Virus record (IMG/VR): IMGVR_UViG_3300034357_000192
Coordinates: 1 to 27,924 of that record
Strand: one strand, 5' to 3'
Length of the DNA: 27,924 nucleotides
Source of the DNA: a virus
Taxonomy: Duplodnaviria > Caudoviricetes
In this document: one piece after another, positions 1 through 27,924 of the stretch
How the letters are laid out: every line of letters starts with the position of its first letter
How positions within the stretch are numbered: position 1 is the first letter of the stretch
The notes under the pieces: generated by a model
The model's input: the letters and a program-made list of their open reading frames with translations, nothing else
The model's database searches: none
What the model was told of the DNA's origin: nothing
Made by a program: the position numbers and the translations under genes

Positions 1-1049
1 GGGTCAAATATCTGACCATTATCACATCTGTTACCCTCTCTATCTACGAACTCGCATATCTCACCTAATGCAACCATGAATGGAAATGCAGAGGTAGCCT
101 TTGACATTTGTAAGTAACTTTCATCAAGAACCACTTGGTCAAGTAATGGTACTGCAGTAATGAATGGAGATTGAAACACCAATTCATTATTCACTAACAA
201 TGGTGTACCCATTAACTTACGACAAGGTACATAGCCTAAGTCGTGATTAAAATATAAAACTGGTTCACCAAAGGTTAGGTCAGACTTCTTACCAACTTGC
301 TCAATTCTCCAAATGTTAACGTCGTCAAACAATTCAAGTATGATACCACTTTCTTCAGTCTTGCTACCTACCTTAACATAACTATTATCTTCATCAATTA
401 CCAAGTACCATCTACCATATTCTTGACCTACGATACGTTTGCAATTGTAGTATGATGGCATTGGTTTAATTAGGTTGTTACCCATTAATACCTCTTCACC
501 ATTATCATCTTCTTCAATATCAAAATCTTCAGGCTCAATTGCTATGATTCCATTAGGGTCAATCAACTTTAGAGTAGGTAGCATTGACTTTACAAATGCC
601 TCAACACTACCAAACTTTTCAATCTCTTCATTGATAAATCTGCTGAATGTATCTTCACCAAATCTTTCATCAATTTCGGGTCTTACATTGATTGACCAGT
701 TTTGGTCAGCAAATGCACGTGAGATTGTAGCCTTGAAATCTTCAAAGACATTAAGAGTAGTAGCCTTGTAATTGGCTTTGATGTACTCATATTGTGCTTC
801 TGTTTGGTTAGGACTTCTAACAGAAAGAAGATGCTCAGGGTAGACATCAGCACGTGCATGAGGTAAGATTGAATCATACATCATTGCAGAGAAATTATAC
901 CCATCCCAATATTCAGGATACTGGTACATTCCTACCCTACGTTTTGATATAGGATTGATTGCAGACCTTGACTTGTCATTATCGAATGCCTTGTGTTTCT
1001 TAGCAAACTTATTGACTATCTTGTTTACCTCTTCAATTGAGAGTGCCAT
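1..1049 (-). CDS. Probable portal protein, 5' part (349 codons, runs off the window edge)
   Basis: Not in the ORF track because there is no stop in the window. I read it by hand from ATG 1049: MALSIEEVNKIVNKFAKKHK...HLLSVRSPNQTEAQYEYIKANY...FNHDLGYVPCRKLMG...SAFPFMVALGEICEF. It is open to base 1. The HxLGYVP segment and overall layout resemble phage portals. Confidence 0.7.
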   Translation of the reverse strand, partial: MALSIEEVNKIVNKFAKKHKAFDNDKSRSAINPISKRRVGMYQYPEYWDGYNFSAMMYDSILPHARADVYPEHLLSVRSPNQTEAQYEYIKANYKATTLNVFEDFKATISRAFADQNWSINVRPEIDERFGEDTFSRFINEEIEKFGSVEAFVKSMLPTLKLIDPNGIIAIEPEDFDIEEDDNGEEVLMGNNLIKPMPSYYNCKRIVGQEYGRWYLVIDEDNSYVKVGSKTEESGIILELFDDVNIWRIEQVGKKSDLTFGEPVLYFNHDLGYVPCRKLMGTPLLVNNELVFQSPFITAVPLLDQVVLDESYLQMSKATSAFPFMVALGEICEFVDREGNRCDNGQIFD

Positions 1050-1126
1050 TATGCTACTGATTTAGGAGTTGTAGTATTTATGATGTGTGAACCACATGAC
1101 TTAGAACGACAAAATGTAGGTTTCAT
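1049..1126 (-). CDS. Small 25-aa ORF MKPTFCRSKSCGSHIINTTTPKSVA
   Basis: Fills the gap between the methyltransferase and portal genes. Its TAA overlaps the portal ATG (TAATG) and it has an A-rich leader. Confidence 0.55.
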   Translation of the reverse strand: MKPTFCRSKSCGSHIINTTTPKSVA

Positions 1127-1130
1127 AGTT

Positions 1131-1718
1131 TTATTTTTTAGTGATTAATGTTATACCACGACCTTCAGGTGTATTCAATGTTGTTGTGTTGTACTTATAG
1201 AAAGCAGCATAGTCAACAAGTCTCTTAGGGTCTTCTAAATGAATAGTATCGTGATATGCTATTACACCACCTCGTGCTACCAACTTTTCAACCAACTTGA
1301 ATTCAGGTAGGATTGATGCCCAAGAATGGTCACCATCAACAAATATTAAATCAAAGTGGTTAGATGGTAGCTTACTAAGTTCGTTATGTGAGTTACCTAA
1401 AATGAAATCAATTGACTTACCACCCTCACTCATATACAACTTGGTTGCATCTGTTCTATAATCATTGATGTCAATGCCTACGTATTGACCACCTTTAGGT
1501 AATGACTTAATAAGGTGTTGAGTTGTTTCACCCTCAAAGACTCCTATCTCAAGAATGGTCTTATACTTTGACATCTTAACAAGTGATGCTAAGAAAGCAC
1601 CTACTTCATCTTCTGAGTTCCAATCATGTCTTGCTACCTCTGTGAATGTTTCAGTTGTAACTATTTCTACTTCGACCTTCTTAGGTCTGCCTACTTTCTT
1701 GGTAGATGTATCTTTCAT
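1131..1718 (-). CDS. Class I SAM-dependent methyltransferase (Methyltransf_24-like)
   Basis: Motifs ILEIGVFEGET, YVGIDI, FDLIFVDGDH and GGVIAYHD. Confidence 0.9.
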   Translation of the reverse strand: MKDTSTKKVGRPKKVEVEIVTTETFTEVARHDWNSEDEVGAFLASLVKMSKYKTILEIGVFEGETTQHLIKSLPKGGQYVGIDINDYRTDATKLYMSEGGKSIDFILGNSHNELSKLPSNHFDLIFVDGDHSWASILPEFKLVEKLVARGGVIAYHDTIHLEDPKRLVDYAAFYKYNTTTLNTPEGRGITLITKK

Positions 1719-2677
1719 TTGTTAACGTATTTTTGACCTATGATTCTATCAATATGGAATTGATGTATTTTATTTTGAGTCCGCATCATTACCTTCATTA
1801 ACCTATCTAACCACTCAGTATAGAATCTTGATGTAAAGTTACGACCACCATAGTAAGATTGAAAGTAATAGTTTTCTGTTACTTCTTGAAATGACAAACC
1901 ACGAACAGATGCAAAGTGAATAAAACCAGTCTCTGATTTATTATTACCTCCAACCAATCCATCATTTTTATACGATGGGTCGTAAGCAGTCATTGCCAAT
2001 GCAACATTCATATATAGTTCATCGGGTTGACCATTACCCCACTTCATTCTAAGTCTATTAGTTGGTAGTTGATTAGTCGTATAAAGGATTCTAACAACAC
2101 CAAATAAATCTTTGGACTCTTTACATACCTTAATAAATTGAAGGCTGCTATTGATAGCTGGTAAGATGGCATCATTGTCTAACTTAAAATGCTCCCAAAT
2201 ATCATCAGCCCAAGCCCATTGCATTGATGGGATATCACGACCTAAACCAATAGTATGATATCCCACACAATGACTAATGTAATGTCTTTTAGTGCTAACC
2301 AAATCATCAATTAATGGTTGTATGTCTTTTAAACATACTGCATCAACATCAAGATATAGATTGTTTTTAAATGGTAGGTATTTATATAGAGAAACCTTTA
2401 ACATTGCTGGGTCAAATTTACCATCAACATAAAGGTCAGAATGTTCTATTTCGCTTATTGAATCAACATACATATTAATATCGTAGGTTGATGAATTGCA
2501 CTTTTTAATATCATCAACAAAGAGTGCAATCTTAACTGATGGTGAATGGTATTTAATTGAATAGGCAAGGTTATATGCTGCTTGATAATATCCAGCCTTG
2601 CCAAAAGCAAATAGTACCACACCTTCTGTATTATTAGAAGATGTGGTAATATCGTTAGTGTTAGTTTCCAATTCCAT
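1715..2677 (-). CDS. GT-A fold glycosyltransferase-like protein (GT8-like)
   Basis: LAYSIK, MLKVSLYKYLPFKNNLYLDVD (DxD), INSSL, PDELYMN and FIHF motifs. Start moved to ATG 2677, which forms a TAATG overlap with the upstream stop. Confidence 0.75.
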   Translation of the reverse strand: MELETNTNDITTSSNNTEGVVLFAFGKAGYYQAAYNLAYSIKYHSPSVKIALFVDDIKKCNSSTYDINMYVDSISEIEHSDLYVDGKFDPAMLKVSLYKYLPFKNNLYLDVDAVCLKDIQPLIDDLVSTKRHYISHCVGYHTIGLGRDIPSMQWAWADDIWEHFKLDNDAILPAINSSLQFIKVCKESKDLFGVVRILYTTNQLPTNRLRMKWGNGQPDELYMNVALAMTAYDPSYKNDGLVGGNNKSETGFIHFASVRGLSFQEVTENYYFQSYYGGRNFTSRFYTEWLDRLMKVMMRTQNKIHQFHIDRIIGQKYVNK

Positions 2678-3216
2678 TAATTGAACAACCCAGCGGGTGC
2701 AGCAAATTGTGTTGGAATGTTTTTTTCTCTCCAAGAGAAAGTAACTTCATATCTCTGTAGTTCGTTGTTCTGTTCAGGGATAATAAAGTTAGCAGATGTT
2801 GTAATACCTACTGGTGGGTCAATGTAGATAACCTTACCTGAGTCACACAAGTATGCCATAATCCAACCAACCTTTTGTTGATTTAAAGAGTTATAGAATG
2901 CATTGTTTTGGTCAGTTACATTGGCATCATAAAGAGTAGCAGTTCTATCTTCATTGATACGTATTGTAGTACCACAACCAACTGGTGAATCAACTGTAAT
3001 AGGTGAACCAGCGGGTAAGGCAAAACGAATGTCTTCAACTAATACTGCATCTCCACTAATTAGCATTTCTTGAATTTCTTCAGGACTTGTTGGGTCAACA
3101 AGAACTGCTGCACAAGAACCAATAATGATGGCAGACACACCACCTAATTTATATTCACCACACGATACTAAATCGTGAGGCTCAAGTCCAGATTCGCAAT
3201 AAGAGGCACAGCCCAT
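2677..3216 (-). CDS. Putative major tail (tube) protein or other abundant virion protein
   Basis: 179 aa from ATG 3216 (MGCASYC...). The N-terminal C-x(n)-GGV pattern and beta-rich C-terminus (YEVTFSW) resemble Bacteroidota phage tail tube proteins. It has its own leader region. Confidence 0.5.
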   Translation of the reverse strand: MGCASYCESGLEPHDLVSCGEYKLGGVSAIIIGSCAAVLVDPTSPEEIQEMLISGDAVLVEDIRFALPAGSPITVDSPVGCGTTIRINEDRTATLYDANVTDQNNAFYNSLNQQKVGWIMAYLCDSGKVIYIDPPVGITTSANFIIPEQNNELQRYEVTFSWREKNIPTQFAAPAGLFN

Positions 3217-3240
3217 TGTGTATAGATTTAAAGTTATTGA

Positions 3241-3272
3241 TAACACTATTTAAGGTCGTGCTATTTAAACCT
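3241..3272 (-). promoter_or_regulatory. Candidate H-type pseudoknot in the 5' leader
   Basis: Minus strand AGGTT-TAAA-TAGCAC-GACCT-TAAATA-GTGTTA gives S1 AGGTT/GACCT and S2 TAGCAC/GTGTTA. Confidence 0.45.
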
Positions 3273-3292
3273 ACGGGGCGCAAAAAGATAAA

Positions 3293-3321
3293 CAAATCTA
3301 CAAATTATTTTCATAATACAA
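3293..3321 (-). promoter_or_regulatory. Candidate Bacteroidota sigma-A type promoter
   Basis: TTG-N18-TAGATTTG, upstream of the only sizeable intergenic gap in the tail block. Confidence 0.4.
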
Positions 3322-4977
3322 GTTAACAGAATCTTGTGTAGTAATTCTATTTAAGTCTTGAGTTAACAAAAATGGCTCTTCTGAGTTATCAAGTATGGAT
3401 GGTAAACAATCAGCATCTGAGTCACCACATTGTACCTTAACAACCTTATTCTCTTTCTCAACCAAGTCAATTGCAAATGAGCCTAAGAAAGTATCAGCAT
3501 CTGACCAATCAATAGTAGGAAATGCATTATCTTGAGGAAACATCAACACACCATTGACATAGCAATTGTCATAGTAGAATATGGTAGAAAGAAAGTCAAG
3601 AACGTACTCAGGCAATCTACCAAAGTAATATGTCCATTGTTTTAATCTATTGACATAGTTAGCTGACCATTGACCTGATGAATATCTAAATGTATTTGCA
3701 TTGGTCACGTATTGAGGCTTTGCCCTTTTACCCTCAAGTCTTATCATTGGTAGGAATGATGAACCACCAAATGCAAGATTGAATTGGTCTTGTGCATTAC
3801 AACCTTCAATCTTATAATACTTGCAAGAATCGTTATAGTCTCCAATAGCTAAAACATCAGAGTATTGATTCCACGATATTGATGAATCATCAATCTGAAC
3901 ATCTACCTTTGAAATGCATACTTCGCCAATTCCTACTCCAGTATTTTGAATATAAATAACTAACTTCATACCATTGGTTATGCTTGGTGTACCAGCAGTA
4001 ATACCAACAGTTAAATAGCCTGTTGCACCTAAAGTAAACTGCTCACTATTATTTCCAATCTGAGCATAGATAGCTGTGTTGCTTACATTTTCTACAACAA
4101 TGGAAATATAATAGTATTTACCCTCGCATAATTCACTTATTGATACTAATTCACCTTCCCCATCTTCACTTGTCGTTTCAAAACAAACCAAGTTTTGTGC
4201 AAATGTAAAAGTTGTATCTGCACCAACAGTATTAGTCCATCCATAAAGAATTTCAAAATACAAATTAAATAAACCATTTATTACTCTAAACTGACTGCAA
4301 GTATTCTCGCAAAAGTCAGCTATTGCCAAACGATAGCAACCCTCATTAACTTCAACATCAGTCAAGTCAAATGCAACAGTTATCTTGTTTTCCTTAACAG
4401 TTGTTAATGGTGCAATGACATCAATAGTCTCCAATGTATCAGCATCCACAATACCAACCTTAATCTGATTTGCTGCTGCTACTCCTTGCACTTTTATAGT
4501 GCTTTCATCAAAGCAGCCTTTAAATGTTGCAGTTGATGAAAATATCAAATCAATATAAACATCGTCAATGATTGTCGGGTTGTTAAAGTATAGAGTATAA
4601 GTACCAGCAAGATTTAATGTATAAGTTGAACTTCCATTAATATTTACATTAAGTGAACCTTCTTCAATATTTAATATTGTAAATGTGACTGAAAACAATT
4701 GGTATTCATATTCTACATACAAATACTGAGAATATAAACCATCTATGATTCCATTGCCACAAATAATTCCCCCATCATTTGTCCATTGATATAGCAAAGT
4801 ATCAAATGGTAGCATTGGAAATTGTTCACAAGCAGTAGACTCCAGTTGAAAGAATATTTGGTCATTGAAATCTACCAATTGTTTGTAGTCTGAATTTCCA
4901 CACTCTTCACAAATAGTCTGAATTTCTTCTTGTGAATGAAAGATAATAGGCTGGTTAGGTATTGACGTAATGCTCAT
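3298..4977 (-). CDS. Tail tip/baseplate structural protein (559 aa)
   Basis: Acidic and beta-rich, second gene after the tape measure gene, ATGA overlap, C-terminal FLLTQDxxxITTQD motif. Confidence 0.6.
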   Translation of the reverse strand: MSITSIPNQPIIFHSQEEIQTICEECGNSDYKQLVDFNDQIFFQLESTACEQFPMLPFDTLLYQWTNDGGIICGNGIIDGLYSQYLYVEYEYQLFSVTFTILNIEEGSLNVNINGSSTYTLNLAGTYTLYFNNPTIIDDVYIDLIFSSTATFKGCFDESTIKVQGVAAANQIKVGIVDADTLETIDVIAPLTTVKENKITVAFDLTDVEVNEGCYRLAIADFCENTCSQFRVINGLFNLYFEILYGWTNTVGADTTFTFAQNLVCFETTSEDGEGELVSISELCEGKYYYISIVVENVSNTAIYAQIGNNSEQFTLGATGYLTVGITAGTPSITNGMKLVIYIQNTGVGIGEVCISKVDVQIDDSSISWNQYSDVLAIGDYNDSCKYYKIEGCNAQDQFNLAFGGSSFLPMIRLEGKRAKPQYVTNANTFRYSSGQWSANYVNRLKQWTYYFGRLPEYVLDFLSTIFYYDNCYVNGVLMFPQDNAFPTIDWSDADTFLGSFAIDLVEKENKVVKVQCGDSDADCLPSILDNSEEPFLLTQDLNRITTQDSVNLYYENNL

Positions 4978-6980
4978 CTTAATATCTTGTTTGATTTTAA
5001 TTCAAATGATGCCTCTTGCTCAATGATTGACTTAACATCAACCTTTTTAATATACCCTTTAATAACTCTTAATGGGTCATCTGTTCTACCAAAGGATATA
5101 GGTCTTGATGAATTATCAAGTATAGCCTCAATCTCATTCATTGTTAATGGTCTATCAAATTTATAAATTAATCTACGAATTGTGTTAGGGTCAACTGGTA
5201 CTAATTCAGTTCTATCAAATGGTCTACCACCACCTTCAAAGTATGTTCTAAATTCTTGGACGTTTTGCCAAACCAATGGTATAGTTAGATTATTTCCAAT
5301 GGTTGATACTCCAAGTATATCAGTTCTAATTATGTCACCAGCAACACAAACAAATGTAGCAGTTGCTGATGCTTTAGCTAATGAATTAATATTTTGTATT
5401 GGCGATAAATTACCAAATTCTTGTTGTATTAATGTTGTATCATCAGTTGCATATCTCGATATTGATGCACGATATGCTGCGGATATATTGCTTGGTAAAG
5501 ATGTAAAACCTTTTACAATCTGAGTGCTAAATGTATAAACACCATCGAATGGTACTATATATTTTCCATCAGCAAAGTTGTTTCCATTGTCAAATATCTC
5601 ATTAGGATATTTAACTGGTACTCCATTATAAACTAAAAAACTTGTTGCAGATGTACTATTAATTTTCCAATTCTGTGGGTCATTGCTACCACTTACATTT
5701 AACTCCGCTCTAAATTGTGTAATAGCTGGGTCAAAGCCTTGCAAGTATTGATATAAACTATTTGGATATCCACCAATCCAATTCTCAGCTACTTGCTCAT
5801 TTATATAGTCGGGATTGTAAACATGACCACCTACACCTAATGGGTCACCTTGATGTGCATATATTGGATTACTAAAGCCAAACCAATTACTATCAACAAG
5901 AACTATATCAGTATCATAATCTTCAGCATCAAATCTAAATATATTCTCAATTACATTGGTGTCAAAGATTATATCAGTTGAACTAAGGTCTAATTTATTA
6001 GTCGTGTTACATTCACCAAGCACACCAAATGTTTCATCTCTAAAGCCTCTAAATGTAGTTTGAGGAAAAGAACATCTTTGAGTATCGTTACCACATTCAA
6101 AGTCATTTAAGAATGGGTCAGAGCCAAAATCAACTGATGCATATAGTTGTGTTGAATCATAGTTAAACTTAATCTCAGGTTGATTATATAAGTTGACTGA
6201 TGGTGTTAGTTGTTGAAAGTATGCATATTCTTCAATCCTAAGTAATGGCTTACCATTAGGTTGACGTTGCACTACCATTCCAAGTCTTAACTTTTTATTA
6301 AGTGCATTGTATAATTTCTCAAAGATTAAATTAGTATGTACTGCACTATCTGACCTTATTGCTAAACCATTACTTACCATCAATGTTCTACCATATCCAT
6401 TTGAATCAATTTGGTTTTTAAAATAGTCAGATTCAAATTCAACCAAGTTATCACTCATACAACCTACAAGGTGTTTGAATGCATCATAGATGGTAATGAA
6501 TCCAGTATCAGAACTTGTTTCATATACGTTGTTAGCTGGATTAAATAGATTTACATAATAAATCTCAGGTGGTACTATTGGTTGTAGATTCTTAGTTATG
6601 TTTGAATCAGAAAAGAATGGTATTGACTTATTGTTATTAATCTTAGTTGAGAATGAATCATCATATAACTTAGTAGTTACACTACACCTATCAAGGTCAA
6701 ATACACATTCACTTACTACTATGTAACCATTTGTAAGTCTTTTCCAAAACCCTTCACATTTATATTGTACCTCAACATTAATCAATGAACAACCACCAGT
6801 ATCAATTAAGTTAGAGTATATGTATTCAAATGCTGCACCGATAAAGTTAAGGTCATTATTAAATGAAACAATACGTGCATTTATGATTGACTCTTCCGAA
6901 ATTGTAAAACCAAAATCATCAGCATTAGTTGGTTGACCTCTATCAGCACCATCAATTAGAAACTTTATATCTACTGCCAT
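4974..6980 (-). CDS. Tail tip/hub protein with an internal C1q/TNF-like domain (668 aa)
   Basis: Directly downstream of the tape measure gene. VKYPNEIFDNGNNFADGKYIVPFDGVYTFSTQI matches the C1q signature. Confidence 0.65.
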   Translation of the reverse strand: MAVDIKFLIDGADRGQPTNADDFGFTISEESIINARIVSFNNDLNFIGAAFEYIYSNLIDTGGCSLINVEVQYKCEGFWKRLTNGYIVVSECVFDLDRCSVTTKLYDDSFSTKINNNKSIPFFSDSNITKNLQPIVPPEIYYVNLFNPANNVYETSSDTGFITIYDAFKHLVGCMSDNLVEFESDYFKNQIDSNGYGRTLMVSNGLAIRSDSAVHTNLIFEKLYNALNKKLRLGMVVQRQPNGKPLLRIEEYAYFQQLTPSVNLYNQPEIKFNYDSTQLYASVDFGSDPFLNDFECGNDTQRCSFPQTTFRGFRDETFGVLGECNTTNKLDLSSTDIIFDTNVIENIFRFDAEDYDTDIVLVDSNWFGFSNPIYAHQGDPLGVGGHVYNPDYINEQVAENWIGGYPNSLYQYLQGFDPAITQFRAELNVSGSNDPQNWKINSTSATSFLVYNGVPVKYPNEIFDNGNNFADGKYIVPFDGVYTFSTQIVKGFTSLPSNISAAYRASISRYATDDTTLIQQEFGNLSPIQNINSLAKASATATFVCVAGDIIRTDILGVSTIGNNLTIPLVWQNVQEFRTYFEGGGRPFDRTELVPVDPNTIRRLIYKFDRPLTMNEIEAILDNSSRPISFGRTDDPLRVIKGYIKKVDVKSIIEQEASFELKSNKILR

Positions 6981-9900
6981 TGGTATCTTTGGTCAATTGA
7001 GTTATTGTATTGTCTCTTATCGTTTCTTAAATCTTTCCTCAATCCTTTTATTTCTGACTCCATTGTTTTAGAGTTAAGAGTAGCATTGACATTAACACCC
7101 ATCTCTTTAGATTTTGAGTTAAGCATATAGTTCATCAATGCTGGTCTAACATACCTATCTTGAATTATCTTCTTAAAGGCATCAGAGGATTGATTTAATG
7201 CATTCAATTCTCTTCTGTGGGCAGATGTTTGTTTTCTGTTTACAATGTATTCACCTTGCTCTGCTTCTACCATCGTGCCACCTTCACTATGTCTCTTACC
7301 ACCTATTTCTCCACCCTTTTCAAACTTAGGTATTGGTTGTGCTGCAATCGCTGCTATCTGAATTGCACCAGCAACACCAATAATAGCAGCAAGTATTGGA
7401 TTTGCTACATTGGCTGCTATTTGTTGAGCAACTTGAATAGTGGCTTGGAAGAGAGCAAGTGCTTTATCATTTTGTGCTTGTTTAGTTTTTTCCTTTGATA
7501 TTGCTGCTTGTGTCCTTTTTTCAAGTGCTGCTCTTTCTTTAATCTTATCACGTTCTAATGCATCTGAATTATTGATGGCATTTAATTCTGCTTCACTTGA
7601 TGCAGTTATATTATTTATCCTTTTTTCACTTGCTATTTGACTTATCTCATTAATACCCTCAAATACACTAACTACTGCATTGGCATATTCAAATATCTTA
7701 TCAAGTCGTGCATCTTGTTCTGCATTAAGTTTGGCAGTAGTATCTGCATTGATTTGAATAATTTTTGCATTATACTCTTCTTCACTTAATAGTTTCTTAT
7801 CAAGTGCGTTCTTAGCTTTTATACCCTCATCTTCAATCAACTTAACCCGTTGCTCATATGTTGATTGTCCTAATGTTACTGCTGCTTGTGCTTGTGCATT
7901 CTCAATGTCAATACGTTTGTTAGCCTCTACTATCTTTGCCTGAGTGATGTCAGCATCAGTCTTAGCTATGATAGTCTTTCTATTAGCCTCTTTGACTTCA
8001 AGTGAACTATTAGATAATTCATTTGCTTTCAATTCTGCTTCACCTCTTGCACGTATCAATGATAGTTCATCAGCCAATGTAGTTACACCTAACATCTTTT
8101 GTAGTTCAAATGCCTGAACTCTTAAATTGTATTGTTCTTGAATACCTTTGTTCTTGATGTCTTTTACTTTCTTTTCGTGATTGGCAGTTAATATTTCAAG
8201 GTCAGCAAATGATGCTTTGTTAGCATCAATAAGTGCTTGTAGTTTATTCTTTTCAATCTCAAAGGTCTTATCTGCTATCTTAATCTCTTCTTCAATGGTG
8301 GCAGTTCCATTAATTCTTTTTACCTCCAGTATCTTAACCTCGTCTTCAATTGCTTTGTTTGTTGCATCAAGTCTTATCTGAGAAACACTCTCTGCTAATT
8401 GAGCATCAATAAGTGCAATGGTTGATGCTCTTAACTTTGCATTGTCAATACTTGCTTTGGCATCAGCCTTATCAATCTCTGCTTGTTTGTTAGCTTGGTC
8501 AATCTTATTCTGAGTTGATTCACCATCTACTATCTCCAATCTTTTTAATCCATTAAGTTCAGCATTCAACCTATCTTGAATCAACTTATCATTGATGTCT
8601 TTAAGTTTTTCTGCATTCTCTTTAGCAGCATCAGCATTAATTATATTGATGGATGTATTAGCAGTCTCAGATACATTAGTTTTAATACCTGTAATGTTTG
8701 CATTGACTTCACCTAATGCTTTAATGGTTGTTGCTTTCTGCACCTCCAAATCTTTAATAGCATTCTGATTAGCCTTAATTGAAAGTGCTGCATTGTCATT
8801 AGCAGATTTAGAAGCAACATCAATGGCTCTTTGTTTTGCCTCAATCTGTAGAGTCAATTGTTTTTCTTGTTCAACTAACTTTTCCCTTTGAGTAATCTGT
8901 GGTAATAATTGTGATTTGATTTCTGCTTGGGTGTCACGTTGTATCTTTCTTGTATCTGCTGCTGCTTGGGTCAACTTATTTTGACTAACTAATATCTTAT
9001 CATTAAGGTCTTCCCTTTCTGCTAATTGTTTCTTTATTTCTTCAGTAGCAGCCTTATTAAGTTTTTCTTGTTCAGCTATCAAGTCATTGAACTTCTTTGA
9101 TGCTGCTGCATTCTGTTGATACACCTGATACAATGCACCAAGTACAAGAACCAATGCACCAATACCAGTACCAGCTATTGCTACCTTTAACAAGTCAAGA
9201 CTCTTCTTGGTTGCTAATGTTGCTACTGCTGCACCTTCTTCAGCCGTTGCTAATGTTGTAGTGGCAGTAGCAGCAGCACCAGTAACAACTACCTTTTCTT
9301 TTAAGAAGATATTCTGTAGTGCAATCTTGGTAGCACCTTGACCAGTTACCAAGTTTGCTATCTCTTGCAGTCCAGTTAGTAATGCTAATGCTCCCTGAGT
9401 TCTTGCAATGGTCTTATTAAGTTCTTCACTATCTACACCAAATGCAGCAGCAGCACCTTGAGCAACTGCGAAACCAGCAGCCAAACCTTTGACCGCACCT
9501 AATGCTGCATCAAACTTGAACGTGTCAGATGCGAGTACCTTAACCCTTTCTTGTGTATCTCCTATTTGGTCTTGTAACTTACCAGCCTCAACTGATAGCT
9601 TTTGAAATGCTAATGTACCATCTTGACCAGCAGTCTCAAGTGCTGCTAACTCTTCTTTTAATTCTCTTAGTCTTGACTTAAGTGATTGTGTTTTCTTACC
9701 CGTTGCATCAGTACCATTGGATGTATTGGTTAATGTCTTTTGGTAATTGGCTAATGCTTCTTTAGCTTTTAATGTTTCTGCTGCACTCTCCTTAACAACT
9801 TTACCCAATGACATTGCAGCCTTACTGAACTTGATTGAATCACCAGTTAGCTTATTAAGTGCATCACGATTCTTATTGATGTTAGCAATGTTGCTATTAA

Positions 9901-10090
9901 GTGCCTTAGATACCTCTTGTGAACTAAATGCTGCAGCCATTGACTTGCCCATTGATTTGTAGGCATCAGCACCTTCTTTTGCTGCTGCTTCAGCACTATC
10001 TCCAATCTGCTTATTGGCATTGATGATTGTATCAGTTACCGCTTTTAACGATGCTGCTTGAGCCTCGTATTCAATTATAACTTTAGCCAC
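6971..10090 (-). CDS. Tail tape measure protein (1039 aa)
   Basis: Long Ala/Lys/Glu helical protein with hydrophobic segments (GIGALVLVLGALY; AAIIGVAGAIQIAAIAAQPIPKFEKGG) and a C-terminal GGxxHxxGG..EAExGE motif. GTG start. Confidence 0.92.
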   Translation of the reverse strand: MAKVIIEYEAQAASLKAVTDTIINANKQIGDSAEAAAKEGADAYKSMGKSMAAAFSSQEVSKALNSNIANINKNRDALNKLTGDSIKFSKAAMSLGKVVKESAAETLKAKEALANYQKTLTNTSNGTDATGKKTQSLKSRLRELKEELAALETAGQDGTLAFQKLSVEAGKLQDQIGDTQERVKVLASDTFKFDAALGAVKGLAAGFAVAQGAAAAFGVDSEELNKTIARTQGALALLTGLQEIANLVTGQGATKIALQNIFLKEKVVVTGAAATATTTLATAEEGAAVATLATKKSLDLLKVAIAGTGIGALVLVLGALYQVYQQNAAASKKFNDLIAEQEKLNKAATEEIKKQLAEREDLNDKILVSQNKLTQAAADTRKIQRDTQAEIKSQLLPQITQREKLVEQEKQLTLQIEAKQRAIDVASKSANDNAALSIKANQNAIKDLEVQKATTIKALGEVNANITGIKTNVSETANTSINIINADAAKENAEKLKDINDKLIQDRLNAELNGLKRLEIVDGESTQNKIDQANKQAEIDKADAKASIDNAKLRASTIALIDAQLAESVSQIRLDATNKAIEDEVKILEVKRINGTATIEEEIKIADKTFEIEKNKLQALIDANKASFADLEILTANHEKKVKDIKNKGIQEQYNLRVQAFELQKMLGVTTLADELSLIRARGEAELKANELSNSSLEVKEANRKTIIAKTDADITQAKIVEANKRIDIENAQAQAAVTLGQSTYEQRVKLIEDEGIKAKNALDKKLLSEEEYNAKIIQINADTTAKLNAEQDARLDKIFEYANAVVSVFEGINEISQIASEKRINNITASSEAELNAINNSDALERDKIKERAALEKRTQAAISKEKTKQAQNDKALALFQATIQVAQQIAANVANPILAAIIGVAGAIQIAAIAAQPIPKFEKGGEIGGKRHSEGGTMVEAEQGEYIVNRKQTSAHRRELNALNQSSDAFKKIIQDRYVRPALMNYMLNSKSKEMGVNVNATLNSKTMESEIKGLRKDLRNDKRQYNNSIDQRYQWQ

Positions 10091-10370
10091 GATTTTGAGT
10101 CTTTATGAATTGCTCAAATTTAGTAATAAAAAGGTCAACATCACCACTCATAAGTTGATTGTATGCCACCACATCACCCTCAACAATTGTCATCACTTGA
10201 GTTTTAATTCTCGTGGTCGCTTCACTCGCTCTGGTTCTTGGACTGAATCTAAGTGGGTCAATGCTTTGATTAGGTTGCGTTGTTGCTCCACGTTGTATTC
10301 CCATAATTTCTGCATATCTTCTGCTGACATAGACATTAAGGGTGTGAGAGGCTCTATAGCCAAACGTGTA
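10083..10370 (-). CDS. Tail assembly chaperone GT-like -1 frame extension (or a separate 36-aa ORF from ATG 10193)
   Basis: The -1 frame is open from the T7 run to a TAA that overlaps the tape measure start. Confidence 0.6.
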   Translation of the reverse strand, partial: YTFGYRASHTLNVYVSRRYAEIMGIQRGATTQPNQSIDPLRFSPRTRASEATTRIKTQVMTIVEGDVVAYNQLMSGDVDLFITKFEQFIKTQNRG

Positions 10371-10843
10371 AAAAAATCGTGAGCACCTCCCTTGCACATC
10401 TTTTCGAACACATCAAGTTTCTCTTTATGTATATCGTTATTGATAATGTTTGGGTCTTCATCATCTCTTATTATCCAAGTGGCAGCAATGTTAAGTAGTA
10501 GGTCACGATGGATGATAGTATCTTGTCTCTCACGAATGATATGAATGTAGGTAGCAACCAATGCTGCATTCTTTGGATTGGATAGACCAGCACTTAATGC
10601 TTTCTCCATACCTTCAAGTATGCCTTCCATCTCACTACCACTAATACCTGAACTCAACCTTTCAAGTAATGCCATTGACATACTGAACCTTTCAAGTGGC
10701 ATATTGGTCTCTTTTGGGAATCTTAGGTAGTTATACCCATCTTGAGTGAATACCTTCACCAAGTTGTAACTTGATTGTTTCTGATTCCATCTATTGAATC
10801 GATGCCACCACTTGACTGGCATTAATCTTCTGAATAACTTCAT
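10193..10843 (-). CDS. Putative tail assembly chaperone (gpG-like)
   Basis: Helical 216-aa protein immediately upstream of the tape measure gene, with an in-frame slippery heptamer. Confidence 0.65.
   Translation of the reverse strand: MKLFRRLMPVKWWHRFNRWNQKQSSYNLVKVFTQDGYNYLRFPKETNMPLERFSMSMALLERLSSGISGSEMEGILEGMEKALSAGLSNPKNAALVATYIHIIRERQDTIIHRDLLLNIAATWIIRDDEDPNIINNDIHKEKLDVFEKMCKGGAHDFFTRLAIEPLTPLMSMSAEDMQKLWEYNVEQQRNLIKALTHLDSVQEPERVKRPRELKLK
10370..10376 (-). other. Candidate -1 ribosomal frameshift site T TTT TTT
   Basis: CAC GAT TTT TTT ACA, in X XXY YYZ phase relative to the 216-aa ORF. Confidence 0.65.
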
Positions 10844-11051
10844 CTATTGTATTGTTGCTGACCAGCCTATCTAAGTTGGTCAAGGTTAGTATTGTTGTGC
10901 CTTGATTCTCTATCACCATCATAATTGCATTGACATTGACCAGCACCTTGCAGTCACCTAAATCAATTGCTGATAATTCTTGTAACTCTTCATCTTCTAT
11001 ACTCTTGTTGTATTCAATTAGGGTCGATTGTAAGATTATGAAGTTAGCCAT
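10791..11051 (-). CDS. Hypothetical protein (86 aa)
   Basis: ORF tightly packed with its neighbours. Confidence 0.75.
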   Translation of the reverse strand: MANFIILQSTLIEYNKSIEDEELQELSAIDLGDCKVLVNVNAIMMVIENQGTTILTLTNLDRLVSNNTIDEVIQKINASQVVASIQ

Positions 11052-11054
11052 ATC

Positions 11055-11261
11055 TCACCAGTATTCGTGAGGGCATTGTGCATCCTCTACCCTCGTCTTA
11101 GCTGGTAGAAAGCAACCACAAGCATTACATACATTAAGTGGCTTGTACCTATGTTGGCAGTTGTTACATATGGCAGTCCTACCCTTGCTGAGTTCCCTTG
11201 ACTTCTTGTTAGCAGTAAGGTAGTAGTACCACCCTCTGATGATTGCAGATAACTTACTCAT
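11055..11261 (-). CDS. Small Cys-rich putative zinc-binding protein (DUF6171-like)
   Basis: RxxICxxC...CxxCGCFLxAKT...CPxxxW pattern. Confidence 0.75.
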   Translation of the reverse strand: MSKLSAIIRGWYYYLTANKKSRELSKGRTAICNNCQHRYKPLNVCNACGCFLPAKTRVEDAQCPHEYW

Positions 11262-11602
11262 TCTGTTAAGTTAACTATTGATGGTTCACTATCACTAACT
11301 GCAATTGAGAAATCAATGCAAGTATAGGTGCTTTCACCTATGGTTAAGTCTTGTCTTGTACCATTAGGTGTATCAGTTGTTATCCACAAGGTGTAGCCTT
11401 GTAGTGGGTCAATCAATACTCCTTCAATGGTAATGTTACCAAACTCATCACTAATGCTTACAAAGGTCTGAATGCGACCAGTAGCCTTATACTGGATGCA
11501 CACAAGGTAAGAGGTGTCAGGTTCAGCCACCCCAAAGGTGAGACCAGTAGCACATACATCTACATAACTGCCTGAGTCGTAACAAGGTGAACAAATGCTC
11601 AT
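11258..11602 (-). CDS. Hypothetical, probably structural protein (114 aa)
   Basis: Start moved to ATG 11602 (MSICSPC), an ATGA overlap with the terminase stop. Confidence 0.7.
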   Translation of the reverse strand: MSICSPCYDSGSYVDVCATGLTFGVAEPDTSYLVCIQYKATGRIQTFVSISDEFGNITIEGVLIDPLQGYTLWITTDTPNGTRQDLTIGESTYTCIDFSIAVSDSEPSIVNLTE

Positions 11603-12920
11603 AGATATCGTTTTAAAATTGAATTCACAAAGTAACGGAAACAATCAAGAAAATCTGCTCTCTCTGATAAGTTTTTTCGATTGCTCTTAATGATACCACC
11701 ATCAGCATTACATTGTACTTGTTTAGCATCATATACAAGACCTTTACACTTAACTGAGTTAACTCTTATGTCAAGTCGTGTTAGTGCATTGTTGCAGTCT
11801 ATTCGACTATTGTAGTGGGTAGGATTAGCTGGTATGATTATCTGACTATCTGCAAGGTGTAACCTACGTTTGATTTGGGTATAGGCTGAACTATTATCTC
11901 TTTGTTGAATGCTTCTACCATTACCCATTGCATCACCAGTTATCCTAAGTAGACCACGAGGTACATTAAGACTTTCAACATAATCACAGAATGCATCAAT
12001 GCTACCCTTGTCTATATTTATTTCACCAACTACTGAACAACCTTTAGTTGTGTGCTGCTGAATGATTAATGCTGATAGTGGGTTAATGTTAAAGTCAACT
12101 GATACAAATACTGGTATGTTAGGATTGATGGTTAGTGAATCATCAATATGTCTATCATCATCCCACGCATAAAGGAATGGGTTAGATACATCATCCATTA
12201 CATCCCAGTCACCTTCAACAAATCGTGCATACTGAATTGGTGGTAGTTCTTTAAGTGACTCAAGATAGTCTTGACTTATGTATGGGTTATCTGTGATGCG
12301 TGAGTTTATGTAGCACCACTTATCAGGTAGTGTATTGTTTCTCCACCTTTCATAGATAACTGACTTAACCCAATTGTTAGCTGGGTTGCAAGTAGCCAAA
12401 CATACTATTGGTGCTTGACCTATAGCTTTATTCCAACTACCTATACGTTCTTGCACCTTGTAGAATGTAGCCTCTTGTAGTTCGTTAACCTCATCAAGTC
12501 CAGCACCATTCACCTCAAGTCCTCTGAACCTATTCAAGTCCTTGTCATCATCATAACTCTCAGCCATAAAGATTAACTCTGAACCATTGGTGAATGTAAC
12601 CACATTGGTCTCACGATTCCAAGAACTTATGTATTGATTCAATCCATCATTGAGTATTGAACTGAATGATGGAAAGGTAGTACGTTTAAGGTCAGGTAGT
12701 GTCTTACGAATGATTACCCATCTTGAACGTGGGTATAGTAAACATAGTGAAGATAGTGTTAAAAGTAACCAGTAGGTCTTACCACCTCGTTATTCTTTCC
12801 CCCTTACATTTCTGCAAGGGGCAGCCATCGTATAGCACCACCGAATACAATAACCTTCTTGTATCCGTTGATAGCCATATCGTAGGCTTTAGTTTGTCTC
12901 TTAGTTAGTTTAAAACTCAT
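11599..12920 (-). CDS. terL: Terminase large subunit in two segments (12920-12828 and 12786-11599), 426 aa when joined
   Basis: The tracked ORF has Walker B (GAGLDE), CNP and RNase H-like motifs (VSVDFN, DFLDCFRY) but no Walker A. ATG 12920 (ATGA overlap with terS) gives MSFKLTKRQ...VIVFGGAIR, and 41 nt later another frame resumes GGKTYWLL...RWVIIRKTLPDLKRTT. Confidence 0.92.
12787..12827 (-). other. 41-nt structured coding gap in the terL Walker A motif (candidate translational bypass element)
   Basis: CGA|TGGCTG CCCCTTGCA GAAA TGTAAGGGG GAAAGAATAA CGA|GGT. Matching CGA codons, a 9-bp hairpin, and TAA stops in both coding frames. Confidence 0.75.
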
Positions 12921-13363
12921 TCGTCCTTATCTCCCTCTGTTCTAATTATGATTAAAGGCTCAGTAGTGTACATTGTGCTTTCACCATTGTTTGCCCAAAG
13001 TTTTCTTTGTCTATTAGCTAACCAATGTTTTGCTGCTGGTGTATCGGGTGGCAGTTCTTTTCTTAGTTGTACTATCTGCCCGTCCTTAGTTAGTGCCTCT
13101 TCAATGATTGTAAGACCCAATGCTCTTTTATACATTGCCCTTGCTACTTTGCCATCAGCATCTTCTTTTCCTTGCGTTAATGACTTAAGAAATTCAGGGT
13201 GTTTGTGTTTCCAAGCATTAAATGTCACCTCAGATATTCCAATGATGTTAGACATCTGAACATCAGATAGACCGAGCAAAGCCATCTCAAAGACTTGGTC
13301 ATTGAATATTTCTTTATACTCAGTTGGTCTACCTACACTATTAGGTTCATCTTGACTATTCAT
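12917..13363 (-). CDS. terS: Terminase small subunit
   Basis: GRPTEY, an HTH (LSDVQMSNIIGISEVTFNAWKHKHPEF), and YKRALG...PPDTPAAKHWLANRQ. Directly upstream of terL. Confidence 0.88.
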   Translation of the reverse strand: MNSQDEPNSVGRPTEYKEIFNDQVFEMALLGLSDVQMSNIIGISEVTFNAWKHKHPEFLKSLTQGKEDADGKVARAMYKRALGLTIIEEALTKDGQIVQLRKELPPDTPAAKHWLANRQRKLWANNGESTMYTTEPLIIIRTEGDKDE

Positions 13364-13494
13364 CTTTTACGTTTTGATTTTTCTGCTTCAGCATAAGCAA
13401 TAGCTACCGCTTGTTTAGGCTCATAACCTTCTTTGATTAACTTCTGAATATTCTTGTTGATTACCTCGTATGTATCTCCTTGTATGAGTGGCAT
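13360..13494 (-). CDS. Small basic phage protein, 44 aa (MPLIQG...KQAVAIAYAEA)
   Basis: Below the ORF-track cutoff. The MPL..G....I..NI..L..EG...KQAVAIA pattern is common next to packaging genes. ATGA overlap with terS. Confidence 0.8.
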   Translation of the reverse strand: MPLIQGDTYEVINKNIQKLIKEGYEPKQAVAIAYAEAEKSKRKR

Positions 13495-13510
13495 AGGTAT
13501 CTGTTTGAAT

Positions 13511-13897
13511 TTACAAAGTTACAAAAGAATTTAGTTTGTCAAGTGATATGAATTTCTGTAGTTCAAAACCTTGAGCCTTAAAGTTCATTGTTGTGCAATG
13601 CTCTATGATATAATCTTTAGGCACTAACCATCTACTTTGTTCATCTACTATCTCAACTTTGTCAAATGTCACACCATTCTCTATTAGGTAGTAGTTGATG
13701 CCATAAGAGTTATTGACTCTCATAAGATGCTTAGACCTTGACCTAACCAGTCTTAATGTTTTTGTTGCTTTGTCTATTTGACCTATGGCTCTCTTCTTAC
13801 CATCAGCAAGTAGCAATGATAGATTGATGATTGAATCTTTATGTGTGGCAATTAACTTATTACCACTTGAATCTTCTATGGTGTGGGTCTTGTTCAT
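13511..13897 (-). CDS. Hypothetical protein (128 aa)
   Basis: ORF with ATGA coupling to the upstream gene. Confidence 0.75.
   Translation of the reverse strand: MNKTHTIEDSSGNKLIATHKDSIINLSLLLADGKKRAIGQIDKATKTLRLVRSRSKHLMRVNNSYGINYYLIENGVTFDKVEIVDEQSRWLVPKDYIIEHCTTMNFKAQGFELQKFISLDKLNSFVTL
13514..13542 (-). promoter_or_regulatory. Bacteroidota-type promoter for the packaging/tail operon
   Basis: TTG-N18-TAACTTTG, ending 19 nt before ATG 13494. Confidence 0.6.
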
Positions 13898-14277
13898 AGC
13901 TGGTAGGTGTCAATTCGTTTCTTGACCATATCGATGAACTTATCCATCATTGATGCATAGTAGGTATTAAAGTCTTGGTAGCCTTCAGGATTGCGTTCAA
14001 ACAATACGTATAGGCACGACCTCAACCTTTGACTTGGTGTCTTAGAACCCATCTCTTCTGCATCTATCTTGATTGACTTGAGTAGTTCCTCATCATTGTA
14101 ATTGAATGCCTCACCTTTGAATGCCATAACACCTACACCTGATGTCCACTGGTTGAATAGTTCAGCAGCCTTATATGGTGAAAGTTCTTGTGTGCCTATC
14201 ACTACCTTCAGCGTCTTATCTCTACGGGTAGCAACAGATTCAATTGCACAAGGTATAAGTAGTAGGTTACTTTCCAT
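13894..14277 (-). CDS. Conserved phage hypothetical protein (KTPSQRLR motif)
   Basis: Likely start is ATG 14277 (MESNLL). Confidence 0.75.
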   Translation of the reverse strand: MESNLLLIPCAIESVATRRDKTLKVVIGTQELSPYKAAELFNQWTSGVGVMAFKGEAFNYNDEELLKSIKIDAEEMGSKTPSQRLRSCLYVLFERNPEGYQDFNTYYASMMDKFIDMVKKRIDTYQL

Positions 14278-14479
14278 AGGTTTCGTTGTAATAGTCTTGT
14301 GCATTTAAAAACATTGTTCCATTAAAAGGTTGAGCATTCATATGTGCTTCAATTATTTGAACCTTTTCCATTGCTTCTAATTTTTCCATAGAATTTAAAA
14401 ACCAAGTTTTAAATTCATTATCTGATAAAATATTAAATTTTTCAATGATTGTAAATATTGCAGTTTGTCTCTTATCCAT
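14267..14479 (-). CDS. Small hypothetical protein, QTA...EKxQIxxA...YY family
   Basis: Similar to 14472..14690 and 19005..19226. Confidence 0.75.
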   Translation of the reverse strand: MDKRQTAIFTIIEKFNILSDNEFKTWFLNSMEKLEAMEKVQIIEAHMNAQPFNGTMFLNAQDYYNETYGK

Positions 14480-14690
14480 AAAACTGATTGTAAAAGTCTA
14501 ATGATGCTTTTGGTGCATACCTTTCTGTTTCGCTATCTTCAAGTCCACACTCATAAGCACCCATGATTTCCATCTTATGTTGAGATTTTAACTCTTCATA
14601 GTTCGTATTGAGCCATTGAATAAAATCATCAATGTTCATTTCGTTTTGTCTTTCAAAGATTAATTCAATAACCGATTGTTCAGCAGCCAT
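14472..14690 (-). CDS. Small hypothetical protein, same family as 14267..14479
   Basis: Likely start is ATG 14690 (MAAEQSVIE). Contains HKMEIMGAY...DFYNQFYG. Confidence 0.72.
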   Translation of the reverse strand: MAAEQSVIELIFERQNEMNIDDFIQWLNTNYEELKSQHKMEIMGAYECGLEDSETERYAPKASLDFYNQFYG

Positions 14691-14889
14691 AATGTTCAGA
14701 TTTAGTTGGTTTACTTGTTTTGTGTTCAGCACTAACCTTATCAAGATATTCTTTGACCATTACCTTGATTAGTTCCTTATGCGATGTTGGTATTCTAAAT
14801 GTAATGTTAATTGTGCGTTCACCATATTTGAATGGGTGACCAGCACCAAGTCTCTTACCACCTCTGTTATCTTTCTTTTTTAGTTCCAT
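14680..14889 (-). CDS. Putative ribbon-helix-helix DNA-binding protein
   Basis: RGGKRxGAG followed by NITFRIP and a helix. Start ATG 14889. Confidence 0.6.
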   Translation of the reverse strand: MELKKKDNRGGKRLGAGHPFKYGERTINITFRIPTSHKELIKVMVKEYLDKVSAEHKTSKPTKSEHYGC

Positions 14890-14895
14890 AGTCAA

Positions 14896-14903
14896 CAAAT
14901 ATA
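14896..14903 (-). promoter_or_regulatory. Possible -7 promoter element TATATTTG
   Basis: Exact TAnnTTTG match in an intergenic gap, but no clear -33 element. Confidence 0.35.
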
Positions 14904-14922
14904 GTGATTATATGATTATGTT

Positions 14923-15120
14923 TTACTTTATTGTAACACGCATATCTATTTTGTAGTTATGATATTCAATGTGAAAATCTTTAATTGGGTATAGGTATCT
15001 TGCTAATTCAATTTTTTCAATTGTATTTTCAATATTAGCTACAACAATACTGAACTCTTTTTTCTCTAATGCATTTACACTATGTATTGAGAAATATTTA
15101 TTATTATTTAACTCCATCAT
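14923..15120 (-). CDS. Hypothetical protein (65 aa)
   Basis: ORF in the operon. Confidence 0.65.
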   Translation of the reverse strand: MMELNNNKYFSIHSVNALEKKEFSIVVANIENTIEKIELARYLYPIKDFHIEYHNYKIDMRVTIK

Positions 15121-15236
15121 TTACATTTTTTATTAGTACAGAATATCTTACCATGATAGACCTTTGCAAATTCGCACTTACCACCTCTTATTTCGTAGTA
15201 GTTGAACTCACAAGGTAGTGGTTCAGAAAGGTTCAT
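15117..15236 (-). CDS. Small 39-aa four-Cys ORF MNLSEPLPCEFNYYEIRGGKCEFAKVYHGKIFCTNKKCK
   Basis: Read by hand. Overlaps the dnaB end and has ATGA coupling to the next gene. Confidence 0.55.
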   Translation of the reverse strand: MNLSEPLPCEFNYYEIRGGKCEFAKVYHGKIFCTNKKCK

Positions 15237-16608
15237 TGGTTTCTTTATCCCAGTCTTTGTCTGCATAATGTCTTAGGTCTTTAGGTTGTGGTAAAAATGT
15301 ACTGCCAATGTCGTGAGTGGTTACATCTGTGAAGTTGGTCATATTAGGTGAATGCCTAAACTCAACTATACCAGTAGCACCTTGCCTATGTTTCTCAAAT
15401 AAGTAAAAGATGTGATTGGTGTATGGGTTTCCATTATCATCATTCAATCCATAGTATGATGGTCTCCAAACAAAAGCAACACTATCTGCATCTTGCTCAA
15501 GTGAACCTGATTCTCTCAAGTCAGATAAGATTGGTTTCTTATCAGGTCTTTTTTCTACCTCACGACTAAGTTGTGCAAGTGCTATGATTGGTATGCCAAG
15601 TTCTTTTTGTGCTGCTTTCAATGTTCTACTTATTTCTGCTACCTCAGCCTCTCTATTACCTCCTTTAAAGCCTTCTATGGTCATCAATTGAAGATAGTCA
15701 ATGATAGCCCACTTGCATCTGCCTTTACGATGCTCTCTCTTCATTACTCTTATTGCCTCATGTACACCACATCTTGCTTTATCGTAGATTAGAAATGGTG
15801 CTTTTTCAATGCTACCTATCGTTCTTTCAAATGAATGGAGTTCAGATTGACTAAGGTTACCATCTCTTAATCTTGATGAATGGATTGAGTCACCAGCCTC
15901 TTGTAAAATTAACCTTTGACATAACTGAGATTTATTCATCTCAAGGTTAAAATAGATACCAGCCTCACCACTCTTCATACCATGAAATAGTGCAAGTGCA
16001 GTCTTACCCATTGATGGTCTACCTGCTATGATTATGAACTCAGGATGAAAACCACCAGTAAATTTATTAAGTGAATTAAGACCAGTCTCAAGTCCAGTAG
16101 TCTTACCTGATAGTGTTAGTGCTGCTCTACGATAATATGCCTCACGTTCATCATTGGTAAGGTCAGATAAGTTAATGATATTATCTGAACTACTACCAGT
16201 ATCAAGTAGGTTGGTCAATGACTTGATTATTTCTGTTGCAGTTGTGTAACCATCGTTATTTATAAGACCTAATGATTGTTCAGTTACGATTGATGCTATT
16301 GACCTTTTAATGTGATTGTCTTTAAGTATAGCAATGTATTCATTGACTGGTTCGTTGTAAGTCAAATTGTTTGACCAAGTAACTATCTCAGATGTTTCTT
16401 TAGGTGTAAACTTATCAATCTCGTTTGATGTCATAAAGAAATTGACCAAGTTAGGAGTAAGTCCTTTGTCAATCGTTTTTTTTATTACTTGGTAACATCG
16501 TGAGGTAAGCACCTCATTGAAGAGATGCTCACCTAATTGTGGCATTAGTTCTTGGTGGGTATCACCTGTCATCAGAATACCTATGAGTGCTTGTTGTGGG
16601 TTGGTCAT
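15223..16608 (-). CDS. dnaB: Replicative DNA helicase, DnaB family
   Basis: IAGRPSMGKT, FNLEM, IIDYLQL, ALAQLSREVEKRPDKKPILSDLRESGSLEQDAD and KHRQG. Confidence 0.97.
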   Translation of the reverse strand: MTNPQQALIGILMTGDTHQELMPQLGEHLFNEVLTSRCYQVIKKTIDKGLTPNLVNFFMTSNEIDKFTPKETSEIVTWSNNLTYNEPVNEYIAILKDNHIKRSIASIVTEQSLGLINNDGYTTATEIIKSLTNLLDTGSSSDNIINLSDLTNDEREAYYRRAALTLSGKTTGLETGLNSLNKFTGGFHPEFIIIAGRPSMGKTALALFHGMKSGEAGIYFNLEMNKSQLCQRLILQEAGDSIHSSRLRDGNLSQSELHSFERTIGSIEKAPFLIYDKARCGVHEAIRVMKREHRKGRCKWAIIDYLQLMTIEGFKGGNREAEVAEISRTLKAAQKELGIPIIALAQLSREVEKRPDKKPILSDLRESGSLEQDADSVAFVWRPSYYGLNDDNGNPYTNHIFYLFEKHRQGATGIVEFRHSPNMTNFTDVTTHDIGSTFLPQPKDLRHYADKDWDKETNEPF

Positions 16609-16802
16609 TTCAATTTTCTTTTTATTTCACGTTCACCTATCTGCATTTTATCTTCAGGGTAGTTAGGGTTGACATCGTATGTGAACTCTACCCATCTGTG
16701 ACCAACTACTTTTAGTTTGTAGTCTTGTTTGCCAAATGGCATACCAGCAAGGATTGGAAACTTCTTAACTTCTTTCTCTGTGATTTGATTGTAGATTGTC
16801 AT
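16605..16802 (-). CDS. Hypothetical early protein (65 aa)
   Basis: AATCAATAAATC leader and ATGA overlap with dnaB. Confidence 0.7.
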   Translation of the reverse strand: MTIYNQITEKEVKKFPILAGMPFGKQDYKLKVVGHRWVEFTYDVNPNYPEDKMQIGEREIKRKLK

Positions 16803-16830
16803 AATGATTTATTGATTGAGTAAGTAAAAT

Positions 16831-16849
16831 GGGTGGTTGTTAGCCACCC
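16831..16849 (-). terminator. Intergenic hairpin (weak terminator or processing site)
   Basis: GGGTGG-CTAACAA-CCACCC followed by ATTTTACTT. Confidence 0.55.
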
Positions 16850-16857
16850 TTGATTTA

Positions 16858-17025
16858 TTATTTGCTTGTATTAGTTTGCTTGATTTGTTCGTCTATTGCC
16901 CTAATTTCTTTACAAGCAATAAAAAAATCTTTACGTAGCTTAATACATTTTAAAGAATTGTCCATTTTAGTAACTGCTGCTGCTCTTTTCATTCTTAATA
17001 CTTCGATGTTTGTTAAAGTTGTCAT
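16858..17025 (-). CDS. Small basic hypothetical early protein (55 aa)
   Basis: Start moved to ATG 17025 (MTTLTNIEV) because the longer call overlaps the promoter. Confidence 0.65.
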   Translation of the reverse strand: MTTLTNIEVLRMKRAAAVTKMDNSLKCIKLRKDFFIACKEIRAIDEQIKQTNTSK

Positions 17026-17072
17026 TTTGTTTAATTTAGTGAGTAAGTAAAATATTTGTGACTGATTGATGA

Positions 17073-17105
17073 GCAAATGTAAAACTATTATTTGATTACG
17101 CAATA
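17073..17105 (-). promoter_or_regulatory. Early promoter, copy 2
   Basis: TTG-N19-TACATTTG, 28/33 identical to 22694..22726. Confidence 0.8.
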
Positions 17106-17135
17106 CATTAACATAATTATTTTTAATTATTTTTT

Positions 17136-17768
17136 TTACTTGACATCGTCACCTACATAATGTTGACCTTGTGATGAACGATTAAAGACTACTGGTGCTG
17201 ACTTGACAAAGTTGTTAGTAGGTTGTTTTTCTTTTAGTTTCCAATTTGAAAGTCTTCTATTTATATTCCATGCCTTTTCACCAGTCATTCTCATTTTACC
17301 ATTAGGCATAGATTCAGACCAATAAAAGTAGAATGAGTTACAACAATCTTTACCATACTTTTCTATAAATGGTTTGATTTGGTCAATAAAGTCTTGATTA
17401 GTAAATTTTGTATAGTTAGGTGCTTTAGCACTCTTTAATTTATCCTTATCATTATCTTCATCCTTATCCTTATTCTTATCCTTATAGGCTTCTACTTCGA
17501 TTCCAAGTCGCTTCACTTTCGCTTCTGTTTCGCTTATTGTTTGCTTAGATTTCGGTTTACTTCCATTGATATAGTTAGTATTACCTTTCTCCAATACTGG
17601 TCTTATGAGTCTCCATATCGTTAATGATAGACCATTTAGATTAGGCTCGATAAAGTCTAATGAGTATTCAAAGATGGCATTGTACAACTCAGCCTGATTC
17701 TCTTTAGGTAGTTCTTTTATTGATTCAAACATTGACCGATAAAAGATGCAAGTATCTCTGCTATTCAT
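17136..17768 (-). CDS. Replication initiator/replisome organiser (DUF6291-like N-terminus)
   Basis: IFYRSMFESIKEL...LYNAIFEY, a low-complexity linker with a DKDK repeat, and a C-terminal FYFYWSE...W..RL.NW domain. Upstream of dnaB. Likely start is ATG 17768. Confidence 0.8.
   Translation of the reverse strand: MNSRDTCIFYRSMFESIKELPKENQAELYNAIFEYSLDFIEPNLNGLSLTIWRLIRPVLEKGNTNYINGSKPKSKQTISETEAKVKRLGIEVEAYKDKNKDKDEDNDKDKLKSAKAPNYTKFTNQDFIDQIKPFIEKYGKDCCNSFYFYWSESMPNGKMRMTGEKAWNINRRLSNWKLKEKQPTNNFVKSAPVVFNRSSQGQHYVGDDVK
17488..17558 (-). repeat. 11-bp-period degenerate repeats (candidate origin iterons)
   Basis: AAACCGAAATC TAAGCAAACAA TAAGCGAAACA GAAGCGAAAGT GAAGCGACTTG GAATCGAAGTA GAAGC. Confidence 0.65.
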
Positions 17769-17769
17769 A

Positions 17770-17988
17770 TCAATCTCCAATTATAGATGAACAATTTTGT
17801 AGTATAATTTGGTCAATACCATCTTCCAATATCTCATTGATATATTCTTTAGTTAACCTTTTTTTTTCTAATTCACAATCATCATTTTGTACATATGTCA
17901 AATATTCTATACACAATAACCTATGTGTATTGTAAAGGTTTATAAGCATTCCACTTAATTCTTCTTGACTTAGTTCTTGCAGTTTCAT
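17770..17988 (-). CDS. Hypothetical protein (72 aa)
   Basis: First ORF after the structured leader. Confidence 0.65.
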   Translation of the reverse strand: MKLQELSQEELSGMLINLYNTHRLLCIEYLTYVQNDDCELEKKRLTKEYINEILEDGIDQIILQNCSSIIGD

Positions 17989-17991
17989 AAT

Positions 17992-18106
17992 AAAAAAAAT
18001 ACCCTATGAGGACTGCGGTCGAATCGGTTCAGATTTTACTCCTTACCTCGCAGTCACCATAGGGTGACAATGTTTTACAATTCATTCAGGATTCGACCTC
18101 TGAATG
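17992..18106 (-). ncRNA. Structured leader RNA: two hairpins with 9-nt complementarity and a U8 tract
   Basis: Hairpin 1 is CATTCAG-AGGTCGAATC-CTGAATG. Hairpin 2 is ACCCTATG..GACTGCG-loop-CGCAGTC..CATAGGGT-A-T8. GGTCGAATC is the exact complement of GATTCGACC. Confidence 0.7.
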
Positions 18107-18140
18107 GTGCTAAGTTACAAAATTATTATTGATAATTTAT

Positions 18141-18209
18141 TAATCAGAGCAGAATTCGAATCTACAATTGGCTTATAAGTTCCCGTGTTACCAATTACAC
18201 TATCTGACT
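18141..18209 (-). tRNA. tRNA-like element/pseudo-tRNA with a degenerate anticodon arm
   Basis: Acceptor AGTCAGA/TCTGATT, T8-A9, D arm GTGT-AATTGGTA-ACAC, T arm GTAGA-TTCGAAT-TCTGC. Only 19 nt lie between the D and T arms, and there is no encoded CCA. Confidence 0.65.
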
Positions 18210-18230
18210 AATTTTTTAATATGGTTTTTG

Positions 18231-18614
18231 TTATTCTTGATTTAAGTATGATTCAATTACTTTGATAGTTTCGTCTACACCAGTAGAAAATAGTGCAGCA
18301 TAACCTACTTCATTTAATGCTTTTAATACCTCTGCTTGACGTTCTGTATGCTCATTGGCTTTGAGTGTACCATCTTTCTTAAATGGGTTTGCCTTGTCAG
18401 TTTTTATCTCAATGAATAGACCAGCAAAGTTACCTTTAGGAATTGCAATGAAAAGGTCAGGATAACCTTTGATTGGATTTTGCGCTCTATGTTTATTTGC
18501 CATATAAGGACTCAGGTAGAGTCCAGCAGCAAAGTCAAAACGAAATATGACCTTTGGGTGTTTGATTGTTAGATACCTTGCTATGACCTTGTAAATCTCT
18601 GCTTCTTGACTCAT
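18231..18614 (-). CDS. VRR-NUC domain nuclease (putative Holliday junction resolvase)
   Basis: EAEI...GYPDLFI...GLFIEIK...Q...L...GY. Confidence 0.88.
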   Translation of the reverse strand: MSQEAEIYKVIARYLTIKHPKVIFRFDFAAGLYLSPYMANKHRAQNPIKGYPDLFIAIPKGNFAGLFIEIKTDKANPFKKDGTLKANEHTERQAEVLKALNEVGYAALFSTGVDETIKVIESYLNQE

Positions 18615-18999
18615 TTAAAAAAAGTTTGTAGTTGTGGATTAGTTGACTTCTTGAATTGTTTGCAAGGTAAAGATAGTAGTTGAGTTCGTATACTGGCATC
18701 CATTCAAATCTGTATGACTTAGGGTATAGCCTTTCTAACTCTTTCTCTGAATATGTGACATCAACCTTTGGTGCTTGGTCTTTAATATCAACACCAGTCA
18801 TTAATGCCATTCTTTGCTGAATCAGTAGAGTTAATTTATTGTGGCTCAAATCAAGGTAGTTTGCAATCTGTGATGATGATAGGTCACCACCACATAAGAA
18901 CCATCTATTGACTGCTATTGAATACCTTTCATCAATCTCTTTGAACTTGTTAGACTTATTAGTTAAGTATTCGATGTGTTCGATTATATCAGCCTTCAT
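18535..18999 (-). CDS. Hypothetical protein, possible HTH
   Basis: LSSSQIANYLDLSHNKL looks HTH-like. Overlaps the VRR-NUC gene by 80 nt. Confidence 0.6.
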   Translation of the reverse strand: MKADIIEHIEYLTNKSNKFKEIDERYSIAVNRWFLCGGDLSSSQIANYLDLSHNKLTLLIQQRMALMTGVDIKDQAPKVDVTYSEKELERLYPKSYRFEWMPVYELNYYLYLANNSRSQLIHNYKLFLNESRSRDLQGHSKVSNNQTPKGHISF

Positions 19000-19004
19000 T
19001 GGTT

Positions 19005-19226
19005 CTAATATAATTGATTGAAATACTCTTTTCCATTATCATAGTTTTCAAGTATATGACCATTTTTACCTAACAAATAACCATCATTAAAAGCATCTTG
19101 TATCTGCAATCTTTCGATTTCTAAATAACTTTCAATGACCTCAATAACTTCAGGACATTCTTTGTTCAATTTATAGTGTGAACTAAGTAGCCTCAGTATA
19201 ATTTCAATTGATGTTTCTTTTTTCAT
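19005..19226 (-). CDS. Small hypothetical protein, same family as 14267..14479
   Basis: KETSIE...ERLQIQDAFNDGY...EYFNQLY. Confidence 0.72.
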   Translation of the reverse strand: MKKETSIEIILRLLSSHYKLNKECPEVIEVIESYLEIERLQIQDAFNDGYLLGKNGHILENYDNGKEYFNQLY

Positions 19227-19228
19227 TG

Positions 19229-19846
19229 TTATGATTTATAAGATGAATTAAAATGTGATTTGAGTTCATTAATGTTGGTGTCAAGGTAGCCAGTAATTAA
19301 CTTGTATGCATCTGCTATCTCATGGTCATTGTGCCGATATACTAAGATGCTATCTGATGTACTACCACTTCTTTTACTTCTTGCAGTCACTCCAATATAG
19401 TAAAAGTTCTTAGGGTCAATACCAGCTATTAGACTATACCATACCGCTTGAATGTGATTGTAATGCTTAACCATGTCTGAACCAAATACATCTAAGGTCT
19501 TAGCTGATGTTGTTTTGATGTCAGCTATCACATTTAACTGCTGATTGTAGATATCAAACATTGCTTTTCCTTGTATAGTATGCCTACCAATTTGAACATC
19601 TTTAATCATTGGGTGTTCATTGATTGCACCATCCATTATTCTCTTAGCTACTGGATGGTTAGATATTGCTTTGTGTACATTGTATGCCTCAAGGTTCATC
19701 TGTTCAGGTTTCAAATCTAACAACTGATGGTGAAGGCTAACACCTAACTCAAGTGCTACTTTTGCATATGATATATCTCCAGTATAATGCTTCTTGATTC
19801 GTGAGCAAGATAGTGCTGGAAAGTAAACGAATTGGTCACGTGTCAT
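19229..19846 (-). CDS. PD-(D/E)XK exonuclease (RecE/Exo VIII, DUF3799-like)
   Basis: LSCSRIK, ALELGVSLH, KAMFD, IADIKTT and YNHIQAVWY. Confidence 0.82.
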   Translation of the reverse strand: MTRDQFVYFPALSCSRIKKHYTGDISYAKVALELGVSLHHQLLDLKPEQMNLEAYNVHKAISNHPVAKRIMDGAINEHPMIKDVQIGRHTIQGKAMFDIYNQQLNVIADIKTTSAKTLDVFGSDMVKHYNHIQAVWYSLIAGIDPKNFYYIGVTARSKRSGSTSDSILVYRHNDHEIADAYKLITGYLDTNINELKSHFNSSYKS

Positions 19847-20325
19847 AATTCAATCCAGTTAGTAGTGATTTCACATTTGCTTATTTTATAATTACCAGTA
19901 GCCTTTAGAAATTCTATACATACCTCTTCAGTCAATTCAAATTTGTGATTTATTACTGGTGTTGGTTCAGTTGGTGCATAGATTGGTTTAGGTTGGTTAT
20001 TGTTAGATAACATATTAACAGCATCTCTATACTTTGCATAACTCCTTATACTGAATCTTGAATTATACATTGATAAATTACTAAAATGGTTACTTGCTAA
20101 ACCAGCCAACTTACTAAATTCAATCTTTTCTAATTTATGATGTAATCTATGTTTATCAAGTATATCAATAATCTCAAAGTGATTATGTGTAGTAAATTTA
20201 TACTTAGGAGATAGTCCTCTTTTCATTACTCTATTATCTGTGTTCATCGGTTTTTTATTAAAAAGATTTATACTTGAAAGATTTAATTTTTTTGTTTCTG
20301 CTACCAATATTTCATTTAGTGTCAT
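19843..20325 (-). CDS. Hypothetical protein, possible XRE-like HTH
   Basis: HRLHHKLEKIEFSKLAGLASNHFSNL pattern. Confidence 0.6.
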   Translation of the reverse strand: MTLNEILVAETKKLNLSSINLFNKKPMNTDNRVMKRGLSPKYKFTTHNHFEIIDILDKHRLHHKLEKIEFSKLAGLASNHFSNLSMYNSRFSIRSYAKYRDAVNMLSNNNQPKPIYAPTEPTPVINHKFELTEEVCIEFLKATGNYKISKCEITTNWIEL

Positions 20326-20328
20326 AAC

Positions 20329-20979
20329 TTATCGTATTACTTGGGTCTTATGGTCGTAAATTTCAATACCATCTATCTTCACCACACCGCACTTTTCCAT
20401 AGCCTTAGCAAGTGGTGTTAGTAGTTCTTGGTAGTCTATACATTCAGCAGCAAATAATACATTAAGTACCATAGACCAGTTCACTTCACCACAGATACGT
20501 GCTTTCTTAGTCACTCTAATGTTCTTAGGTTGTTCAGTATTGATGCTAATTGATTGGTCAACTAACTGACCAGCTAATTCAGAGAAATCTTCAATTGATA
20601 GATTCTCTAATGCTTTCTCAGATTCAATCCTTAGTTTTTCATTTGCCTCACGTTGTACCTTTTCTAACTCTTCATTGTATGCTAACATCTTAGTTTTAGC
20701 AGATTCAATGTATTTCTTTAATGGTTCGGTTGATTCTTTTTCCAATTCCATTATTTGCTTCTTGTATGCATCTAATGGTGCAGTAATAGTCTTACGGCTT
20801 GATTCAATCGTTTTAACGACTTCATTTGCCAATTTGATAGTATGCTCAGTAATGTCATAAGATAGTTTATCTTCAACCTTAGATGGTGCATCATTGATTA
20901 ATTGTTGAGTCTTTAATGTTGTTTGGTTGTTTATCACTTCATAGAGTGAATCAACCTTGAGTGTTATTTCTGCTTTCAT
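20329..20979 (-). CDS. Coiled-coil protein of the recombination module (DUF1351/Gp157/Gam-like)
   Basis: IESSRKTITAPL coiled coil and C-terminal KIDGIEIY. Lies between the SSB-like and exonuclease genes. Confidence 0.6.
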   Translation of the reverse strand: MKAEITLKVDSLYEVINNQTTLKTQQLINDAPSKVEDKLSYDITEHTIKLANEVVKTIESSRKTITAPLDAYKKQIMELEKESTEPLKKYIESAKTKMLAYNEELEKVQREANEKLRIESEKALENLSIEDFSELAGQLVDQSISINTEQPKNIRVTKKARICGEVNWSMVLNVLFAAECIDYQELLTPLAKAMEKCGVVKIDGIEIYDHKTQVIR

Positions 20980-20995
20980 AGTGAAAGGGTTTTTA

Positions 20996-21018
20996 AAGGG
21001 GGCATTATTTACCCCCTT
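20996..21018 (-). terminator. Intergenic GC hairpin
   Basis: AAGGGGGTA-AATAA-TGCCCCCTT just after the SSB-like stop, with only a short U tract. Confidence 0.5.
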
Positions 21019-21027
21019 ATTGATTAA

Positions 21028-21726
21028 TTAAAATGGTAGTTTAGTTGGGTCTTCTGAGTCACCTTGCATCCAGTCGAAATCACTTGGGTTAACTGGCTTT
21101 TCAATAGTGAATGTAGGTAGTGCTTCAATTTTTGGATAAGTAGCAGACATCTCAGCATTCATATAAGCAATGAACTCATCACTCAACTTAATCTTATCTT
21201 GAACGAACTCAGGTAGACTTCTGAAAACAACCATGTCAGGTTGTTGAGTGCTGAATACCAATGGTGGATTAACTGCTGGAGGACATACCATACCTTTAGG
21301 TAGTGGTGTAATAGTTTGAATGTTAGCAAATGTCTTATCTCCACTTTGTTTGTGAATGATGTTAACCATACATTCACGACCAATTAAACTAAATACATTG
21401 TACTTCTTAGCCTCGTCTTCAGTCAATGTTTTACCCTCAATTGAGTGAACATCTTTTCTTAGAGTGCTTTTCTCGTGCATTGACAATGTGTACATATTAC
21501 GAGCATAGAATGGCTGCTCACCCTTGTTAGGGTCAAAGATTGCCGTCTCTAATGGTAGTTCAAAAAGGACTTGAACCTTTCTTTTTTTACCACCAAATTG
21601 ACCAGTTTGTTCTGTAGTTCCTAAGTCGATGATTTGATAGATACGTGCAAGATGCATTCCTACTGGGGCTATCTTGTTAGTGTAGTTTGATTCGCCTCCT
21701 ACTGGAGCATTTAAAGTTGGTAACAT
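21028..21726 (-). CDS. Putative ssDNA-binding/replication protein (NGO0469-like family)
   Basis: GMHLARIYQIIDLGT...YTLSMHEKSTLRK...LIGRECMVNIIH, with an acidic C-terminal tail ending LPF. Confidence 0.7.
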   Translation of the reverse strand: MLPTLNAPVGGESNYTNKIAPVGMHLARIYQIIDLGTTEQTGQFGGKKRKVQVLFELPLETAIFDPNKGEQPFYARNMYTLSMHEKSTLRKDVHSIEGKTLTEDEAKKYNVFSLIGRECMVNIIHKQSGDKTFANIQTITPLPKGMVCPPAVNPPLVFSTQQPDMVVFRSLPEFVQDKIKLSDEFIAYMNAEMSATYPKIEALPTFTIEKPVNPSDFDWMQGDSEDPTKLPF

Positions 21727-21753
21727 AATTGATTTGGATTTATTGATTAAAAA

Positions 21754-22047
21754 TTAAAGTGATTTAAACATGATGTGTGCAGCATCTTCTAACTTAGCTA
21801 ATGCCTTGTCATAAGCCTCTATGTATTCATCTATACTTACCGCAATATAGTCACGATAGATAATAGGTACATTGTGATACTCTTCATTGTGGAATTGACG
21901 AGCCATTACCGCACAATTAGAATCGCATCTTGTGAAGATACCGCTATAGCATCCTTCGGTTACGATTGAAATCATTGAGCCATTAAGATGGTCATAGTGA
22001 AAGTAAGTATTACCTTCTGCAAGTTTGAAAATAGTTGATGTGTTCAT
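21754..22047 (-). CDS. Hypothetical early protein (97 aa)
   Basis: ORF with an AATCAATC leader. Confidence 0.75.
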   Translation of the reverse strand: MNTSTIFKLAEGNTYFHYDHLNGSMISIVTEGCYSGIFTRCDSNCAVMARQFHNEEYHNVPIIYRDYIAVSIDEYIEAYDKALAKLEDAAHIMFKSL

Positions 22048-22087
22048 ATTACACGAATTTAGATTGATTGATTAGAAAATTAGTGGA

Positions 22088-22114
22088 TTAAAAAATTGTT
22101 GTTGTGGTAATCAT
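22088..22114 (-). pseudogene. 8-codon mini-ORF MITTTTIF in a duplicated leader/start unit
   Basis: The leader and first codons resemble those of 21754..22047 (MNTSTIF). Confidence 0.5.
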
Positions 22115-22138
22115 ATTATATGAATTTAGATTGTTTGA

Positions 22139-22294
22139 TTAAATTGATTTTGAAATTTTGTATATATCGTCAAGGTCAATTTCAATATTGCCTTTAGTTT
22201 TTAAAATTAGGTTTAGTTCTAAAACCAAACTTTTAACTTTTGGAGAGTTAGGTGCAATCCATTGTAGTCTTTGAATAAATCTGCTTAATGTCAT
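22139..22294 (-). CDS. Hypothetical early protein, 51 aa (MTLSRFIQRLQWIAPNSPK...)
   Basis: Read by hand, below the track cutoff. AATCAATCACAATG leader. Confidence 0.65.
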   Translation of the reverse strand: MTLSRFIQRLQWIAPNSPKVKSLVLELNLILKTKGNIEIDLDDIYKISKSI

Positions 22295-22318
22295 TGTGAT
22301 TGATTTTAGAGATTGAGT

Positions 22319-22350
22319 AAAAGAAAAAGTAGGGAGGTATGAGCCTCCCT
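22319..22350 (-). terminator. Intrinsic terminator-like hairpin
   Basis: AGGGAGG-CTCATA-CCTCCCT followed by ACTTTTTCTTTT. Confidence 0.65.
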
Positions 22351-22358
22351 TGATTAGG

Positions 22359-22646
22359 TTATTTAAAGATTCCGTTTAATGATGTATTTGAACAAATAAT
22401 TGAAAATGCAAATGGATTTTCACCATTCTCAGATGCTTGAACAAGACCATCAATTTCGTCACTTTGAAAATTATAATGACGATTGAATCCCATTCTTAAC
22501 AATTTATTCCAAAGATTTGTATTATCACGACTTGAAGCAGAGGTAAATATTACACCATTATCAAATATAATTTGATGAGTGCCATTGTAATCCATCATCA
22601 TTTTACCTTGTGGATTTGCTTTTCTAATTTGTGATGCAGTTGTCAT
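22359..22646 (-). CDS. Hypothetical early protein (95 aa)
   Basis: Start moved to ATG 22646 (MTTASQIRK), downstream of the promoter. Confidence 0.72.
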   Translation of the reverse strand: MTTASQIRKANPQGKMMMDYNGTHQIIFDNGVIFTSASSRDNTNLWNKLLRMGFNRHYNFQSDEIDGLVQASENGENPFAFSIICSNTSLNGIFK

Positions 22647-22693
22647 AATGTTTGAATAAGTGATTGAGTGATTGATTAGTGAATTAATTATAC

Positions 22694-22726
22694 GCAAATG
22701 TAGAACTATATTTTGATTCTGCAATA
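22694..22726 (-). promoter_or_regulatory. Early promoter, copy 1
   Basis: TTG-N19-TACATTTG at the boundary between the lysis and early genes. Confidence 0.82.
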
Positions 22727-22800
22727 CCTCAATCAAAATAAACACAATTATTTTTAGTCACATTACGTAACTACTTGATTTTGTGATTGCCTAATTTCAA

Positions 22801-23484
22801 TTATTTTATTTGACTGCTGATACCAATACCTAAAAGCACCCCTACACCAACTTTAAATGCAGTTGATTGATACCACTTAGGTTCTTTCTTGACATAGATA
22901 TTGGATAAGTTAGTGATTGACATAGTAGGATTATCAATGTGCAATCTAACTACACTATCTGTTTTTCTCAGTAACCTATTAAATAGACCATCTCTTAACG
23001 TATCTCCAACCGAATAGGTCAAAGTACCACTTGATACAATTGAATCGATTAGAAGAGTCCCAGTAGTGTCAATCTTACCATCTATTGAATACCACTCACT
23101 ATAGTCTGAGAATTCAACTGGTAACTTAATGTAATTGGTTGAATCAATTGTGATAGGTTCAGCAAGTTGAATCTTAGTTTCTATTTTAGTCTTATACTGA
23201 ATCTTGACTATCTCTTTAGGATTGCGAATAGCAAGTAATTTAATTGCCATATCTCTTGAATCAATTTCACTTTGATAGTTTACCGCTTGACTTATCAACT
23301 TACTTGAATCTGCTAAGTGCTGCACCTTATAATTCTGCACCTCTTCTTTCATCTTACGATAGTCAATAGTTAACTGACCATTAGTACCACAAGTATGAAT
23401 GAAGATTAATATCATCACAAATGCAGCTACCATCATTAGCACCTTATCAATTGAGTCAAATTTATCTTGTGGCATATCCTCCAA
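22801..23484 (-). CDS. Spanin-like lysis membrane protein
   Basis: N-terminal hydrophobic segment ending in Cys, a coiled coil, a beta region, and KWY plus a C-terminal Gly-rich TM. Last gene of the lysis cassette. Confidence 0.6.
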   Translation of the reverse strand: MEDMPQDKFDSIDKVLMMVAAFVMILIFIHTCGTNGQLTIDYRKMKEEVQNYKVQHLADSSKLISQAVNYQSEIDSRDMAIKLLAIRNPKEIVKIQYKTKIETKIQLAEPITIDSTNYIKLPVEFSDYSEWYSIDGKIDTTGTLLIDSIVSSGTLTYSVGDTLRDGLFNRLLRKTDSVVRLHIDNPTMSITNLSNIYVKKEPKWYQSTAFKVGVGVLLGIGISSQIK

Positions 23485-23662
23485 TTAACTTAATGAATTT
23501 CTCCCACTTCAATTCAAAGCAAGACTTATCTCGTAGGTTTGACCTCAATACATTCTTAGCTACATAGATTGGCATTTCACGTTCAGTCACATAATGCTTT
23601 ACCACAATTAGCAGTCTTTCATCTGCTTCTTCTTCGTCCATTGGTAAAGTACATTCTCTCAT
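23462..23662 (-). CDS. Hypothetical protein (66 aa)
   Basis: ATGA-coupled to the PAS-HisKA gene. Confidence 0.65.
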   Translation of the reverse strand: MRECTLPMDEEEADERLLIVVKHYVTEREMPIYVAKNVLRSNLRDKSCFELKWEKFIKLIGGYATR

Positions 23663-24228
23663 AATTGCCTTGTTGCTTTCTTGACTAATGCGTGGATTGA
23701 TTCATCTAATCTCTTCATTGAATCGTCAACCATCTTTAGTAGTTCAGTCTGCTCTGAATCATCCGTCTTACCCTCTTTATCAAGCAGCAACTTAACCACT
23801 CCAGCAACTGATGTTAAAGGCTGCCTTAGTTCATGGCTCAACATAAACCTAAACTCTTCAAGTAACTGCTTTTGTTTCTCATGTTCGTGACTTGTGATAC
23901 TGGTCACATCAGTAATTTGAAAACCAATAAAGTGAAGACTACCAAGTATTGCGTAACAATTCCACAAGCACCACCTTAAACCACTATTTTTCTGCTTGGT
24001 TCGTGCGTAGATTCTAACTGGATTAGGTGTGATTTCAATGGCTCTCTTAACTGATTCAACATAATCATCAAGTTCAGTATCATCTGAAATTATATCACTA
24101 ACTTTTTTAGGTTTAATGTGAGATGAATACTCTTTAAAGAGGTCATTAGAACTAACTATTTTACCCTCATAGTCAGATACGACATATAGCAAGTCAATAG
24201 AATTGGCTAAGATGTATATTGCTGACAT
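23659..24228 (-). CDS. PAS-like plus HisKA (DHp) protein lacking the HATPase domain
   Basis: PAS-like segment YVVSDYEGKIVSSN...KNSGLRWCLW...ITDVT, then the H-box FRFMLSHELRQPLTSVAG and a second helix, then stop. Confidence 0.85.
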   Translation of the reverse strand: MSAIYILANSIDLLYVVSDYEGKIVSSNDLFKEYSSHIKPKKVSDIISDDTELDDYVESVKRAIEITPNPVRIYARTKQKNSGLRWCLWNCYAILGSLHFIGFQITDVTSITSHEHEKQKQLLEEFRFMLSHELRQPLTSVAGVVKLLLDKEGKTDDSEQTELLKMVDDSMKRLDESIHALVKKATRQL

Positions 24229-24231
24229 CTA

Positions 24232-24720
24232 CTAACTCTTAACTATCTTGTTAATCTTACGAATCATCTCAAGCCAGTAAAATGTAGAACGATATAGCCA
24301 AATTGATGTAGCTAATAGCATCAACATCATTACAATTGAGTTAGATAAATCACTATATTGGTAAGGTTGAGCCATAACAAATTCACTTTTTTGTGATAAA
24401 ATAGGTTTCAGATTCAACTTTTCACCCTTAATTAACCACTTAGCATCACAAGGTTGTATAGTATCTGATGCTCTAAATGGTATTACTGGTACTGGTTCAA
24501 CTTCTACCTTAACAATTGGCTCAAATTTAGTGATTTCTTTATCAACATATAGTGTGTCACCCCATTGATTTTTGTAAATATACATTGATGTGTCACCCAT
24601 ATAGTGATTAATGAACATAAATGGTTCAGGTTCTTTAATCTCCTTACGATTTATAGTGTAACTTGTATCATAGGTCACCTTATATTGTGAATGGATGGTG
24701 TCCTTAACTGCTTCAAACAT
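24232..24720 (-). CDS. Hypothetical membrane protein with a C-terminal TM
   Basis: SIVMMLMLLATSIWLY followed by a basic tail. In frame with the PAS-HisKA gene. Confidence 0.7.
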   Translation of the reverse strand: MFEAVKDTIHSQYKVTYDTSYTINRKEIKEPEPFMFINHYMGDTSMYIYKNQWGDTLYVDKEITKFEPIVKVEVEPVPVIPFRASDTIQPCDAKWLIKGEKLNLKPILSQKSEFVMAQPYQYSDLSNSIVMMLMLLATSIWLYRSTFYWLEMIRKINKIVKS

Positions 24721-24922
24721 CTGAACCTCCTTTCTCAGATGGTTTCCACACCCACTTTAAGGTCACAACTGCACCAATGATATATGCAAATGACTCCTTG
24801 TCTATTTTCTTGGTAAAGAATAGCCAAAAACCAACCACAGATATGAGTGAACCAATAGTCAAGTGCCAATACACCATAAGTAAGTCAGCTATTTGTTTGA
24901 ATTTCTTAGGGTCGATAGCCAT
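24713..24922 (-). CDS. Putative holin (2 TM)
   Basis: 69 aa with two hydrophobic helices and charged termini, directly after the endolysin. Confidence 0.65.
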   Translation of the reverse strand: MAIDPKKFKQIADLLMVYWHLTIGSLISVVGFWLFFTKKIDKESFAYIIGAVVTLKWVWKPSEKGGSDV

Positions 24923-24928
24923 ACATCA

Positions 24929-25387
24929 CTATACGACCTTCTTGAAATATAGTTCTGCTTCTTTTTGCCTTCTTTTGGTCAAACCTTTCAACACAACACC
25001 ACCACCACGATTCCATTTTAAGAACTCTGCTGCTATCTTAGGGTCATTTGGGTTACTAAGTACCATCTTGAGTAATGTAGACTTACTGAGATTGCCTAAA
25101 CCAACATTAAAGGCAAATGATACAAGAGCATCAAACTGATATTGGGTTAACTTGACTGATTTGGTGTACTTACTCACATAGATATCGTAGTCTTCAAGGG
25201 TGTTAATCAGTAATATCTCTGCTTCTTCTTTGTCACGCAAAACATCACCCATTTTGACATTAGATTTGTCGGGATAGAAACAACTTCCATACCCGATGGT
25301 AGGCACATTGGCTGAACACCTATATGCATTCAGCCTAAGACCTTCAAAGTCTTTGACCAACTGAATACCCGTCTTACTAATATTCAT
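24929..25387 (-). CDS. Endolysin, GH24 phage lysozyme
   Basis: E-x8-C-x5-T triad (FEGLRLNAYRCSANVPTIGYG), QFDALVSFAFNVG and GLTKRRQKE. Start ATG 25387 (TAATG overlap). Confidence 0.95.
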   Translation of the reverse strand: MNISKTGIQLVKDFEGLRLNAYRCSANVPTIGYGSCFYPDKSNVKMGDVLRDKEEAEILLINTLEDYDIYVSKYTKSVKLTQYQFDALVSFAFNVGLGNLSKSTLLKMVLSNPNDPKIAAEFLKWNRGGGVVLKGLTKRRQKEAELYFKKVV

Positions 25388-25905
25388 TAGACAACTTGAT
25401 ATTGGAATTGTAAAACACAATATTGAAGATTCACCTCTTGGTCTTTTGTTAATAGACCAACTTCACAAGTATTGTTACCTAAATTTGCGCCAATTGTCAA
25501 ACCTTGTATTTGGTCATAAAATCCATTATAAGAAAATTGTAAAACTCCAATACATTGCTTTTGACTTGTTAAATCAGATGCTACTGGTAATGATAATTCA
25601 AATGAACCAGTATCTTGTAATGGTGCTAATTGTATTTCTAAAAGAACAGAGCAATAAACGATATTACCAATTTTCATATAAGTACCATCTGCACTTGGTA
25701 CTGAAATTCCATTAGCCTCTCCGCTAATAGTTGGTGAATAAGTGCCACTTTCTAATCCAAATGCTGATGCAATATTTTGCACTTGAATCTTTTTTGATGT
25801 GCCTTCAGGACTTTCTGTATTATCATTGACATCCACAATGTATAATAAGTCATCAGATGTTGCTTCACCAAATGATGTTAAATCTGTAATTTTTACTCCA
25901 GCCAT
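25387..25905 (-). CDS. Tail fibre-associated/receptor-binding protein
   Basis: N-terminal KITDL...TSKKI module. The C-terminal GTYSPT...YMKIGNIV...LPV segment resembles fibre tip domains. Confidence 0.65.
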   Translation of the reverse strand: MAGVKITDLTSFGEATSDDLLYIVDVNDNTESPEGTSKKIQVQNIASAFGLESGTYSPTISGEANGISVPSADGTYMKIGNIVYCSVLLEIQLAPLQDTGSFELSLPVASDLTSQKQCIGVLQFSYNGFYDQIQGLTIGANLGNNTCEVGLLTKDQEVNLQYCVLQFQYQVV

Positions 25906-25917
25906 GATTAAAAAGTG

Positions 25918-26424
25918 TTAGTTGTAAACTCGTATTTCGATTGATGTCCATTGAAAATTATCATCATCTCTTAGTAGACCATCAATTCCTGTATATATTC
26001 CTGTGCTTTGAACATAATTGCCAGTTCTTAATATTATATAAGGACTTGAAGTATTAGCTGCTATTCTAAAGAAATTTTTAACATCTCCGTAAACAATTGG
26101 ACTAATAAAGGTCATAACTTTTCTATTGGAAGCTGGTGTTAGCCATTCAGAATTACTTGAAGTATATTCACCAGCAGCATCTCTTATCCATGTAGGTATA
26201 AATCCTAATGTATTTTCCAATATTTCAGCAATTGGATTATCAGTTCCACTTTGTCTCATCAATGCAGAGTATACCTTGTATGGTCTTGCAACATCGCCAA
26301 CCGCAATCTTTTTACTAGTACCTTGAGGACTCTGGTCAAAATCACTAACATCGACTATGTAGAGTAAGTCATCATTTTCTGCCGTAAAAAGTTGGGTTAA
26401 CTCGGTAATTTTTACTCCTGCCAT
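25918..26424 (-). CDS. Tail fibre-associated protein with a paralogous N-terminus
   Basis: KITEL...TSKKI module, then a YKVYSAL.QSGT..P...LENTLG...IEIRVYN domain. Confidence 0.65.
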   Translation of the reverse strand: MAGVKITELTQLFTAENDDLLYIVDVSDFDQSPQGTSKKIAVGDVARPYKVYSALMRQSGTDNPIAEILENTLGFIPTWIRDAAGEYTSSNSEWLTPASNRKVMTFISPIVYGDVKNFFRIAANTSSPYIILRTGNYVQSTGIYTGIDGLLRDDDNFQWTSIEIRVYN

Positions 26425-26428
26425 GATG

Positions 26429-26647
26429 TTAGTTGTTTAGAATGTAGTTGACTGCTTTGGTTGAGTTGGTGAACTTGATGCCGTTGAAGCTAAACTGATT
26501 CACATTAATAAGAAAGACACCCACATTTGTGCCCATGTGTAAGCAGTTCTCATCAACCACTTCGCACAATTCCACTTGCGATGCAATTGCACCAATCACC
26601 GATGTTGTAAAGGTGACATAGCCACCTTCAAGAGTTATGTCTATCAT
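26429..26647 (-). CDS. Hypothetical protein (72 aa)
   Basis: ATGA-coupled to the tail fibre gene. Confidence 0.7.
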   Translation of the reverse strand: MIDITLEGGYVTFTTSVIGAIASQVELCEVVDENCLHMGTNVGVFLINVNQFSFNGIKFTNSTKAVNYILNN

Positions 26648-27924
26648 TGTTTTTGTATTTGGAAATAAGATAAAACTGTTGAATCTCCTGCTGCTGCATT
26701 TTGAATTGCAAAGATTATATACTGGTCAACCGTCCAATTTATATTTGAATTGGTTAATGTTGCATTACCCACAGCAGCATCGTTTTGTAAACTTCCATTT
26801 GCTTGAGCTGTCTGAGTAATAGTTGCGCTTTTTATTATAGCATTTCTATCAATTGCATTATATATTTGAGTATTTGCAATTGTTGCTGATGTCAATATTA
26901 ATGTTGCAGCTGGAGTCACAAGTGAATCAGCAGTATTAATGTAGACTCTCAATGTCATTAAACCGACACCACCAGTCTTACCAACCCTTGCTTTTATCTG
27001 TAAAATATCACCAACCGCAAATGTATTTGCAGGAATTAGCTGACTTACTACCTTGACATTTGTTGTGACTCCAGTTACAGCTGTTTGGTCTGTCGTTGTC
27101 TTGTAAGAAACTCCACCGCCACCACTATACTGCGGAATATTCAAAGTCGCACCCGTCAACGTAGCTGCTCCACTTGTTCCCGTTGTAGTTAATGTGATGG
27201 CGTTCTGCTTGCCGTTGAATGTAGTCCAATCAGCAGAGCTCAATGCACCTCTATTGGCAGCACTTGCCGTTGGTAGGTTGAAGGTATGAGTCGCAGTTGT
27301 GGATGATATTGCAAAGTCAGTTCCACTTGTGCCAACTGCAAGTAGTTGAGTCTGGGCAGTCAGTCCATTTAGCGATGTTAATCCTGTTGAGAATGTTGTG
27401 ATAATCTGGCTTAAGTGATTGTCCTCTGTGTGCATCGTAATTGTGCGCCCACTATGTATCACATAAAATCGCACTGCAAGTCTATCTGTTGCGAGTAGTG
27501 CAGTTTGTGGTACTGCTAATGCAGTCATATATAAATCAATCGCAGTGCCTCCTGTAATATTCTCAGGTGTTGCTGAGTTAGATGCAATCAATGTCAATGT
27601 TGCGCCATCCCACTTGTAAAGTTCAATATAGAATTTAGGATTACCTCCTCCGCTTGATGCGCTAAAGTAAGTTTCAAAGTTCCAATTTCCCGCTGGAATC
27701 TCCAACTGATTTGGGTGATTGGTATCGGTAATAAATGACTGAATATATCCATCTGCATTGATGGTGAAATCAGTTCCGCCTCCAATGATTGGCACTTTGT
27801 TAATTTCACGCATTGCCACACCTCCAAAAGTACCTTGACTCACTGACCCGTTGAGGTAGTAGCTAACTGATGCACCGCCGCCGCTTGATGTCGGAAAGTT
27901 TGCAAGTTGACCATCTCCACGAAT
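26644..27924 (-). CDS. Tail fibre protein, 3' part (starts outside the window)
   Basis: The frame stays open upstream of the tracked GTG to base 27924 (IRGDGQLANFPTSSGGG...). Thr/Gly/Ala-rich, with the fibre motif GALSSADWTTFNGKQ...LNIPQYSGGGG. Confidence 0.8.
   Translation of the reverse strand: MRGDGQLANFPTSSGGGASVSYYLNGSVSQGTFGGVAMREINKVPIIGGGTDFTINADGYIQSFITDTNHPNQLEIPAGNWNFETYFSASSGGGNPKFYIELYKWDGATLTLIASNSATPENITGGTAIDLYMTALAVPQTALLATDRLAVRFYVIHSGRTITMHTEDNHLSQIITTFSTGLTSLNGLTAQTQLLAVGTSGTDFAISSTTATHTFNLPTASAANRGALSSADWTTFNGKQNAITLTTTGTSGAATLTGATLNIPQYSGGGGVSYKTTTDQTAVTGVTTNVKVVSQLIPANTFAVGDILQIKARVGKTGGVGLMTLRVYINTADSLVTPAATLILTSATIANTQIYNAIDRNAIIKSATITQTAQANGSLQNDAAVGNATLTNSNINWTVDQYIIFAIQNAAAGDSTVLSYFQIQKQ

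Follow-up and report, generated by a model that had tools for sequence, protein, structure and literature searches.

A stop-containing hairpin gap at the Walker A motif of phage terminase genes, carried in a mobile HNH cassette, as a candidate for programmed ribosomal bypassing

The terminase large subunit gene (terL) of the lake phage record analysed here is interrupted in its Walker A motif by a gap with stop codons and a hairpin, and we estimate a probability of about 0.7 that the full-length terminase is produced by ribosomes that leave the message at the first Arg codon and land on the triplet ahead of GGK, that is, by programmed ribosomal bypassing. This explanation had been offered in a preliminary description of the locus and proved the best of those weighed, the gap being family-wide, selected and stop-containing. 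New beyond that description are a stem-loop in the coding sequence at the take-off codon and a mobile cassette with an HNH nuclease. The window, our name for the whole stretch of DNA analysed (27,924 nucleotides), corresponds to a virus record of 27.9 kb with a completeness of 79%; its minus strand encodes terS, terL, portal, helicase, and endolysin.

The terL coordinates of the preliminary description all hold (Table 1). Translation from ATG 12920 yields MSFK...VIVFGGAIR up to CGA 12830-12828 and continues as WLPLAEM before TAA 12806-12804, while a second frame follows TAA 12792-12790, opens with CGA 12789-12787 and reads RGGKT... until the stop at 11599. Removal of the gap gives a TerL of 426 codons (31 + 395), the size of the protein of an intact relative (P0003, 426 aa), and GGAIRGGK is nearly invariant in intact terL relatives. 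The hairpin is also as described, with CCCCUUGCA (12821-12813) pairing with UGUAAGGGG (12808-12800) around a GAAA loop and including one G-U pair; the stem begins 6 nt past the first CGA, and its predicted energy of -16 kcal/mol (z -3.8) was equalled by none of 200 shuffles. CGA is indeed an uncommon Arg codon nearby, with 19 of 260 uses in 25 window genes compared with 142 for AGA and 48 for CGT.

Table 1. Features of the interrupted terL locus in the window
Feature	Position	Strand	Basis or remark
terS, terminase small subunit	12917..13363	-	PHROG 309, E 1.7e-35; ORF list; stop overlaps terL ATG
terS/terL junction, site of the HNH gene in the near twin L011	12910..12925	-	nuclease absent in the window; precise loss inferred
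terL first segment, 31 codons, ends GGAIR; part of the mobile cassette	12828..12920	-	near-identity to L006, L011, L016, L036
5' stem-loop in the coding exon, directly adjoins the take-off codon	12831..12879	-	predicted fold; covarying basal pairs
First Arg codon CGA, putative take-off (P-site) codon	12828..12830	-	CGN in 73/73 insert haplotypes, AGR never
6-nt spacer UGG CUG	12822..12827	-	length fixed, sequence variable in the family
Gap hairpin, 9 bp, GAAA loop, includes the frame-0 stop	12800..12821	-	fold prediction, covariation
A/U-rich 3' spacer, no U tract	12790..12799	-	family range 7-10 nt after the G run, mean 78% A+U
Second CGA, putative landing triplet, not decoded	12787..12789	-	replaced by TGA or CAA in 4 relatives whose ORF2 is intact or open
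terL second segment, GGKT... to C terminus, 395 codons	11599..12786	-	PF03237, PF04466

The insert is present in the DNA, and an assembly error, which had been raised as a possible origin, is ruled out by independent contigs that carry it. Run X1, possibly the source of the record, contains the stretch unchanged at a depth of 36, and a 355-nt contig from another study (X4) covers 12685-13039 with no differences. The joined, gap-free form was found in none of four runs, all of them represented by contigs, which drop rare variants. The cassette DNA had no match among 50,697 phage records, the best proteins reached ~30%, no cultured carrier was seen, and none of 44 GTDB loci bears the insert.

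We collected 45 distinct inserts of 39-44 nt in 73 haplotypes, all at the Walker A Arg codon of terL proteins that are 40-100% identical to that of the window, and compared them with 109 intact haplotypes. Protein searches blind to the insert recovered it in 7 of 80 terL loci and, from a distant clade, in 17 of 77 (two of 79 loci were set aside for a different Walker A). Pattern scans in which the end codons or the hairpin were unconstrained added further inserts, after 1 of 50, 5 of 53, 1 of 51, and 57 of 96 rows had been discarded as chance matches; in the 51-row scan, the three new contigs were examined. Most patterns demanded the 6-nt spacer and the C run and could let other designs escape; the two protein searches and two pattern scans free of that demand returned no other design. 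A covariance model (R1), which held only four exon pairs and was used purely as a sequence model, gave one strong match in the window. Truncated terL database entries of 386, 378, 324, and 321 aa are likely to be insert alleles of this kind.

The shared architecture consists of a CGN codon, 6 nt, a C4..G4 hairpin, 7-10 AU-rich nucleotides (mean 78% A+U from G run to landing), and a landing triplet, with an in-frame stop. In 44 of the 45 inserts, 6 nt separate the take-off codon from the hairpin. Hop lengths are 41 nt in 44 haplotypes, 39 nt in 22, 40 nt in five, and 44 nt in two; these lengths place the second segment (ORF2) in all three frames, so that no single frameshift or readthrough fits, and both were rejected. 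Alignment of related terL genes places the inserts at the same codon, with covarying stems: 57 cells are changed on both sides, and the covariation score of 0.327 was reached in none of 500 shuffles and exceeded slid controls (at most 0.178), in an alignment that mixes stem lengths and holds distant alleles partly out of register. The sense strand folds better than the antisense strand in 37 of 45 inserts, and G-U pairs make up 92 of 563 predicted pairs. With 45 distinct inserts at one site and ORF2 kept, the insert is functional and family-wide, and not an inactivating accident; the ACGA target duplication proposed for such an accident is not kept in relatives.

The end codons are more variable than the window would suggest. 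Matched CGA codons are present there as described, but family-wide the two triplets are identical in only 27 of 73 haplotypes. Take-off triplets are CGA (58), CGG (13), CGC (1), and CGT (1), and landing triplets are CGA (34), CGT (23), CGC (11), TGA (3), CAA (1), and AGA (1), so that both ends are CGN in 68 haplotypes and the other five land on TGA, CAA, or AGA. ORF2 is open after the TGA and CAA landings (411 aa; 368 aa up to the contig end), and since these triplets precede open ORF2s, the second triplet would not be decoded and the first would supply the Arg. AGR landings occur in none of 57 near insert alleles vs 11 of 101 intact near alleles, haplotypes that are not independent. It is possible that the landing codon is the recipient's own Arg codon, in which case its conservation is weaker as evidence. 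In five distant hosts, the Arg anticodons recovered by a non-exhaustive search pattern were ACG and TCT alone.

A frame-0 stop lies in the gap of all 45 inserts (codon +1 in 12, +2 in 16, and +7 to +9 in 17), all three stop codons occur, and the 6-nt spacer itself holds the stop in 28. The idea that the hop senses Trp-tRNA supply through the UGG after the take-off codon does not extend to the family, where this codon is TGG in 16 of 45 inserts, a stop in 12, and one of seven other sense codons in 17; nor is TGG scarce in the window (67 uses). In three loci (L050, 2960-3006; L089; L117, 1504-1550), the inserts start with GGT TAG or GGC TAA, and decoding would resume at a Gly codon identical to the one that opens the insert. 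Here, Gly may have replaced Arg as the point of take-off, which would place a stop in the A site, a situation known from gene 60 homologues.

In the window, the 49 nt of coding sequence that directly precede the take-off codon fold into a stem-loop with a predicted energy of -19.3 kcal/mol. Under randomisation of synonymous codons, z values below -2 were obtained for 28 of 28 near insert alleles vs 5 of 85 intact alleles and, in far clades, for 7 of 14 insert alleles vs 0 of 8 intact, counts that reflect shared ancestry and are not independent events. Distant clades form the basal helix from other nucleotides, and its cells are paired in 91% of cases in 43 carriers vs 57% in 93 intact alleles. 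Between the end of the upper 9-bp helix and the take-off codon lie 11 nt, and the loop starts 28 nt before the codon. This stem-loop accounts for the near-constant ATA. The first-segment (ORF1) residues common to carriers also encode the stem-loop, and a nascent-peptide signal would be inseparable from it by sequence. Structure 3' of the landing triplet, which could form a forward barrier, is not enriched in insert alleles, and a pairing of the exon with the spacer and CCCC, noticed by eye in several alleles, was inconsistent and left uncounted.

The cassette comprises a NUMOD4-HNH gene, a replacement first exon with the strong stem-loop, and the hairpin gap. The nuclease gene (PF07463, PF13392) lies between terS and terL and overlaps the terL start. 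Among haplotypes with at least 700 nt upstream, it is present in 33 of 66 with the insert and in none of 104 intact ones, and all 33 genes have an open frame of at least 160 aa. In whole records, the nuclease occurs in 11 of 19 insert-bearing genomes vs none of 29 intact ones, in one of the 11 at a distance of ~9 kb. The near twin of the window, L011, has a 174-aa NUMOD4-HNH gene in place, and we infer that the window, with exon and gap and no nuclease, arose by a precise loss. Locus L297 combines an insert identical to that of the window with a different HNH gene (47% against the main type), and within 1.2 kb no match to terS was seen; its region upstream of terL is, on its sequence, a case of nuclease swapping.

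The first 84 coding nucleotides of the window show one difference from those of L006, L011, L016, and L036, vs 24-30 differences from 11 intact relatives that are at least 96% identical in ORF2, whereas the 87 nt past the landing show 5-10 differences from both carriers and intact relatives. This near-identity of the exon, together with the even divergence past the landing, implies that exon and gap move together and that the right boundary is the landing codon. On a FastTree tree of 148 ORF2 proteins, the insert state changes at least 26 times, 15 of them forced by starred branches, with gain and loss not told apart, and dS is lower in ORF1 than in ORF2 in 13 of 13 same-insert groups. A homing cycle would fit these patterns: by analogy with T4 gene 60 and MobA, the HNH nuclease would cut intact terL close to the conserved codons of its Walker A motif, the cassette would be copied during repair, and the gap would shield the carrier from re-cutting. 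The linked homing endonuclease is also a simpler reason for the insert than the proposed limiting or timing of terminase synthesis, which finds no support here.

The hairpin itself may have a separate history. In 6 of 30 contigs (L522, L523, L530, L535, L536, and L540, at 301-322), the hairpin of the window recurs, exactly or nearly, in intergenic positions ahead of U-rich tracts, and it is plausible that the gap hairpin derives from a captured terminator hairpin. At terL, no terminator-like site was found in 11400-13700, and in all 45 inserts the 8 nt after the G run contain at most four T, which is not a U tract.

The interrupted gene appears to be under purifying selection. Of 55 insert haplotypes in which the end of ORF2 could be seen, 52 have a full-length frame and three have one broken by a later stop or deletion, compared with 0 of 94 intact haplotypes; the three (L105, L128, and L303, with a later TGA, deletion, or TAA) represent decay or sequencing error. 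The ratio dN/dS is 0.013-0.075 in 13 same-insert groups, several of them inside a 16-row all-insert clade, and overstates selection after insertion, as much of the ORF2 divergence is older than the arrival of the cassette. In 18 of 19 insert-bearing records, no terL other than the interrupted one is present; six of these records are complete with terminal repeats. The remaining record, G026 (52 kb), has two terL genes, one interrupted and the other with a 425-aa open frame, and is possibly chimeric.

In the mechanism that we propose, the ribosome would pause with peptidyl-tRNA-Arg on the CGN codon and with the gap hairpin 6 nt ahead at the mRNA entry, and a stop in the A site may aid the pause in 12 of the 45 inserts. 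The upper helix of the 5' stem-loop would already have formed behind the ribosome, and zipping of the last 11 nt of this stem-loop would draw the codon from the P site and push the ribosome forward. The gap hairpin would then refold behind the ribosome, the push would end 7-10 nt past the hairpin base, and the tRNA would re-pair at the landing triplet, usually CGN and sometimes a two-of-three match, with decoding restarting at GGN. Ribosomes that do not hop would stop in the gap and release a peptide of 31-39 aa. Bypassing would explain the structure behind the P site, the fixed 6-nt spacer to an entry-channel hairpin, and the free gap length, as well as CGN at both ends with third-position drift and the internal stops. 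Its weak points are the sense codon in the A site in 33 of 45 inserts (the window included), the non-CGN landings in 5 of 73 haplotypes, and a CGA directly at the hairpin base in seven inserts, 7-8 nt ahead of the needed landing, which must be skipped. The narrow 3' spacer, this skipped CGA, and the non-cognate landings suggest an end point of the slide that is fixed as the gap hairpin refolds. That RNA zipping alone measures the hop, with no need for matched codons, a stop, or Shine-Dalgarno pairing, is a tentative extension that we consider rather doubtful.

It is unlikely that the G run acts as a Shine-Dalgarno sequence. Window genes rarely have such a sequence (an SD-like 4-mer precedes 3 of 35) and in ribosomes of Bacteroidota the anti-SD is reportedly masked, which makes help of this kind doubtful. 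A terL 77% identical to that of the window was found on an 8.8-kb contig in a Bacteriovoracaceae MAG (L472), but most other genome matches are to Bacteroidota at 30-46%, which suggests that the host may be one of these.

Several observations could also be read as removal of the gap from the message, that is, as a 39-44-nt micro-intron that an enzyme of host or phage would cut out and re-ligate in trans on recognition of the two hairpins, and that the HNH nuclease would spread, a reading that we regard as unlikely. Such an intron would need no codon match, TGA, CAA, and AGA ends and sense A-site codons would be unproblematic, and it would accommodate the 5'-side distance fixed at 6 nt in 44 of 45 inserts, the pairing of the two spacers in many alleles, by which the junctions would be brought together, and a register (ATACG/...G/N, slashes marking the junctions) that would give the excised piece a terminal G in 72 of 73 haplotypes. 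If true, it would be a new class of micro-intron in bacterial viruses. However, group I and II catalytic cores are much longer than 39-44 nt and the insert is far too short for self-splicing; the group I intron model RF00028 matched none of 20 records, and Rfam found only a tRNA-like element in the window. The 5' exon lacks a terminal U, GUGYG/AY ends are absent, and no frame-restoring register combines a 5' exon U with an intron terminal G. A group I-type splice at GCU/omega-G with a 3' exon that opens with ATT CGC fits some 39-nt alleles, but not the 40- and 41-nt nor the TCC/TTC alleles. One-nucleotide differences in the 3' spacer of otherwise identical inserts (L049/L284 and L385/L383) exclude a cut measured from the hairpin, the HNH protein cannot be the splicing factor as it is absent in 33 of 66 haplotypes, and we know of no such bacterial mRNA splicing route.

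Skipping at the DNA or transcription level, where the hairpin would be deleted in some replicating genomes or passed over by RNA polymerase, draws on the short CG(A) repeat at both gap ends of the window and on the terminator-like, intergenic occurrence of the hairpin in 6 of 30 contigs. Yet the repeat is merely CG in most alleles and absent in the TGA, CAA, and AGA alleles, G-U pairs favour the message strand over the template, and no U tract follows the hairpin; the joined form appeared in none of the four runs, whose contigs drop rare variants, and the exon stem-loop is left unexplained. We consider this reading very improbable. There is likewise only a slight chance that the gene is dead or split, with reliance on co-infecting phages or with assembly of the short peptide and a separately started ORF2 product. 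The second lesions in 3 of 55 insert haplotypes and the second terL of G026, with its 425-aa open frame, would suit such a gene, and reassembling split genes generated by homing nucleases are reported for nrdA and Topo2L. Against this, ORF2 is intact in 52 of 55 haplotypes with low dN/dS, and the hairpins covary across 40-100% protein identity; in the window, TAA stands directly before the second CGA, and the first in-frame start of the second segment is TTG 12642, after GKT, so that the catalytic Walker A lysine would be lost.

Ribosomal bypassing, the reading that we prefer, has its closest parallel in T4 gene 60, where a 50-nt coding gap is linked to a MobA HNH cassette, the gap blocks self-nicking by MobA and outlives the nuclease, and homologues are described with wobble-matched ends, lost nucleases and kept gaps, AU-rich 3' gaps, and GNRA loops (bioRxiv 10.1101/2022.08.31.505936; 10.1101/2024.12.09.627546). 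Zipping of a 5' stem-loop is put forward there as the motor of the slide. The cassette has been called unique (bioRxiv 10.1101/2022.08.31.505936). As far as these accounts describe it, the likeness to terL is one of layout and features: a conserved site receives, as one element, an HNH gene that stands alone, a new N-terminal segment, and a hairpin gap with a stop, the gap often remains after loss of the nuclease, the codons of take-off and landing are related by wobble, the 3' part is AU-rich, and some loops are GNRA. The 5' stem-loops are similarly placed, with the helix end 11 nt (terL) vs 9 nt (gene 60) and the loop 28 vs 26 nt from take-off. In contrast to the gene 60 system as described, the target is terL and not the topoisomerase large subunit at Gly46/Asp45, the hosts are likely Bacteroidota, the codon is Arg and not Gly or Asp, and the gap is 39-44 nt. 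The terL hairpin lies wholly in the gap, 6 nt after take-off, whereas that of gene 60 includes the A-site codon; only 12 of 45 terL inserts have an A-site stop, and non-cognate landings occur. The 5' stem-loop is conserved in the terL family and variable among the described gene 60 clades, and the terL-linked HNH gene sits between genes with a target that is not split into two proteins. The terL cassette works like gene 60/MobA without being a member of that system, from which it differs in target gene, hairpin position, and A-site stop.

The byps of Magnusiomyces capitatus mitochondria, some of which have unmatched ends (PMC5009743; bioRxiv 10.1101/2022.08.31.505936), are, in their published description, also mobile inserts (27-55 nt) in essential genes with an AU-rich 3' part, although they are read by organelle ribosomes, place an unused codon in the A site, and occupy many sites per genome (PMC5009743); the terL insert occupies one site and has a linked nuclease. 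The account of Streptomyces phage phiHau3 likewise reports frame-breaking non-coding blocks flanked by RNA structure in the terminase large subunit gene, but these are 7-10-nt blocks that start with the rare codon UUA, occur in 3 of 100 genes, and are proposed as a sensor, and its description includes neither a long hairpin gap nor a nuclease (PMC10732093). The terL gap also resembles group I introns and inteins in its presumed homing-nuclease-driven insertion at the most conserved terL motif, and differs from them in having no ribozyme core and no in-frame splicing domain. Both group I introns and inteins occur in terL. Searches of the open-access literature returned no description of hairpin gaps at the terL Walker A motif.

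As a programmed event, the bypassing of tens of bases is established in a single family of phage genes and a single lineage of yeast mitochondria. The terL genes described here suggest that pairings of homing nucleases with bypassable gaps exist in further genes and phyla. The 45 natural alleles vary one signal at a time (A-site stop or sense codon, matched or unmatched landing, 39-44 nt, nuclease present or absent) while the stem-loop is kept, and therefore provide a test of whether, as has been proposed, the slide is driven by pairing of the mRNA where it leaves the ribosome.

Other elements of the window were also noted. A tRNA-like element at 18141-18209 (minus strand; Rfam 41.7 bits) has the anticodon UAU, which would read AUA, and a broken anticodon stem, and was missed by ARAGORN. 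A phage tRNA for AUA or CGA decoding was rejected as a component of the system, the element being found in none of 48 relatives (RF00005), with the flank alone matching in 10 of 16. Just downstream of it, at 17999-18067 (minus strand), a long hairpin with a weak Rfam hit is followed by a U run and is probably a terminator. Finally, a histidine-kinase-like protein is encoded beside the lysis genes at 23659-24228 (minus strand; PHROG 10912, E 2.8e-6).
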